Of a stretch of DNA of 64,000 nucleotides, positions 1-64,000 are shown in pieces. Position 1 is the first letter of the stretch, and every line of letters begins with the position of its first letter. Location: contig JAUIHP010000001.1 in the NCBI GenBank assembly GCA_030431975.1, positions 331,597 through 395,596 on the forward strand. Direction: 5' to 3'. Under the pieces are notes generated by a model. The model saw only the letters and a list, made by a program, of their open reading frames with translations. It made no database searches and was not told the DNA's origin. Position numbers and translations under genes: made by a program. The DNA is from a bacterium. Lineage in GTDB: Bacteria; Eisenbacteria; RBG-16-71-46; CAIMUX01.

Positions 1-3
1 CGC

Positions 4-1923
4 GTGCCCGGGGGCGAGCACTACCTTGCCAAGGGTGAGTCCTGGGGGGATGTCGATCGGCTTGCGGTCGCTCGCGAGATGATCCGCCGGACCATCCGTG
101 AGCACCTCGACAAAGAGATGCGCCTGCGTCCACAGGGCATCAAGGTCCTCTCCCTGTTCTTCGTCGACGCGGTCGGCCGGTACCGGAACTACGACGACGA
201 GGGCAATCCCGTGAAGGGCGACTACGCTCGCATCTTCGAGGAGGAGTACCGAAGGCTCGCCGCGCACCCCGACTACCAGACCCTCTTCGAGGGCATCGAC
301 GTCTCTGCCTCGGCCGAAGACGTCCACGACGGCTACTTCTCCATCGACCGCAAAAGGGTCGGGTCCAAGACCGTGGAGGTGTTCAAGGACACCGGCGGCA
401 ACACGCAGGCCGACGACAGTACCTACAACCTGATCATGAAGGACAAGGAGCGGCTGCTCAGCCTGGAGACGCCGCTCAAGTTCATCTTCTCCCACTCCGC
501 CCTGCGTGAGGGCTGGGACAACCCGAACGTCTTCCAGATCTGTGGACTGCGCGACATCCACACGGAGCGTGAGCGTCGCCAGACGATCGGCCGGGGCCTG
601 CGGCTCTGCGTGAACCAGGATGGTGTGCGGTTGCGCGGCTTCGAGGTCAACACCCTGACAGTGATTGCTACGGAGAGTTACGAGGAGTTCGCGGAGAACC
701 TCCAGAAGGAGATCGAGGCAGACACGGGCATCCGCTTCGGAGTCGTCGAGCCGCACCAGTTCGCAGCCATTCCCACCATAGACGCCGACGGCAACACGAC
801 GCCACTCGGCACGGAGCAGTCGCAAGTTCTTTGGGATCATCTGCGGGACAACGGGTTCATCGACAGTAAGGGACGGATTCAGGACTCCCTGCGACAGGTC
901 ATCAAGACGGACGGGCTCGGGGTTCCGGAAGCCTTCGCCGAACATCTCGACACCATCACCGAGGTCCTGCGCAAGCTCGCGGGACGCCTCGACATCAAGA
1001 ACGCCGATGAACGCCGTCCTTTGCGGCCCCGCCAGGCCATACTCCATAGTGAGGAGTTCCGCGGGCTCTGGGATCGCATCAAGCACAAAACGACCTACAG
1101 GGTGCAGTTCGACAACGAGATGCTCCTCGAACGCTGCATTCAGGCACTCAAGGACGCGCCGCCCATCGCCAAGACTCGGCTCCAGTGGAGGAAGGCGGAC
1201 CTGGCCATCGGCAAGGCCGGGGTGGAGGCTACCGAGGTCCGTGGAGCCGCCACCGTTCTACTGAGCGAGGCTGACATCCTGCTTCCAGATGTGCTCACCG
1301 ACCTGCAGGATAGAACTCAACTCACGCGGCGGAGCATCCATCGGATTCTGACGGAGAGTAAGCGACTGGCCGACTTCAAGCGCAATCCACAGCAGTTCAT
1401 CGAACTCGCCGCGGAGGCCATCAACCGCTGCAAGCGCATCGCCCTGGTCGACGGAATCAAGTATCAGCGCCTCGGCGAAGAGCACTACTACGCCCAGGAG
1501 CTCTTCGAGCAGGAGGAGCTGACCGGCTACCTGAAGAACATGCTCGAAGAGACGCAGAAGTCCGTTTACGACCACGTCGTCTATGACTCCGAAACGGAAA
1601 AAACCTTCGCCGATGAGCTCGAGAAGAACGAGGCCGTACGCGTCTACGCAAAGCTCCCCGGCTGGTTCAAGGTTCCGACTCCGCTAGGCTCCTACAACCC
1701 CGACTGGGCCGTTCTCCTACGCAGGGATGAGGGAGACAGGCTCTACTTCGTGGTCGAGACCAAGGGTGGACTGTTTGCGGATGACGTGCGCGACAGTGAG
1801 CGTGCGAAGATCAAGTGCGGCAAGGCACACTTCGGCGCGCTACATGTCAGAGAGACACCGGCCGAGTACGTCGTCGCCCGGACATTCGCGGACGTCTTGG
1901 ATCGGGACGATCCTGGGGCTTAG
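4..1923 (+). CDS. res: Type III restriction endonuclease Res subunit, C-terminal two-thirds (5' end truncated by window)
   Basis: Helicase motif VI-like 'SHSALREGWDNPNVFQICGLRDIHTERERRQTIGRGLRL' matches Type III/Type I-like Res helicase core; C-terminal 'YNPDWAVLLRR...YFVVETKG' resembles a PD-(D/E)xK nuclease region; ORF open from window edge. Confidence 0.75.
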   Translation: MPGGEHYLAKGESWGDVDRLAVAREMIRRTIREHLDKEMRLRPQGIKVLSLFFVDAVGRYRNYDDEGNPVKGDYARIFEEEYRRLAAHPDYQTLFEGIDVSASAEDVHDGYFSIDRKRVGSKTVEVFKDTGGNTQADDSTYNLIMKDKERLLSLETPLKFIFSHSALREGWDNPNVFQICGLRDIHTERERRQTIGRGLRLCVNQDGVRLRGFEVNTLTVIATESYEEFAENLQKEIEADTGIRFGVVEPHQFAAIPTIDADGNTTPLGTEQSQVLWDHLRDNGFIDSKGRIQDSLRQVIKTDGLGVPEAFAEHLDTITEVLRKLAGRLDIKNADERRPLRPRQAILHSEEFRGLWDRIKHKTTYRVQFDNEMLLERCIQALKDAPPIAKTRLQWRKADLAIGKAGVEATEVRGAATVLLSEADILLPDVLTDLQDRTQLTRRSIHRILTESKRLADFKRNPQQFIELAAEAINRCKRIALVDGIKYQRLGEEHYYAQELFEQEELTGYLKNMLEETQKSVYDHVVYDSETEKTFADELEKNEAVRVYAKLPGWFKVPTPLGSYNPDWAVLLRRDEGDRLYFVVETKGGLFADDVRDSERAKIKCGKAHFGALHVRETPAEYVVARTFADVLDRDDPGA

Positions 1924-1961
1924 CCAGGAGACAGTTTGTGCTGAAACCCAAGGGAGAACTC

Positions 1962-2363
1962 ATGAACCTCATACGCGAAAGCAGACTCTGGTTCGCCGTA
2001 CTAGGCTTCGCTATTGCCCTAACTGCGTGTTCGGGTACAGATGACGGGACGGACCTTCCCCCGGGTCCTTGCTACACCATCGACGAGCTTCACCAGACGA
2101 GCAGCTCGGTCGATGACTCGACAGCCGCCAAGGGCGCATTCCTCGAATACCTGACCCACCTCGATGACACCGATGGCTACCCGTTCTGGGATTTGACGCA
2201 TATCGAGTACCAAGGCTCGACCGGCCGGGAAGTCTACAATGGGCGAACCTACTGGGGCATCATGGCACGGGTCGTCAGAGAGGGAGGCGAGCCCAGCAAC
2301 GACAATCGTTGGTTTCGTGTCCGCGACGACGGAATGGTGGTCTCCATGCTGGGATGCATCTAA
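1962..2363 (+). CDS. hypothetical lipoprotein
   Basis: ATG at 1962 gives 'MNLIRESRLWFAVLGFAIALTACSG' = signal peptide with lipobox LTAC; 133 aa. Confidence 0.5.
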   Translation: MNLIRESRLWFAVLGFAIALTACSGTDDGTDLPPGPCYTIDELHQTSSSVDDSTAAKGAFLEYLTHLDDTDGYPFWDLTHIEYQGSTGREVYNGRTYWGIMARVVREGGEPSNDNRWFRVRDDGMVVSMLGCI

Positions 2364-2442
2364 GCAAAGAGGCCGTCGTGAGACCTCATCGCTGAGCACC
2401 AAGACGTCGACCCACAATCAGAAGGCACGATCGGAGGTCACT

Positions 2443-2976
2443 TTGGGAGCTGGTATCGCGGAGGAAGCCGTTCGAGCTTCCCTCAAGGGTCAGTACCACG
2501 CAACGCTGGCCATGCTTCGGGAAACCATCGAGACGTGCTCCGATGACCTCTGGCTGGACGAGTCACCGCACAACGCGTTTTGGCGAATCGCGCATCACGC
2601 GCTCTTCTTCGTTCATCTCTATTTGATGGACAAGGATGAAGACTTCGTACCGCCCGAGTGGCACAACAAGGACGTGCAGAACCCGGATGGGCTGGTCCGG
2701 CCCGCCGATCCGAAGAGTACGCTCCCGGTCGGACCCGAGCCGTACGCCAAGTCGCAGATCCTCGACTACCTGGACTGGTGCGACTCCATCGTCGATCGTC
2801 GTGTCGACGAAATGGACATTGGAAGCCCAACGAGCGGATTCGACTGGTATCCGATTTCCAAGCTCGAGCACCAGATGGTCAACATCCGGCACGCCGCTCA
2901 CCACACGGCGCAACTGGCGGATCGAGTCCGCGCTGCCCAGGACGTCGGCGTGAAGTGGGTCGGCACACGAACCTAA
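2443..2976 (+). CDS. DinB/YfiT-like (DinB_2 superfamily) metal-dependent hydrolase-like protein
   Basis: His-rich helices 'WRIAHHALFFVHLYL' and 'NIRHAAHHTAQL' typical of DinB-like four-helix bundle; TTG start at 2443 preceded by GGAGG at 2433-2437. Confidence 0.55.
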   Translation: MGAGIAEEAVRASLKGQYHATLAMLRETIETCSDDLWLDESPHNAFWRIAHHALFFVHLYLMDKDEDFVPPEWHNKDVQNPDGLVRPADPKSTLPVGPEPYAKSQILDYLDWCDSIVDRRVDEMDIGSPTSGFDWYPISKLEHQMVNIRHAAHHTAQLADRVRAAQDVGVKWVGTRT

Positions 2977-3047
2977 GACCTGTGGGCGGGGCTTTGGCGG
3001 GGACGACTCCGATCGAAGACTGGAAGTGCCCGCAGAAAGGATTGGCG

Positions 3048-3449
3048 ATGACGACGTGGATTCAGAAGACACTGACGTTGCTCCTCCTGATCGTAAGCGC
3101 AAACGCCTGCGTGTCCACCACCCAGAGGTCCTGGGACCCCGAATCCCCCATCGAGCTTTCCACGTTCCTTTCGCAGGATCTCGTCGGAGAAGACGCTGAG
3201 ATCGAACGCGCGAACGGCCTTTCGAGAGGTCGTTTCCTCGCGATCGACACCGAGAATCAGGAACTGATGTTTCTTACCAACGCAAACGCCTTTGCCGGAG
3301 GCGACTCGCTCCAGATTCGGTTCCAGGACGTCCTCTCCATTGACGCCTCGAAGACGACCGCGAACGAGGTCCCCATCACGATCGCGGTCGTGGTGTTGGC
3401 GTTCACGGTGTGGGTGTTCCGTGGCTTCGAGTACCCGAAGGTGAGCTGA
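3048..3449 (+). CDS. hypothetical lipoprotein/secreted protein
   Basis: ATG 3048 'MTTWIQKTLTLLLLIVSANACVST' signal peptide with Cys; C-terminal hydrophobic segment. Confidence 0.5.
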   Translation: MTTWIQKTLTLLLLIVSANACVSTTQRSWDPESPIELSTFLSQDLVGEDAEIERANGLSRGRFLAIDTENQELMFLTNANAFAGGDSLQIRFQDVLSIDASKTTANEVPITIAVVVLAFTVWVFRGFEYPKVS

Positions 3450-3467
3450 CGGCAAACGGGACACAGG

Positions 3468-3992
3468 ATGAAGAACGGAGAGCGAGTCGTGGGGATCCAA
3501 AACTTCCTGATCGAGGGCGTTTCCTGCGCCGGAAAGACCACCGTCTGCGACGAGCTGCAACGACTCGGCTACCAACCCATCCACGGCGACCGGGAGCTGG
3601 CCTATCGCGGAGATCCTGAGACCGGCGAAACCGTCGACGGAAACGCCCCGGGGCATCACATCTGGGATGTCGACAAGGTCAGAGTGTTGGTCGCCGACCA
3701 GACTCACGAGGCGACCTTCTTCTGTGGCGGCTCCAGAAACTCGGCGAAGTTCATCGACCTGTTCGACGCCGTCTTCGTTCTCGAAATCGACCTGGACACG
3801 TTGAACCAACGCCTCGCCGCCCGACCGGAAGACGAGTGGGGCGGAACGGCAAGCGAAGGGGAGTCTTTCGCTCGCCGGCAACATGCGACAAAGGAAGGGC
3901 TGCCTCAGAACGCGGTCTCGGTTGACTCCACGGCTCCGCTGGCCACGGTCGTCACAAAGATTCTCCGAGTTGCCGGCCTGGCTACTCCATAA
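3468..3992 (+). CDS. P-loop NTPase (AAA/nucleoside-kinase-like)
   Basis: Walker A 'GVSCAGKTTV' near N-terminus; Walker B-like 'AVFVLEID'; 174 aa. Confidence 0.55.
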   Translation: MKNGERVVGIQNFLIEGVSCAGKTTVCDELQRLGYQPIHGDRELAYRGDPETGETVDGNAPGHHIWDVDKVRVLVADQTHEATFFCGGSRNSAKFIDLFDAVFVLEIDLDTLNQRLAARPEDEWGGTASEGESFARRQHATKEGLPQNAVSVDSTAPLATVVTKILRVAGLATP

Positions 3993-4001
3993 GGAGCCTT
4001 A

Positions 4002-4610
4002 CTACTCCTCGCCTCTAGCCTCGCCTTCGGCCAGTGGACGATCCCCGGAGAGCTCCCGCCGTAGCCACATCTTGGCCATCCACCACTCCCGCTGCACGGT
4101 CCGCCGCGACAGATCGAGGGCCACGGCGACTTCCTCCTCCGTCATTCCCCCGAAGAAACGGAGCTCCACGATGCGCGCCGTCCTCTCGTCCTTTTCGTTC
4201 AAACGAGTCAGCGCTTCGTCGAGCTCGAAGAGATCGAGACCGGACTCGGTGACCGCGTCGATCCGATCGTCAAGCGTGACGCGCTCTTGGTCACCACCCC
4301 GCTTCAGGGCATTGCGCTCCCGCGCATAGTCGACCAGGACCTGGCGCATGGCGCGCGCGGCGATGCCGAAGAAGTGAGCCCGGTGCTCCCATTGGCCCCC
4401 GCCCTTCGCGTCGACCAGTCTCAGGTAGACCTCGTGGACGAGCGCCGTGGGTTGGAGCGTGTGCCCGACCCGCTCCTTGCGGAGCATTTGGGCGGCCACG
4501 CGACGGAGCTCGGCGTGGACGATTTCGAAGACTCTCCCCACCGCGGCCGGGTCGGACTTCCCCTCAGAAACGGACTGCAACAGCACCGTGAGATCTTCGG
4601 ATTTCGCCAA
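4002..4610 (-). CDS. ECF-type RNA polymerase sigma factor (Sigma70_ECF / PF07638-like)
   Basis: N-terminal 'SEDLTVLLQSVSEGKSDPAAVGRVFEIVHAELRRVAAQML' and C-terminal 'VELRFFGGMTEEEVAVALDLSRRTVQREWWMAKMWLRREL' match this ECF family; TTG start at 4610 proposed (ORF extends to 4763 but N-terminus there is non-homologous). Confidence 0.7.
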   Translation of the reverse strand: MAKSEDLTVLLQSVSEGKSDPAAVGRVFEIVHAELRRVAAQMLRKERVGHTLQPTALVHEVYLRLVDAKGGGQWEHRAHFFGIAARAMRQVLVDYARERNALKRGGDQERVTLDDRIDAVTESGLDLFELDEALTRLNEKDERTARIVELRFFGGMTEEEVAVALDLSRRTVQREWWMAKMWLRRELSGDRPLAEGEARGEE

Positions 4611-4803
4611 TGCCTTATCCCCCAACGACCTAGGCCCCGACTGGATCGGCGCCGACACCCTCCACAATGGTACGGGGCCGGAACACACGAAAAAATCGAA
4701 ATTCCCGTGACGCTTTGCGAGGCCCCACTCCGCAGGACTGGTTGAGGGGCGAAAGCGCTCCACGACAGATCCAGAATCTCACTGCGGAACACAGGAGGGC
4801 ATC

Positions 4804-5394
4804 ATGCCTCACACACGTCTCACCGTCCTCGTCGCCATGCTCACTCTGGGTTGGAACGCGTCCGCGTCCGACGCCGGAAGCGCGTCCGCTCTATGTGAAG
4901 ACGGGACGTGCATGCCCAACTACATCTGCGAGGGACAAACCGTCAACGCCGACATCCCCGACGCTTCCGAGGAAGGGATCCTGCTGGGACCCCTCAGTGC
5001 CCTCGAGTCCGCCTCGACGGAAGACTTCATGCTCTCGATCGCGATGGAGCACCCGTACTCCTCGGATCTGAAGTTGGTTCTGTCCTACGACGCCGACAGA
5101 GACGGAACGCCGGAAACATCGTCGACGGTCGAGATGTACCTCGCTCGCCCCTTTCCCAAGGCCGAAGAAACGTGGGCCTGCTCGGCGGCGCTCGAAGGAA
5201 GCTACTACTTCCGTGACGAAGGCTGGCGGGAGATGGGAGCCGAAGCGGACTTCTCCGTCTTTGCGGGACTGCCGACGGGTGGGGACTGGTATCTCTCCGC
5301 GGTTGACGATACGCCGGAGCATCAGGGTGTGATCAAGGACTGGGCGGTGCACATGAAGGGGAAGAATGTGGATACGGTGGGGCTGCAGCCGTAG
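4804..5394 (+). CDS. secreted protein with proprotein-convertase P-domain-like C-terminal region
   Basis: Signal peptide 'MPHTRLTVLVAMLTLGWNASA'; 'DLKLVLSY...GDWYLSAVDDTPEHQGVIKDWAVHM' resembles P_proprotein (PF01483) fold signature. Confidence 0.5.
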   Translation: MPHTRLTVLVAMLTLGWNASASDAGSASALCEDGTCMPNYICEGQTVNADIPDASEEGILLGPLSALESASTEDFMLSIAMEHPYSSDLKLVLSYDADRDGTPETSSTVEMYLARPFPKAEETWACSAALEGSYYFRDEGWREMGAEADFSVFAGLPTGGDWYLSAVDDTPEHQGVIKDWAVHMKGKNVDTVGLQP

Positions 5395-5531
5395 CGGAGT
5401 GAGCAGGATCCAGCGGCTCGCGTCATGGTCTTGATGCGGGCTCGGGCTCGACATTATCAACTCTGAGTTATGCGAGCCTGCATTATGCAGACTCGCATTA
5501 TGCTGACTCGAACCCGAAAGCGACTCCGACA

Positions 5532-6560
5532 TTGTCACTCCTCACGCCGTCCGTCCCCACGCTCCTACTCGCCATCCTCACGCTCTTGTCGGTTCAGACC
5601 GGCTCGGCTTCAGACTCCGGGGGACACCTCGTCGATGTGATCGATCCGCGCGTCTGGTGTCTCCACGAAAGCGAGGCTGGCGAGCTCTGGTTCGGCACGA
5701 ACGGCGCCGGGGTCTTCCGTCGCACAGGCGACCGGCTAGTCCAGTACACGACGGAGCATGGCCTGACCGGCAATCAGGTTCGCCATCTTCTCAGCGACGG
5801 CGAAGGTGGCCTGCTCGTAACGGCCAACGGAGGAGTGTCACGCTTCCATGGAACGTCGTTCGTCCCGCTCGAAGTCGTGAAGCACAAGGGAACGAACGGG
5901 TGGCAACTGGATCCGGCGGACGTGTGGCTTGTCGCCGACGTGGGCGCGGGTTCCGTCTGCCGCTTCGACGGGCAGACTCTGCACCAACTCGAACTTCCGC
6001 CAAGCCGAGCCGGTGGCCCGAAGAAGAAGGATTCCGACCCCGCGTGGTATGACCCCGCCGGCGTGTACCAGGTGGTGAAGGATCTTCGTGATCATGTCTG
6101 GATCGGAACTGCGGGCGCCGGTCTGTGTCGCTACGACGGGAAGTCGATCGACTGGATGTACGAGAAGCGCCTGACGACAACTCCGAGCGGCGGGGAGTTT
6201 GGCATTCGCTCGATCTACCAGGACCGATCCGGGTACTACTGGATTTGCAACACTCGCCAAAAGTTCGACATCGCGGTCGAGGGTCGTGACGGGTTGCTGT
6301 CCTACACCACACTGCAAGGGCTACCTCAAACTGCCACCGATGACGACGCGAACTTCACCTACTTTCCGGCGATCGCGGAGGCCGGAGATGGAGCGCTTTG
6401 GCTGGCCTGCGGCTCGGACGGAGTCCTGCGCAACAACGGTGAATCCGTGACGCGATACTCTGTCGGAGACGGTGCCTACGTCTTGTCGATCCTCATCGAT
6501 CGTACCGACTCGGTTTGGGTCGGAACCCTGCCCCAGACGGTTTGTCGGACAGGTTTCTAA
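5532..6560 (+). CDS. secreted beta-propeller protein (two-component regulator propeller / Reg_prop-like repeats)
   Basis: TTG start with signal peptide 'MSLLTPSVPTLLLAILTLLSVQTGSA'; repeated 'G..G(A/L)..(F/Y)' motifs such as 'LWFGTNGAGVFRRTG', 'VWIGTAGAGLCRYDG', 'LWLACGSDGVLR'. Confidence 0.5.
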   Translation: MSLLTPSVPTLLLAILTLLSVQTGSASDSGGHLVDVIDPRVWCLHESEAGELWFGTNGAGVFRRTGDRLVQYTTEHGLTGNQVRHLLSDGEGGLLVTANGGVSRFHGTSFVPLEVVKHKGTNGWQLDPADVWLVADVGAGSVCRFDGQTLHQLELPPSRAGGPKKKDSDPAWYDPAGVYQVVKDLRDHVWIGTAGAGLCRYDGKSIDWMYEKRLTTTPSGGEFGIRSIYQDRSGYYWICNTRQKFDIAVEGRDGLLSYTTLQGLPQTATDDDANFTYFPAIAEAGDGALWLACGSDGVLRNNGESVTRYSVGDGAYVLSILIDRTDSVWVGTLPQTVCRTGF

Positions 6561-6648
6561 ATGTCTACTATCGTCCGGACGAGTCGGCTATGCTGGTTAT
6601 CAAGCTACCCCTCTCCAAGCGTCAAACGTTCGAAACCAAGGAGTCCTC

Positions 6649-7530
6649 ATGAAGAAAATGCTTCTGGCGGGCTTGGGAGCGTTGATCTCAGTTGCTCCCG
6701 GAGCCATTGCCGGTCCGAACAACGGTATCCTGGCGTTGATCCAAGCAGAGGGTGTGGTCTACACCACCGACATTGACAACTACTGTGGTGCGAGTGCCAT
6801 CCCACCGTGCGAAGAAGCGGTCTCGTCCTACGGCGGTACCGACATCGTCGTGCTGAACACGGTCGCCTACTTCGTGGGTTCACCGAGACTCGCCGGTGTC
6901 ATCTTTGGGATCGAGTACCCAGAGACTGATTTCTTTCTCGCAGACTTCGGCCCCTGCGGCGACTTCGAGCTGTTTACCAGTGACTGGCCAGCGTCAGGCG
7001 AGGGTACTGCGATCACGTTTGGGGCTGCCCAGACCACACTCGCAACCCACCTCTACTGGTTCGCGGGCTACAACTACTACGGAAACGCCGTCAGCTTCGA
7101 TTTGACTCCACACCCGACTGGCGGCGCGGTCTTCGCGGACGACGACGTTCCCTCGAACCTCGATGAGGTCGTGGCACTCGGCAGCTTCGGCTTTGGCGGA
7201 CTACCCGGCAACGTGCCCTGCCTCGTCGAAGACGTCGTCGGAGCCTGCTGTGATGACCGCTGCGGAGGCTGTGTCGTCGTGACCGAAGAAGAGTGCGGCG
7301 CTGGGTCGAGCTACCTCGGCGACGACACCCTCTGTGATCCCAACCCGTGCGCGTTTGAGTTCGGAGCTTGCTGTTTCGATGACGGCCAGTGCGCAGAGCT
7401 CATCCCTTGCGAATGCGAAGACGCGGGAGGTGTCTTCCAGGGAGATGGGGTTCTTTGCGAAGACGCGGACTGCATGGTCGTCCCGACCATCGAGGCGAGT
7501 TGGGGACAGCTGAAGAGCGTCTACCGCTAG
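6649..7530 (+). CDS. secreted cysteine-rich repeat protein ending in SWGQLKSVYR
   Basis: SD AAGGAG 6638-6643, ATG 6649, signal 'MKKMLLAGLGALISVAPGAIAG'; three Cys-rich repeats 'GACCDDRCGGC...CDPNPC...GACCFDDGQC...C.C'; terminal motif TIEASWGQLKSVYR*. Confidence 0.6.
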   Translation: MKKMLLAGLGALISVAPGAIAGPNNGILALIQAEGVVYTTDIDNYCGASAIPPCEEAVSSYGGTDIVVLNTVAYFVGSPRLAGVIFGIEYPETDFFLADFGPCGDFELFTSDWPASGEGTAITFGAAQTTLATHLYWFAGYNYYGNAVSFDLTPHPTGGAVFADDDVPSNLDEVVALGSFGFGGLPGNVPCLVEDVVGACCDDRCGGCVVVTEEECGAGSSYLGDDTLCDPNPCAFEFGACCFDDGQCAELIPCECEDAGGVFQGDGVLCEDADCMVVPTIEASWGQLKSVYR

Positions 7531-7624
7531 TTCTGAACCTTCGGTAGAGAGAATCAGAGCGAGGTGTCGAACCGGCGCCTCGCTCTTCTTGTCTTGGGAC
7601 TCTTGGACGAGGCGAACAGCAACG

Positions 7625-8197
7625 ATGGGCTCTATTGTCGGGCGTCTAACTCCGATCCTTCTCATTCTCGTCGCCGAGACAGCCCTTGCGTCCTGGATCC
7701 GAACGAACCAGTTTCAAGTCGATCCGTCGGAAGCCGTTGTCGACTCCCTGCCACCCGCGGCCCCTATCCTCGGTGTCCGAGGGGTCGTCCCCGGCAGGCC
7801 GCGAAAACCCGGCGAGTCAGCCGGGTATCCCTACTGTGACCCCAGTGCTCCGTACCACTCTGGGCGTATCCGGCTTGAAGTCATACCACCGGAAGACGAT
7901 CGCACTCCGGATCTCAAGCTCGGATACATCTTCGATCTGGTCGCAGGCGAGATCCCGGACGGCCTGGAGTTTCCAACAGATCCGCAACGATCGTCGTGGA
8001 CGAAATGGCCGGTCATTGCCTCCGATGAACCGCTCTTCGTCGCACCGCTCAATCTCGTTTGGCTCGGCGGGGAGACGTGGCCGGCATTCAGCTGCAGCTT
8101 GCGCATCGCCGCCATCGATCTGGGAGGGAACATCGGTCCGTTCTCCAACACGGTGCTCGTCGAGTATCGTGACGACGACAGCGCGACGAGCAGGTGA
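7625..8197 (+). CDS. hypothetical secreted protein
   Basis: ATG 7625 'MGSIVGRLTPILLILVAETALA' signal-like; no recognisable domain. Confidence 0.4.
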   Translation: MGSIVGRLTPILLILVAETALASWIRTNQFQVDPSEAVVDSLPPAAPILGVRGVVPGRPRKPGESAGYPYCDPSAPYHSGRIRLEVIPPEDDRTPDLKLGYIFDLVAGEIPDGLEFPTDPQRSSWTKWPVIASDEPLFVAPLNLVWLGGETWPAFSCSLRIAAIDLGGNIGPFSNTVLVEYRDDDSATSR

Positions 8198-8472
8198 GGA
8201 GTCCCGTGATCCAACACACCCACTTTGGCTGCTATGGGATCCTCACCCTCGGCGACTGCATCGCTCTGATCCGAAAGGCCCGCGGACCGTATACGGGTCT
8301 TCTCGACCTCCCCGGAGGAAAGCCCGAATTCGGCGAACATCCGGACGCTGCAGTCATACGGCGCTGTGTGGTTCCCGCTGGAATCGGTCACTCCCGACGT
8401 CGCAACGCCGTTCGCCGCCAATGCAGCCAGATTCGTCACCGCTCTCCCTGCAACACCCCCAACACCTCTTGA
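8194..8472 (+). pseudogene. degenerate/truncated NUDIX-like ORF (Nudix box lacks catalytic Glu residues)
   Basis: 'GGKPEFGEHPDAAVIRRCVVPAGIG' aligns to Nudix box G-x5-E-x7-REUxEExGU with G and U conserved but RE->RR and EE->VP; only 92 aa. Confidence 0.3.
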
Positions 8473-9242
8473 TGAAAGCGCCCGTTCGTCGCAACCGCAC
8501 TCCCCCCGGCGATCGTCGCCTCGCCCTTCCAGTCGGTAAACTGCCCGCCGGCTTCCTGGATGATGGGTAGCAGTGGCGCCGAGTCCCAAATGTTCATCAG
8601 CGGATCGATGGCGACCTCGGCCCGGCCGGTTGCGACCAGCGCATAGGCGTAGCAGTCTCCCCAGCCGCGAGTCTTGCCGGAACGCTCCACAAGAGTCGGG
8701 AACGTCGTGGGATCCTGAAACAACGACGCGGAAGTCGTGCAGAGCATCGCGTCCTTCCACTTGGAGACGTCTGAGACCCGGGCGGGTTGCAGCGCCTCCT
8801 TTCTACGACCGACCCATGCGCCGTGTCCGGAGTAGGCGTAGATGACTTCACCCAACGCGGGAAGCGCGAGGATTCCTCCGACGGCGCGGCCGGTCCACTC
8901 GATGCCGACGAGAGTTCCGAAGAGCGGGACGCCGCGGACGAAAGACTCGGTCCCGTCGATAGGGTCCAGGATCCAGCGGAACTCACGGCCGAGTTTCTCG
9001 CCGTACTCCTCTCCGAGAATGCCGTCGTCGGGAAAGCGGGACTCAATGCGTTTGCGGAGCAACTCCTCGGCGCCGCGGTCGGCGACCGTAACGGGAGAGT
9101 CATCTCCCTTCCGGTCGATGACCAGATCCTCTGTTCGGAAATGCGAGAGGATGAGTTCGAAGACGGGGTCCATGAGCTCGAGCCCGAACCGCACGCGTTC
9201 GGCGACGGCCTGTTCGATCGCGTCGTGTTCTCTAGAGGTCAT
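8436..9242 (-). CDS. inositol monophosphatase family protein (IMPase / histidinol-phosphatase HisN-like)
   Basis: 'WILDPIDGTESF' metal-binding motif and 'GWGDCYAYALVATGRAEVAIDP' typical of IMPase fold; 268 aa. Confidence 0.8.
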   Translation of the reverse strand: MTSREHDAIEQAVAERVRFGLELMDPVFELILSHFRTEDLVIDRKGDDSPVTVADRGAEELLRKRIESRFPDDGILGEEYGEKLGREFRWILDPIDGTESFVRGVPLFGTLVGIEWTGRAVGGILALPALGEVIYAYSGHGAWVGRRKEALQPARVSDVSKWKDAMLCTTSASLFQDPTTFPTLVERSGKTRGWGDCYAYALVATGRAEVAIDPLMNIWDSAPLLPIIQEAGGQFTDWKGEATIAGGSAVATNGRFHQEVLGVLQGER

Positions 9243-9274
9243 GCAGGACTCCTCGGTTCATGCCGCTTGGTCCC

Positions 9275-10444
9275 TCACGGCCTCTTCAGGCTGTGCGACT
9301 GAAGCCGCTTGGCCGCTTCTTCCAAGGTCGCGATCTCTTTGCAGAACGCGAATCGCACCAACGACCGCCCTTCGTCCGACTGCGCATAGAACACACTCGG
9401 CGGAACGGCTGCGATTCCGACCGTCTCGACGAGAAAACGACAGAACTCGACGTCATCGTCCCATCCCAGAGACGAGATGTCACCGAGAGCGAAGTAGGTT
9501 CCCTCCGGCGCCTGCGTCTCCATGCCCGCGGCTCGCAACGCGCCCAGCAGGAAGTCGCGACGTTCGCAGTACTCATCGAGATACTGATCGAAGTAGTGGT
9601 GGTCGGCGCCCAAAGCCTGGACCATGGCATGCTGGAACGGAGTGGCGACGGCGAAGGTGGCGTACTGATGAGCCGTGGCCATGGCCCCGATGAGGTCGGC
9701 GGGTCCGGCGGCGTAGCCGATCTTCCAACCGGTCAGAGAGAACGTCTTCCCGGTCGAGTTCAAGCATACGGTGCGTTCCTTCATCCCGGGCAACGTTGCG
9801 ATGCAGACGTGCTCGCCCTCGAAGATCAAACGGTCATAGACCTCGTCGGCCAGACACAGGGCATCGTGCTTACAACATAGCTCAGCTACCTCCCCCAGTT
9901 CGTCCCTCGACAAGACACGGCCGGTGGGATTGTGTGGAGTGTTCACGATGACCAAACGGGTACGGTCGCTGAACGCTGCGCGAAGTTCGGACGAGTCCCA
10001 ACGAAAGTCGGGCCGGTGCAGCGTGACGAAACGTGCCGTCCCTCCGGCAATGCTGGTGCAGGCGCGATAGGAGTCGTAGTAGGGCTCGAAGAGAATGACC
10101 TCGTCACCGGGTTCGACGAGTCCGAGCAGTGCGCAGAGAATACCTTCGGTCGCGCCGCTGAAGACGCAGACCTCGTTCAGCGGGTCGTACACGAGTCCAT
10201 GCCGTTTCTCGTACGACCGCGAAACGGCGTCGACCAACGGAAGCTCTCCGCGGGGCCGGGCGTATTGATTCTTGTCGGCAGCAATGGCTGCGGTCGCAGC
10301 GTCCTTCAGAAAGCTGGGACCGGGAAAGTCCGGAAAGCCTTGCGACAGATTGACGGCGTCATGTTCGAGGGCCAGCTTCGTCATCTCCGCGAAGATCGTG
10401 GTCTCGAAGCCGCGGAAACGTGAGCTGAGCGCCTCTCGGGTCAT
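9275..10444 (-). CDS. PLP-dependent aminotransferase class I/II (YbdL / methionine aminotransferase-like)
   Basis: 'NLSQGFPDF', 'VIVNTPHNPTG', 'SFSKTFSLTGWKIGY' (Lys for PLP) conserved; start ATG 10444 'MTREALSSRF'. Confidence 0.85.
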   Translation of the reverse strand: MTREALSSRFRGFETTIFAEMTKLALEHDAVNLSQGFPDFPGPSFLKDAATAAIAADKNQYARPRGELPLVDAVSRSYEKRHGLVYDPLNEVCVFSGATEGILCALLGLVEPGDEVILFEPYYDSYRACTSIAGGTARFVTLHRPDFRWDSSELRAAFSDRTRLVIVNTPHNPTGRVLSRDELGEVAELCCKHDALCLADEVYDRLIFEGEHVCIATLPGMKERTVCLNSTGKTFSLTGWKIGYAAGPADLIGAMATAHQYATFAVATPFQHAMVQALGADHHYFDQYLDEYCERRDFLLGALRAAGMETQAPEGTYFALGDISSLGWDDDVEFCRFLVETVGIAAVPPSVFYAQSDEGRSLVRFAFCKEIATLEEAAKRLQSHSLKRP

Positions 10445-10463
10445 GAGGTGAGGTACCCCCGGT

Positions 10464-11717
10464 TCACGAACCACCCCCGAACATCCGCTGGATCCGCCCG
10501 AGCAGTCCCCCGCCGGATACGGCCACCGGGGTCCACGCGGGAACCGTTGCCAGAACGCGGTCGTCGACCATGACCTTCACTTCACCGACCCGGTCCCACG
10601 CTTCGAGGGGCGCGGTCAACTCGGGTAAGGGTTCGAACACCGTCTTCAGCAAACGATCGTCGGGACGCGAGACGACGACGGACAAGTCGTGCGCGGCAAC
10701 GGCCTGCAGCGGAACGTCCTTCGATCCGGGCACGGTCATGTCGACCTCGATCTCGTCCCCGCGCTTTGCAATCTTCATCGGAAGATAACTGCCAAAGCCC
10801 AGGCCCAGCAGATCACTCGTCAGTTGAAAGCGCTCGGAGATCTGGTCGCACCCCATGACCACAGAAATGAGGCGCAGCTCGCCCCGCTCCGCGGTGGCGC
10901 AAAGGCAATAGCCGGCCTTGCTGGTGTAGCCGGTTTTGAGTCCGTCCAGGCCGTTGAATCGGCCTACCAGGCGGTTCGTGTTCTCGAGAATGAACTCGCC
11001 GTTGCGGAACGAGGCTTTCGGCGTCGCCGACCAGGCCAAAACCTCTGGGTACTTCACGAGTTCCTGCGCGACCTTGGCGATATCGAACGCGGTTGTCAGG
11101 TTGATCTCGTCCGGATCATCATCCAATCCGTGAACGTTGGCGTAGTGCGTCGACTCCAGCTTGAGAAGTTCCGCCTCGCGGTTCATCAACTCCACGAAAC
11201 CGCGCGGAGTGCCCGCGATGTGCTCGGCGACCGCGACACACGCATCGTTGGCCGAAGCGATGGCGATGGCTTTGAGCATCTCTTCAAGGGTGAAGGTCTC
11301 TCCCTGCTTCAGGTAGACCTGGGATCCCCCCATCGTGCTGGCGTTGCCGGACGCGCGAATCTCTTCGTCCAACTTCAAGCGTCCCGCATCGACCTCGTGC
11401 ATGACGACCAGCTCGAGCATCATCTTGACGATGCTGGCCGGCGGGCGTTGGTCGTGCGCGTTCTTCTCGGCAAGGACGGTGCCGGTCTCGGCGTCGATGA
11501 GGATCGCGGATTGGCAGAGATCGTTTTCCCAGCCGAGCGGTTCTCCGGCGAAAACCCGCGTCATCGCGTTGGGGAGTTCCGGCATTGGCGGCACTTCCGG
11601 GGCGTCATCGCCTCCGCAGCCGGCGGTCATCATGATGAGAACAGAGAGGGTGGACCCCAGGGCCCAACCGGAGACCGACCGGACAAAGGATCGGCGTGCA
11701 TCGAACTGGGGCGGCAT
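10464..11717 (-). CDS. dacA: D-alanyl-D-alanine carboxypeptidase (peptidase S11, PBP5/6-like)
   Basis: SxxK 'ASIVKMM', SxN 'ASANDA', KTG 'LKTGYT'; N-terminal signal/lipobox 'LIMMTAGCGG'. Confidence 0.8.
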   Translation of the reverse strand: MPPQFDARRSFVRSVSGWALGSTLSVLIMMTAGCGGDDAPEVPPMPELPNAMTRVFAGEPLGWENDLCQSAILIDAETGTVLAEKNAHDQRPPASIVKMMLELVVMHEVDAGRLKLDEEIRASGNASTMGGSQVYLKQGETFTLEEMLKAIAIASANDACVAVAEHIAGTPRGFVELMNREAELLKLESTHYANVHGLDDDPDEINLTTAFDIAKVAQELVKYPEVLAWSATPKASFRNGEFILENTNRLVGRFNGLDGLKTGYTSKAGYCLCATAERGELRLISVVMGCDQISERFQLTSDLLGLGFGSYLPMKIAKRGDEIEVDMTVPGSKDVPLQAVAAHDLSVVVSRPDDRLLKTVFEPLPELTAPLEAWDRVGEVKVMVDDRVLATVPAWTPVAVSGGGLLGRIQRMFGGGS

Positions 11718-11930
11718 GGACTCTCCTCTAAGGAAGCGTTTTCGTTTCGCGTCCCGGGGCTGACCACGCCCTTCAGCCAAACCGGGAACCGCCTAACCCA
11801 TTGAAAAACGGCACGATAACAGACCCTCAGACGAAAAGCAATCCACCGCGTGGGCGGGCGATTCCATGACCCAAAGAACTCGTCGAGCCGTTACCATGTC
11901 CCACTCGGACTCAGTCGGAAAGGACACGCG

Positions 11931-12671
11931 TTGTATACCCTCATCATTGCCGCCTCCGTCGCCGTCATCATCAGTCTGGCCTGGGGCCTGAGTGGACTCT
12001 GGGGCGGATTTTGGCTGGGCAGCATCCTCGGTTTCATCCTGATGATCACGATCTCGGCTCTGATCACCCGCCGCATCACCAAGCGAATCGAGCCCGCCCT
12101 GAAGCAGGCGCAAAGACAAGCCGAAGGCCAGCAAGCCAAGCTCGCCATCCAGACGCTGGAGGGCCTTCTTCCTCTGGCCAAGTGGCAGGTCCTCCTGGGA
12201 AGTCAGCTCCATTCGCAGATCGGTTCCATTCAGTTCGCCACCGGCGACGAGGCGAAGGCGGCGGAGTCATTGGAAAAGTCGCACGCACGCATCGGTGAGG
12301 CGCAGATCATTCGCGCTGTGCTTCATTGGCGCAAGAAGGAGCGCGACGAAGCGGTCGCCGTCCTCGAGGATTCGGTCAAACACAACAAAAAGAATATGAT
12401 GATGCAGAACTTCCTGGCATGGATGGAGCAGCAACGCGGACAGGATGAACGAGCCCTCGCCCGTTTGCAGGAAGCGCTCAAGGCCGAGAAGGACGACAAG
12501 ATCACGCGCGAAAACCTGATGCGCGTGCAGAACGGCAAGAAGATCAGCATGAAGGCCTTCGGAATGGCCTGGTACGGCCTCAAGCTCGAGAAGGTTCCTG
12601 GATCGATGCGCCAAGGCCAACCCGCCGGCGGCTTCCGCCCGGGCTTCCGTCAGCCCAAGCGGAGACGTTAG
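11931..12671 (+). CDS. membrane protein with TPR-like C-terminal region
   Basis: TTG 11931 after GGAAAGGA; two TM segments 'LYTLIIAASVAVIISLAWGL...GFWLGSILGFILMITISALI' then helical Ala/Lys/Glu-rich region. Confidence 0.45.
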   Translation: MYTLIIAASVAVIISLAWGLSGLWGGFWLGSILGFILMITISALITRRITKRIEPALKQAQRQAEGQQAKLAIQTLEGLLPLAKWQVLLGSQLHSQIGSIQFATGDEAKAAESLEKSHARIGEAQIIRAVLHWRKKERDEAVAVLEDSVKHNKKNMMMQNFLAWMEQQRGQDERALARLQEALKAEKDDKITRENLMRVQNGKKISMKAFGMAWYGLKLEKVPGSMRQGQPAGGFRPGFRQPKRRR

Positions 12672-12742
12672 CCCGATCTGGGCCCGTTCCCGACTGACGG
12701 CGGTTTTCAGCGACGAACCAGAATCGAGGCCTACTTCGGAGC

Positions 12743-15700
12743 ATGCCGAAGACCGAATCCAAGCTACAACGGCAGTTCGACGACCCGGGGGTTCGCCAAC
12801 GGGGTCATCGGTATTTCTGCGAAGGGCGCGTCCGTCTCAAGGGATTCGATGACGACAGCCTGAACGCGGAAGTCCGCGGGACGCGCACGTATCGAACCCG
12901 GCTCACCCAAGGCAGACGAGGACTCCGCCTTCAGTGCGACTGCCCACACGCGGCCGGGGGCGCAGCCTGCAAGCATCTGTGGGCGACGCTGCTCGAAGTG
13001 CACTCCGATCCTTCGGCCACGGCCTGGCTGGAGGGCATCGTTTCCGTGCCGGATCAGCGATTGCTCGATCGCGCGACGGGTTGGGACGAAGTTGCCGACG
13101 ACGTGGACGATTCCTACGAGGATGAACGCGGCTCGGGCTTCGGCTCAGGCTCAGGCTCAGGTTCAGGCTTCGGCTCGGGCTCGGGCTCGGGCTCAGGCTC
13201 CAACTCCGCCGGATCCCTCTTTGGATCGGGTTCATCGACTTCGGGAGTCGCACCGTGGTCGCCGCGGACTCCTCGGGCGCATACACCCGACTGGGAGATC
13301 TGGCTTCGCTCACTGGACGGACAGCTCCCGCCTACTTCTACGCACGGAACACACCCGTCCACATCTTCGCCTCGGCCCAAGTCAGCCCCGCAACCCATCG
13401 AACTCGGATTCTTCGTCTCGGAGTTCTACGGCGACTCCCTGGTCGGCCTTGAGGTTCGGTCACGCCAACAACGAAAGGACGGCACCTGGGGCGTCTTCCG
13501 CGAAGGCAACCTGAAACGCGAAGACATGGCTCGCATCGAGCCTCCCGACAATGCAGCGGTCCTGGACCGACTGTTGGGTGCACAGGACTGGAGACTTCCG
13601 CAGACCCGAACGCTGAGTAGCCGCTTCGGCCTGGAGCCTGAACTCTTCGCCCAGCTGGGCCCGGAACTCGCCGCCCGGGGATCGCTGTTCGACCCGGAAG
13701 GTGAGCCGTTGCAATGGGACGATGGAGGAACCTGGGTCGTCACCGCGGTCGTCCGGCCCGGCAACGCACCCGGCAAAGACCCCGGCAGCGAGCCGCGCAA
13801 AGGGTCCGGAAGCCGTCCCGGCAACGGGGCGGGCAGCGCCCCTTCCGTCTATGAAACACGTATCCTCGTTCGTCGCGGCGAAGAGTCCGACGACGTTGAG
13901 ATGTTCACTCCACTGACCCACCCGTTTTCGATTCGTGACGGCAAAGTCGTACGGGTCGAAGGTCCGCTCTTCTGGTCGCCGTTGGGTTCTCGCGTCTTGC
14001 GCGTTCCGGCCGAAGATGTCGACACGTTTCTGGAATCCCTCGTCTCCAAAGTCGGTGGCCCGCGTCTCGACGCGCCCGCGGAACTGGAGTGGACGTCGAT
14101 CTCTCCCGAGTTCCAACCGCGACTGGTCCTGATGGGACAGGACGAGGTGCCGCCTCCGTTTCGAAACTCGCAGTCCGACACCGATGACTCCTGGGTCGAC
14201 TACGCCAAGCCGCAAATGTCGGACGACGAACTGGCTGCGCGAGTGGAGTTCGACTACTCGGGCGTGGCCGTTGACTGGCGTTCGAGGACATCGCGTCTGG
14301 TCGACTCGAATCGGCGCACGGTCATCGACCGAAGTCTTGAAGATGAAGCGAGCCGCTTGGCCGAGCTGCGTGGGCACGGCGCGAAAGCCAAGCGATGGGC
14401 TCACGGGCCGTTCTTCACGGTGAAGACGTCCCGACTCCCGGACCTTGTGCAGATGCTGACTCCACTTGGCTGGGACATCCGGGCCAAAGACCAACCGATG
14501 CGCTCACCCGGCTCGATCAAGACGAGCCTTCGCTCCGAGATCGACTGGTTCGAACTGGACGTGCGAGTCGAGTACGCGCAAGGCGTGTTTGCCGACGTCT
14601 CCGACCTGCTGCGAGCCGCCAAGCGCGGCGAACGCACCGTTCAGTTGGGGGACGGAAGCATTGGCCTTCTTCCCGAAGAATGGATGGAGCGAAATGGCTT
14701 CCTGCTCGAATCCGGACAGAAGAAGGAAGAGAGCCTTCGCTTTGAACCGTCGCAGGCCGCGCTTCTGGCCGTGCTTCTGGAACAGCAAACCAACGTCGAC
14801 GTCGACGCCACCTTTGATCGCATCCGCTCAGAGATCGAGTCCTTCCACCGGGTCGAACCGGAGGAAGCCCGAGCCTCGTTCAAAGGCAAGCTTCGCTCAT
14901 ACCAGAGAGAAGCTCTCGGGTGGTTCGGCTTTCTCCGTCGGTTCGACTTCGGCGGATGTCTGGCTGACGACATGGGGCTGGGCAAGACGGTCATGGTCTT
15001 GGCGCTCCTCGATTCCCGCCGGGGAGTCCGCGCGCAGGGCGGCAAAGAGAAACGACCCTCGTTGGTCGTCGTCCCCCGCTCGCTCGTCTTCAACTGGATG
15101 CTGGAGGCGACGAAGTTCGCCCCGAAGTTGCAGGTCTTCGATTTCAGCGGACCCAGCCGCGGCACTCTGGCCAGCGCGATGTCGGCGGACGTGATCATTA
15201 CGACCTACGGCGTACTTCGCCGTGATGTTCTCGACTTCAAGGAGGCCGAGTTCGACTACGCCATCCTCGACGAGTCCCAAGCCATCAAGAACTCCAATAC
15301 CGCCACGGCGCGCGCGGCACGGCTGCTTCAGGCCCGACACCGCCTCGCCATGAGCGGCACACCGATCGAAAACCACCTCGGTGAACTCTGGAGCCTGTTT
15401 GCGTTTCTGAATCCTGGACTTCTCGGCGGCGCCGGAGTCTTCAAACGGTTCTCCAGTCGGACCTCGTTTGCCGATACGGAACAACAGGACGGCACCGTCG
15501 ACATGGTGGCCCGTGCAGTGCGGCCCTTTCTGTTGCGACGCACGAAAGAGCAGGTCGCGACCGAGCTGCCTCCCAAAGAAGAGCAGACGGTGTACTGCGA
15601 CTTGTCGCGAGCCCAGCGCCGATTCTATGACGGGTTGCGTGATCACTACCGGCGTTCGCTTCTGGAGAATCGAAAGAAAACAAAGGAGTCGACGCGACAG

Positions 15701-16297
15701 AATCAGATCGAAGTCCTGGAGGCGCTCCTTCGTCTGCGACAAGCCGCCTGCCATCCCGGGCTTGTCGACTCCGATAAGGCGCCGCAAGAGTCGGCCAAGC
15801 TCGACCTTCTGATGGACCGCCTGCTCGAACTACACTCTGAAGGCCACAAGGCGCTGGTCTTCTCCCAGTTCACCTCCCTGCTCGCTTTGGCAAAGGACCG
15901 TCTGAACGCTCACAACATTCCGTTCGAGTACCTCGACGGTCAGACCCGAAACCGCGCGGAGAAGGTGAAGAGCTTTCAGGAGAGCGACGACATTCGCGTG
16001 TTCCTGATCAGCCTCAAAGCCGGGGGAACCGGACTCAACCTGACGACCGCGAGCTACGTCTTTCTGCTGGATCCGTGGTGGAATCCCGCCGCCGAAGCAC
16101 AGGCCATCGACCGGGCGCACCGCATCGGACAGCAGCGGCCTGTGTTGGCCTGTCGTCTCGTCGCTCGCGATACCGTCGAAGAGCGGATCCTCGAACTGCA
16201 GGAGCGAAAGAGAGATCTCGCAGACTCCATCGTTCGCGCGGAGACTTCGCTTCTTCGTGGGCTCAATGGCGAGGACCTCGAGCTTTTGCTATCGTAG
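12743..16297 (+). CDS. SWIM zinc-finger / SNF2-family helicase (SNF2_N + helicase C)
   Basis: SWIM 'LQCDCPHAAGGAACKHLWATL'; SNF2 motif I 'LADDMGLGKT', 'DESQAIKN', 'LSGTPIENHL', helicase C 'KALVFSQFTS...DPWWNPAAEAQAIDRAHRIGQ'. Confidence 0.85.
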   Translation: MPKTESKLQRQFDDPGVRQRGHRYFCEGRVRLKGFDDDSLNAEVRGTRTYRTRLTQGRRGLRLQCDCPHAAGGAACKHLWATLLEVHSDPSATAWLEGIVSVPDQRLLDRATGWDEVADDVDDSYEDERGSGFGSGSGSGSGFGSGSGSGSGSNSAGSLFGSGSSTSGVAPWSPRTPRAHTPDWEIWLRSLDGQLPPTSTHGTHPSTSSPRPKSAPQPIELGFFVSEFYGDSLVGLEVRSRQQRKDGTWGVFREGNLKREDMARIEPPDNAAVLDRLLGAQDWRLPQTRTLSSRFGLEPELFAQLGPELAARGSLFDPEGEPLQWDDGGTWVVTAVVRPGNAPGKDPGSEPRKGSGSRPGNGAGSAPSVYETRILVRRGEESDDVEMFTPLTHPFSIRDGKVVRVEGPLFWSPLGSRVLRVPAEDVDTFLESLVSKVGGPRLDAPAELEWTSISPEFQPRLVLMGQDEVPPPFRNSQSDTDDSWVDYAKPQMSDDELAARVEFDYSGVAVDWRSRTSRLVDSNRRTVIDRSLEDEASRLAELRGHGAKAKRWAHGPFFTVKTSRLPDLVQMLTPLGWDIRAKDQPMRSPGSIKTSLRSEIDWFELDVRVEYAQGVFADVSDLLRAAKRGERTVQLGDGSIGLLPEEWMERNGFLLESGQKKEESLRFEPSQAALLAVLLEQQTNVDVDATFDRIRSEIESFHRVEPEEARASFKGKLRSYQREALGWFGFLRRFDFGGCLADDMGLGKTVMVLALLDSRRGVRAQGGKEKRPSLVVVPRSLVFNWMLEATKFAPKLQVFDFSGPSRGTLASAMSADVIITTYGVLRRDVLDFKEAEFDYAILDESQAIKNSNTATARAARLLQARHRLAMSGTPIENHLGELWSLFAFLNPGLLGGAGVFKRFSSRTSFADTEQQDGTVDMVARAVRPFLLRRTKEQVATELPPKEEQTVYCDLSRAQRRFYDGLRDHYRRSLLENRKKTKESTRQNQIEVLEALLRLRQAACHPGLVDSDKAPQESAKLDLLMDRLLELHSEGHKALVFSQFTSLLALAKDRLNAHNIPFEYLDGQTRNRAEKVKSFQESDDIRVFLISLKAGGTGLNLTTASYVFLLDPWWNPAAEAQAIDRAHRIGQQRPVLACRLVARDTVEERILELQERKRDLADSIVRAETSLLRGLNGEDLELLLS
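13129..13200 (+). repeat. hexanucleotide tandem repeat (GGCTCR)n encoding (GS/GF)n linker inside SNF2 gene
   Basis: 'ggctcgggcttcggctcaggctcaggctcaggttcaggcttcggctcgggctcgggctcgggctcaggctcc' -> GSGFGSGSGSGSGFGSGSGSGSGS. Confidence 0.9.
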
Positions 16298-16302
16298 AAG
16301 TC

Positions 16303-16338
16303 CCGTCCCTCCAACGGTTCGATCGATCGGAGGGAACT
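16303..16338 (+). terminator. imperfect hairpin downstream of SNF2 helicase gene (candidate terminator)
   Basis: 'tccctcc...cgatcgatcg...ggaggga' inverted repeat directly after stop 16297; no U-tract, so weak. Confidence 0.25.
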
Positions 16339-16531
16339 CATGGAACGCGTCACACTATTCCGGATTCTTCTGGATCCAACCGTAGCGATTCCCCGCGGCA
16401 TCCGATCCGGACGTTCTGGATTCGAGGTGGCGATCCCCGCGGTCACACGACCGGTTCTCATTGACTATCCAAATGCAATGAGTCCACAGTAAAGGTCGGA
16501 TCCCCCTCAATCCGCAGCGGAGGTCGCAACG

Positions 16532-18298
16532 ATGACGTTGGCGTTCCGTGCCACCCTGTCCTTCCCGAAGGTGGCGTTCTCTTCCCGAGTTCTCTCGGCA
16601 ACTTCGTTCCGTGTCACGATTACATCTCTCATCACGGCGACGCTTTCTTCAGCGGCGCTGAACATCGCGCAAGCGCAAAGGGCCGAGCCTGAAGTTCTCT
16701 CCGGAGAATCGATCGGCGGGCAAAGTTTCGCTTTGCAGGACGGCTGGCCGCAGGTGATCGGCGCCGGACGCACTCTCGCAAACGGGGTCGCGTTCTCGGA
16801 TCTGGACGGGGACGGCCGGCTCGAAGTCATCGCCGGTTCGACCAACGGAATACTCGCCGTCTGGGATGCTTCCGGTGAAATGCTGCCCGGCTGGCCACGG
16901 ACACTCGTAGCATCCATTCGCAGCAAACCCGCCATCGTCGATCTCGATGGAGACGGAAGGCAGGAGATCGTCGCCGCGTTCTCGACATTGATCAGCGGGG
17001 GCGTTGCGGCCTTTCACCTCGACGGAAGCCGCGTCGAGGGTTGGCCCCGCACGACCAGTGTCATCGACGGATTCGTTTCGCCAACTGCGCGCGACCTCGA
17101 CCTCGACGGCTCTCCGGAGGTCATCATGCCGGCGAGAGAGAAGCTCTATGTTTGGGACCGGAGCGGAAACCTTCTGCCCGGCTTTCCTGTTGATCCGCCC
17201 GGGGGAACATTGGGAACGGTCGCGGTCGGGGACATCGTCGGCGGACCCGAACCCGAGATCGTTCAGGTCTCGACCGACAAGTTCAACCTCGCCTACGTCT
17301 TCCAGAACGACGGAACGGTCGCTGACGGGTGGCCTGCCTTCGTCGCCGAACGACACGCCTTCGCTGCGCCGGTGATCGCTGATCTGGATGCGGACGGCCG
17401 CAACGAGATTCTAATCAGCTCATACGATCCGGTTGGCAGCCGGGGAATCCTCAGCGGCTTCGAACACACAGGCGAACCGATTCAGGGCTATCCCATCGAG
17501 GTGAACGCTCTCCAGTCCTACGCCACACCCGTCGTGGGTGACATGAACAACGACGGCCATCTCGAAATCCTGCTTCCCATCAAGTACTCGTTCTTCTTCT
17601 CGTTTTGGGCCTTCAGCGCCGACGGTCAGCCCCTTCCCGGCTGGCCGGTCTCCGCGCAGTCCAACCTGGAGGGGTCGGCCATCCTCATCAACCTGGATGA
17701 TGACGACGACCTCGAGACTCTCGTCGCCGACAACTTCACGCCCGGTGACATCTTCGCCTACAACCTGGACGGCACCGAGGTACCCGGCTTTCCCCTGGCC
17801 AAATTCGGCGCCTGCGGCCCCTCCAGCGGAGCGTCCGGCGATATCGACGGTGATGGAGACATCGAGTACGGCATCAACACCGACGGCACCATCGCCATCT
17901 GGGATCTGGATGCGCGCGCCCTTCCGTCGGGTTGGCCAACTGCGTTCCATGACAACTGGAACACCAACGATGCGTCCTTCGTCATCCCCGGAGAGACGGC
18001 ATCGGTTCCCGGAGATGTCGTCGCAGATCGATCTCGGGTTCGCATCCAGTGGGCGCAACCGACAAGTAGAAACTCCGTCACAGTATCGTGGACCGGAACG
18101 AACCGACTTCAGTCGCTGCTCGTCGTCGACGCACGCGGACGGTCCCTAGGCCGTGTGGTTCCGTCGGTGTCCGAGCGAGAGCGCGGTGAGTCGGTATGGA
18201 AGTCGCGGTACGAAACGGTTCCGTCGGGTGTTTACTTCGTCGTTCCGTTCGACAAGGAAGGGGCGGGAACGGCAGAGCGGGTCGTGTTCGTGCGGTGA
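16532..18298 (+). CDS. secreted FG-GAP/VCBS-repeat protein with FlgD-Ig-like (T9SS-type) C-terminal domain
   Basis: Repeated 'DLDGDGR.E' Ca-binding FG-GAP motifs (x6+); C-terminus '...LLVVDARGRSLGRVV...SGVYFVVPFD...ERVVFVR' resembles FlgD_ig/Por_Secre_tail. Confidence 0.7.
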   Translation: MTLAFRATLSFPKVAFSSRVLSATSFRVTITSLITATLSSAALNIAQAQRAEPEVLSGESIGGQSFALQDGWPQVIGAGRTLANGVAFSDLDGDGRLEVIAGSTNGILAVWDASGEMLPGWPRTLVASIRSKPAIVDLDGDGRQEIVAAFSTLISGGVAAFHLDGSRVEGWPRTTSVIDGFVSPTARDLDLDGSPEVIMPAREKLYVWDRSGNLLPGFPVDPPGGTLGTVAVGDIVGGPEPEIVQVSTDKFNLAYVFQNDGTVADGWPAFVAERHAFAAPVIADLDADGRNEILISSYDPVGSRGILSGFEHTGEPIQGYPIEVNALQSYATPVVGDMNNDGHLEILLPIKYSFFFSFWAFSADGQPLPGWPVSAQSNLEGSAILINLDDDDDLETLVADNFTPGDIFAYNLDGTEVPGFPLAKFGACGPSSGASGDIDGDGDIEYGINTDGTIAIWDLDARALPSGWPTAFHDNWNTNDASFVIPGETASVPGDVVADRSRVRIQWAQPTSRNSVTVSWTGTNRLQSLLVVDARGRSLGRVVPSVSERERGESVWKSRYETVPSGVYFVVPFDKEGAGTAERVVFVR

Positions 18299-18327
18299 GC
18301 CGGCCTCGCGGAAGCGGAACGGCCTCG

Positions 18328-18735
18328 CTACCACCGGAATCGGGCCGCCATCTCCAGGCCACTCTCCGATCGGAACCGCGGGACGAGTGCAACGTCGAGC
18401 TTCCTGCCATCGGGGAGATCGTACGCGTAACCGATGATGTGGTACGTCGAGACAAAACCGACGAGCACGGCCACCGGAACGGCCATCTCACCCTCGTCGG
18501 ACAGGCCGAGATAGAGGCCCGCGCCAAGCCCGGCGATTCCAAGCGGCAGGTCGGGACCGTTCTCCACCGCCAGAACCACGTTGGCAAAGGCAAGCCCGCC
18601 GGCGATAGCTCCCGCCATGGGCTTTTCGAACATCGGCTTCTTGTCTGATCCGATGAAGGAATCCACCGCAGAGCCGCGAGCCTCGAGTGGGCCCAAGACG
18701 AGGAACAGCAACGCGGCGAGAACAAAGAGCTTCAT
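18328..18735 (-). CDS. small secreted/outer-membrane hypothetical protein
   Basis: ATG 18735 preceded by GGGAGG; 'MKLFVLAALLFLVLGPLEARG' signal; Gly/Ala-rich; C-terminal aromatic 'RFRW'. Confidence 0.45.
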   Translation of the reverse strand: MKLFVLAALLFLVLGPLEARGSAVDSFIGSDKKPMFEKPMAGAIAGGLAFANVVLAVENGPDLPLGIAGLGAGLYLGLSDEGEMAVPVAVLVGFVSTYHIIGYAYDLPDGRKLDVALVPRFRSESGLEMAARFRW

Positions 18736-18987
18736 GGAAACGCCTCCCGACAGAAACAACTCCCGATAGAAACAACTCCCGCGAGACCGAGCCGCCGCGA
18801 TCTGCAACCTACACCCGAGACTGAGCGTGCCCCACACGTGTGTTACTATAACAGACAGGGAGAAGACGGCGGCTGGATCTCCAGATCGGCTTCGCTGCCA
18901 GAACGCCTCTGATTGGGCATCCGTTTGCCAAACCCCGCGCCTTGTTCTGCTATCAGGAGTTTGCGTCCTTGGGAGGAACTTCGCGCC

Positions 18988-19398
18988 ATGACCGCACATA
19001 CTCGTATTCAGACCATTGTTGGCCATACACTCGCTTCTGTCTGCCTGCTCACCCTGAGCAGCGCCTGCTCAAAAGAAGAGCCCTCGGCACCGTCGGGCGA
19101 CCGAAACCTGCCGCCGGTAGTTGAAAGCATCCCGGACTTCTCGCTGTCGGTCGGCGACACCCTTTCATTCCTGACCGTGGCTTCGGATCCGGAAGGAAAG
19201 CCGCTCACGTATCGTCTGGTCGTCGCCCATAGCCCCGGCTCCGGATCGGCTCGCGCTTCGGTGGATCCGGATTCCGGGGAGTTCATTTTCGTCGCTCAGA
19301 AGACGGATAGGCCGTTCCGTTGGGTCGGCATCTTTGTTGCGGATCCCGAAGGAGAGGAGAGTTATGCGGACTTCTATGTCGCCGTGGACCATCCGTAG
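18988..19398 (+). CDS. lipoprotein with cadherin-like/putative Ig domain
   Basis: 'MTAHTRIQTIVGHTLASVCLLTLSSACS' lipobox; 'PPVVESIPDFSLSVGDTLSFLTVASDPEGKPLTYRLV' Ig-like pattern. Confidence 0.5.
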   Translation: MTAHTRIQTIVGHTLASVCLLTLSSACSKEEPSAPSGDRNLPPVVESIPDFSLSVGDTLSFLTVASDPEGKPLTYRLVVAHSPGSGSARASVDPDSGEFIFVAQKTDRPFRWVGIFVADPEGEESYADFYVAVDHP

Positions 19399-19399
19399 G

Positions 19400-20002
19400 A
19401 TGGAGGCTCGCGGTATCCGTGTCGTGCTTCTTGGCCTTCTCGCCGCTTTCGTAGTGACCTCGGCGCCGCTTGCGCAGGGCCGGGTTACAGTCGTCGGCGA
19501 GATCATAAACTCCGACATCCCGGGAAGCGGCTGCACCACTCTGATGCGCAGTTACTCCGGACCCTCCCCGACCGTGCTCGGCATCCACGGAGAGGTCCCG
19601 GAACACCTCCTCACCACCTGGGTCCGCGTCACTGGATTGTTGCGCGAGGCGGATACCTGCTCACCGTGGGCGGAGGCCAGTCTTGACGACGTCACGGTGA
19701 CCGAGGCTCCGTCTATGGACTTCGGGGTCGGGAAGCTCTGGGTGGATATGTACGACGGTTGCCACTCTTGGAGGTCGGAGCGATTCGGCGGGTACGTGAT
19801 CTACAGTGATCAGATTCCGAGTTCGTTGGACGAAGGGGATCAGTACCGGGTGGTGGGTCGGATCCTTTCGGTTTCGGGGCTTTGCGGCGCCAATACTCTG
19901 GGGCTTCTGGCCGACTCGATCGAGTTGGTCACATCACCGACTTTGGAAACGTCCTGGGGCGAGATCAAACGGCGCTACCGGGGAGTCGACGAGCCTCACT
20001 AA
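19400..20002 (+). CDS. secreted hypothetical protein ending in SWGEIKRRYR motif
   Basis: 'MEARGIRVVLLGLLAAFVVTSAPLAQG' signal; 4 Cys; C-terminal 'TLETSWGEIKRRYRGVDEPH'. Confidence 0.5.
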   Translation: MEARGIRVVLLGLLAAFVVTSAPLAQGRVTVVGEIINSDIPGSGCTTLMRSYSGPSPTVLGIHGEVPEHLLTTWVRVTGLLREADTCSPWAEASLDDVTVTEAPSMDFGVGKLWVDMYDGCHSWRSERFGGYVIYSDQIPSSLDEGDQYRVVGRILSVSGLCGANTLGLLADSIELVTSPTLETSWGEIKRRYRGVDEPH

Positions 20003-20059
20003 AGACGCCGCCGGAAACCCAAACGGAGGAAGGGTCCCGACGGCTATCGGTAGGGATTG

Positions 20060-20077
20060 GTGTCGCGTCCGCGACAC
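20060..20077. terminator. bidirectional stem-loop between convergent genes
   Basis: Perfect inverted repeat GTGTCGCG-tcc-CGCGACAC between stop 20002 (+) and stop 20083 (-). Confidence 0.5.
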
Positions 20078-20082
20078 GGAAC

Positions 20083-21471
20083 TCAGTTTCGCAGGAGCTC
20101 TTCCGGACGGAACTGCCGAGGCGAACTCTGCAGCTTCTCCCATCCGTACTTGTTCCCATTCTCGAGAATGAGATGAAGCTCCTCTTCGAAGAAGAAGTGT
20201 TCCTCTCCGAAGGCCGGGCGCAAGTGGTTGAGCCACGTTGCTTCCGGATCGAACTTGGCAAAGAAGGGACGCTTCACCCAGTCCGGATTCCGACCCTGCA
20301 GGAAGCTGAGGACGTACACCATCTCACCGTTGATCTCGGTGACTCCGTCGACCTGGACTTTGCCGGGTAGCGCCGACATCGACGGCCCACGGACCGTGCG
20401 CGCAAGTCCGGAGACCTGCTGGATGGCCTTCTTGTAGATCTCGAGCGCCCGCCACAACGGAATCTCGAAGTAGCCTTTCGCGCCAGTGTCCCGCTCGACA
20501 AACATGTAGTAGGGAATGGCGCCGAGTTCGACCTGCTTCTGCCACATCCGCGCCCAGACATCGGGATCGTCGTTGATGTGACGGAGGACCGGGGACTGGC
20601 AACGGTACTGCGCGCCGGTCTGACGAATCCGTTGGATCGCCTCGGCCGCGACTTCCGTTTCGAGTTCTACGTAGTGGGAGTGGTGTCCCATGATCGACAA
20701 GTGCTTTCCGGCTTCGGTGACTCGACGGAAGAGCGCAAGCACTTCCTCGGAGTCCTTGTCAGTGACGAATCGGTACGGCCAGTAGGCGACGGACTTCGTC
20801 CCGATGCGGATCGTCTTGATGTGATCGAACTCCGGCTCGAGCAATGGCTCGAGGTATTCCTTCAGGTTCTTCACGCTCATGATCATCGGATCCCCACCGG
20901 TCACGAGGACGTCGGTGATCTCCGGATGCATGGCCAGATACTTCTGAAAGCGCATCGATTCGTCGGTCGCGAACTTGAGCCCGTCGATTCCCACGAACTG
21001 AGCCCAGCGGAAACAGAAGGTGCAGTAGGCGTGACAGGTCTGACCGCTCGACGGAAACACGAGCGCGGTCTCTCGATACTTGTGCTGCAGACCTTCGACG
21101 ACGTCATCGTCAAGTCTGGGAACGTTGGCCGTCATCTGGCCCGCGGGATGAGGATTCAGCGCCATCCGGATGCGGTTGGCTTCCTCGGCAATGACTTCAC
21201 GGTCGGCGCCGGATTGCATGACGGCGGCCATCTGCTCGTACAGTTCCGGGGGGAGCATGTCCCGCTGTGGGAACGTAAGCTGGAACATCGGGTCGTTCGG
21301 AACCTGGTCCCAGTCAATGAGTTCGTCAGTAACGTAGTTGTTGGTGCGGAACGGGAGCACATTCCCGACAACCTTCATCTCGAAGATCATCTCTTGGCTC
21401 AACCGCTCGAGCTGCGGAATCTTCTCGAGAGTGTTGATGTTGAAGAACCGCATCTTCCGTGGTTCGATCAT
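20083..21471 (-). CDS. KamA-family radical SAM protein (lysine-2,3-aminomutase-like)
   Basis: 'CHAYCTFCFR' CxxxCxxC cluster in KamA position, 'VLVTGGDP', long KamA-type C-terminal region; ATG 21471 with GGAGG SD. Confidence 0.8.
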   Translation of the reverse strand: MIEPRKMRFFNINTLEKIPQLERLSQEMIFEMKVVGNVLPFRTNNYVTDELIDWDQVPNDPMFQLTFPQRDMLPPELYEQMAAVMQSGADREVIAEEANRIRMALNPHPAGQMTANVPRLDDDVVEGLQHKYRETALVFPSSGQTCHAYCTFCFRWAQFVGIDGLKFATDESMRFQKYLAMHPEITDVLVTGGDPMIMSVKNLKEYLEPLLEPEFDHIKTIRIGTKSVAYWPYRFVTDKDSEEVLALFRRVTEAGKHLSIMGHHSHYVELETEVAAEAIQRIRQTGAQYRCQSPVLRHINDDPDVWARMWQKQVELGAIPYYMFVERDTGAKGYFEIPLWRALEIYKKAIQQVSGLARTVRGPSMSALPGKVQVDGVTEINGEMVYVLSFLQGRNPDWVKRPFFAKFDPEATWLNHLRPAFGEEHFFFEEELHLILENGNKYGWEKLQSSPRQFRPEELLRN

Positions 21472-21696
21472 TTTCTTTCCTCCGTTTTCGGGGCTCGGGG
21501 ACCCACCGATCAAGCGGGCTGGAGACGTCCCTTCATCTCCCACGAACCCTCGTACTCAACTTTGTCGTGATCGCTGCCTTTCCTGCCGCTTTCGCGGTGG
21601 CGAGTGCGAATCGCCTCGAGATGGTCTGCGGCAAGGGATCGCACCCAGGGGCTGCCCGGTCCCTCGCTCATTCTTTGGTTTCAAAGCTGCTACATC

Positions 21697-22635
21697 TCAG
21701 TTCTGCCAAATGGCATTCGACGGAACAACGACGTTGGTTTCGACGCCCTGTCCGCGGAACGCGTAGTGAAGCTCCAGATTCGAAGGCACTGGAACACCGA
21801 GTTCCCCGGCCGTAAAGTAACCGGAACTCCTCGCGGCCCGAAGAGCTGCCTGATCCAGCTCTTCATTGCCACAAGACTTCAAAAGCTTCAGCTCAAAGAG
21901 CTGGCCGCGCTCTCCGGCGCGAACATGCACGACGACGTCGTGATTCAGATCGTTGCCGGCGAGGCTGGTCGGAATACGCGGCGTGGCCTCCCGAACGGCC
22001 CGAGCGTCGGTCCGCGGCAGGCGTGGATGCTTTCCGGACTCAACCTCTTCGATGAAACGGGCGGTGGCCTTTTCCCGCGCCTCTTCCGAGCGGGCCATGA
22101 TGAACAACTCCGCCAGGTCCGCCTCGACTTCGCGCGTTTGCTCCCGTTCCTGTTCTCCGGCGATTCTGATCTGGTCCGTAATCTCGAAAGTGAAGACAGG
22201 CGGTTTGGGGCACGTCGGCCCTTTGCAGTAGTCGGTGGTCAGTTCCTGACCGTCGCGCAGGACGAGCAGCCGCATCCGAGGGATATAGAACTCGACCCCG
22301 ATCCAAGGAACCCAAAGCTCATTGCCGTTCGAATCAAACGCTTGGAGTCCATCCGGCCGGTAGATGTCACATTCCTCGGGAAGCACAACCCAGGAAGTTT
22401 CGGCGGGGCGGGTGCGGTAGTCGATAAATCCGATGAGCCAGGAAAGCTCGTCCGCAACATAGGCGGCGCCGCATTCATTGCAGTCCAAGCCGGCGTTCCC
22501 GGCGGCCCGTTCGGTTTGAACGTAACAATCCGGACAAACCCATGTCTCGGCCTGAACCGATCCGAAACCGACGAGCAAGAAGATGCCAACCCAAAGCCAG
22601 GCGCGCCCGTTCGGGAGCACACGCAGTGCGGTCAC
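21697..22635 (-). CDS. periplasmic protein with TonB C-terminal-like domain
   Basis: GTG 22635 six nt after AAGGAGGG; signal 'MTALRVLPNGRAWLWVGIFLLVGFGSVQA'; C-terminus 'VVVHVRAGERGQLFELKLLKSCGNEELDQAALRAARSSGYFTAGELGVPVPSNLELHYAF' matches TonB_C pattern. Confidence 0.55.
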   Translation of the reverse strand: MTALRVLPNGRAWLWVGIFLLVGFGSVQAETWVCPDCYVQTERAAGNAGLDCNECGAAYVADELSWLIGFIDYRTRPAETSWVVLPEECDIYRPDGLQAFDSNGNELWVPWIGVEFYIPRMRLLVLRDGQELTTDYCKGPTCPKPPVFTFEITDQIRIAGEQEREQTREVEADLAELFIMARSEEAREKATARFIEEVESGKHPRLPRTDARAVREATPRIPTSLAGNDLNHDVVVHVRAGERGQLFELKLLKSCGNEELDQAALRAARSSGYFTAGELGVPVPSNLELHYAFRGQGVETNVVVPSNAIWQN

Positions 22636-22924
22636 GAAGTCCCTCCTTCGCAATGTTTGTCCGTGAGTGACGGGCTCGGCGCACTCCGCTGATTCGGGAG
22701 TGCGAAGGCGAGTCAAAGGGATGCCTTGAGGCCCTCTTCACGAAACCCCGGCTGCCGTCGCGGCAGCATGTCCTGGGGAGCCGGCGCATGCCGGACTCCT
22801 TTTATTGTACACCGCGGATTGCGCTTTTGTCCGCCGCGAACCTGAGTTTCAGGGAGCCTCCCCACCACGACTAACACTTTGGGAATCAAGCGCTTACGTC
22901 TAGATATGCTGGATTCTGGCCGGT

Positions 22925-23345
22925 TTAGCGAATCAGAAATGACTCGGCTGGACTCTGGGCCCGAACGGAGTTGTCAGACGAGGACCGGAGCTCGACCTGC
23001 CAGAAGTATTTCCCCGGCTCGGTCGTGGGTGGAAGCTCGATCCAAGCTTGGTGGCCGTCAACCGTGGACTTTCCGTAAACCGCTCCCAGAGAGTCTGTTA
23101 CGGTGACCTGATACCGGACTTGGCCGGGGCTGGTGAGCCGGGCCGCCGTCAGGGAGTCGGCGTCCCAACGGAACCCGATCTTGGGAAGAACGAGAACATC
23201 GCCGCTGGCAGGTTCTAGGTTCGTGAAGACCTGGGTCGCCTCGAGGGAGGCGGGCTCTCCGCCGGCAACCGGTCTCGATTCCCCGCCGGTGTCCGCCTCA
23301 CCCTTATCGCCACCGCCACAGCCACCGAGAGCCAGGACAGCGACG
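22925..23345 (-). CDS. lipoprotein-like ORF with no canonical in-frame start codon (possible pseudogene or non-canonical start)
   Basis: Minus-strand frame reads '...RNRAFWACAFCTCVAVLALGGCGGGDKGEADTGG...YQVTVTDSLGAVYGKSTVDGHQAWIELPPTTEPGKYFWQVELRSS...FLIR*' (signal/lipobox + Ig/FN3-like body) but no ATG/GTG/TTG in frame back to stop at 23579-81; not in the supplied ORF track. Confidence 0.3.
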
Positions 23346-23361
23346 CAGGTGCAAAAGGCGC

Positions 23362-23490
23362 AGGCCCAAAAGGCACGGTTCCGGAAGGTGTCGGTCCGGA
23401 AGCCGCAGGCCCGGAGGGTGCGGGCCCAGAAACCGCAGGCCCGGGAAGCGCGGGCCCGGAAGGCGGGGCTCCGGAACTTGGGGATCCGGC
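23362..23490. repeat. 15-bp tandem repeat (~8.5 copies), consensus GGCCCGGAAGNNGCR
   Basis: ggcccaaaaggcacg/gttccggaaggtgtc/ggtccggaagccgca/ggcccggagggtgcg/ggcccagaaaccgca/ggcccgggaagcgcg/ggcccggaaggcggg/gctccggaacttggg. Confidence 0.85.
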
Positions 23491-23585
23491 GTCGGAGTGG
23501 ATAATCGGTTCGGGAGCTGATGGCGCGGTCTCCGGTTTTGCGTTCGAAACGGCAAACTAGGGGCGGAGAAGCGGCCTGTCAACGC

Positions 23586-24620
23586 TCAGGCGACCGCAAG
23601 GAAGTCGCGTCCCTCCCGCCAGCCTCGTCGCCGGAGCTCGGCACGGATCAGATCCCGGGCACCGGCTACGCCCACCGCGGCCAGAACCATCGGATGCGGA
23701 CCCGACGCCGGGCCGTCAGGGGACCCCACTTCTTCCAACCAGGACGACGCTTCGACGATGGGAGTGTCATGGGCGCGCCGACCGATCTTCTTCGGATCGA
23801 TATCGAGAAAGAGACGAACACGCGCCCCTTCGGCAAGAAAGGCCCGGGCGAAACGGCGGCCGTCCTTCCCCGCACCCCAGATGACGGTCTCTCTGTCTCC
23901 GAGATACCTCTTCAAGTGATGAACGCGGCAGGCCAGGAATCGTTCCGCTTCGTACTCCGGAAGAGTTCGCGACGCCCGACCGGGATCGTCGACCCATCGG
24001 TACAGGGGTTCGTCCACTTTGACCATCGAAACGCCGTGCCGTCTCAGTCGCAACCAAAGGTCGTAGTCCTCAGGCCACCCGCGATCCCGATAGCCTCCGA
24101 CTGCTTCAAAACAATGCCGCCTCAGAACGACCGTGGGGTGAGGGAGCGGCGATTCGACCCAGAGCCCGTTTGCGATCTCGTCCGGCTGAACACAACTGGA
24201 GACCCACTCGGCGTAGCGGCGTCCGCCGTCCGTCAGCGGTGATCCGTCGTGTTCGACTTGGCAGCTGACCAAACCAAGATCTGGGTCACGCTCGAGTCGG
24301 GCGAGCTGTTTCTCGAGACGCGTCGGCATGGAAACGTCGTCAGCGTCCTGTCTCGCGAGTAGATGGGTACGAGCCATAGCTGCGGCTTGGTTGAGAGCGG
24401 TCACGATTCCCAGCGGCTTCTGAGTGCACCCGCGAAACCTTCGGTCCGCCTCTTCGAAACGGCGAATGATGTCCGGCGTCTCGTCGGTCGAACCGTCGTC
24501 GACAATGCAGCATTCGAAGTCGGGGCGGGTTTGTGCCTGAAGCGATTGCAGCGCGGCGGTCAGAGTCTGGGCCCCGTTCCGAACGGGAAGGAGAATCGAG
24601 ACCGTGGGAGTCGGGCTCAC
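23586..24620 (-). CDS. glycosyltransferase family 2 with C-terminal extension
   Basis: 'SILLPVRNGAQTL...CCIVDDGSTDET', 'DADD' and 'WPEDYDLWLRL' GT2-A motifs. Confidence 0.8.
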   Translation of the reverse strand: MSPTPTVSILLPVRNGAQTLTAALQSLQAQTRPDFECCIVDDGSTDETPDIIRRFEEADRRFRGCTQKPLGIVTALNQAAAMARTHLLARQDADDVSMPTRLEKQLARLERDPDLGLVSCQVEHDGSPLTDGGRRYAEWVSSCVQPDEIANGLWVESPLPHPTVVLRRHCFEAVGGYRDRGWPEDYDLWLRLRRHGVSMVKVDEPLYRWVDDPGRASRTLPEYEAERFLACRVHHLKRYLGDRETVIWGAGKDGRRFARAFLAEGARVRLFLDIDPKKIGRRAHDTPIVEASSWLEEVGSPDGPASGPHPMVLAAVGVAGARDLIRAELRRRGWREGRDFLAVA

Positions 24621-24624
24621 CCGA

Positions 24625-26298
24625 TCACCGGGTCCCGGTTTGCGCGCCCAGCTGCTCCGGGACGGCGATATGTGGTTGTCGGGACTCGAAACTTGCCTTC
24701 AGTCTTTCGGCCTCCGTCTCTGCCAACGTGCCTTTCCCGCCGAAGACCGCTTGCGCAAGCTTCCTCGCAACGGGCAGCACCTGTTCCGGATCCTGTGCTC
24801 CGTCCATCCGACGGAGGACAAGGTCGTCGAGGTGTCTCGCGCCTTCTTCCGCCGCGATCTGCCGAAGATTGAGCGCGGCCGACGCTGGAGCCCGTTCCAG
24901 CTGCTCGACAAAGATTGCGAAACTCATCGGTCCGCGGGACGCAGGGCGTTTGCCGGATCCCAATGAACGCTTTCCCAAAACACGGTCACAGGTTGTGCGC
25001 GCAACTTCCGGAGCGGTCGTGTACTTGAGTCCGACGGAGGCGTAGAGCCCTTCGAGTTGTTTCACTTCGACCCAGACGTCGCGGTGCGGCATCTCCGGAT
25101 CGCTTTCGGATCGGCTGAGCAGTCGCCCGGCAGTCAGGCCAAGCCGGCGGCGCTGGTCCAACTGAAGACTGGGAACAAAACGCGAGACCGATTGAAGGAA
25201 GCGGTCCACGGAGTCCTGGGAAACAGGGGGCACGCCGGAGCACTCTATTGCCGCGTCCTTTGAAGAAGTGCTCCCACCGGTGGCTGCTGTTGCCGAGCCC
25301 TTTGAAGGCAAGCTCTCCCTTTCGATCTCGTGCACCGTGCCGACATGGGTCACGCCGTTTGCGCTCCACATGAATGCGTTCTGTCCATCACGCGCGGGCA
25401 GCGCGATTCCGTTCTCCCCGAAAATGTCTCCTTCGATGACGACGTTGTAGGCGCGCGAGGTGGGTAGAGACGGCAAGGCTTCGCCGAGTCCCCAGGCGGA
25501 GAGAAGTCGGGACGTTGCGGGCCCGGTTGTCATGACGACGCGCCGCCCTGACACCTGGTACTCCTGATCTGTCGGCGCATCACCGGCCGACGCATCACGA
25601 GTCGACGCATCACCAATCGACGCATCACCCGCCGACTCATCATCGGAGAGCGATCTAACACGAACTCCCTTCAGGTTTCCGGACGAGACCCAAGGTCCCT
25701 CGACGCTGGCGTAGTTGCAAACGTCGGCGCCACACGAAACCGCCCAGCGGAGCATTTCGATATGCAACCGTTGCTGCGAGGGCAACCAACCGTCATGCCA
25801 GGCGGCGGCGCCAACCCATCCGGATAGGAAAGGGCACTCTCGCTGCAGATCCGATTGGGAAAGAAGGCGTCCTCCTCCCAAGAGAGAGCGATGAGGACCG
25901 GCATCCCCGTTGAGCCGTCTTCCGAACTGACGATCCAGGAGAAACGCAGACCGAAAGACGAACGGCCGGCGTAGTCCTTTACCGTCCAAGGGCAGAAGAA
26001 AACGTCGTGTGCCCGTCAGTTCGGGAAAGTGCCCGAGGAACCAGGCGCGCGCACGAACGGATTCGCGGAACCGCTCCAGGTCGAACGACTGGAGATAGCG
26101 CAAACCGCCATGCAGAATGCGCAGGCTGTTGGACGAAGTCTCGGCGCCGAAGTCTCCCCGTTCGAGCAGCAGCACGGAATGGCCGCGTCGCGCCGCCTCA
26201 AGAGTCAGGCAGATGCCATGAATTCCGCCGCCCACGACGATGAGGTCGTACTGTTGCGCGACCGCCTCGTCAACGTTGCGCAGGAAGCGGCCGTTCAC
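24625..26298 (-). CDS. FAD-dependent oxidoreductase (GlpA/GlpD-like DAO family)
   Basis: Rossmann 'YDLIVVGGGIHG', 'LRILHGGLRYL' as in glycerol-3-phosphate dehydrogenase family; 557 aa with Ser/Asp/Ala-rich insert. Confidence 0.7.
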   Translation of the reverse strand: MNGRFLRNVDEAVAQQYDLIVVGGGIHGICLTLEAARRGHSVLLLERGDFGAETSSNSLRILHGGLRYLQSFDLERFRESVRARAWFLGHFPELTGTRRFLLPLDGKGLRRPFVFRSAFLLDRQFGRRLNGDAGPHRSLLGGGRLLSQSDLQRECPFLSGWVGAAAWHDGWLPSQQRLHIEMLRWAVSCGADVCNYASVEGPWVSSGNLKGVRVRSLSDDESAGDASIGDASTRDASAGDAPTDQEYQVSGRRVVMTTGPATSRLLSAWGLGEALPSLPTSRAYNVVIEGDIFGENGIALPARDGQNAFMWSANGVTHVGTVHEIERESLPSKGSATAATGGSTSSKDAAIECSGVPPVSQDSVDRFLQSVSRFVPSLQLDQRRRLGLTAGRLLSRSESDPEMPHRDVWVEVKQLEGLYASVGLKYTTAPEVARTTCDRVLGKRSLGSGKRPASRGPMSFAIFVEQLERAPASAALNLRQIAAEEGARHLDDLVLRRMDGAQDPEQVLPVARKLAQAVFGGKGTLAETEAERLKASFESRQPHIAVPEQLGAQTGTR

Positions 26299-27281
26299 GG
26301 TTTCTTTCCGAGTCGAAGATCGACCTGGTCGCGCGCGAAGTCGGCCCAGTTCGTTCGTTGTCCGAACACTTCTAGTTCCTTGGGCTGAGACTCTTCGTCT
26401 TCTGGCCCCGCGGCGGAATCACCCGACTGCAACTGACGGAGTTGCTGCACGAGGTCGGCGCCCGGCGCATCCCAGTTGGCGGGCGACTGCAAATAGAATC
26501 CGTAGCGGCCGGCACGCATCTCCCGACCGGGAAGCGGAAGCGGATCGCTGCCGGGCAGAAAAAGCAGCCCGAAACGGCGGGCAACTTCACGCGGCTCCAG
26601 CCCCGGCAACCCAGCGGCACGCCCGAAATTGTCCCCAATCGCCACAGGCGGACGGCTTCGGTCTTCGAGCAGAGTTTGCAGGACACGACCGCGTCGGCCC
26701 CACCACTTTCCGAAGGCCCAGGGCAAGACGGCGACTGCGTTGTGTTCATGAATCTCACGCACGGTGTCGATGAGACTACGCCCATCCGCGGGACGATGCG
26801 TGGAGAAGAGCGAAAGGACCTCTAGCCCTTCGGCAGAGACGGTTTGAAAACCGGAGGAGACGAGGATTGCCTCGCCCGACGAAACGGCTTCGGTTCGCTC
26901 CTTCACGGCCCCCGAATCAGCAAGGGATTCCGCTTCGGTCGCGCCGCCGCGACACAAAAGGAGCGAACCACGCTCGGCCAGCGGCACTGCCGACCAGCCA
27001 GGAATCTGCCGTGCACCCGACCGCAGTTCCTCGAAACACGAATGGCGCGCGTCTTCGGTTAGACAGAGCCCGAATCCGGGCTCCCCATTCGAGCCGGCAC
27101 GAAACGCGGGCGAACGTCTCACCGCCTCCAGCAGCTTGCCGAGATCGTGATGTCGGTAGAAGTGGACGTGCCCGTCGATGGGAAACCGCGAAGTCTTCGT
27201 CCCTCGGAACTCACTCGGCCTGGAAGACCCGGAGGCCTTTGACCCTTGAAACTCACTCGGCCTGGAAAACGGGGAAGTCAT
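26295..27281 (-). CDS. hypothetical protein (possible metal-dependent hydrolase; 'IDGHVHFY' motif)
   Basis: ATGA overlap with the upstream GT2 stop (27278-27281) suggests coupling; N-terminal ~30-bp triplicated DNA repeat gives 'SRPSEFQGSKASGS/SRPSEFRGTKTS'. Confidence 0.45.
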   Translation of the reverse strand: MTSPFSRPSEFQGSKASGSSRPSEFRGTKTSRFPIDGHVHFYRHHDLGKLLEAVRRSPAFRAGSNGEPGFGLCLTEDARHSCFEELRSGARQIPGWSAVPLAERGSLLLCRGGATEAESLADSGAVKERTEAVSSGEAILVSSGFQTVSAEGLEVLSLFSTHRPADGRSLIDTVREIHEHNAVAVLPWAFGKWWGRRGRVLQTLLEDRSRPPVAIGDNFGRAAGLPGLEPREVARRFGLLFLPGSDPLPLPGREMRAGRYGFYLQSPANWDAPGADLVQQLRQLQSGDSAAGPEDEESQPKELEVFGQRTNWADFARDQVDLRLGKKP

Positions 27282-28342
27282 CGTCCCTCGAAGCTCAACT
27301 GGCCGAGGATTCGACGAGGCCTTCCTCCCCGGATGAAGACGTCGCGATCTTCTCCGCCCTGCGTGACCGTCGCCATCATCCGCGCCGTCGTTCGATCACG
27401 GCTGGGGGCAAGGAAGCGAATCCGTTCCGCAAAGAGACCGTAGCCGATGATGGAAACAGCCGTCTGGGAAAACAGCACGGCGCTGGCCACCGGAACGAGC
27501 AGGGGACCGGTGAAGTTTCCGACCAGGATGTGCCCAACCCAGATCAACGAGATCGCTGCAAGTCCGACGAAGGGAATGGCGAAGAGCAGGAACCAGATGA
27601 AAAGCTTGTGCGAATAGCGCGTCACCATGAAGAGCGTGGTGAGGTCGGCAAGCACCCGCAGAACTCGGCCGAGTCCATACTTCGACTCGCCGTAGATGCG
27701 CGCCCTATGGTGTGTCTCCACTTCGGCGACACGGGCTCCACCCATTTGCGCCAGCGGGACGATGAACCGATGAAACTCTGAGTACAACGAGACCGAACGA
27801 AGCACCTCGCCCCGGTAGGCTTTGAGAGCGCAACCATTGTCATGAATGGTCAGGCCGGTCAGCTGCCGCGAGATCCAGTTGGCAACCACCGAAGGGAAAC
27901 GTCGCGACACGAGCTTGTCCTGTCGGTTGCGTCGCCAACCGGAAACGATCTCGTAACCTTCGTCGAGTTTGGCCAGCAGCTTCGGAATGTCTGCCGGATC
28001 GTTTTGAAGGTCGCCGTCCAATGTGACGACGACGTCGCCGCAGCAGACATCGAACCCGGCCATGAGAGCCGCAGTTTGTCCACGATTGACGCTCAGCCGG
28101 ACACCGACCAGTCGCTCGTACCGATCCTGAAGCGAACGCAGCTTGTTCCACGTGTCGTCGGCCGACCCATCATCGACGATGATGATCTCCGTCTCCTCCT
28201 CCATCAAGGAGAGGACTTTGTCGATCTGCTCGACCAGTTCCGGAACCGACTCGACTTCGTTGTAGACGGGAACGACGACGGAGACGGAAACCTCCTCGCC
28301 TCCCTGCGGAACGCAAAGCGTCTGTCGTCGGTTGGACAGCAT
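27278..28342 (-). CDS. GT2 polyprenyl-phosphate glycosyltransferase (ArnC/GtrB/DPM1-like) with two C-terminal TM helices
   Basis: 'VSVVVPVYNE', 'IIVDDGSADDT', 'DGDLQNDP', 'GCALKAYR' motifs; C-terminal TM pair; start ATG 28342 'MLSNRRQTL'. Confidence 0.8.
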   Translation of the reverse strand: MLSNRRQTLCVPQGGEEVSVSVVVPVYNEVESVPELVEQIDKVLSLMEEETEIIIVDDGSADDTWNKLRSLQDRYERLVGVRLSVNRGQTAALMAGFDVCCGDVVVTLDGDLQNDPADIPKLLAKLDEGYEIVSGWRRNRQDKLVSRRFPSVVANWISRQLTGLTIHDNGCALKAYRGEVLRSVSLYSEFHRFIVPLAQMGGARVAEVETHHRARIYGESKYGLGRVLRVLADLTTLFMVTRYSHKLFIWFLLFAIPFVGLAAISLIWVGHILVGNFTGPLLVPVASAVLFSQTAVSIIGYGLFAERIRFLAPSRDRTTARMMATVTQGGEDRDVFIRGGRPRRILGQLSFEGR

Positions 28343-28412
28343 CACTCGCAAGTCCCTCTTCCGACCGTGGAGATTCGAAGGGCGTAGCACGCGTTCGTCC
28401 TTCGCTCGGTCG

Positions 28413-29540
28413 TCAGCTTCGAGCCGAAGGCATGCGCTTCGACTCGGCGTCCGTGTCGGTATCGGTGTCTGCGTCCGTATCGAACCCTGACGCAGCATTC
28501 CACGCATCGCCCGACTCGTCGGCGAGACCCAGCGTCTCGGTCTCCCCTCCCCGGAACCACTCGGAAATGCGGTAGTTCGACTGGTCCCGGAAATGAAGGT
28601 AGAGCAGCAGCTCTCCAAGGAAGCCGAGAATGATGACCTGAACTCCCGCCGTAATCAGCAGAAGGGCCAGGAGCAGAAGTGGGCGCTCGGCCAACGCCTG
28701 GCCCAAAACCATCCGTTGGTAGGCCAGGACCAAACTCATCACGGCCCCGGACAAAAGCAGAATGAGTCCCAAAGCTCCGAAGGGGCGCAGAGGCTTCTGC
28801 GTAAAACGAACGAGGTAGGCCAGCGTCATCACGTCGAGAGCGCGGCGGCCGAAGGTTGCCGGGCCGAAGAGCCTCAGGTTGGGAGTGGACGTGTCCGGAT
28901 CGACTTCGACCTGTCCGACCCGAAAGCCTTCCCGCGCGATGAGAATCGGGAGGAAGAGCTGGTTCTGTCCGTACCCGGAAAGAGCGGGGACGACGTAGCT
29001 GCGCATCCCGTGAAGTCCGCAGGCCAGATCGCGGAAGTGGATTCCGGTCGTCATCGCGATGAGCCCGTTGAACACCTTTCGGGCCATCCGATTGAAGCCG
29101 GACCGTGCGCCGCCACGGCGGGTGGCGATGACGTACTCCTCGTGGTCCAAACGCTCGGCGACGGTATCGATCCCTTCGGGAGTCACCTGCGGATAGGCCG
29201 GGTAGGTCACGATGCGCTGGCCACGCGCGACGGAGACTCCGGCCCGGATCGTGGCCACCTGGCCGAGAGCAGCGTGCAGTCGGACCAGCCGGACCCAGCT
29301 GAGATCCTGTGTCCGCTCCAGGAACCGGGCATGCAGTCCGCCAAGATGACCGTCGAGAGCGACGACGAGTTCGTGATCGTGCGAACGGGGCTCCAGGAAC
29401 TCCAGGAGCTGCTCGAGAATCGCCGGTGTGTGAACCACGTTCTCGGAACAGAAGAGTACGACCGAAACCGCCGGCGTGCCGGGTCTGGGAGATCGAGCGT
29501 CGGGGCTCGGGAGGGTCTTCCACTTCGTTTCGGTTGCCAT
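28413..29540 (-). CDS. GT2-like glycosyltransferase with C-terminal TM region
   Basis: 'VSVVLFCSEN...HELVVALDGH' GT2-like N-terminal half, C-terminal TM helices 'LGLILLLSGAVMSLVLAY...LLLALLLITAGVQVIILGFLGELL', acidic 'DTDADTDTDTDAE' tail. Confidence 0.6.
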   Translation of the reverse strand: MATETKWKTLPSPDARSPRPGTPAVSVVLFCSENVVHTPAILEQLLEFLEPRSHDHELVVALDGHLGGLHARFLERTQDLSWVRLVRLHAALGQVATIRAGVSVARGQRIVTYPAYPQVTPEGIDTVAERLDHEEYVIATRRGGARSGFNRMARKVFNGLIAMTTGIHFRDLACGLHGMRSYVVPALSGYGQNQLFLPILIAREGFRVGQVEVDPDTSTPNLRLFGPATFGRRALDVMTLAYLVRFTQKPLRPFGALGLILLLSGAVMSLVLAYQRMVLGQALAERPLLLLALLLITAGVQVIILGFLGELLLYLHFRDQSNYRISEWFRGGETETLGLADESGDAWNAASGFDTDADTDTDTDAESKRMPSARS

Positions 29541-29761
29541 GATCCGTCTACGGCGTTGCAGTCCTGGGTTCTACACGATCATCGGACCTTCGGCCCTGCT
29601 TCGGAACGGGAAGCCACTCCAAACGACAAAGATCGGACAGTCCCCCGGGATTCCATCCGGGGGAGGTCCTGTATAGCCGACAACTTCTCGTTTGATTGCC
29701 CTCGGGGTGGGTAACCCGTCCTCCGCAAGGGCTTGTCCCGGCCTCGATTCCGCCGGGACGT

Positions 29762-29920
29762 CTAAAAGAGTGCGTAAATGAACGGCGCCAGAGCCGTGTT
29801 CTGCGTCAGGACGAGAAGCCCGCCGAAGAGCACCATGAAGAGAATGATGGGCAGCAGCCACCACTTCTTCCGTACCCGCATGAAACTCCAGATCTCGCCA
29901 AAGATGGTCAGCTTGCTCAT
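29762..29920 (-). CDS. DUF5989-family small membrane protein (52 aa)
   Basis: 'MSKLTIFGEIWSFMRVRKKWWLLPIILFMVLFGGLLVLTQNTALAPFIYALF*' is the family's signature; below the 60-aa ORF-track cutoff. Confidence 0.55.
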   Translation of the reverse strand: MSKLTIFGEIWSFMRVRKKWWLLPIILFMVLFGGLLVLTQNTALAPFIYALF

Positions 29921-30321
29921 CGAACCCTCGCGTCAGCATTGGTCGCATTGGTGATCTCAAACCCGAGATCTGGAGTATACCGCACGCACTTCAGATCCCG
30001 ACCGGGCCAATTGCACGAGCCGCCGGGCAGTTTGCAGGAGCTATGGAACCGAGGCGGCAAGCCGAACGCCGGGAAGGTGGAATCAGAGAGGAGGGGATAG
30101 TCGATCGATCAGAGCCCCCTGACCGTGACGCCCCCCTCCTCCCCTGGAGAAAGATGGGTACGAGTCAGCGGATTCTTCTGGCCTCGGGAGGGTGGGTCCC
30201 GAAGCGCCCCATGCCGCGCAACCCGTCTTTGGAATTGTCGCCCGAAATCGCCGTTTGATACAACGGAAAGCGGTCGTTGTGACCCGAGCGATGGGGGTTT
30301 TCGAGCGTTGGGCCCGACCGT

Positions 30322-31341
30322 TCATCGCTCTTCTTTGGGGCCGGCCTCTCTAGAGTAGATCTCCCGCACGACTTCCTCGATGTCCCGATCACTGACGTGG
30401 AGGTCAGTCACGGGGGCTTTGGCCATGACGAGCTGTAGGAGTTCCGGCGCCGATGTCCGGGCGGGATCGAACTCCAGACGCATCTTCTCGGGAGATCGTT
30501 CGAGCATCGTGACGCCGCTCGGAAGATCGATGACGGCCTCTTCTTTTTCTGACGAACTCGGGTCGATCTGGAGACTGAGAATCCGTCGATGGCCGAAGAT
30601 CCGGCGCAGCGACTCGACCGTCCCGTCATGCAGGATCTGGCCGTGATCGATGACGATGACACGGCTGCACAGCCGCTCGATGTCATCGAGGTCGTGCGAA
30701 GTGAGGACGACCGTGGTTCCGGTCTCCGCGTTGACCTGTTGCAGAAAGTCGCGCACTTCCTTCTTTGCGAGCACATCGAGTCCGATGGTCGGCTCATCGA
30801 GAAAGAGGAGTTCGGGGCTGTGTAGAACGGCGGCGGCGATCTCACATCGCATTCGTTGCCCGAGACTGAGTTTTCGCACCGGAACGTCGAGAAACGACTC
30901 GAGATCGAGTCGCCCCGACAGGTCCTCGAAACGCTGACGAAACGCATCCGGCGCGATGCGGTAAACCCGGGATAAGAGGGAGAACGACTCGACGACCGGC
31001 AGGTCCCACCAAAGCTGAGTCCGTTGGCCGAAGACGACTCCCATCTGAAACGCGTTCTCGGTTCGGTGTCGTTGCGGATCTCGTCCCAACACCGAAAGTT
31101 CTCCTGAAGTCGGCCGCAGGATACCGACCAGCGACTTCACCGTGGTCGACTTGCCGGCGCCGTTTGGACCGACATACCCAACGAACTCACCGGGCTTGAT
31201 ATCGAACGAAATGTTGTCGACCGCCCGAACGGTCCGGGCTTCGTTGGAGAAGAGATTGCGGGCAGCGCCGACCAGTCCGCGTCGATGACCGAGGACGCGG
31301 AACTCTTTGGTCAGTCCACGCACTTTGACGATGGGACGCAT
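30322..31341 (-). CDS. ABC transporter ATP-binding protein (ABC-2 exporter type)
   Basis: Walker A 'GPNGAGKSTT', signature 'LSLGQRMR', Walker B 'LLFLDEPT', H-loop 'TSHD'; start ATG 31341. Confidence 0.85.
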   Translation of the reverse strand: MRPIVKVRGLTKEFRVLGHRRGLVGAARNLFSNEARTVRAVDNISFDIKPGEFVGYVGPNGAGKSTTVKSLVGILRPTSGELSVLGRDPQRHRTENAFQMGVVFGQRTQLWWDLPVVESFSLLSRVYRIAPDAFRQRFEDLSGRLDLESFLDVPVRKLSLGQRMRCEIAAAVLHSPELLFLDEPTIGLDVLAKKEVRDFLQQVNAETGTTVVLTSHDLDDIERLCSRVIVIDHGQILHDGTVESLRRIFGHRRILSLQIDPSSSEKEEAVIDLPSGVTMLERSPEKMRLEFDPARTSAPELLQLVMAKAPVTDLHVSDRDIEEVVREIYSREAGPKEER

Positions 31342-31346
31342 CGTGA

Positions 31347-32093
31347 TCAGCTCCCGGTACTTTCGTAGTGACGAACACCGATCCGCCAGAAGCCGTATCC
31401 GACACCGGCGAACATGGCGGCAACGAACGGCGCCAACCATGGGAAGAACGCCGGAAACCCGAGAACGTCGGGCTTCCCGAGCACGGCAAGAGCGGGATAG
31501 TAGCTGACAAACCCGACAGGGATGACAAAGAGAAAGAGCGTTCGGATCCACGGCCGATAGATGTTGATCGGATACTGCGCCATCTCGACTCCGCCGTAGG
31601 TAAAGGCGTTGAACATCTCCGTACTCTCGACGGTCCAGAAACACTGGGCGGCGGCTCCGACGAAGAGCGCCGCGAAGACGAGGATTCCGCTTACCAGACC
31701 GATGAGCACGAACGCCGCCGAGGCCGTGGTCCACGTCACGTCCAGGTTGACCAGGGCCAACACGAGGGCGCCGATGCCCTGAATCGTTCGTCCCAGGTAG
31801 AACAGTTTGATGTGCCGACCGAGCACCTGAAGAAGCGCAGGCACCGGACGAAGGAGAAGTCCGTCGAAACGTCCGCTCCGCACGAGCTCCGGCATCTCTT
31901 TGAGCCCGGAGGTCAGAAGTTCTGCGATTCCCAGTGACGAGCTGGCCGTTCCGTAGAGGTAGACGACTTCCCACCGGGTCCAGCCGCCGATCGCGTTCAC
32001 ATGCTGAAAGAGAAAGAAGACGGCGACGAGTTCGAGGCCGGTGATGAGCATGCGCCCGACAACCTCGAGGAGGAAGGAGCGGCGATAGACCAT
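31347..32093 (-). CDS. ABC-2 family transporter permease
   Basis: Six predicted TM segments, ABC-2 permease-like; start ATG 32093 'MVYRRSFLLEVVGRML'. Confidence 0.65.
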   Translation of the reverse strand: MVYRRSFLLEVVGRMLITGLELVAVFFLFQHVNAIGGWTRWEVVYLYGTASSSLGIAELLTSGLKEMPELVRSGRFDGLLLRPVPALLQVLGRHIKLFYLGRTIQGIGALVLALVNLDVTWTTASAAFVLIGLVSGILVFAALFVGAAAQCFWTVESTEMFNAFTYGGVEMAQYPINIYRPWIRTLFLFVIPVGFVSYYPALAVLGKPDVLGFPAFFPWLAPFVAAMFAGVGYGFWRIGVRHYESTGS

Positions 32094-32235
32094 TTGCTCC
32101 CGGACAGAAGCCGAGACGAGGCGGCCGAAAACATCGAGCCTATGCCCGAGCCTGTCGCCGAGCTCAAGGCTGTGCCTGTCGCGCCCGGAGGCGGACGCGT
32201 TGCTGGCCGGCTTGATGGCGTCCCGCTCCCCCAAC

Positions 32236-33069
32236 TCACCCTCCCTGGATGATCAGCACTTTGGTCCCTCGCCGAAACATCCACTCGGTGAGGATGAGCA
32301 GGAGAAGCAGCCAGACAAGTTGGGCGCCAATCGCGGTCCACACGCTCCCGGACACCTCCCCGATGTAGATCCGCGTCGGCGTGTAGAGCGAGTGCTCGAA
32401 GGGAAGAAACGCTGATATCCGTCGGGCCCATTCGGGGAAGAACGCGATCGGCAGTAGCAGTCCGGAAAAAAGATTGGCGAAGCCGGAGACCAGGAAACGA
32501 ACTCCGCGCTCCGACCCGAACCAGAAGCTGCTGAGCTCCACGAGAATCAGGATCAGGTTGCCCAGTGCCGCAGCCAGTGCGATCGAGATTAGGAAGGGCA
32601 GCAGTGCCCAGGGGTCGGCCGGGGGTTTCAGGAAACCGAAGAGCGCCCCTACCGCCCCCACCGGTATCGCCCGCACCAGCACGTAGTAGGCGCTGATGCC
32701 GAGGCGCTGGCTCAGCTGCACCGCGACGTAGGGAACCGGACGAATCAGGTCCATGGCGACCTGGCCGGTCCGTACGGACTCCGCGATTCCGATCCGCCCC
32801 CACTGCGGACTGACCATGAGGAGGGCCTGGGTCACGGTGACGTAAGTCGTCACTTGTCCGACGTCGTAACCGGCGATCTCGTCCCGAAACTCGTAGCAGG
32901 CCATCAGGGCATAGGTCCGGAAGAGGAGAAAGAAGACGTTCGTGAACAGTCCCGACCAGTTGGCAAACCGGTAGGCCAGCTGCCGTTTGAAGGCGACGGC
33001 GCCGAATGCCAGGCTGGCGTCGAGCCAGGCCCATCGCGCTCCGAGACCGTTCACGGCGCCCCCCTTCAA
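32236..33069 (-). CDS. ABC-2 family transporter permease (second subunit)
   Basis: Multiple TM helices, 'FKRQLAYRFANWSGLF' N-terminal region typical of ABC-2 permeases; start uncertain (TTG 33069 or GTG 33054); the track ORF extends to 33342. Confidence 0.6.
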   Translation of the reverse strand: MKGGAVNGLGARWAWLDASLAFGAVAFKRQLAYRFANWSGLFTNVFFLLFRTYALMACYEFRDEIAGYDVGQVTTYVTVTQALLMVSPQWGRIGIAESVRTGQVAMDLIRPVPYVAVQLSQRLGISAYYVLVRAIPVGAVGALFGFLKPPADPWALLPFLISIALAAALGNLILILVELSSFWFGSERGVRFLVSGFANLFSGLLLPIAFFPEWARRISAFLPFEHSLYTPTRIYIGEVSGSVWTAIGAQLVWLLLLLILTEWMFRRGTKVLIIQGG

Positions 33070-33351
33070 ATCCAGTAACGGGTTGTCCTTCAGTGGTTTC
33101 GGGCCGTCTCCGCGCGGGTCCCCGGACTTTGGCCGCTGGGGAGCATAGCCGATTCTGAAGCCGAGGGCTCCACCCGGCCAGTCCCGGGAGGTGATTGGCA
33201 GCACAGGGCCCGGTGGTGCCGGCGTCCCCACCGGCATCGCGGGCGTTGGACGAGCGACGCCCCCATCTGCCCAGGATGAAGTTTCCGTGACGGGATCCGG
33301 CCGGAACGTGCGCATCCCTGAGTGAAGAGCCCAACGAGACACTCAGCAGGA

Positions 33352-33954
33352 ATGAAGGACCGGAGGCCCCAAATGCAGACCCTCGACAACAACTCGATCA
33401 TCTGTGGAATCGGTTCCGGAGCGCACGTCAATGGAGAGGCACGGGCACGCGCCTTTGCCCGGATCGAAGCGGAAATGGACGGAGAGCGGCTGTCCGGAAG
33501 AGGCAGCACGTCACGCATCATGTGGACGGCCGCCCTCTTCTTGCTGGTCGCCGGCATGACCCTTCTCCTGACCGGCGCACCCGCGCTGGACTTCGCCCAG
33601 ATTCTCGGAGACGAAACGACCTTGGTTCGCCGGGCGGGACTCCCATTCGCCGATTCCGGCCTGGTCGTCTTCCTGCTGGCTTCGGGTGTGGCCTACATCG
33701 GCCTGATTGGTGCGCTATCACTGCGACTGCCGATGTCAGCGCGGAGAGGAATCATCCGCGCCGCGGTCGGCAAAGCCGCATGGTTCCACATCATCGTCCT
33801 CCCATTGCTCGCCGCCGGTCGGGAAATCAGCGCACCTGCAGTCGCCGCGGTTTTCGCGATTCTCGTCCTGGTAGACCACATCGTTCTGCCGATCGGCAAC
33901 ACGTCGGGGTCCGAGGCGGGTATGGGCGGACGGAAGGTCCACTCCGCGCAGTAG
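33352..33954 (+). CDS. hypothetical membrane protein
   Basis: Four hydrophobic segments; divergent from ABC operon; start ambiguous (ATG 33352 or 33373). Confidence 0.35.
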   Translation: MKDRRPQMQTLDNNSIICGIGSGAHVNGEARARAFARIEAEMDGERLSGRGSTSRIMWTAALFLLVAGMTLLLTGAPALDFAQILGDETTLVRRAGLPFADSGLVVFLLASGVAYIGLIGALSLRLPMSARRGIIRAAVGKAAWFHIIVLPLLAAGREISAPAVAAVFAILVLVDHIVLPIGNTSGSEAGMGGRKVHSAQ

Positions 33955-34144
33955 AGGACTCACTTCCGCGACGGAGGCTCAACCCTGGGACGCGGGCTCT
34001 TCGTTGCATACCGAACCCTTGCGTGAGAATGTTTCGGGACGAAATCAGCGACGGCATGGGCCACCTCTACTCCTGAGTTTGAGCTCGATGCACCCAAGCA
34101 CAGCCAGGCAGTAGCGCGGCCGACCCGGCAACCAGGACCGACGG

Positions 34145-34888
34145 ATGACCGAAACGTTTCCCGAGTACCCGAAGACACGGCCTCCTCTCCCGGAGGCCAT
34201 TCAGCGTATCTACAAAGCCCACTACCAGGAGAACCGTTCCGGCGGCTCGCCGGCGTCTTCCATGGCTCAACGCATGGAGGCCTGGTTGCATCACCAGGTC
34301 GCGGCGGACCTGCAGACGGTGGCCGACGCGTCGCAACTACGCACCTTGGAAGTCGGGGCGGGTAATCTCAATCAGTTGGCATACGAGCCGCCGTCGTCGG
34401 CCTACGACATCATCGAACCCTTTGACGAGTTGTACGCCGGGTCGAGTCTGTTGAGCCGCGTTCGTTCCGTTTTCCGCGACATTCGGGAGGTCCCCGAGGA
34501 CGCCCGCTACGACCGCATCACTTCGGTGGCGACCTTCGAGCACATCTGCGACCTGCCCGTTGTCGTTGCCCGTGCAGGATTGCTGCTCGAAGAAGGCGGG
34601 ACGCTCCGCACCTCGATTCCCAGTGAAGGCACGTTCCTTTGGACACTGGGTTGGCAACTGACGACCGGACTGGAATTCCGCGTCCGACACGGACTCGACT
34701 ACGGAACTTTGATGCGCCACGAGCATGTGAACAACGCCGCGGAGATCGAAAGAGTGCTCGACCATTTCTTTCGTTCCCGGCGCTGCCGCGTCTTCGGCCT
34801 CAGTCGCGGGATCTCGCTCTACCGGTTCTACGAGCATTCCGATCCGGACCGGGATCGCTGCCGCACCTACCTGGAATCACTCGCGTGA
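34145..34888 (+). CDS. class I SAM-dependent methyltransferase
   Basis: Motif I 'LEVGAGNLNQ', post-I acidic 'YDIIEP', motif II 'ITSVATFEH'. Confidence 0.65.
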   Translation: MTETFPEYPKTRPPLPEAIQRIYKAHYQENRSGGSPASSMAQRMEAWLHHQVAADLQTVADASQLRTLEVGAGNLNQLAYEPPSSAYDIIEPFDELYAGSSLLSRVRSVFRDIREVPEDARYDRITSVATFEHICDLPVVVARAGLLLEEGGTLRTSIPSEGTFLWTLGWQLTTGLEFRVRHGLDYGTLMRHEHVNNAAEIERVLDHFFRSRRCRVFGLSRGISLYRFYEHSDPDRDRCRTYLESLA

Positions 34889-37686
34889 ATCCGACTTTGG
34901 CTCGTCGCGCGCATTGGATCCGCCGGGACACGATCCTGTGGAATCCGCGCGTCGACGGCGTGGCGTTTCACGATCTGCAGGTCGAGCTTCTCCTCTTCAT
35001 GGATGGCGGATGGCCGGGAGAAGGCACGGTGGAACACGGATCGGCCAATGGCGGCGGATCGGCTGACTCGAAGTCCGGGCCCGGAAGACCGTCGAATGTC
35101 GATTCGGACCCAGGCCACGGTAGCGAGCCGGCACCGCAACCCGCGGGAACGCCTGTCGCGACGTTAACCCTGGTTGAAAACGGCGCAGACGAAGAAACTC
35201 GGGCGCGCTTTCCCCACCTGGCTTCGCTCGCAGCCTGGAAACTGTCGGACTGGCGCAAGGAATGGCTGCGTGGACAGCTCGTCGTACGGGCGACGCTCAA
35301 GACCAACGATGCCGTTTCGGATTCGACAGGGGTGCAGATTGCGGGTGTGCTCGACGACCTGTTCACGTACCGGGGTCCGCTGGGGCTGCATTGGTCTGAC
35401 GATCGCCCTCTCCTTTACCTTTGGGCTCCGACTGCGCAGCAGGTTTCGTTGCGAGTCTTCGATGGACCGGATGGCGCTCCGGAATCCGGGCGTTCCATCC
35501 CCATGTACCGCGGCCTTCCTCCGGAAGACGGAACAAAACCCGTCGAGCTGGGTCGTCGTAGTGACAGCCCGTTTCAGAAACTCGTCGGAGAGCCCGGCTG
35601 GGACGCCGTTTGGGCGGTCGAAGGCGATCCCTCGTGGAGGAATCAGTACTTTGTTCTCGAAGTGAAGGTCTACGCGCCGGAAACGGGTCGTGTAGAGACA
35701 AACTTCGTGACCGATCCATACTCACGCAGCCTCTCGACCGACAGCATGAAGAGCCAGTTCGTCGACTTGAATGACGAGGACCTGGCCCCTGCCGGTTGGC
35801 GCGACCACCGATCCCCGCAGCTCGATTCGTTCCACGACATCGTCCTGTACGAACTCCACGTGCGTGATTTCAGCGCGCGGGACGAGTCGACTCCGGAGGA
35901 TCTTCGTGGGACCTTTCTCGCCTTCACTGCGGACAGCGTCCCGACGAGACACTTGCGTTCGTTGGCCCAGGCCGGGGTGACGCACCTTCATCTCCTGCCG
36001 ATCTTCGACATCGCGACCATACCCGCGGATCGATCGAGTTGGCCGGCGACGGCAAGCTTCGAGAACATCGCGCCGGATTCCGAGGAACCACAGAAGCGGC
36101 TCGAACGACATCGGCACACAGACGGGTTCAACTGGGGCTATGACCCGTTCCACTATGGTGTTCCTGAAGGGAGCTATTGCCTCGACCCGTCGGGACGCTC
36201 CCGCGTCCTCGAGTGCCGACGCATGGTCGATGCTGTTCACGGAATGGGACTGCGCGTCATCCTCGACGTCGTCTACAACCATTCCTACGCGGCCGGGCAG
36301 GACGAACAGTCCGTCCTCGACCGCATCGTTCCCGGCTACTACTACCGTTTGGACGCGGACGGCGAAACCGAGACCAGCACGTGCTGTCCAAACATCGCCA
36401 GCGAACATGCGATGGTCGAGCGGTTGATTGGGGACGACCTCGAGCACTGGGCCCGGCACTTCAAGGTCGACGGATTTCGTTTCGACCTGATGGGCCACCA
36501 CATGAAGCACAACGTCGAGCGTTGGCGCGATCGGCTGCGCGCTCTGCGAGTCGAGACGGACGGAGTAGACGGCGAACAGCTCTTTCTCTACGGAGAGGGT
36601 TGGGACTTCGGCGAGGTCCAGGGCGGGGCTCGTGGGCCGAACGCCACACAGTGGAACATGGCGGGAACGGGCGTCGGAACGTTCAACGACCGGTTGCGTG
36701 ACGCGCTTCGGGGTGGCGGCGTTACCGGAGACATTCGGGAACCAGGCTTCATCACCGGGCTCCACGTGGACCCGGGGTTTCGTTGGACGGAGGACGCAGC
36801 CCAGGAACGGGCCGTATTGCTCGCGCACATGGACAAGATCCGGAGCGGACTCGCCGGAAACCTCGCGGACTTTTCGTTCATCGACCGCGACGGAGAAACG
36901 CGGCCTTCGCGGGAATCGGCCCACGCCTACGCATCGAGTCCTCTCGAATCCATTCAGTATGTTTCGGCGCACGACAACGAAACGTTGTTCGACAAGGTTC
37001 TTCTTTCGTCGCCGGAAGGTGCCGACCGTACCGACCGGTTGCGCATGCATCGACTCGGGCTCGCCGCCATTGCGCTGGCGCAGGGTGTTCCGTTCTTCCA
37101 CGCCGGCTCGGAGATCCTGCGGTCCAAGAGTCTCGATCGCGACAGCTACGACTCGGGTGATTGGTTCAACCGGTTGGACTTCACGATGAAGTGGCATGCC
37201 TTCGGTCGTGGTCTGCCCCCGGCGGAGAAGAACGAGCCCAACTGGGAACTACAGCGTCCTCTTCTTCAGCGAACTGACCTGCGACCCAACGAGGACGAGA
37301 TGCGAGAGACGCGCGACTACTTCTTCACTTTGTTGGAGATTCGACGCAGCTCTCCCCTCTTCCGTTTGCGTTCTCTGGACGATGTGCAGCGGCGGGTGAA
37401 GTTTCACAACACAGGACCCGATGCGATTGCCGGGCTTGTCGCGATGAGTCTCTCGGACGAAGAGGACAAAGTCTTGGACTCGAAAAGGAAGGGGATGGTC
37501 GTGCTCTTCAACTCGTGTCCAGCCCCCCTCGAGTTCACGCTCTCACGGTTGGTCGGCAGGGAGCTCGAGATCGAGCCGCGCCTGCTTGCCGCTGACCGTG
37601 CTCTGAAGGATGCCTCCTTTGACGGCGGAACCGGGGCATTTCACGTGTCGGGTCGGTCGACCACCATCTTCTTCGAGGCTCGGTGA
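34885..37686 (+). CDS. pulA: pullulanase-type alpha-1,6-glucosidase (GH13)
   Basis: GH13 regions 'VILDVVYNHS', 'GFRFDLMGHH', 'YGEGWDFGE', 'YVSAHDNETLFD'; GTG 34885 overlaps the upstream TGA (GTGA). Confidence 0.8.
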   Translation: MNPTLARRAHWIRRDTILWNPRVDGVAFHDLQVELLLFMDGGWPGEGTVEHGSANGGGSADSKSGPGRPSNVDSDPGHGSEPAPQPAGTPVATLTLVENGADEETRARFPHLASLAAWKLSDWRKEWLRGQLVVRATLKTNDAVSDSTGVQIAGVLDDLFTYRGPLGLHWSDDRPLLYLWAPTAQQVSLRVFDGPDGAPESGRSIPMYRGLPPEDGTKPVELGRRSDSPFQKLVGEPGWDAVWAVEGDPSWRNQYFVLEVKVYAPETGRVETNFVTDPYSRSLSTDSMKSQFVDLNDEDLAPAGWRDHRSPQLDSFHDIVLYELHVRDFSARDESTPEDLRGTFLAFTADSVPTRHLRSLAQAGVTHLHLLPIFDIATIPADRSSWPATASFENIAPDSEEPQKRLERHRHTDGFNWGYDPFHYGVPEGSYCLDPSGRSRVLECRRMVDAVHGMGLRVILDVVYNHSYAAGQDEQSVLDRIVPGYYYRLDADGETETSTCCPNIASEHAMVERLIGDDLEHWARHFKVDGFRFDLMGHHMKHNVERWRDRLRALRVETDGVDGEQLFLYGEGWDFGEVQGGARGPNATQWNMAGTGVGTFNDRLRDALRGGGVTGDIREPGFITGLHVDPGFRWTEDAAQERAVLLAHMDKIRSGLAGNLADFSFIDRDGETRPSRESAHAYASSPLESIQYVSAHDNETLFDKVLLSSPEGADRTDRLRMHRLGLAAIALAQGVPFFHAGSEILRSKSLDRDSYDSGDWFNRLDFTMKWHAFGRGLPPAEKNEPNWELQRPLLQRTDLRPNEDEMRETRDYFFTLLEIRRSSPLFRLRSLDDVQRRVKFHNTGPDAIAGLVAMSLSDEEDKVLDSKRKGMVVLFNSCPAPLEFTLSRLVGRELEIEPRLLAADRALKDASFDGGTGAFHVSGRSTTIFFEAR

Positions 37687-38105
37687 AAAGCCTACGGAGC
37701 TATCTTCCTTCCGCCAGTCGTAGGTTAGGAACCCGGCGTCCGCAATCTTCCGTCCACAACCTGCCCCTTTGGCCGAGGGTCCGCCGCGCCTCGGCATAGA
37801 CTCCCGCACAAACTGCGCATCAGCAGGCGCCAGCGCCGCGCCTGACGTTCGGCCATGGCTGACCTCGTGACGGGCGCGCACACCTGTGACCTTGCCGCCG
37901 CAGCTTTGGCGTTCCCACGGCGGGTGTCCCGGACCTGACCACTCTTCAGTCGCCGGTAAGTCCGGGTTTTCGCCAGAGACAGGCTCCTTTACGACAAGCA
38001 CTTAGCACTGCGGGACCCGTTCCTTGCCCGGTTGTCTGGTTGTGCGGCACGACTCCTGCTAGATCCAAGGGTGAACCGGAACCGGCACCGAAGGAGGTGA
38101 ACGCA

Positions 38106-38954
38106 ATGAGCCGCTTTTCGACGTCTACACAGCTTCGCAGGTTGGGACAGGGGCTCCGCCTCGGACGCGCCGTGAGACTTGGGCAGGACCTCGGAACCGG
38201 GCGCCGTCTCGAACGTGGTCTCGGATTGGGACGTCGGGACGCGAGCGGACTCGGGCGCGGGCGCGGGCGCGGGCACCGGCGCGGACGCGGACTCGGACGT
38301 GGACCCACACTCGGACGTGGGCGTGGACTCGGGCGTGGACTCGCACTTGGGATCGGAACAGGGATGGCGCTGCTCCTCGCCCTCGCGGCACCCGGAACGG
38401 CGGACGCCACTCCCGGCGGGCGCGGCTTCCACATCGACCTGGGCTTCGGGGCTACGCGGCTCGATCTCGGTCATCGCATCGAGGACAGCCTGTATCGAAA
38501 CGGCATCCGCTTCGACGACGAAGCTCCCGGCGGAATGTTCAGCATCGGCTATGGATTCTCGCGCAACTTACGAATGGACCTGGTCCTCGCCGGCTACGAG
38601 TTGGATACCGGACATCGCGACGTCTACGCAGAGTACGGAGAGGCCCGGCTCGAGCTCGTTTCCCGATTGAGTCGACGCGGACCGGTGCAGCCTTACGTTG
38701 CGGGTGGAATCGGCAGCGCCATCCTCGGTATCGGACCCGACAACGACGATGTCGACGAGGTGCAGGGATCGCTCATGTCCTTTGGCGGAGGAGTCGAGCT
38801 CATTCTCAGCCGGCATTGGAGCCTCGGATTCGACTACCGCTACGGATTGAGTTCGTTCGATCGCGAGAAGATCGACTTGCCGAACGGCTACACCGAGATC
38901 GACGGCAACGCGAGCAGCCAGACTTGGGGCCTGCGTTTCCAGCTCGGACTCTAG
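38106..38954 (+). CDS. OmpA/OmpW-like beta-barrel outer-membrane protein candidate with Arg/Gly-rich N-terminal extension
   Basis: GAAGGAGGTG SD 8 nt before ATG 38106; residues 1-85 'LGRGRGLGRG' repeats, then 'MALLLALAAPGTADA' signal-like, then alternating beta-strand pattern ending 'WGLRFQLGL'; alternative start ATG 38364. Confidence 0.5.
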   Translation: MSRFSTSTQLRRLGQGLRLGRAVRLGQDLGTGRRLERGLGLGRRDASGLGRGRGRGHRRGRGLGRGPTLGRGRGLGRGLALGIGTGMALLLALAAPGTADATPGGRGFHIDLGFGATRLDLGHRIEDSLYRNGIRFDDEAPGGMFSIGYGFSRNLRMDLVLAGYELDTGHRDVYAEYGEARLELVSRLSRRGPVQPYVAGGIGSAILGIGPDNDDVDEVQGSLMSFGGGVELILSRHWSLGFDYRYGLSSFDREKIDLPNGYTEIDGNASSQTWGLRFQLGL

Positions 38955-39113
38955 CGAGCGCCGCGAGTCTGCATTCAAAGTTTGGGTCGGTTCGGATGGA
39001 GACAGGCCTCGGGAACAGTTCTCGAAAGCCTCATTCGCTCCACTCCATCCGAAGGGCCCGATAGCAAAGCCCGTCGTCTTCAAGGCGACGGGCTTTTCTC
39101 TGTTCCCTGGCCT

Positions 39114-40424
39114 TCAATGGGACGCGTTCTTTGAGCCGTCGTTCAGCAGCGGCGCCAAGAACTCCGCCAAAAGTCGGCCGGTCACGTCGTGTCCAGCTCC
39201 GGAGAGGTGGTGGTCGGCCGAGGAGTACAGATTCGGCCCGTCGGCAGCTTCGCCAAAACCGTCACTCAAGTCCAGAAACGGAATCGACTCCTGTCGGCAC
39301 AGGTCTCCGACCATTCGTTGGGGTCGGAAGCGATCCTTCAGGTACTCCGTGGTCAGCGGATCGTCGCCGTAGTTGGCCTGAATCAGATGGTCATAGGCTT
39401 CGTACATCTGGAACGGGGAAGGAATGACCGCGATCGCAAGCTGCGAGCCCGCGTCGTGCACTTCGTCGCGCAGTTCCTTCAGCAGCCCGGCCGTTAGAGC
39501 CCATCCCGGATCGAGGGTCTCCTTTCCGTACCAACCACGGATCAGGGACGGCAGGCGAGGAAGCTCCACCGGCAAACCCATTCGCTGCGCCAACCGGACG
39601 AGTTCAGGTTTCGTCTCGAGAAAACCGATGGCCCGTGTCTTGATGAAGGTCGGAAGTAGCGGCCGGAACCCGGCGCGCAGAACCCTGACCCCGGCAGATC
39701 CAAAACTCCTTCGGTACCCAGGGTTGGATCCAGATCCAACGCTTGGTCCAGACCCGACGCTTGATCCGATTCCCGGCTCGGCCGACGATGAACTCGACCC
39801 CGGCCGTTTCGGCGGCGACTGCAAGTAGACGCCACCATCGGAGTTCACCGCAAACCGCGGCGCATGGGGAATCGGCTGGAGCCGATCGTAGTCCAGGGCC
39901 AGATTGTCGAGCAGATCGTTCGGAAAGAACATGAGTAGAACGATGTCGGTCTCGAAACCGTGATCGAGCAGCCCTTTGGCGTAGAGGTACTGATGGGCCG
40001 TCCCCCAACCTTGAACTCCGGAGTTCACGACTTCGACCGGCTCTCCTCGTTCTTGCAGGTAGTGCTGCGTCCGCGAAGAAAGCAGGTTCTCCTGCGCGAC
40101 GAGCATCCCGAACGTGAACGAGTCCCCCATCACGAGAACGCGATCCACGTCCGCCGCGGGTTTCATCGCGACATCCGGATTCCGCATTCCGAGGGCGTTG
40201 ACGTTGATGTCAAAGCCGCGAAAGTTCTCGGTCTCCTTTCGGCTGACGGGATACGTACCGGGTTTCAGTCGCCAACCCAGAACCGGATCGAACTCCGTAA
40301 CGGGCCGTCGCAGATAGGGCGGGCTGTAGACGAACTGCAGCACCGTTTCAGCAAGCACGACCACAAACCCCAGCGAGAGCAGCAGGAGCGCCAAGTTGCC
40401 GATGACTCTCTTGGCGCGGCTCAT
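39114..40424 (-). CDS. membrane-anchored SGNH/GDSL-family hydrolase (possible polysaccharide O-acyl-modifying enzyme)
   Basis: N-terminal TM 'VIGNLALLLLSLGFVVVLA'; block I 'VLVMGDSFTFG' (Ser nucleophile), block V 'DHHLSGAGH'; Ser/Gly-rich linker encoded by a DNA repeat at 39700-39790. Confidence 0.65.
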   Translation of the reverse strand: MSRAKRVIGNLALLLLSLGFVVVLAETVLQFVYSPPYLRRPVTEFDPVLGWRLKPGTYPVSRKETENFRGFDINVNALGMRNPDVAMKPAADVDRVLVMGDSFTFGMLVAQENLLSSRTQHYLQERGEPVEVVNSGVQGWGTAHQYLYAKGLLDHGFETDIVLLMFFPNDLLDNLALDYDRLQPIPHAPRFAVNSDGGVYLQSPPKRPGSSSSSAEPGIGSSVGSGPSVGSGSNPGYRRSFGSAGVRVLRAGFRPLLPTFIKTRAIGFLETKPELVRLAQRMGLPVELPRLPSLIRGWYGKETLDPGWALTAGLLKELRDEVHDAGSQLAIAVIPSPFQMYEAYDHLIQANYGDDPLTTEYLKDRFRPQRMVGDLCRQESIPFLDLSDGFGEAADGPNLYSSADHHLSGAGHDVTGRLLAEFLAPLLNDGSKNASH

Positions 40425-40454
40425 CGGTTACTGTAACTCGTCATTCGGTTCGAT

Positions 40455-40656
40455 TGCGTGTGGCTCACAGGTGGCGGCTTGCCCCTTCGTGGCGTGAATG
40501 TGAGCTGTGGCGTGTGGCCGGTGCGTTGCACGCATCTCAGGCGCGGCGTGTAGCCAATGAGTGGCGCGTATCTGAGATGCGGCTTGTTGCCCGTACTTGG
40601 CGCGTACCTGAGATGCGGCGTGTGGCCGGTGCGTTGCACGCGACTGATGTCCGACA
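40455..40656. repeat. degenerate ~36-bp tandem repeat array (5-6 copies)
   Basis: 'GCGTGTGGCCGGTGCGTTGCACGCATCTCAGGCGCG' / 'GCGTGTAGCCAATGAGTGGCGCGTATCTGAGATGCG' / 'GCTTGTTGCCCGTACTTGGCGCGTACCTGAGATGCG' / 'GCGTGTGGCCGGTGCGTTGCACGCGACTGATGTCCG'. Confidence 0.8.
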
Positions 40657-40665
40657 CAGCCGACA

Positions 40666-41358
40666 TCATGCCGTGCCCCGCACCATTCGGCGGGCCTTGC
40701 CCAGGATCCTCAGGAATTCCACCGTGTGTTTGATCGGGTGGATATGGCTTCCTTCCTCGCCGTAGATCGTCGAGATCGGGACCCAGTCGAGTCGCATTCC
40801 TTCCCGAATGCATGTCGCGATCATCTCCACCTCGAACTCGAAGCCTTGCTCGTCGCTGCCGAGCAGCTTCTGAAGAAGCGGAGCTGCGATCAGCCGGTAG
40901 CCGGATTGGTTGTCCTCGACTTTCGTTCCCACGGCCCAGGAAAATGTGGCTCGCGCGAACCGATTCGACAGTTGGCGAATGAACGGCATCTTGGAGAAGT
41001 CGCGCGCGCCGATAATGAGTTCGGCCTGCGTCGCAGCGTACTTTTCGAGAAAGCGCGGGATCTCTTCCGGCGCATGTTGGCCATCCGCATCGAGAGTCAG
41101 GACGGCATCGAACCCCTCTTCGAGCGCGATGGCAAACCCGGCGCGGAGAGCTGCGCCTTTCCCCTGATTGGGTATCTGTCGATGCACCCGGGCGCCGGCG
41201 GCCTCGGCTCTCTCGGCGGTCGCGTCCTTGGAACCGTCATCGACGACCAGCAGAGGCAGGTGCGGAAGAACTCCGCGAACGACCTCGGCGATGCCGGCCT
41301 CTTCGTTGTAGCCGGGAACGAGGGCGAGAACTTTGTTCGTACCAGCATCCGCGTTCAT
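40666..41358 (-). CDS. GT2 family glycosyltransferase (polyprenol-phosphate mannose/glucose synthase-like, soluble type)
   Basis: 'ALVPGYNEE', 'LVVDDGSKD', 'LDADGQH', 'GYRL' motifs; ATGA overlap with mfd stop. Confidence 0.8.
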   Translation of the reverse strand: MNADAGTNKVLALVPGYNEEAGIAEVVRGVLPHLPLLVVDDGSKDATAERAEAAGARVHRQIPNQGKGAALRAGFAIALEEGFDAVLTLDADGQHAPEEIPRFLEKYAATQAELIIGARDFSKMPFIRQLSNRFARATFSWAVGTKVEDNQSGYRLIAAPLLQKLLGSDEQGFEFEVEMIATCIREGMRLDWVPISTIYGEEGSHIHPIKHTVEFLRILGKARRMVRGTA

Positions 41359-44300
41359 GCGTTTTGCCCCAGAGCTTTCAGAAGGATGAGCGACTTGGAA
41401 ATGGCCTCTCCCGGACCGGGACTCTTCATCTTGATCTTGTGCCGGCCGCCGAGGTCGAACTCGACCTGACCGGGAACCGCACGAACGAGTTCACCGATCT
41501 CGCTCTTCTCCAGGTCCCGTGCCAGCTCCATCTGCACCAGATCGTCACGCACCACGACTCGCTCAATTCCACCGGCTGCGGCAAGAACGCGAATACGCCG
41601 CAGGGCGAGCAGGTGCCGCACAGGTTCGGGATGTTTCCCGAATCGGTCATTGAGGTCGGCGGCAATCTTCTCCAGTTCATCCGTGTGCCGCGCGTCCGCA
41701 ATCGACTTGTAGAGGTTGATCTTCTCGCGCGGATCAGGAACATAGTCTTCGGGCAGGAATGCTTCGATGTCGGTGACCATCTTGGGCTCGCGGACCTCGA
41801 CCGTTTCGATTCCCTTGAGTTCCCGCACCGCTTCTTCCAAAAGCGAGCAGTACAGCTCGAAACCGACACTGATAATGAAGCCGCTTTGCTGTGAACCGAG
41901 AAGGTCTCCAGCTCCACGAATCTCAAGGTCCCGCAACGCGAGCTGGTAGCCGCTCCCCAAGTCTTCAAACTCTTCCATGGCCTTGAGTCGCTTCTGCGCC
42001 TGCTCCGTCACGACGCGATGCGGTGGCAGCAGAAGATAGGCGTAGGCCTTCCTCGACGAACGGCCGACCCGGCCGCGCAGCTGGTAGAGCTGAGAAAGTC
42101 CGAACATGTCTCCGCGGTTGATGACGATCGTGTTGACGTTGGGAAGGTCGAGCCCGGACTCGATGATCATCGTGGAAACCAGGACGTCGTACTCCCCCTC
42201 CAGGAAGTCGCGCATGACCGTTTCCAGGAGCTTCTCCCGCATCTGTCCGTGGGCCACGGCGATTCGGAGATGCGGAACCAGATTCGAAATGTACGTCGCC
42301 ATTTGATCGATGGTCTGCACGCGGTTGTGGACGAAGAAGGACTGGCCTCCGCGATCGGCTTCCTGCATGAGAGCATGCGCGATGACGTCGTCGCGGAACT
42401 CGAGCACTTCCGTTTGGATCGGAAGACGATTGCGAGGCGGCGTCAGAATGAGACTCATGTCCCGGCCGCCCATGAGCGAGAAGTGCATCGTTCGCGGGAT
42501 CGGTGTCGCGGTCAACGTGAGAACGTCCACGGTCTCGCGGTACTTCTTGAGCTTCTCCTTGGCTTTGACGCCGAAGAGCTGCTCCTCGTCGATGATGAGC
42601 AGGCCCAGATCCTTGAACTTGACGTCCTTGCCCAGAATCTTGTGCGTACCGATGAGCACGTCGATCTGTCCAAGGGTGACCCTCTCCATGATCTCCTTCG
42701 TCTCTTTCGTCGAGCGAAACCTGGAGACGTAGTCGATGACGATGGGCATTCCGTCCAGCCGCTTACGGAAGCTCTCGAAGTGTTGCTTGGCCAGAAGCGT
42801 CGTCGGGACGAGGATCGCGACCTGCTTGCCGTCCTGCGCTGCTTTGAACGCGGCGCGGACGGCCACTTCGGTCTTGCCGTAGCCGACGTCACCGCAGATG
42901 AGCCGATCCATGGGGTGCTCCGACTCCATGTCCGTCTTGACCTCTTCGATCGCCCGCGCCTGATCCGGCGTCTCGTCGAAGGGGAAAGACGCCTCGAGTT
43001 CCTTCATGTACTCGTTGTCGGCGCTGTAGCCAAAACCGGGGCGGGACTTTCGGATCGAGTAGGTCTTGATCAGCTCCTCGGCCATGTCCTTGATGGTCTT
43101 CTTGACCTTGGCCTTGGTCTTGGCCCATGACTTTCCGCCCATCTTGGAAAGTTGCGGTTTGGCGCTGTCGCCTCCCGCGTACTTCTGGACCTTCATCAAC
43201 TGGTCGACGGGAACGTAAAGCGTGTCGCCGCCGGAGTACTCGAGGCTGAGACAGTCCGTCTCCTGTCCGTCGACGGTCAGCCGGTTCATTCCCTTGAAGC
43301 AACCGATTCCGTGCTCGACATGAACGACAAAGTCACCGGGGCTGAGGGCGAGCAGCTCCTTGATCGAAAGCCCGCGCGCGTATCGCCGCGGCGCTGTCCG
43401 TCGGCGGCTTCGCGAGAAGATCTCGTGATCGGTGAGGACCGAGAGCCCCTCGTCGGGCATGAGAAAACCATTGGCGAGGTTTCCGACATGGAACTGTGCC
43501 GGAAGGCGGTGCAGCAACTCGCGCAACCGGTCCATGTGGGCTTCGGTGTCGCAGAGGATGTACATCTCGGGCGTGCGATCGAAAAGCGTCCGCAGGTAAC
43601 CGCGTGTGCGGTCCAACTGACGTCCGAACGTTTCGGGCGGAACGGTTCCGAAGGAGAACTTGCCGGCATCGGTCCCATCGGACTCGTCGATGCGCGCCTC
43701 GATCCGTCCCTCTTTCGTGGAGAGGTCGGCCGTGGCCGCTTCACCGTGAGCGTGACCGCGGAAGTCCGCATGAACGATGTTGATGGGCTTGTCCGTTCCC
43801 GGGTTTGCATTGAGCCCGGTGTCAGAGCCGTTATCGGGCTGTGCTTCAGAGGGCGCACTGCTCAGGTCGACGCCGCTGCCGACCATGATGTGCTTTCCAC
43901 TGGGGAGTTGTTCAACGAGGTCTTCACCGAGATAGAACAGATCGTCCGGCGCTCCTGGTGTCAGCCCAAAGTGACCGGCAAGTGGATCCGCCATCTTCTC
44001 GAGCGCTTCGTACGCCTGCTGAACATCCGCTTCCCATGCGTTCTGGCGGGAGCGCACGTAGGTCGGGCCGTCGACCACGACCATGGAGTTCTCGGGAAAG
44101 TAGTCACGGAGCGGGACTCGGTCGATGCCGAGCGATGGCAGAACCCACTCGATACCTTCCAGCGTTCCGTCGGTTTCCAGGGAGTCGACCATCCGCTCCC
44201 AATCATCTTCGTCCACGCCGTCCGTCGGGTTCTCGCGGATTCGACGAATGGCTTCGGCACTCGGCAGCCACTCCCAGACCGGAAGCACGACGACTTCGTC

Positions 44301-45272
44301 GAGTGTTTCCACGGAACGCTGACTGTAGGAGTCGAACTCGCGGATGGAGAGGATTTCGTCCCCATCGAACTCGATTCGAATCGGGTTGTTGCGACCGAAA
44401 CTGAAGACGTCAAGGATGCCGCCGCGACGGCTGACTTCACCGTACTCCGAAACCATCGAAACCGATTGGAAACCGTCGCCGACGAGGAGTTCCATCATGA
44501 AGTCCAGGTCGACCGAGTCACCGACACGAACGTGATGGATGGATCGCGCAAACGTTTCTTTGGACGGCACCGGCGAGAGCAGACTGACCGCCGTCACCAC
44601 GACGACACGAAGGTTCCCGCAGGCCGGCAGGCCCCCGCGACGAGCTGGATCGGAAAGAGCGGCCAGAAGTTCGATGCGGTTGGCGCGGAGAGACAATGCC
44701 GGGTGGCGCGAGTGATAGGGATCCAACCCGGGATCGGGCAAGGTCGCCACGGTTCCGCGACCGAGAAGGAACTGCAGGTCTTCCTTCAGGTCCTCCGCGG
44801 ACGCAAGGTCGGGTACGACGACGACAACCTCCCGGGCCCGCTCCGCGGCGATGGAGGCAACGAAAAGAGCGCGGGACGAACCCGCGAGTCCCCGCAGCCA
44901 AATGGGCTTGCGTGTCGACTCGTCTGCATCGAGTCGGGAGGTGACGCGACCGAAGGCCGTGGTCTTGCGGAACCGATCGACCAGGGTTTGCGCGATGGCA
45001 GATGGTCCGGCGGATGGTCCGGCAGTTCCCCCGCCGTCCGGTCCGGTGCCTGGTTTAGTGTCCGGCCCAGCATGGCCGGCAGTCCTGGCGGAACCTGCGT
45101 CTCCCGAACCGGATTCCGAGCCGGCCTTCGCGTTGGCAGATCCAGGGTCACCGGCCGCGGAGATACCTGGCTTGTTGGGACTAGAACCGGCCCCTGGCTG
45201 GCCACCCGGTGAAGATGGCGTCTTCGTGGTCACTCTTTCGATTCCTCCATCCCACTGCCGGGCCGCCCCCAA
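41355..45272 (-). CDS. mfd: transcription-repair coupling factor Mfd (N-terminal start uncertain)
   Basis: 'GDFVVHVEHGIGCF' KOW-like TRCF motif, DEAD-box helicase motifs 'GDVGYGKTEVA', 'LIIDEEQLFGV', TRG 'TATPIPRT', C-terminal TRCF domain; low-complexity G/P/S/A-rich first ~100 aa. Confidence 0.9.
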   Translation of the reverse strand: MGAARQWDGGIERVTTKTPSSPGGQPGAGSSPNKPGISAAGDPGSANAKAGSESGSGDAGSARTAGHAGPDTKPGTGPDGGGTAGPSAGPSAIAQTLVDRFRKTTAFGRVTSRLDADESTRKPIWLRGLAGSSRALFVASIAAERAREVVVVVPDLASAEDLKEDLQFLLGRGTVATLPDPGLDPYHSRHPALSLRANRIELLAALSDPARRGGLPACGNLRVVVVTAVSLLSPVPSKETFARSIHHVRVGDSVDLDFMMELLVGDGFQSVSMVSEYGEVSRRGGILDVFSFGRNNPIRIEFDGDEILSIREFDSYSQRSVETLDEVVVLPVWEWLPSAEAIRRIRENPTDGVDEDDWERMVDSLETDGTLEGIEWVLPSLGIDRVPLRDYFPENSMVVVDGPTYVRSRQNAWEADVQQAYEALEKMADPLAGHFGLTPGAPDDLFYLGEDLVEQLPSGKHIMVGSGVDLSSAPSEAQPDNGSDTGLNANPGTDKPINIVHADFRGHAHGEAATADLSTKEGRIEARIDESDGTDAGKFSFGTVPPETFGRQLDRTRGYLRTLFDRTPEMYILCDTEAHMDRLRELLHRLPAQFHVGNLANGFLMPDEGLSVLTDHEIFSRSRRRTAPRRYARGLSIKELLALSPGDFVVHVEHGIGCFKGMNRLTVDGQETDCLSLEYSGGDTLYVPVDQLMKVQKYAGGDSAKPQLSKMGGKSWAKTKAKVKKTIKDMAEELIKTYSIRKSRPGFGYSADNEYMKELEASFPFDETPDQARAIEEVKTDMESEHPMDRLICGDVGYGKTEVAVRAAFKAAQDGKQVAILVPTTLLAKQHFESFRKRLDGMPIVIDYVSRFRSTKETKEIMERVTLGQIDVLIGTHKILGKDVKFKDLGLLIIDEEQLFGVKAKEKLKKYRETVDVLTLTATPIPRTMHFSLMGGRDMSLILTPPRNRLPIQTEVLEFRDDVIAHALMQEADRGGQSFFVHNRVQTIDQMATYISNLVPHLRIAVAHGQMREKLLETVMRDFLEGEYDVLVSTMIIESGLDLPNVNTIVINRGDMFGLSQLYQLRGRVGRSSRKAYAYLLLPPHRVVTEQAQKRLKAMEEFEDLGSGYQLALRDLEIRGAGDLLGSQQSGFIISVGFELYCSLLEEAVRELKGIETVEVREPKMVTDIEAFLPEDYVPDPREKINLYKSIADARHTDELEKIAADLNDRFGKHPEPVRHLLALRRIRVLAAAGGIERVVVRDDLVQMELARDLEKSEIGELVRAVPGQVEFDLGGRHKIKMKSPGPGEAISKSLILLKALGQNA

Positions 45273-47005
45273 CCGTTGGCCGCTGCATGCACATCCACAC
45301 GGAGTGTCATCGGTTCACCGTCTGCGGAAGTGCGACACGGTACGGTCCGGGTCATGTTCCCGACGTCAACATGCACCACGTATTCGCGTCCCGGCTGCAG
45401 CCGGGCGGTCAGATGGTCGTTCATGTCGGCGCGGTCCGAACGGGTCACGCCCGCAAACACTCGCGCTCCTGATGTGTCGCGTACTTCGATTCGCGTTGGC
45501 ACTCGTTCTTCCCTCTGGTCGTAAGCGACAAAGCGGACGAGAGCCTTGCGGTCCGTGCCCGTCCGTCCGGTAGTGCGGGGAGCGTACCGATCCGTCACGT
45601 TGACGCCGTGGACGTAGTGGACATTCAGGTCCCAGGACATTGGAAAGATCGTGCCTGTCCGTTCGTAGCTCGTCGCATAGATGGCGTGAACGGGAACGTC
45701 TTTCTGCGCACGCGCCGCCCGGTCGCCGAACCAGACATCGTTGAGACGATCGCCGGCCGGCTCCGCGGCGCCGGTGTAGAACCATTCTCCGTCCCAAACC
45801 TCGACCCAGGAATGATTCCCGCTGCTGTCCGCCCAAAGCGGAGTCCCGACCAGTCGAGCCGGCACGCCAACGGAACGACACGCATGGGTCAACAGAACGG
45901 AGAGACCAGTACACGTTGCTTTCTGCTCTTCCACCACCTGAGACACAGACTGGTCGTTACGGGAACGCTCCTTCGAGTAGATGACACCGTAGTGCGGAAA
46001 GATCTCCTGGTTCAGCCGGACCGCAGCTTCCGAAGGCGACTTCGATCCGGCGACAATTTCAAGACACGTCTCCCGCAGGATGGGCCTCCAACGATCGCGC
46101 GGCTCCGTCACCGAGTAGTAAGGAAGAATGCCGTTGAGAAAGAGCTCACGTGAGACGCGGCCCTTCCACGGAGACGACTCCCACGCACGATAGGCGTAGT
46201 CGACATGTTCGAGCAGAAACTCCGCATCGAGAGTACGCAGGTCGTGGGCCGGCATGTGTTCGATGAGGAAGGCCATACCGGTCCGCTGTGCATGAGGAAC
46301 GGTCCGCCAGGCCCGTTCGATCTCGTTCCCATTGGCTCCGGCGGTGCGGACTGCAGAGGTTACGTAGTCGGGCATGGTCGCCGCAGATGAGCCGGCCGAC
46401 AGTGAGGGAGTCGCGCTGAGGACCAATGCACAGGCGCCGATGGTGGCGCTGATGAGCACACGAAGTCGTCCGGCTAGTCCGGGTAGGTCGGGTCGTCCGG
46501 GTCGTCCGGGCCATCCGGGTAGTTCGGGTAGTTCGGGTAGTTCGGGTAGTTCGGGTATTTCGGGTAGTTCGGGTAGTTCGGGTAGTTCGGGTAGTTCGGG
46601 AATGATGGACGAATCAAGCAAGCCGAGCGGTCCGGATGTAGCTTTGGCCAGCGACGGAACCATCGCGTCTCTGCGTTGCCTCCGCCCCCTCGTGGATGAC
46701 GATCGGACGGAGCCGCCGAGCCGGCCAAGCGACTGGCGTTGTCTCTCGCTTCCGGATCCGAGCTTTGGGCCACTCTCTGGCGGTCGGTTCATCTTTGACA
46801 CTCTTCTCGCCTCTCGTCGGCCTGTCGGCTCGTCGGCGTTTTGGCACTCGTCGGCCTGTCGGCTTTCGTCGGCTCGTGGGCTCGTGGGCGTTTTCGGCTC
46901 TCGTCGGCCTGTCGGCATCGTCGTTTTTGGCGCACGGCAAATGATCCGAAAGCCGAGACCTTCGCCTCCGCGTTCGGCATTCCTGCCGGAGAATCCCCGC
47001 CGCAA
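45230..47005 (-). CDS. transglutaminase-like cysteine protease domain protein (start uncertain)
   Basis: Transglutaminase core 'CTGLSVLLTHACRSVGVPARLV...GNHSWVEVWDGEWF'; candidate start GTG 46459 before hydrophobic 'LISATIGACALVLSATPSLSA'; the ORF extends to 47005 through (PEL)n repeats and an Arg/Lys-rich region. Confidence 0.6.
   Translation of the reverse strand: MRRGFSGRNAERGGEGLGFRIICRAPKTTMPTGRREPKTPTSPRADESRQADECQNADEPTGRREARRVSKMNRPPESGPKLGSGSERQRQSLGRLGGSVRSSSTRGRRQRRDAMVPSLAKATSGPLGLLDSSIIPELPELPELPELPEIPELPELPELPELPGWPGRPGRPDLPGLAGRLRVLISATIGACALVLSATPSLSAGSSAATMPDYVTSAVRTAGANGNEIERAWRTVPHAQRTGMAFLIEHMPAHDLRTLDAEFLLEHVDYAYRAWESSPWKGRVSRELFLNGILPYYSVTEPRDRWRPILRETCLEIVAGSKSPSEAAVRLNQEIFPHYGVIYSKERSRNDQSVSQVVEEQKATCTGLSVLLTHACRSVGVPARLVGTPLWADSSGNHSWVEVWDGEWFYTGAAEPAGDRLNDVWFGDRAARAQKDVPVHAIYATSYERTGTIFPMSWDLNVHYVHGVNVTDRYAPRTTGRTGTDRKALVRFVAYDQREERVPTRIEVRDTSGARVFAGVTRSDRADMNDHLTARLQPGREYVVHVDVGNMTRTVPCRTSADGEPMTLRVDVHAAANGWGRPGSGMEESKE
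46479..46600. repeat. 9-bp tandem repeat (GGGTAGTTC)n, ~13 copies; encodes (PEL)n if translated on minus strand
   Basis: 'ccgggtagttcgggtagttcgggtagttcgggtagttcgggtatttcgggtagttcgggtagttcgggtagttcgggtagttcggg' with degenerate copies upstream. Confidence 0.9.
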
Positions 47006-47163
47006 CGTTGGGATGACTCGCCGACCTCCGTCGCCAGATTCTACCTCAACTGGTCAAATCTGCACGATCTGGTATCCTCCTCCGCTGACAATTCAGATGC
47101 GTCTTTAATTCTCGTGTTGGCGGACCTGCCCGATGACGTCCGCCTCTCGTCGGGGGAGATGAA

Positions 47164-48072
47164 ATGAAGCTGATCGGACGAATCCTGAGCATGTTGGTGG
47201 GGTTGGTTCTCGCCGCCGTTGTCGCAGTTTGGTTCTTGAGCGAGCAACGACTCGGCAAGGACCATACGGCGGACGTCAGCGTCGACAGTTCGGGAATCAT
47301 GGTGACGTCCGACTCCGCCTCGGTGGCGCGCGGTCAGTACCTTGCCCACAGCTTGCTCGCGTGCACGGAGTGTCACGGTTCGGACTTCGGCGGCCAAATG
47401 TTCGTCGACTCCGGCGCAATGGGACGGATTCCCGCGACCAATCTCACGAGTGGAAAAGGAGGCCTCGGATCCTCCTATTCCGTCGAAGACTGGGACCGCG
47501 CCATTCGGCACGGCGTCGGCCGGGATGGACGGGGACTTTTCGTGATGCCGTCGGAAGCCTACGTCTACCTGACCGACGGAGAGATGAGCGACCTTCTCTC
47601 CTATCTCCAGACCGTTCCTCCTGTAGACCGTGAGTTCGCTCCGCGTTCGTTCGGCCCCATCGGCCGAATGCTCGCGGCGACAGGCCAGCCGCTCTTCCCG
47701 GTCGACCGAACCGAACACGACACGAGCCGTCCAAACACCGCGCCGGTCATCCCGGGAGTCGAACGAGGAAAGCATCTCGCCAAGGTGTCGGGTTGTGAAG
47801 CCTGCCACGGAGCCAGTCTCGCCGGCGGAAAAGTCGCCGGCGCCGATCCATCCTGGCCTCCGGCGGGCAACCTGACCCCACACGCCGAGGGGCTCGCCCG
47901 CTACGACCTCGCGTCGTTCTCGAAGGCGGTGCGGACGGGAGCGAAGGTCGACGGAACCCAGATCGATGCGAAGGTGATGCCATGGCAGAGCTACAGCGGC
48001 CTGCGTGACGAGGAACTCCGCTCGTTATGGGCCTACATGAACTCGCTGCCGGCTACAGAGACCCCGAAGTAG
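47164..48072 (+). CDS. diheme c-type cytochrome, membrane-anchored
   Basis: Two CxxCH motifs 'CTECHG' and 'CEACHG'; N-terminal TM 'ILSMLVGLVLAAVVAVWFL'. Confidence 0.75.
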   Translation: MKLIGRILSMLVGLVLAAVVAVWFLSEQRLGKDHTADVSVDSSGIMVTSDSASVARGQYLAHSLLACTECHGSDFGGQMFVDSGAMGRIPATNLTSGKGGLGSSYSVEDWDRAIRHGVGRDGRGLFVMPSEAYVYLTDGEMSDLLSYLQTVPPVDREFAPRSFGPIGRMLAATGQPLFPVDRTEHDTSRPNTAPVIPGVERGKHLAKVSGCEACHGASLAGGKVAGADPSWPPAGNLTPHAEGLARYDLASFSKAVRTGAKVDGTQIDAKVMPWQSYSGLRDEELRSLWAYMNSLPATETPK

Positions 48073-48084
48073 CCGTCTAAGTAG

Positions 48085-48176
48085 ACCCAGAGGTGGACCC
48101 GTCGGTAGTGGACGCCGAGGTGGACGCGGAGGTGGACGCCTAGGTAGACGCCCTAGGCGCGGAGGTGGACGCGTAG
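48085..48176. repeat. ~12-bp tandem repeat (GAGGTGGACGCN) x ~8 downstream of the cytochrome gene
   Basis: 'agaggtggacccgtcggtagtggacgccgaggtggacgcggaggtggacgcctaggtagacgccctaggcgcggaggtggacgcg'. Confidence 0.75.
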
Positions 48177-48327
48177 CCTGGCGACGCGAGCGTCGCGGGT
48201 ACGGCCGCTGTTGATGCGGGAGGCAGACTCAGGTGCAGCTGGCACAAGGAGACCCGCCGCCACGCATCGACTAGCGTTACGCAACGGCGGGCTCGAATCG
48301 GCACTGCTCAGCCAACGCCTGAGGGAG

Positions 48328-49602
48328 TTAGCGAATTCGAACGACTCTTGCTGCTACGGACTCCCGATCGGTGCGGAACTCGACCCAATAGGTTCCCGCC
48401 GGGACTTCTCGTCCCTGTGAGTCGCGGCCATCCCACAGGATCTCGTGTGCACCTGCTCGCAACACTTCGTTTTCGAACAGGGTCTGCACCGTCCGCCCGT
48501 TGACGTCGACGACCAGCGCAGTTGCGGACTTCGCGTCGGCCGCGAGCTGGAACGTCAATCCGGATTCACCGCGGAACGGGTTCGGGTAAGCCATGATCGT
48601 TTGTGCATCCGGCTGGTAGCCGGATCCAATGCTGCCTGGACCTCCGGGGTTTCCTGGACCGCCAGGACTTCCTGGGCCTCCAGGGCTTCCTGGGCCTCCC
48701 GGATCTCCGATACCTCCCGGGCTTCCCGGATCCACATCGGTCGTGAATTCCGGACTTCGACCGACCCCGATGGAGGCGATGGGCGCGAAGTTGTCTTCGC
48801 GCAGCAGAACCAGGTCCCACAGACCATGCTCCTCCTCGCTCAGCCATTCGACCTCGGCGGAGATTGTCTGGAAGTCACCCTCCGCGATTTCTGCTTCCCC
48901 AAAGATCCATTCGTCGGCAGGCATTCCGTTGATCGAGAGGACTTGCTGATCCGTGTCCCAACCTTCGGGGCCCCAGATCTGCCAGAGATAGACGAACTGC
49001 GTCGGTTCGTTACCGAGGTTCCAGATGTCCGCCTCGAATGTGACCGGATCGAGCGGATGAAGGAAACGATGGGACTCCTCGAAGTACCAATCCAAGCAGG
49101 ACAGGGGCTGGTCGCGTAGGGTGCCGCCCAACCACGAGGAGCCCGTGCCTTCGATGACTGCCCAGTAGCAGACCGACTCGTTGAAATCGAGTTCTTCCGG
49201 ACGTTGCATGAGTACACGAACGACCTCGCATTCCCCCGGCCACAGCGAGAAGGAAGCAGGGCTCAGGAACTCATGGTCGGGGAGCACGCCCTCCGTGCAG
49301 TCGTAGAAGATTTCACCCGGCTCCAGTCGAACGTCGTAGAAGACCTGTTCGAAGCCCCAATTGCAGACCGTGATCTCGACGACGACCTCGGAGCTTCCGC
49401 AAAAGTTGCTCGTCGTCGGGACATGCAGACCGCCACTGGTCGTAGCCTGCACGTCCTCGCCGAAAAGGAGACCGGCAAAGGCGACGGCAATGGCAACGGC
49501 AATGGCAAAGATGCATCGGGTCGGGACACGTCCGAGTTTCCGCCCGGTTCGGGTTACCAACGGCAGCCTCTGTACCCAAGCTCTCATCGTCCAATCTGTC
49601 AT
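48328..49602 (-). CDS. secreted protein with FlgD-Ig-like / T9SS-type C-terminal domain
   Basis: GGAGAGGAG SD before ATG 49602; signal 'IFAIAVAIAVAFAGLLFG'; 'PGSPGGIGDPGGPGSPGGPGSPGGPGNPGGPG' linker; CTD 'AYPNPFRGESGLTFQLA...VVDVNGRTVQTLF...AGAHEILWDGRDSQGREVPAGTYWVEFRTD'. Confidence 0.65.
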   Translation of the reverse strand: MTDWTMRAWVQRLPLVTRTGRKLGRVPTRCIFAIAVAIAVAFAGLLFGEDVQATTSGGLHVPTTSNFCGSSEVVVEITVCNWGFEQVFYDVRLEPGEIFYDCTEGVLPDHEFLSPASFSLWPGECEVVRVLMQRPEELDFNESVCYWAVIEGTGSSWLGGTLRDQPLSCLDWYFEESHRFLHPLDPVTFEADIWNLGNEPTQFVYLWQIWGPEGWDTDQQVLSINGMPADEWIFGEAEIAEGDFQTISAEVEWLSEEEHGLWDLVLLREDNFAPIASIGVGRSPEFTTDVDPGSPGGIGDPGGPGSPGGPGSPGGPGNPGGPGSIGSGYQPDAQTIMAYPNPFRGESGLTFQLAADAKSATALVVDVNGRTVQTLFENEVLRAGAHEILWDGRDSQGREVPAGTYWVEFRTDRESVAARVVRIR

Positions 49603-49659
49603 GAAGAACTCCTCTCCCAGTCGTTCTGTCCAAGGCCGCCCCATGGCTTGCACCTTTTC

Positions 49660-49965
49660 GCCGGCGTAGGCATTCCCGGACGGCTCGCGCATACCAAACC
49701 GGCTATTGCATTGCCAACCGGCTCGCACATTCCCCAACCGGCGTACGCATTCCGGGACGGCTCGCGCATACCAAACCGGCTACTGCATTGCCAACCGGCT
49801 CGCTCATTCCCAACCGGCGTACGCACTCCGGGACGGCTCTCTCATACCAGACCGGCTGGTGCATTCCCCGAGCGCACGCATTCGCCAAGCGGCGCTCGCA
49901 TTCCCTGGCCAACGCATTCCCCATCCAGCGCACGCATTGCCTACGGGCTCGCCCCTTCCCCAGCC
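49660..49965. repeat. ~76-bp tandem repeat x ~4 (progressively degenerate) with internal GCATTCC...ACCGGCT sub-repeats
   Basis: 'GCATTCCCGGACGGCTCGCGCATACCAAACCGGCTATTGCATTGCCAACCGGCTCGCACATTCCCCAACCGGCGTAC' then a near-identical copy at 49738-49813, then diverged copies. Confidence 0.85.
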
Positions 49966-50160
49966 GGCGCAGACCTCTTTCGAAGCGGGCACTGGAGTGA
50001 CCGCCTTCAAAGGAACCAACGCCGGAGTTCGGACAATTCGCACAACAAGAGTGAGCCAACTCGGTTGATCAGGATCCGCCCTTCCCGGGACGCAAACGCC
50101 ACCCTTCCTCTTCTGACGTCCCGGAGGTGTCGAGGAGAAAAACTGATGGCGGGCACTTAC

Positions 50161-50258
50161 GCCTGGTCCCGTACGACTCGTCCCGTACGACTGGTGCCGT
50201 ACGACTGGTCCCGGACGACTAGTCCCGCACTCCTGGTCCCGCACTCCTGGTCCCGTAA
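50161..50258. repeat. 14-15-bp tandem repeat (GTCCCGTACGACTNG) x 7
   Basis: 'ggtcccgtacgactcgtcccgtacgactggtgccgtacgactggtcccggacgactagtcccgcactcctggtcccgcactcctggtcccgtaag'. Confidence 0.85.
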
Positions 50259-50417
50259 GACCCTTCCAGAGGCTCGATTGAACTCTTCCGGGCTGGCGGC
50301 CGGCTGCGAGACACGCGAACCGGCACCTTCCTTGGGTTCGCAGCCCTATCTGCCAGCCATGAGCGAGTGGTCGGAGGGCAACCGGATCCTGAGCGAGTTC
50401 GGACTCGGACTTCTTCG

Positions 50418-50483
50418 GGATCGAGTCTGGTCGTGGCAGGGATCGCGGTTGGTCGAGGCGGGGATCGCGCTTGGTCGTGGCAG
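50418..50483. repeat. 18-bp tandem repeat (GGTCGTGGCAGGGATCGC) x 3
   Basis: 'gtctggtcgtggcagggatcgcggttggtcgaggcggggatcgcgcttggtcgtggcagggatcgccgctg'. Confidence 0.8.
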
Positions 50484-50630
50484 GGATCGCCGCTGACTGG
50501 GCTCCGCTCCGACCGATGAACGAGACAGTTTCCGTCTATAGTGGAATGTCGCGACTCTTCGGAGAGGCGAAAGCCGTGATGTTCGGGTCGGTCCCTGCTA
50601 TGCTCGCGCAGCGAAATGGAGGGTTCAATC

Positions 50631-51023
50631 ATGCTGCCGCGAGTCAGCGACTACATGGACACGGTCGTCCACACACTGAAGCCGGATGACGAAGTCGTCT
50701 CGGCTGTCCGGTTCCTGCTCAAGCACCAGGTGACGGGCGCGCCTGTCGTCAACGACGCTGGCGAAGTCGTCGGCATCCTCACCGAGAAGGATTGCCTTCA
50801 GCTACTGTCCTCAGGCCACCAGGCCGACTTCCCGCAGGGCAAGGTCGAAGACTTCATGACCCACAAGGTCATCACAGTCTCACCAGGGATGAACGTCTAT
50901 TTCGTCGCGGGCATGTTCCTCAACAACTACATGCGCCGCTTTCCGGTGATCGACAACGGCAAGCTCGTCGGAGCCATCACCCGCTTCGACATCCTCAGGG
51001 CAATCGACGAAAACCTTCCATAG
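50631..51023 (+). CDS. CBS domain pair protein
   Basis: Two CBS motifs ('VTGAPVVNDAGEVVGILTEKD', 'RRFPVIDNGKLVGAITRFDIL'); GGAGGG SD 7 nt before ATG 50631. Confidence 0.75.
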   Translation: MLPRVSDYMDTVVHTLKPDDEVVSAVRFLLKHQVTGAPVVNDAGEVVGILTEKDCLQLLSSGHQADFPQGKVEDFMTHKVITVSPGMNVYFVAGMFLNNYMRRFPVIDNGKLVGAITRFDILRAIDENLP

Positions 51024-51065
51024 CCAGCTTTCCGACCCCGGGCCCCGGACCGTGGCCCGGACCCA

Positions 51066-51140
51066 GGGCGCGGCCCCTGGCCTCCGAACTCCAGGACTCT
51101 GGGCGCGGACCCTGGCCTCCGAACTCCAGGACTCTGGCCG
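51066..51140. repeat. 35-bp direct repeat x 2 containing the palindromic core CCAGGACTCTGG
   Basis: 'gggcgcggcccctggcctccgaactccaggactct' repeated immediately after the CBS gene stop. Confidence 0.7.
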
Positions 51141-51326
51141 CGAAACCCTAGGCTTGGGGCTGCCCCTAAAGTTTGGACCCGAATCCGGGCGTGGGTTCGA
51201 ACAGAGACCAGGGCCCAACTTGGGCGTGAACTAGAACCTGGACTGGGGCTTGCACCGGGCTCGGACCGGAACCGGAATTCGAGAGACCCGGGCCATCACC
51301 GATCTCGTCGGCCCGACGGAGTCAGG

Positions 51327-51845
51327 CTAGCCGAGTTTGCTGCGAAGCCTTGTCATGATGGCCAGATGGTGGTCATCGTGTTCCGCGACAAAAAAGCATA
51401 GGTCGATGACTCGCATGGGTTGCTGCAGCCGCGGATGGAGCGAGGTCGATGCCGCCTCCTCCGGGCTCATCTTCTCGAGTCGATCGACGAGTTCCGATCG
51501 GGACTGCCGAAATCCATCCGTAAGCTCCACGAGCTTGCGGCTATTGTGCTCAGCCTCATAGGTCTTCGCGTTGGTCAGGTCCGCAGCCCGCAGCACGGCC
51601 TCCCCGGCCAGGAAGTCCTCGATCCGCCCCAGCCAGAGTGACTCCAAGTCCCAGAGATGACCGATATGCTCCTGGAAGGACCAGTCCTCCCCATCGCGAA
51701 TCGTCAGAATCGCCGGTGGCGTCGTCGCACAGTGTTCCTCGACACGAACCGGCGCGCCACGAAGTCGCTCGACGAGCGTCGGGAACAGCTCCTGGGGAGG
51801 CTCGTACGGAAACTCCCGCTCGAACCATTTCGTCAGATCGAACAT
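51327..51845 (-). CDS. DinB-family (DinB_2) metal-dependent protein
   Basis: 'HIGHLWDLE' and 'AEHDDHHLA' His motifs of DinB/YfiT fold; ATG 51845. Confidence 0.65.
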   Translation of the reverse strand: MFDLTKWFEREFPYEPPQELFPTLVERLRGAPVRVEEHCATTPPAILTIRDGEDWSFQEHIGHLWDLESLWLGRIEDFLAGEAVLRAADLTNAKTYEAEHNSRKLVELTDGFRQSRSELVDRLEKMSPEEAASTSLHPRLQQPMRVIDLCFFVAEHDDHHLAIMTRLRSKLG

Positions 51846-52429
51846 CTCGCCCTCCTCCGTCGATGGCTCACGCACGGCTGACGCTTCAAGAGGACACTAA
51901 GCCCCTCAGCCTCGAGGCGTGCATCGAGAATGCATGCCACCGATCGAAAACGTCCTCCGACTTCGTTCTTTCGTTTGATGCACACCGGAACCTTGGGAGA
52001 CCGGGAGCAGTTCCGACTCCAGCGTCAACTACTCGGTGCAGGACTTCGACCCGTCCGTCCTTGGCTCTGCAAAAAGCGAACCTACCCGAGCGCGTTTGAA
52101 CTACGAAGAAGCAATTGGCCCAGCGGATCCGGCGCGACGGCTGCCGGTTGAAGCTGAAGAAGATCTCACCCATTACCCGGGCACGAACCATTGCGAACAG
52201 CCGTACTGGCACGATGAGCGCACCCGCCGCGGGTACAGACGAATTCGCAGGGCCGGACCCAACAGGCAACTGCAGTTCGCGCGATGCCGCACCCGCAGCG
52301 GGTACAGATTCCGATTCACCTATTGTTATCACCTATAGTTATTGCCGACGCGTTGTCGATTCGAGACGTGGATTCGCCGACGACGATCCCGCTGGTCCGT
52401 TGTTTGCAGGACTGTCGGACGACCGCGAC

Positions 52430-52660
52430 GATCTCTCGCCGGGTTCGTTATGTCGGGTTCGTTATGTCGGGTTCGTTCATCACGTCGTTTCGCAAGGTCG
52501 TTCGTCAGGCTCGTTCGTCAGGTTCGTTCGTCGGGTTGGGTCCTCGGGTTGGGTCCTCGGGTTGGGTCCTCGGGTTGGGTCCTCGGGTTGGGTCGTCAGG
52601 CTCGCTTTGTCAGGTTTGTTCGTCGGGTTTGTCTCGTCAGGTGCGCCCGTCCTTGGGGGG
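52430..52660. repeat. array of related ~13-bp tandem units (GGGTTCGTTATGTC x3; GNTCGTTCGTCAG x3; GGGTTGGGTCCTC x5; degenerate tail)
   Basis: 'cgggttgggtcctcgggttgggtcctcgggttgggtcctcgggttgggtcctcgggttgggtcgtcagg' flanked by 'gggttcgttatgtcgggttcgttatgtc' and 'caggctcgttcgtcaggttcgttcgtcggg'. Confidence 0.85.
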
Positions 52661-53006
52661 GCGACGCCATGTGGGAACGTCGGACAGGGATTCGTTCGCG
52701 ACTCCCGGCGTCGGGGCTCCGATGTTCACGACTCCGACAACCTTCCTTGCATTTTGGTCGGGGCTTGGTCGTCGGGCGGATTGGCCTGTCTCGGAAACGT
52801 AGGTCTTCGATCTGCGAATCCGCTGCAGTTTCTTCGTAACCGGTGAGCTCGACCCTACATCGAACAAATGTTCGCTTCGGCGCATCCGCACTCTGGTAAA
52901 CAAGTCATAGGCGCCCCTATTGAGGTGTGCCGCCGTCACCGGGGCCGGAAAGACGGCAGCTTGAAGCCGGACTGATTCCGCGAGGTTTTAACAACGGAAG
53001 GACCCT

Positions 53007-54786
53007 GTGATCGACGCCACAACTCATAGCAATCCGACCGTTGGCAGATGCGAGTCAGGTCAGGGCCAGGTCGCACCACCGAAAGAGAGACTGACGTCCC
53101 GATGCACAATCGAGGCACGTAGAGTCTCGCTTCGGCAACTGAACGACGGCCACTTGCTCCATCAAATGGGGCGCCTGCGAGAACGGGAACGACGAACGCT
53201 CCTCGACATGTTGCTCCATCTCAACGAGGTGTACCGAAGGAAGCTTCACCTTCGCGAGGGTTACGGTTCCATGTTCCGGTACTGCACGGACGCTCTCGAG
53301 TATTCGAAGTCCGCCGCATGCCGGCGGATCCAGGCTGCGCGCTGCCTTGGGCGGTTTCCGACGCTGGACCGCTGGATCGAGAAGGGTGAGATCCGAGTCA
53401 GTCACCTGTGTTTGATCGAACCGGTTCTAAGCCCGAAGAATCTCGACTCGATGATCCATGCGATCAGGGGCAGGACCCAGGCCGAGGGTGGAGCAAATCG
53501 TCGCCCGACACCGGCCGCCCGTTGCCGGTCGAGAGAAGGTGCAACCTGTGAGCATCAGGACAACTTCCGTCCGACCGGGCGGCCCAGACACCGACCGTTC
53601 AACCGAAGTGGCTCAGTCCGGCATCGGACCCAGAATTGCTCGGAACACCGGAGCCAATGCCAATCTCGGTATCACGGCTCGCGCCGACGCCGGTTCGGCA
53701 ACTACCGCCCCGGCGACCGCAGTTCCGAAACCGTTCGCGTCGGACAATGCTGCGTTCGGACACAATGCTGCATCGGACCCTACTACCTCGGCCAACACCA
53801 TTTCGAACGCCGCCAGCTCAACCATTGGTGTCGCCACATCCGACACCGTTGGCCCCTCGGCCGAGCACATCGCATTGGACTCGTCGGACTCCTCGGACTC
53901 GTCGAACTCATCGAACTCGTCGGACTCGTCGGATTCTTCGAGCTCTTCGGGCTCCTCGGGCTCGTTGGGATTTCGCGTCTCATTGGTGTTGTCGCCCAAG
54001 CAGATGGAGAAACTGGAGCGAGTCGTTCAATTGGTTGCGCCCGGGCACCGCTGCCAAGGCACGATGGCCCACGCGCTCGAGAAGGCGATGGACCTGTTTA
54101 TCAAGCAGAACTGTCCGCTGGAAAGGGATGCTCGCCGGGTCGCGAGAGCCACTCAGCAGACCTCGCTGCGCGGCCAAGCGCCTGATCACAACATCGCCGC
54201 AGCGCCGGCCGAGACCGCCCCGGCAACACGCTCGCAGGCAGAGGCCGAACGACGGCACGGCAAGAGCGAGGTCGACACGAAACAAGTCGACACCAAGACG
54301 GTCGACTCCGAACGAATCGACGGTGAGGCGCCCGATACGAAGTCGTTCGACGGTGAGGCGGTCGACGATGAAGCGAGTAAGTCTGGGCGGACGGACATTG
54401 AAGCGGTCGACTCTGGACGGAATGACGGTGAAGCGGGCAACTCTGAACGGAAGGCCCCTGAAGCGGTCGACTCTGAACAGAACGACGCGGTTGGTTGCAC
54501 ACAACGGGCGCGTGACTCTCTGGATCCACTGCCGACCAAGCTACGCGATCGAGTCCTTGCTCGGGACGGTGGGCGCTGCACTTTCGTCGGCCCCGGAGGC
54601 CACCAATGTGGTGCGACACGACGGCTGGAAGTGGACCACATCATCCCACGCGGCAAGGGAGGGGAAACAACCGCAGAGAATCTCAGAACTCTGTGCCGCG
54701 CACACAACCAATTCGAGGCTGACAAAGCCTACGGCCGGAAGTTCATGGAACAACACCGCCGCCACACCGAGCGGCGGCAAGAATGA
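53007..54786 (+). pseudogene. frameshifted HNH endonuclease of the DUF222/'13E12-repeat' type
   Basis: Frame 0 (53007-~53470) has a DUF222-like N-terminus ('GYGSMFRYCTDALEYSKSAACRRIQAARCLGRFPTLDRWIEKGEIRVSHLCLIEP'); frame +1 (53458-54786) carries a Ser/Asp-rich linker and C-terminal HNH ('CTFVGPGGHQCGATRRLEVDHIIPRGKGGETTAENLRTLCRAHN'); the frame 0 continuation after ~53470 is nonsense. Confidence 0.5.
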
Positions 54787-54912
54787 AGCGACGAAAGCAC
54801 CGACCTCGCGCTCAACAGAGTCCGAAGCCGGTGAGTCAATAGGTGTCGCACCTCGGTCTCGGGCTCGCTACCGCGTTCGGAGCATCGCGTTTCGGCATCG
54901 CACTTGGGGTAT

Positions 54913-55090
54913 CGAGCTCGGGCGTCGAGCTCGGGCGTCGAGCTCGGGCGTCGGGCTCGGGTGCCGCGCTCGGGCGCGTGCTCGGGTGCCGCGCTCGGGC
55001 GCGCACTCAGGCGTCGGGCTCGGGTGCCGCGCTCGGGCGCGAGCTCAGGCGCCGTGCTCGGGTGCCGTGCTCGGGCGCGCTCGGGTGTGT
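54913..55090. repeat. 12-13-bp tandem repeat (GCTCGGGCGYSN) x ~14
   Basis: 'gagctcgggcgtcgagctcgggcgtcgagctcgggcgtcgggctcgggtgccgcgctcgggcgcgtgctcgggtgccgcgctcgggcgcg...'. Confidence 0.85.
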
Positions 55091-55134
55091 TGTCCCGGCG
55101 TGCCCCTTGGCCCGAGTGCATCCGCCGTGGCCGG

Positions 55135-56958
55135 CTACTCCCACTCGATCGTGGCGGGAGGTTTGCTTGTTACGTCGATGGCGACGGCTCCGACGGCGTC
55201 GTAGCTCATGAGCTTTTCGGCAATCTCGGCACGGCATTCAGGGCCGATGTCGGCGGGGCGTGCTGTCATGGCTCTCTCGGACAGGATCGGCCGCACGACG
55301 ACTAGCTCCGTGCCGTGCCCGTCGACCTCCAGAGGGACCAGCACGGTCGGACATTGCCACACGGTCTTCATCAGTCCGTGCCGCTCGAGAGCGTCCATGA
55401 CGAAGGCGTCCAGTTCACGGAGAAGACCGAGCCGAGCACGAGTGATCGTTCCCGGAATGTGTCGGGCCTGCTGCGGGGTCGAACCGCCGATCTCATACAG
55501 ACAACGATTGATCCCGTGGACCCGTTTCGGCAGCGCGGTGGCAATCGCCGTCAGGGTATCCCATCCAGGATCGGGACCTACGAGCAGAACGGGATGCTCA
55601 TAGCTACGGAGGTCTGCCTTCACTCCGACCGACTTGACGGGAAGAGGTAAGGCCCGCAACTGTGTGCCCTCGAGAGCGGCTTCGAGTTCGGCCCTCATCG
55701 TCGTCGGATCGAGATCATCCGTCGGAGGGGCGCACGCCAGTCGAATGCCGAGCCCGGGTCCGGGGAACGGATGGCGGTCAATGCTGGCCGCATCCAGTCC
55801 CAACGCATGGCCGAGCTCTCGCACTTCCACTTTGTAGAGGTCGGCCAGCGGCTCGACGACGCGTCCCTCTTGAATCATCTGCTCGACGAGCGGAACCCGA
55901 TTGTGGTGGGTCTTGATCGTGTCGGCGCGCTTGGAACCTCCGGTCTCGATCGTGTCCGGATAGATCGTTCCCTGCCCCAGAAGCACGGCGCCCAAATCGA
56001 GTTCCGCAGCGTGTCGTTCGAAAACCTCGATGAACGTATCGCCGATCGCCTTTCTCTTTTGCTCGGGATCGACCAAGCCTTCGAGGGCACCGAGGAAGTC
56101 ATCCGTCGCGTCGACAACACGGAGACTGGGGCCGAGCCCCATGCGGGTGAGATTTGCTTCCACCGACGCGCTCTCGTCCTTTCGCATCAGACCGTTATCG
56201 ATATGAAGGAGATGGAGCCGGTCCGTACCAAGAGCGTGCTTGAAGAGCAGAGCACAAACCGAGGAGTCAACACCGCCGGACGCGAGCAGCAGGACGCTCT
56301 TGTCGCCAACCTGCTCGCGAATGGCGGCGGACCGCTCCTCGATTTGATTCTCGATCTTCCAATCCGCCTTGGCCCCGCAGATATCGATGACGAAGTTCCG
56401 GAGCATGCGGTGCCCATTGACCGTGTCGTCGACTTCGGGATGAAACTGCAGCCCGTACTGCTTCTTGCCTTCATGTGCGATCGCTGAGTTGCGGTGAGAC
56501 TGCTTGCCGTGGGCATCCGCGGAGTAGCCGAGCTCAACGAACCCGTCCGGCAGTTCCATCACAGAGTCGCCGTGACTCATCCACACGGTCTCTTCCTTGG
56601 ACAGACCGGAGAAGATCGGCGAATCATTCAGGATGGTAAGAGTCGCGGCTCCGTACTCGCGGTCGGTGTGCTCGACCGTACCGCCGGAGTACTTGGCGAT
56701 CTCCTGGTGGCCGAAGCAGAAGCCGAGGACGGGAATCCCGAGATCGAGGACGCCCCGGCTCCATCCGGACTCGCCATCATGGGCACTGAGAGCCGGGCTC
56801 CCGGAAAGGATGATTCCCTTGTAGTGGCGGAACGACTCGACCGGGTCGTCAGGGTCGCGAATCTCAGAAAAGACACCCATAGCCCGAATCTTGGTCGCGA
56901 TCAGGTGGACGTACTGCCCCCCGAAATCGAGAACGGCAATTGAATCGTGTGGTTCCAT
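55135..56958 (-). CDS. guaA: GMP synthase (glutamine-hydrolysing)
   Basis: Glutaminase 'GFCFGHQ', N-type ATP-PPase 'SGGVDSSV', C-terminal 'HPFPGPGLGIR...ITSKPPATIEWE'; ATG 56958 'MEPHDSIAVLDFGGQY'. Confidence 0.9.
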   Translation of the reverse strand: MEPHDSIAVLDFGGQYVHLIATKIRAMGVFSEIRDPDDPVESFRHYKGIILSGSPALSAHDGESGWSRGVLDLGIPVLGFCFGHQEIAKYSGGTVEHTDREYGAATLTILNDSPIFSGLSKEETVWMSHGDSVMELPDGFVELGYSADAHGKQSHRNSAIAHEGKKQYGLQFHPEVDDTVNGHRMLRNFVIDICGAKADWKIENQIEERSAAIREQVGDKSVLLLASGGVDSSVCALLFKHALGTDRLHLLHIDNGLMRKDESASVEANLTRMGLGPSLRVVDATDDFLGALEGLVDPEQKRKAIGDTFIEVFERHAAELDLGAVLLGQGTIYPDTIETGGSKRADTIKTHHNRVPLVEQMIQEGRVVEPLADLYKVEVRELGHALGLDAASIDRHPFPGPGLGIRLACAPPTDDLDPTTMRAELEAALEGTQLRALPLPVKSVGVKADLRSYEHPVLLVGPDPGWDTLTAIATALPKRVHGINRCLYEIGGSTPQQARHIPGTITRARLGLLRELDAFVMDALERHGLMKTVWQCPTVLVPLEVDGHGTELVVVRPILSERAMTARPADIGPECRAEIAEKLMSYDAVGAVAIDVTSKPPATIEWE

Positions 56959-57276
56959 CGGCGGACTATACGGCCCCAAAGTCGCAGCTGTCCAGATCCG
57001 GCCGCCGGCAGACGGGCGGGACCGAGCAACTCCATGAACGCCGCCGCCAGGCGCGGACGGGCCCATACGCCGGAGGAAACTGGACGCGCACTATGCGGGC
57101 GGGTGGGAACCCGCGCCTAACGAAGCTGGACGCCGCACCGGGCAGTTGGGCACCCGTGCCTCACAAAAGCCGGTCGCTGTCTTGGGCAGTTGGGCACCCG
57201 TGCCTCAGAAGAGCTGGTCGCTGTCGTGGTGGACCGGCGGCTCACGAACCCTGCCGCTGCGGCCGATGCCTGCAGT

Positions 57277-57837
57277 ATGGCGTTTGTCTTTACGCGATCG
57301 GCTCGGGACAAGGCACGTAGCGGATTGCGCTTCGCTACGATCGCTGTACCCGTTGCTGCAGGATTGCTCTACCTCACCATCAGTCGGGAGCTTTGGCTTG
57401 CGGCCGGTGTCCTCGGGCTCTTTGGGGTGCTTGCAGGTTTCGGGTCGTTCATGGCGGTCGTCATGGCGGTTCTGCTGCTCCGTGCCGGGGGTGCGTGGCG
57501 AATCGAGGTGACCGAATCGGCCCTGATCTGGGCATCGCCGACCGATGCCGTCGACCCCTCGTTCGAGATTGCGTTGGCCGACATCGACCATGTCCTGATC
57601 GAAGTCGAGAAAGTCCGGCCTGACGGAACCGACGACATCGACGACTACTTCCTCGTCCGCAGGGATGGCCGCGCCGTAAAGCTGAACAAGGTGAGCGGAG
57701 TCTCCCTCGAGGACCTGGTGGAAGCCCTCACGGCTGAAGGAATAGAGACGCAAAGGCATCTCGGTCACGTCCGGATCGTCGATGGCCAAATCGAGCGCCG
57801 CCCGCCCAAACGTTCACAAAGACGCGCCTCCGCGTAG
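57277..57837 (+). CDS. hypothetical membrane protein
   Basis: Two TM segments 'FATIAVPVAAGLLYLTI...LAAGVLGLFGVLAGFGSFMAVVMAVLLL'; start ambiguous (57190 or 57277). Confidence 0.4.
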   Translation: MAFVFTRSARDKARSGLRFATIAVPVAAGLLYLTISRELWLAAGVLGLFGVLAGFGSFMAVVMAVLLLRAGGAWRIEVTESALIWASPTDAVDPSFEIALADIDHVLIEVEKVRPDGTDDIDDYFLVRRDGRAVKLNKVSGVSLEDLVEALTAEGIETQRHLGHVRIVDGQIERRPPKRSQRRASA

Positions 57838-57849
57838 CCCCGGCACCCG

Positions 57850-58145
57850 ACGGGATCCGCGTTCCAGCCTACGACGAAATCCGTGCTCCAGCCTCCGACG
57901 GCATCCGCGCTCCAGCACCCAGCGGAATCCGTGGTCCAACACCCGACGGAATCCGCGTTCCAGCACCCCCCGACAGAGTCCGCGTTCCACCACCTGGCGG
58001 AATCCGCGTTCCGGCACCCGACGAAATCCGTGCTTCAGCCTCCGACGGAACCCGCGCTCCAGCACCCGACGGAACCCGTGCTCCAGCCTCCGACGAAATC
58101 CGTGCTTCAGCCTCTGACGGAACCCGCGCTGCAACACCCGGCGGC
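57850..58145. repeat. 24-bp tandem repeat x ~12, consensus CCGACGGAATCCGCGYTCCAGCAC
   Basis: 'ccgacgaaatccgtgctccagcctccgacggcatccgcgctccagcacccagcggaatccgtggtccaacacccgacggaatccgcgttccagcacccc...'; no convincing ORF in any frame. Confidence 0.85.
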
Positions 58146-58201
58146 CATACCGACCGACCGCAAGCGCATCTGGTGTGGCGGACCGGGTTTGGGCGATCGG
58201 A

Positions 58202-59605
58202 TCACACCAGTTTCGACAGGCTCCAGCTTGCGAGGCTCAGGACGATCAGGAAGCCGCAGACGTCGGTGATCGTGGTCAGGATTGGGCCCGAGGCGAGCGC
58301 GGGATCCGCTTTGAAGCGTTTGAGCAGCACCGGAACGGTTCCTCCGATACAGACGGCGATCAGGGAGTTCAGGGCCATTGCGCCACCGACCACGAGTCCG
58401 AACCAGGGATTGCTCTGCCAAAGCCACCCGACGACGCCAAGCAGCAGTCCGAGACTGAGCCCGTTGACGAGTCCGACTCCCAGCTCCTGCTTCAGTACCC
58501 ACCAGGCATCCTTGGGGCGGATGACGCCGAGGGCGAGCTCGCGCAAACTGACGGCGACCGCCTGATTGCCCGTGCACCCGCTCATGTCGGAGATGATGGG
58601 TAGGAAAACCGCGAGCGCGATGACGGCCTCCAGAGTGCCCTGCCGCGCTGCGATGACGGACGCGGCAACGATGTTGAGAAGCACATTGACCGAGAGCCAG
58701 GCCAGTCGTCGGCCGGCCCGTCCCCAAAAGGGCATCGACCGAAGTTCGTCTCCGCCGACGATTCCCTGAGACTTGAGGAACTCCCCCTCCGAACGCTCCC
58801 CGAGCGCTTCCTCGACATCAATTCGGCGGACAACACCGACAATCCGCCCCGCTTCGTCAACGGCTGGAACGGCAACGAACGAGACACGGTCGAAGAGAAG
58901 TTCCAAGTCCTGCAGGGTGGCGTGGTCCGAGACCGTCTGAAGGCTGTCGAACATAATCGAATCAATCCGAGTCTCCGCGGGAGTCATCAGCAAGTCCCGA
59001 AGGCGGAGCACGCCGACAAGCACGCCTTTCTCGTCCGTGACGTACGCGTACTGCACATCGAATCGGGCGAGTTCATCCGCGCGCGACCGCATGTCCTGTA
59101 CGAGCTGAGCGACGGTCAGGTCCCGGTGAAAGAATAGGTACTCCCGGCGCATCAGACCGCCGGCGACGTCATCGTCGTAGCCGGTCAGCGCACGGACGCC
59201 CTCGACATCCGGGTCCTCCATTTCCTGAAGGACGGCCTCCCTGGCCGTCTCGTCCATCTCCCCGAGAAAGTCCGCCTGCTCGTCGCTCGGCAACTCGTCA
59301 AGGATGTCCGCCGCGACCGCCGTCGAGAGGTTCGAGAGTTCTTCGGCCGCCTGGGAGAACGGAATCTCTTCTATGTAGTGGGCGGCGTGAGTCGGCGACA
59401 GCCGTTCCCAAAGAAGAATCCGCTCGTGTTCTTCCAATTGGCCCAGCAGTCGCGACATGTCTCCATGCCCAAGCGTGAGCATCAGCGACTCGAGTTCACC
59501 GGGAGAGTCCGCCAAGAGAAGCCGGCGAAGGTCGGACACCGTGATTTCCACCGAATCCGTTGGGGGGACGAGACTCGGCTCGGTCTGAGGTTCCTGAGTG
59601 TCCAT
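58202..59605 (-). CDS. mgtE: magnesium transporter MgtE
   Basis: N-domain + tandem CBS + C-terminal 5-TM MgtE domain ('ISDMSGCTGNQAVAVSLRELALG', 'PILTTITDVCGFLIVL'). Confidence 0.9.
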   Translation of the reverse strand: MDTQEPQTEPSLVPPTDSVEITVSDLRRLLLADSPGELESLMLTLGHGDMSRLLGQLEEHERILLWERLSPTHAAHYIEEIPFSQAAEELSNLSTAVAADILDELPSDEQADFLGEMDETAREAVLQEMEDPDVEGVRALTGYDDDVAGGLMRREYLFFHRDLTVAQLVQDMRSRADELARFDVQYAYVTDEKGVLVGVLRLRDLLMTPAETRIDSIMFDSLQTVSDHATLQDLELLFDRVSFVAVPAVDEAGRIVGVVRRIDVEEALGERSEGEFLKSQGIVGGDELRSMPFWGRAGRRLAWLSVNVLLNIVAASVIAARQGTLEAVIALAVFLPIISDMSGCTGNQAVAVSLRELALGVIRPKDAWWVLKQELGVGLVNGLSLGLLLGVVGWLWQSNPWFGLVVGGAMALNSLIAVCIGGTVPVLLKRFKADPALASGPILTTITDVCGFLIVLSLASWSLSKLV

Positions 59606-59776
59606 GGTCGAATCCTGTCGCGAGGGTTTCCGTTCTGCCGAAGTCAGGAGATCCTCGCACACGAAAGTGGCGAGGATCGCCGGGAGGATAGCCCCTACAC
59701 CCAGACATGTCGCGGACGGAGTCGGTCAGCAAAAGCAGGCAAGCGCGACGGGCTTTGTCCCGGACTTAGTTCCGGG

Positions 59777-60295
59777 CTACTTCCAGGCTTGGGTCTGGGC
59801 TTCGTTCCGGGCTCGCTTCCCGGTTCGGTTCTTTGCGGCTTTCGACAAAGCCCTGGAGGGGTCGCGGGTCAGGGTCTTGATGAACTCGGTCCGCCGAAGT
59901 CGCAGCGCAGACCAATCCGCGTCGACGGCGACAACGCGGACCGGCTCGAAGCCCGCCTCGCCGAAGCCTTCCCAACCGTGGTCGCGGTCAAACTCGCCGG
60001 TGTAGAGCTTCGACGTCTTCTTCGGATAGGCGACCCAGAGGACGGCGTCGCCCTCCGTCTTCGTCGAGACCTTCTTCGCGGCCGCGTTCAGTTGCTTCTG
60101 CGTTTGCGCGAACACGACTACGAAGTCGAAGGTCTTTTTCTCCGACCACCTTCTGGCGACACTCACAGCCGACGGAAGGAACTCGAACTCACGCTCAAAA
60201 CTCTCGGGAGCGTCGACAACCAGAATCGGACTTTGTTGCTTCAGCTGAAGCTTGTCGAAGACACAAGGCACGCGCTTACGTGCGCCCTGTCGCAT
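59777..60295 (-). CDS. hypothetical protein
   Basis: ATG 60295 'MRQGARKRVPCVFDKLQLKQQSPILVVDAPESF...'; overlaps the upstream stop by 20 nt; the track ORF start 60499 is upstream with a low-complexity N-terminus. Confidence 0.35.
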   Translation of the reverse strand: MRQGARKRVPCVFDKLQLKQQSPILVVDAPESFEREFEFLPSAVSVARRWSEKKTFDFVVVFAQTQKQLNAAAKKVSTKTEGDAVLWVAYPKKTSKLYTGEFDRDHGWEGFGEAGFEPVRVVAVDADWSALRLRRTEFIKTLTRDPSRALSKAAKNRTGKRARNEAQTQAWK

Positions 60296-61307
60296 CCAGA
60301 TAGCCCCTTGCAATGGGTTCGGCCATCTTCGCCACCTTGGCGGCACTGGCTTCAAGTTCGACGAACGGGACGAACTCCTCGACCAGCAGGTCACGGCGCA
60401 ACTCGAGGCAAAAGACCTGACCCTCGTAGCGAGCGGAGTACTCCGCGGCCATCGAGACTGGGTGCAGGTCGTAGGCTTCGTTCTCCGCGACCTGCACACC
60501 GAGGCGGGCGTACCGTCGCTTCACGGACTCGACCCAGAGCGGCGGAGCTTCCATGACCCCCTCCGGTGTGGTCGTGATGAGGTCGACCTCCGGACGCAAC
60601 TGCCAGCGCGCGTAGTTCTCAGGTTCGTACGCCGTTCGCAGCGCCTTCCCGATCCCTTCGTCGACGTTCTCGATCGCCACGGACTTGGGAGCGTAGGTGT
60701 GAGCGAGAAGCGCGTGTCCTTTCCCGCCCTCACAAATGGCCTGGAAGGCGCGTTCCACAACATGTTGGTACTGCTCGTAGAGCCCCAGGAGCAGTTTCGC
60801 GTCGTCGGCGCTCTTGATGTAGTCCGGGACCGCGGAAGTCAGATCGTTGATGCCCGCCCGGCGGTGTCCGATTTTGCGGTTCGTATCGATGAACGTGCGC
60901 GGGATCAGGCAACGAACAAGGACCACGGACACGCCCGCCTGAGCCACGACGCGCGCAACCTCCCGCCCGTACTCCACGGAGCCGATGTCGGTGTTGATCG
61001 TGAAGAAGTCGATCAGATCCTTCGGCAGTTCCGGAGACAACCGAGAGCGGAGCAGTTCATAATCGCGAACCCGCGTCGCGCCATGTGGGCACTCGATCAG
61101 GAGATCGGGTTCGGACGCACCCGGCCCAGGCGTGCCCGACCCCGACGTGCTCGACCCGGACGTGCTCGATCCGGACGTGCCCGACCCGGACATGGACGGC
61201 GCGAACCACTCGACATCGCAAACGCCGGGAATTGAGGAAATCTGGTCGCGAAGAGGCATGGCTCCAAAGCTCCCTGAGTTGACGAGCACATGGAAGGCTT
61301 GTTTCAA
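60276..61307 (-). CDS. N-formylglutamate amidohydrolase (FGase) family protein
   Basis: 'LLIECPHGATRVRDY', 'FIDTNR', 'HALLAHTYAP' resemble the FGase/HutG-like family; N-terminal (SGT)n repeat from 15-bp DNA repeats at 61140-61200. Confidence 0.55.
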   Translation of the reverse strand: MKQAFHVLVNSGSFGAMPLRDQISSIPGVCDVEWFAPSMSGSGTSGSSTSGSSTSGSGTPGPGASEPDLLIECPHGATRVRDYELLRSRLSPELPKDLIDFFTINTDIGSVEYGREVARVVAQAGVSVVLVRCLIPRTFIDTNRKIGHRRAGINDLTSAVPDYIKSADDAKLLLGLYEQYQHVVERAFQAICEGGKGHALLAHTYAPKSVAIENVDEGIGKALRTAYEPENYARWQLRPEVDLITTTPEGVMEAPPLWVESVKRRYARLGVQVAENEAYDLHPVSMAAEYSARYEGQVFCLELRRDLLVEEFVPFVELEASAAKVAKMAEPIARGYLDATGRT

Positions 61308-61487
61308 GCGTCGGCAGCTAGCCCGAGCTATCTATGAAGGCCCGCATGCAGCTTGCCCAGTCTGCGAAGAGGAAACGTACTCCTCTACCAGCCATCCCGC
61401 AACGGTCCGCCGACGCTGAGTGAGAGGGGCTGAGGAGCCGGCAACAGAAACTGGAGGTTGGGGTTGGGAGCCGGGGGCGGTCGTTCT

Positions 61488-63848
61488 CTACGAGAGAAAG
61501 CGGCCGCGGGCCAGGACGGTCTCGATGCCCAACAACAGGAGGACGAGGATCAGGAGAGGACGCCACAGCTCCCGGCCGTATCGTCCTTCCAGAAGGTCGC
61601 GGGTAATGGGCTCCGAGACCGCGAGCAGCTGGGCGTCGCGACCGAAGGTGCGTTGCAGCCGTCCGGCAGAAGCCACCGCCAGGTTTCCTTCGCGCGGGTC
61701 TAGATTCACGGCAAACCTCGCCATGACCTTCCCGGTGGCATCGGTCAGTTGATGCAGCCCTGCGGCGCTTGTCGTTTCGACGCGGAATCGGTCCATCGCA
61801 CCCTGCTGAATCGGGTCCACGGGTGAGCGGCTGCCGTCCGGATGCTCAAACTGAACCGGCGTCTCGTACTCTCCGCCTTCGACGACGGCCTCCAAAGGAT
61901 CCCCGACCTGACGCGGCCCGCGGTCGCCTCCGGAACGGGACGCCAGATACTCGATGACCAAGTGCGAGAGAGGCAGGAACGCCGCGCTGGTCACGAAGTC
62001 GTTCCAGGCTCCGTCCATGCTGCTCGTAAACAAAACGACGCCGTCCGACTCGATCAGCGCGGGAATCTGGTTCCCGAAGTGGGCGATGACCCGCCCGCCG
62101 TCCTTGGCTTGAGCTTCCACGACTCGCTGAAAGCGCGCCGAACTCAGATCGTCACCGACCGAGACCGGGAAGCCGCGGAACACCGGATGCCCAGCCGCCG
62201 CAGGTCGTAAACTGCGATAGGTCCCTTCCCCCTGCTCGCTCATGATGTTGAGGAGTTCGATCGACGGCGCCAATCGGCCGAGAATCTGTGCGTTGTAGTA
62301 CCGAAGGTCGACCCGGTCGCCCAACGCAATGAGGACTCCTCCTCCACGTTGCTTGAAGCGCACCAGGTTTTCCACCGCAGCTGCGGAAAGTCGACCGACA
62401 TCAGAAAGCACGACAACGTCGACCGTGAGATTCGTCGGGTCGGTCAGTCCACTCGGTGCGACTTCGGAAACCTTGTGGAAACGTCCATCCCCTGTTGGGT
62501 CGAGAGCCCGATGGATGTAGAGGCCATCGTCCTGGACGAGCCCGGTCTCCGCCTGGATCGGCGTGTCGCCGGAACGACCTGAGAGTGAGCCGCGGACCAA
62601 GAGCACCTCTTTGTGGCCCGGATCCGAGGTAACCAGGTGCGCCAGGTTGTCCTCTTCCAGAAGGTCCGGTCCCAGCCGGACTTCAAGCACGCCGCTCTCG
62701 CTCGCCTGGGTCAGGTCGATGTCGACTTCGGTCTCGGCCAACGGCGCCGCATCGAAACGGACGTCGGCCAGGGGCGTCGGAGGATCTCCCGGTTCGAGCA
62801 GACGAATGACCCGACCGCTGATCGGATCGTTCCCTTGATTCTTGATCGTCGCCGTGACGCGTCCCGCTCCCGCAGCGCCCCCGCTCGGGTCGAACGAAAC
62901 GTCGGCGATGGAGGCGTTTTCCTGTCTCTCTTCCCGGACCGGCACGAGATAGACCGTGACGCCTTCCGGCACTTCAACCGCCTCACCGCCGCCTGAGTCG
63001 GCGCCATCTCCCGTTGCACTCCCGTTGCTCCCAGAAGATCCCGGGGTGCCGGAGGAAGGTTCGGCCTCGTCGGCGTGTGCGGTCGTCACCACGAAGCTGC
63101 GGATGGCTCCGAAAGACTCCCTCGCGGTCCGCAGAGCGTCCGGCCCGCCGGGATACAACGCTGCCCACTCGGCCAGGTCTTCGTCCTGAAAGTCGGAGAT
63201 GATGAAGATCTCTTTGTTCATGGTCCGTGAGGACTCGAGGACGGCGATGACCTGCTCCGTTGCCGCACGCAGGTCGGATCCTTGCGGAGCCAGTGTCGTC
63301 CGCTCGATCTCCTGCCGCAGCAAACCCAGATTGGCGACCGGCGTCTGAAACGGAAGGTCGACCGGGCGCCCCGTCCGGGCAAGGACTCCGAAGTCGCCGT
63401 CCTTCATCAGGTCGATGACCTCGAGAGCGCGCTTCTTGGCTTGGCCGAAGAGAGTCGCCTCCTCGCCACCGGAGAGCCCTTCCAATGCACGCGCGTCGGG
63501 GAGCGCGCCCGTCACCGCCGGATCAAAGGCGCCCATGGAATAGCTGTTGTCGAGAAGAATCGCCACCGTCGAGCTTCCTCGACTGACGGTGCTACCCGTT
63601 CCCTGAAGAGCGGGTCGCATCATGGCAAAAGCAAAGCAGGCGATGATGAGGACTCGCAGCGCCAACAGCAGAAACTGGCGCAGCCGCATGCGGCGTACCT
63701 TCTTGATCGAGATCTCGCGGAGATACTCGATGCTCGAGAAGGGAACGTCCTGTGCCTTCTTCTTGCTGAAGAGATGAATGAGGATTGGCAGGACGGCAGC
63801 GGCGAGCCCGGCAAGAAAGATTGCATTGAGGAACGTCAGTCCAAACAA
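61488..63848 (-). CDS. BatA-like protein: N-terminal double-TM anchor + VWA-type domain(s)
   Basis: 'MFGLTFLNAIFLAGLAAAVLPILIHLF' + second TM 'FLLLALRVLIIACFAFAMM' (TIGR02226-like), large extracytoplasmic region, C-terminal TM 'LWRPLLILVLLLLGIETVLA'. Confidence 0.7.
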   Translation of the reverse strand: MFGLTFLNAIFLAGLAAAVLPILIHLFSKKKAQDVPFSSIEYLREISIKKVRRMRLRQFLLLALRVLIIACFAFAMMRPALQGTGSTVSRGSSTVAILLDNSYSMGAFDPAVTGALPDARALEGLSGGEEATLFGQAKKRALEVIDLMKDGDFGVLARTGRPVDLPFQTPVANLGLLRQEIERTTLAPQGSDLRAATEQVIAVLESSRTMNKEIFIISDFQDEDLAEWAALYPGGPDALRTARESFGAIRSFVVTTAHADEAEPSSGTPGSSGSNGSATGDGADSGGGEAVEVPEGVTVYLVPVREERQENASIADVSFDPSGGAAGAGRVTATIKNQGNDPISGRVIRLLEPGDPPTPLADVRFDAAPLAETEVDIDLTQASESGVLEVRLGPDLLEEDNLAHLVTSDPGHKEVLLVRGSLSGRSGDTPIQAETGLVQDDGLYIHRALDPTGDGRFHKVSEVAPSGLTDPTNLTVDVVVLSDVGRLSAAAVENLVRFKQRGGGVLIALGDRVDLRYYNAQILGRLAPSIELLNIMSEQGEGTYRSLRPAAAGHPVFRGFPVSVGDDLSSARFQRVVEAQAKDGGRVIAHFGNQIPALIESDGVVLFTSSMDGAWNDFVTSAAFLPLSHLVIEYLASRSGGDRGPRQVGDPLEAVVEGGEYETPVQFEHPDGSRSPVDPIQQGAMDRFRVETTSAAGLHQLTDATGKVMARFAVNLDPREGNLAVASAGRLQRTFGRDAQLLAVSEPITRDLLEGRYGRELWRPLLILVLLLLGIETVLARGRFLS

Positions 63849-63881
63849 AGTCGCTTCGCCTTCTTCTTCCCGTCCGGGCCG

Positions 63882-64000
63882 TTTAGTTTAGCCGCTGCCG
63901 CTTCTCGAGGTAGCGCAGCAGCGCAAGGTCATATGGCGTGTCCGTCAGCAACCGTTCGAACGTAATGCCGTTGGCGCCGCAGTGCTTGCGATAGAACTCG
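63882..64000 (-). CDS. hypothetical protein, C-terminal fragment (gene continues beyond window)
   Basis: Reverse frame '...EFYRKHCGANGITFERLLTDTPYDLALLRYLEKRQRLN*' open to window edge. Confidence 0.3.

Follow-up and report, generated by a model that had tools for sequence, protein, structure and literature searches.

The 1,161-bp stretch considered here (positions 51846-53006 of the window, that is, of the whole 64,000-nucleotide piece of DNA that was analysed) is the spacer between two divergently oriented genes, a DinB-family gene on the reverse strand and an HNH endonuclease gene on the forward strand. In our opinion, this spacer has probably been inflated to its present length by local tandem duplications, so that what looks like an unusual locus would be minisatellite DNA generated by slippage. 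All tests run agree that the stretch is non-coding. The locus itself is ordinary, while the density of repeats around it is unusually high. All features listed in a preliminary description of this DNA are present, with their coordinates and some of the descriptors corrected; as to the latter, the background GC content, given there as 65% for the genome, was measured as 62.1% for the window, against which the AT-rich patch (30% GC) does stand out as anomalous.

On the left, the spacer is bordered by the DinB-family gene (51327-51845, reverse strand; Pfam DinB_2, 9.7e-15). GGAGGAGG precedes the true start of this gene, the ATG at 51845. The 172-aa product of the gene has an exact record in both NCBI and Logan, and its coding statistics are an LLR of 0.28 per codon and GC1/2/3 of 0.68/0.40/0.75. 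The DNA upstream of this gene (51846-52218) is unique: it is free of repeats, none of its six frames carries a coding signal, and it presumably contains the DinB promoter; at the two loci of DinB homologues examined, the upstream gaps are only 115-198 bp long. On the right, the HNH reading frame is preceded by a unique non-coding leader of 364 nt (52643-53006, forward strand), also devoid of coding signal, with GGAAGGA located 5 nt before the GTG start codon.

Between these two unique segments lie the repeats. The 13-bp units previously placed at about 52430-52660 were indeed found, at 52436-52642 on the forward strand (TRF: period 13, 15.7 copies, 81% matches), and the unit parse revealed a compound 13/14-bp array, in which a 14-mer repeated 2.7 times (52440-52477) is accompanied by five identical copies of TCGGGTTGGGTCC (52531-52595), with degenerate units on either side. 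Arranged head to tail, these units fall within the 10-100 bp range by which minisatellites are recognized. The array is G+T-rich on the forward strand (G 0.37, T 0.35, A 0.05) and is directly followed by a run of seven G residues (52655-52661), the longest homopolymer of the window. Two canonical G-quadruplex (G4) motifs are situated inside the array; as for enrichment in such motifs, it was rejected for the window as a whole, where 9 of them were counted against 8.9 expected from shuffling. The possibility of a CRISPR was also discarded, the 13-bp units being devoid of spacers. No match to the array core was found in viral contigs, and blastn of the stretch against phages and plasmids gave no DNA match. 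Two Logan contigs, L081 (window positions 46571-52560) and L082 (52565-54976), match the window with 100% identity, and each of them terminates inside tandem arrays (at 52560, 52565 and 54976); their confirmation extends to the borders of the arrays, not to the exact count of the five identical units.

The AT-rich patch, earlier outlined as about 52316-52346, spans 52316-52342 and is at the same time a tandem duplication of a 13-bp unit, TCACCTAT[T/A]GTTA, present in 2.1 copies (TRF). The pattern search returned this unit in none of 100 shuffled sequences, and 27-nt windows with a GC content of 30% or lower occur at only two places in 64 kb, the patch being one of them. We read it as a nascent tandem repeat.

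The third feature of the spacer is a direct repeat, which had been described as a 20-bp pair at about 52207 and 52286, some 80 bp apart. The pair is real, though its members are 21 nt long, start 69 nt from each other and occupy, according to the pattern search, positions 52219-52239 (CGCACCCGCCGCGGGTACAGA) and 52288-52308 (CGCACCCGCAGCGGGTACAGA) of the forward strand. Their consensus is CGCACCCGC[C/A]GCGGGTACAGA, and each copy contains the palindrome ACCCGC-N-GCGGGT. The repeat is non-random (two or more matches in none of 100 shuffles), and the window contains no third copy at up to three mismatches. An origin of the pair from a 69-bp tandem duplication was considered and rejected, the similarity of the flanks being not significant (p about 0.14); since the flanks are not alike beyond chance, the repeat should be regarded as a discrete element of about 21 nt rather than as a relic of an old duplication. 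The assumption of a widespread element did not hold either: the 13 exact matches found in the metagenome collection lie in unrelated contexts, with unrelated flanks. As to dispersal of the REP/BIME type, only two adjacent copies of the palindrome were seen within the 64 kb of the genome. The duplicated palindrome is most simply taken as two candidate sites at which a dimeric protein would bind. Slippage alone does not explain such a discrete pair together with the rare AT-rich patch, which hints at some function.

Arrays of this kind are not confined to the spacer in question. Tandem repeats account for 4.2% of the window (24 arrays), compared with a median of about 0.3% at 40 related guaA loci and with 0.2-0.7% at those located on contigs longer than 0.5 Mb; the comparison set consists partly of short-read MAG contigs, which under-represent arrays because they tend to break there, but the relatives with long contigs are still low in repeats. 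In the part of the window from 46 to 62 kb, arrays occupy most of the intergenic spacers, which makes the 13-bp array a feature of the genome rather than of the locus, and the mutual unrelatedness of the units indicates that the arrays arose independently. The approximately 13 intergenic arrays are found in divergent, convergent and tandem spacers alike. A period that is a multiple of three characterizes 11 of the 12 in-gene arrays versus 5-6 of the 13 intergenic ones (Fisher p = 0.011 to 0.030). A TCGGG core was tried as a common denominator of the arrays and abandoned, as it was recognized by eye in only about four of 15 intergenic arrays. The array closest to the spacer on its right side (54913-55079, forward strand; 13 copies according to TRF) is built of 12/13-bp units, CTCGGGCGTCGAG and CTCGGGTGCCGCG in the unit parse, and lies in the spacer that separates the HNH gene from the convergent guaA.

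The following scenario would account for these observations. Replication slippage or unequal recombination would duplicate a short unit, a stage that the AT-rich patch with its 2.1 copies of 13 bp resembles; the duplication would then grow and shrink; blocks in which all units are identical (5 x 13 bp and 2.7 x 14 bp) would be its latest expansions, and the degenerate units at its margins would be older. The same process would operate across this region of the genome, coding DNA retaining only periods that are multiples of three and spacers tolerating any period. The unique DNA left in the spacer would presumably hold two divergent promoters along with the long 5' leader typical of the HNH family, and the HNH gene itself, being frameshifted, bloated by repeats and atypical in codon usage, could be viewed as a decaying copy.

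The HNH gene (53007-54786, forward strand; Pfam HNH) carries a +1 frameshift due to an extra G at position 53487, in the GGG run at 53486-53488; removal of this base restores a frame of 592 codons. The same base is present in the Logan contig L082, which belongs to a separate assembly of run ERR3428548, although the two assemblies may share reads. With its 592 aa, the repaired protein exceeds its homologues (340-500 aa; 469 of them were found), and the gene contains in-frame repeat expansions of 9 and 30 bp. The HNH motif (PF01844, 6.3e-8) is located at residues 534-565 of the repaired protein. Of the initial designation of the gene as a frameshifted DUF222-HNH gene, the frameshift, real in the assembly, and the HNH part are retained, but DUF222 (PF02720) is left without support: at E-values up to 10 the repaired protein matched only HNH and HNH_5 in Pfam, and PF02720 was detected in a single one of the 120 best homologues. 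A programmed frameshift was considered as well, given the Shine-Dalgarno-like GAGGGTGGAG at the site, and rejected, as there is neither a slow codon nor a stop codon there; that all three forward frames are open at this site is a consequence of composition. The DUF222-HNH genes known as REP13E12, or the 13E12 repeat, are mycobacterial. The gene discussed here is similar to them in encoding an HNH nuclease with an N-terminal helical domain, in being multi-copy in some genomes and in the frequent degeneration of the copies, but differs in the absence of PF02720 from the protein and in being represented by a single copy in the window.

In the preliminary description, the stretch was suggested to be a junction or remnant of a mobile element. 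In its most specific form, this reading makes the stretch the junction on the left side of a selfish HNH cassette that would have been inserted here, extending from about 51.9 or 52.6 to 55.1 kb, a part of the stretch being the leader or recognition region of the element. Several properties of the HNH family speak in its favor. The family is multi-copy in individual Anaeromyxobacter genomes, its members often residing on very short contigs, and probably behaves as selfish DNA in other bacteria. Two paralogous loci of SG64 share 82% identity in DNA beginning about 478 bp before the ATG, the last 80 nt or so being 100% identical, and all five homologue loci examined have a non-coding gap of 0.43-0.76 kb upstream of the gene. 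The multiplicity of the family, the shared leader of the SG64 pair and the long gaps at all five loci lead us to suppose that the HNH unit may include the right-hand third of the stretch. The codon usage of the gene is atypical (LLR per codon 0.08-0.14 vs. 0.24-0.44 in the neighboring genes), and DinB and guaA are not adjacent in any of the related genomes examined. However, outside the SG64 pair no similarity among the leaders of HNH homologues, the present leader included, was found at either the DNA or the peptide level, and only one copy of the gene is visible in 64 kb. The block lacks the hallmarks of an insertion: no target-site duplication was found around 51.9-55.1 kb, where the preliminary description proposed to look for it, nor were there terminal inverted repeats; the only direct repeats flanking the block are the two unrelated arrays, and the inverted pairs that were detected (14-22 nt, 73-94% complementary) lie on array sequence. 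Pfam revealed no recombinase or transposase within about 10 kb, the neighbors being Mfd, cytochrome c, CBS, DinB, GuaA, MgtE and BatA; there is no tRNA gene between 45 and 60 kb and no GC shift across the block. As for the two flanking arrays, their interpretation as a duplicated target or as members of one satellite family was rejected, the similarity of their units being below the null maximum (blastn of the arrays gave 62.7% identity over 142 nt). The separation of DinB and guaA in relatives is of little help: in the nearest genomes GuaA is 71-72% and DinB at most 66% identical (the closest GuaA matches come from MAGs of Gemmatimonadota, Latescibacterota and Eisenbacteria), and, since synteny is nowhere conserved at such a phylogenetic distance, its absence says little about insertion. 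Taken together, these data make an inserted cassette unlikely.

We are similarly doubtful about the stretch being a working regulatory region, in which the palindromes would serve as operators, the AT-rich patch as a promoter or bending element, and the array with the adjoining G7 run as a length-variable switch or tuner of the expression of DinB or HNH. The position between divergent genes, the discrete duplication of the 21-nt palindromic element with unrelated flanks, the rarity of the AT-rich patch, the slippage-prone blocks of identical units and the longest homopolymer of the window next to the array are consistent with such a role. Nevertheless, the distance of the palindromes to the gene starts is 375-460 bp for DinB and about 700 bp for HNH, there is no adjacent regulator gene, a consensus scan found no sigma-70-like promoter (nor any such site in 51846-52218), similar arrays occur in convergent spacers, where they are unable to act on promoters, and the downstream HNH gene is frameshifted. 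A slippage-prone tract with a homopolymer between divergent genes resembles the phase-variable contingency promoter repeats of host-adapted pathogens, but the unit is 13 nt instead of 1-7 nt, the tract lies hundreds of base pairs from the gene starts, and the gene downstream is broken. Likewise, non-coding DNA in which tandem direct repeats (about 10-22 bp) lie beside an AT-rich patch brings to mind the iterons and parC/parS-type arrays of plasmids and phages; unlike these, the stretch has no rep or par gene nearby and no plasmid or phage match, and comparable arrays are present in most of the neighboring spacers. A replication origin (oriC or iteron type) was rejected, as the 64 kb contain three DnaA-box-like sites against 3.5 expected, none of them in the stretch, and there is neither a GC-skew switch nor a rep gene. 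Another suggestion made at the outset, that of a regulatory RNA locus, was not borne out, and we regard a structured non-coding RNA as very improbable. The region is long and gene-free, the two palindromic copies can pair in the predicted fold, and a stable hairpin follows the array; but the Infernal/Rfam search proposed earlier gave no matches at the gathering thresholds and, at E-values up to 10, only a chance match to mir-638 (20 bits, the gathering score being 87), the folding z-scores are -1.39, -0.37 (52643-53006) and +0.83 (51846-52218), and no promoter/terminator pair surrounds any candidate. Rfam analysis of five HNH homologue loci yielded nothing credible either. The statement that the stretch holds no plausible gene is supported by codon statistics (a six-frame codon scan and per-ORF statistics revealed no coding signal), although a 210-aa ORF, P0244 (52214-52846, forward strand), has been predicted by a gene caller on the 520,985-bp NCBI contig. 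That P0244 is a genuine gene, or the decayed remnant of a gene for a repeat protein, is hardly credible to us. Apart from the prediction itself, one could point to the 21-nt repeats, which are 69 nt, i.e. 23 codons, apart and both read APAAGTD in frame, and to weak matches to adhesin-type repeats. However, GC1/2/3 in the 52115-52435 portion is flat (0.61/0.61/0.61 vs. about 0.66/0.46/0.73 in real genes), the LLR is about 0.05 per codon vs. 0.24-0.44 in the neighboring genes, and no Pfam match was obtained. HMMER search against 1.84 billion representatives returned, besides P0244 itself, two sequences which are not real homologues: their single alignments score 25-28 bits, are aligned differently and are amplified by 10-14 repeats of the target. 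The flat GC profile, the lack of a real homologue and the path of the frame through the 13-bp array lead us to judge the ORF spurious; all three forward frames are open there because the array is free of stop codons. A hidden gene or pseudogene was rejected in the same way, the six-frame scan, ORF statistics, Pfam, exact look-ups and HMMER having produced this orphan ORF call alone, and the stretch should carry no gene annotation.

Returning to tandem duplication as the preferred explanation of the spacer, its counterparts should be sought among bacterial minisatellites. Well-known examples of bacterial VNTRs are the MIRU-VNTR loci of Mycobacterium tuberculosis and the VNTRs of Burkholderia and Yersinia. 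The arrays described here share with minisatellites and VNTRs the head-to-tail arrangement of 9-77-bp units, the mostly intergenic position, the breaking of short-read assemblies at them and the blocks of identical units flanked by degenerate ones, as expected of slippage or unequal crossover. Unlike MIRUs, which form a dispersed family of related units, each array here has a unit of its own, and the density of arrays is far higher than the approximately 5 satellites per Mb of M. tuberculosis (PMC6749651). An approximate re-implementation of a SATFIND-like criterion gave 5 clusters in 64 kb, or about 78 per Mb (95% CI 25-182), compared with the prokaryote median of 0-3 and with 89 in the richest Methanosarcina (PMC6749651). 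Satellite-rich genomes include, in addition to Methanosarcina (60-89 per Mb), those of Leptospira interrogans, Burkholderia mallei/pseudomallei and Chloroflexus aurantiacus (Subirana and Messeguer, 2019). Similar to them, the window contains many non-coding satellites with short (10-30 nt) units of unique sequence, and periods in genes are multiples of three. The estimate lies within the range of Methanosarcina, being derived from 64 kb by an approximate criterion, but the organism is a GC-rich uncultured bacterium, not an archaeon; it differs from Leptospira in the absence of transposed satellite families, and from Burkholderia and Chloroflexus in that its arrays do not derive from a single hexamer to octamer.

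It is tempting to propose that this bacterium carries non-coding minisatellites, as independent arrays in most of its spacers, at a density for which Methanosarcina is the only reported precedent; we put this forward quite tentatively, as a possibility we would not bet on, and the density observed in 64 kb could also represent a regional cluster of the kind described in C. difficile. If the proposal is true, it would imply either that replication or repair is peculiar in this lineage or that the arrays have a selected role as spacers or protein-/G4-forming elements, and the locus would be a textbook case, showing a nascent duplication next to a mature compound array and a homopolymer. Should the pattern hold genome-wide, the organism would be among the most satellite-rich prokaryotes and a candidate for studying the limits of minisatellites in bacteria. 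Taken as a single locus, a repeat-bloated promoter spacer adjoining a broken nuclease gene is of little weight. On the practical side, the arrays are the places where short-read assemblies of this organism break, and they would make natural markers for strain typing.

The non-coding stretch is delimited by the starts of a DinB-family gene (51845) and an HNH nuclease-motif gene (53007), and thus occupies positions 51846-53006 (1,161 bp). The former (51327-51845, minus strand; Pfam DinB_2, 9.7e-15) has its ATG at 51845, preceded by GGAGGAGG, and encodes a 172-aa product whose exact sequence is already on record. The latter was placed by the ORF list and Pfam on the plus strand, from a GTG at 53007 to 54786, and is convergent with guaA (57066 down to 55135). 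We favor, with moderate confidence, the reading that the stretch is a promoter spacer between divergent genes, swollen by minisatellite DNA that arose through slippage, beside a decaying HNH gene of a multi-copy family. Of more interest than the locus, which is ordinary in itself, is how dense repeats are in the genome around it.

The direct repeat, AT-rich island and array of 13-bp units reported in the preliminary description are all present. The direct repeat is a 21-nt sequence, CGCACCCGC[C/A]GCGGGTACAGA, at 52219-52239 and 52288-52308 (69-nt spacing); two or more matches were obtained in none of 100 shuffles, and both copies contain the palindrome ACCCGC-N-GCGGGT. Since the similarity of their flanks does not exceed chance, the repeat is a discrete duplicated element, and its origin as a relic of a 69-bp tandem duplication was rejected. 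The AT-rich patch (52316-52342) comprises 2.1 copies of a 13-bp unit, and such low GC occurs at only two places in 64 kb; the other of the two, at 12364-12417 (acacaacaaaaagaatatgatgatg), lies within the coding ORF 11850-12671. The array (52436-52642; period 13, 15.7 copies and 81 % matches according to TRF) is compound and comprises 2.7 copies of a 14-mer, TCAGGYTCGTTCG twice, TCGGGTTGGGTCC in five identical copies and a tail of degenerate units. Directly after it comes a G7 run (52655-52661), the sole homopolymer of at least 7 nt in the 64 kb, which falls inside a predicted GC-rich hairpin. Slippage alone does not account for the duplicated palindrome or for the rarity of the AT-rich patch.

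Two Logan contigs from run ERR3428548 served as a comparison assembly and proved 100 % identical to window positions 46571-52560 and 52565-54976. Both stop within a tandem array, about k-1 bases into a block of identical units, as contigs of a de Bruijn assembler do at such repeats. The arrays and their borders are therefore real, the Logan support extending to the borders and not to the number of identical units. Proteins from the locus are also found on the NCBI contig of 520,985 bp.

As to the HNH gene, previously described as a frameshifted DUF222-HNH gene, the frameshift stands: the GGG run 53486-53488 contains one G too many, in the Logan assembly of ERR3428548 as well, and removal of base 53487 restores a continuous 592-aa protein. 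The DUF222 label is unsupported, because Pfam DUF222 gave no match to this protein. The family (469 matches below 1e-10, members of 340-500 aa labelled HNH endonuclease or McrA) has many paralogues per Anaeromyxobacter genome, and numerous members sit on very short contigs. In-frame 9-bp and 30-bp repeat expansions lengthen the window protein to its 592 aa, and the per-ORF codon statistics reveal weak codon usage; these features, along with the frameshift, are signs of decay in this copy. The expansions, SDS-rich (9-bp) and EAVDS-type (30-bp), enlarge linkers at 53877-53965 and 54347-54487; homologues of the repaired protein are about 150-200 aa shorter.

In five of the five HNH homologue loci examined, a non-coding gap of 0.43-0.76 kb precedes the gene; these gaps contain no tandem arrays, and neither sequence nor peptide similarity was found between their leaders and that of the window. 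Long leaders thus seem to be a trait of the HNH family, and the arrays a trait of the present genome. Two paralogous loci of Anaeromyxobacter sp. SG64 (GCA_022690745.1; leaders at 4523-5000 of locus L098 and 4525-5000 of L099) share 82 % identity beginning ~478 bp ahead of the ATG, with 100 % in the last ~80 nt of the leader and ~82 % in the ORFs. A shared leader of ~480 bp with this identity pattern suggests that a leader element is conserved or that gene conversion took place recently; Rfam assigned these leaders to no family.

That the stretch holds a real gene is most improbable. In agreement with the earlier statement that there was no plausible gene, a codon model, for which eight clear genes of the window served as the training set, was positive in no frame anywhere in 51846-53006, and all the ORFs of the stretch have flat GC1/2/3 values (~0.6/0.55-0.6/0.6, versus ~0.66/0.46/0.73 in real genes). 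The gene call on the NCBI contig does include an unnamed 210-aa ORF, P0244 (52214-52846). Its frame crosses the 13-bp-period array, where all three forward frames are open because the G+T-rich units lack stop codons, and when 1.84 billion representative proteins were searched exhaustively with HMMER, the only hits were P0244 itself and two giant repeat proteins, which align to it in differing ways and owe their significance to 10-14 repeats of one 25-28-bit alignment. We judge this call to be spurious. A regulatory RNA locus, also proposed earlier, found no backing, and a non-coding RNA is very unlikely here: Rfam had no match above the gathering thresholds and, with the cut-off relaxed to E<=10, yielded just one chance match of 20 bits, folding z-scores were unremarkable, and a tRNA search found none.

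The evidence is likewise against a junction or remnant of a mobile element. No direct or inverted repeats beyond chance bracket the 51.9-55.1 kb block, GC content is unchanged across it, and core genes lie within ~10 kb on either side (Mfd, cytochrome c, CBS protein, DinB, GuaA, MgtE, BatA). A second 13-bp array does follow the HNH gene (54913-55079); its unit differs from that of the first array, their similarity being no better than that of shuffled units. Comparison of the stretch with phage and plasmid DNA gave no match, and a selfish cassette seems doubtful. Within the species-representative collection, the nearest genomes, MAGs labelled Gemmatimonadota, Latescibacterota, Eisenbacteria or "bacterium", share only 71-72 % GuaA identity, and in none of them does a DinB or HNH gene adjoin guaA. 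For DinB, the best of the homologues in 5.8 billion clusters has 66 % identity; two homologues that were looked up lie in different contexts and have upstream gaps of 115-198 bp. A regulatory reading of the stretch, in which a sigma-70-type promoter scan found no match, is also unlikely. The 15-nt motif GCWCGAACCATTKCG occurs once among the initial codons of the DinB gene (51818-51832) and once 350 bp upstream (52181-52195); its GAAC direct repeats recall some LexA boxes, although their spacing is not known to fit any box, and the recurrence may be due to chance.

Across the window, TRF detected 24 arrays of at least 40 bp, covering 4.2 % of it; the median cover of 40 related guaA loci is ~0.3 %, and loci of relatives on contigs >0.5 Mb have 0.2-0.7 %. 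About 13 arrays are intergenic, in divergent, convergent and co-directional spacers alike, and their units are mutually unrelated. Of the 12 in-gene arrays, 11 have a period divisible by three, versus 5-6 of 13 intergenic ones (Fisher p = 0.011 to 0.030), as is characteristic of a general duplication process that reading-frame selection then filters. An approximation of the SATFIND criterion gave five clusters in 64 kb, or ~78 per Mb (95 % CI 25-182). Median values across prokaryotic groups are 0-3 satellites per Mb, with ~5 in M. tuberculosis, ~4 in Xanthomonas campestris and 89 in the richest Methanosarcina (Subirana and Messeguer, PMC6749651); the extrapolated value is within the Methanosarcina range. 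A high repeat density of the genome as a whole is provisional, being seen in 64 kb of it.

Between 46000 and 62000 nearly all intergenic spacers have an array of their own, with units of 9-77 bp. Arrays in this part of the window lie at 46471-46600, 46807-46923, 48108-48157, 49661-49942, 50158-50261, 50417-50490, 51059-51142, 54913-55079, 57096-57229, 57843-58144 and 59749-59831. Another gene-poor divergent spacer of ~1 kb (49603-50615), probably the stretch that the preliminary description counts as first, carries three arrays, whose periods are 77/38, 14 and 22; the 116-aa ORF P0006 (50146-50496), called in both the NCBI and Logan assemblies, has no Pfam match and an LLR/codon near 0, and may likewise be a false gene call across repeats. 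In the plus-strand ORF 46374-47108, 14.4 copies of the 9-bp unit CGGGTAGTT (46471-46600) would encode a Gly-X-Y pattern matching the Pfam Collagen repeat (7e-7). The minus-strand ORF 45230-47005, which overlaps it, has almost no coding signal, and one of the Logan contigs (L081) ends within the CGGGTAGTT array.
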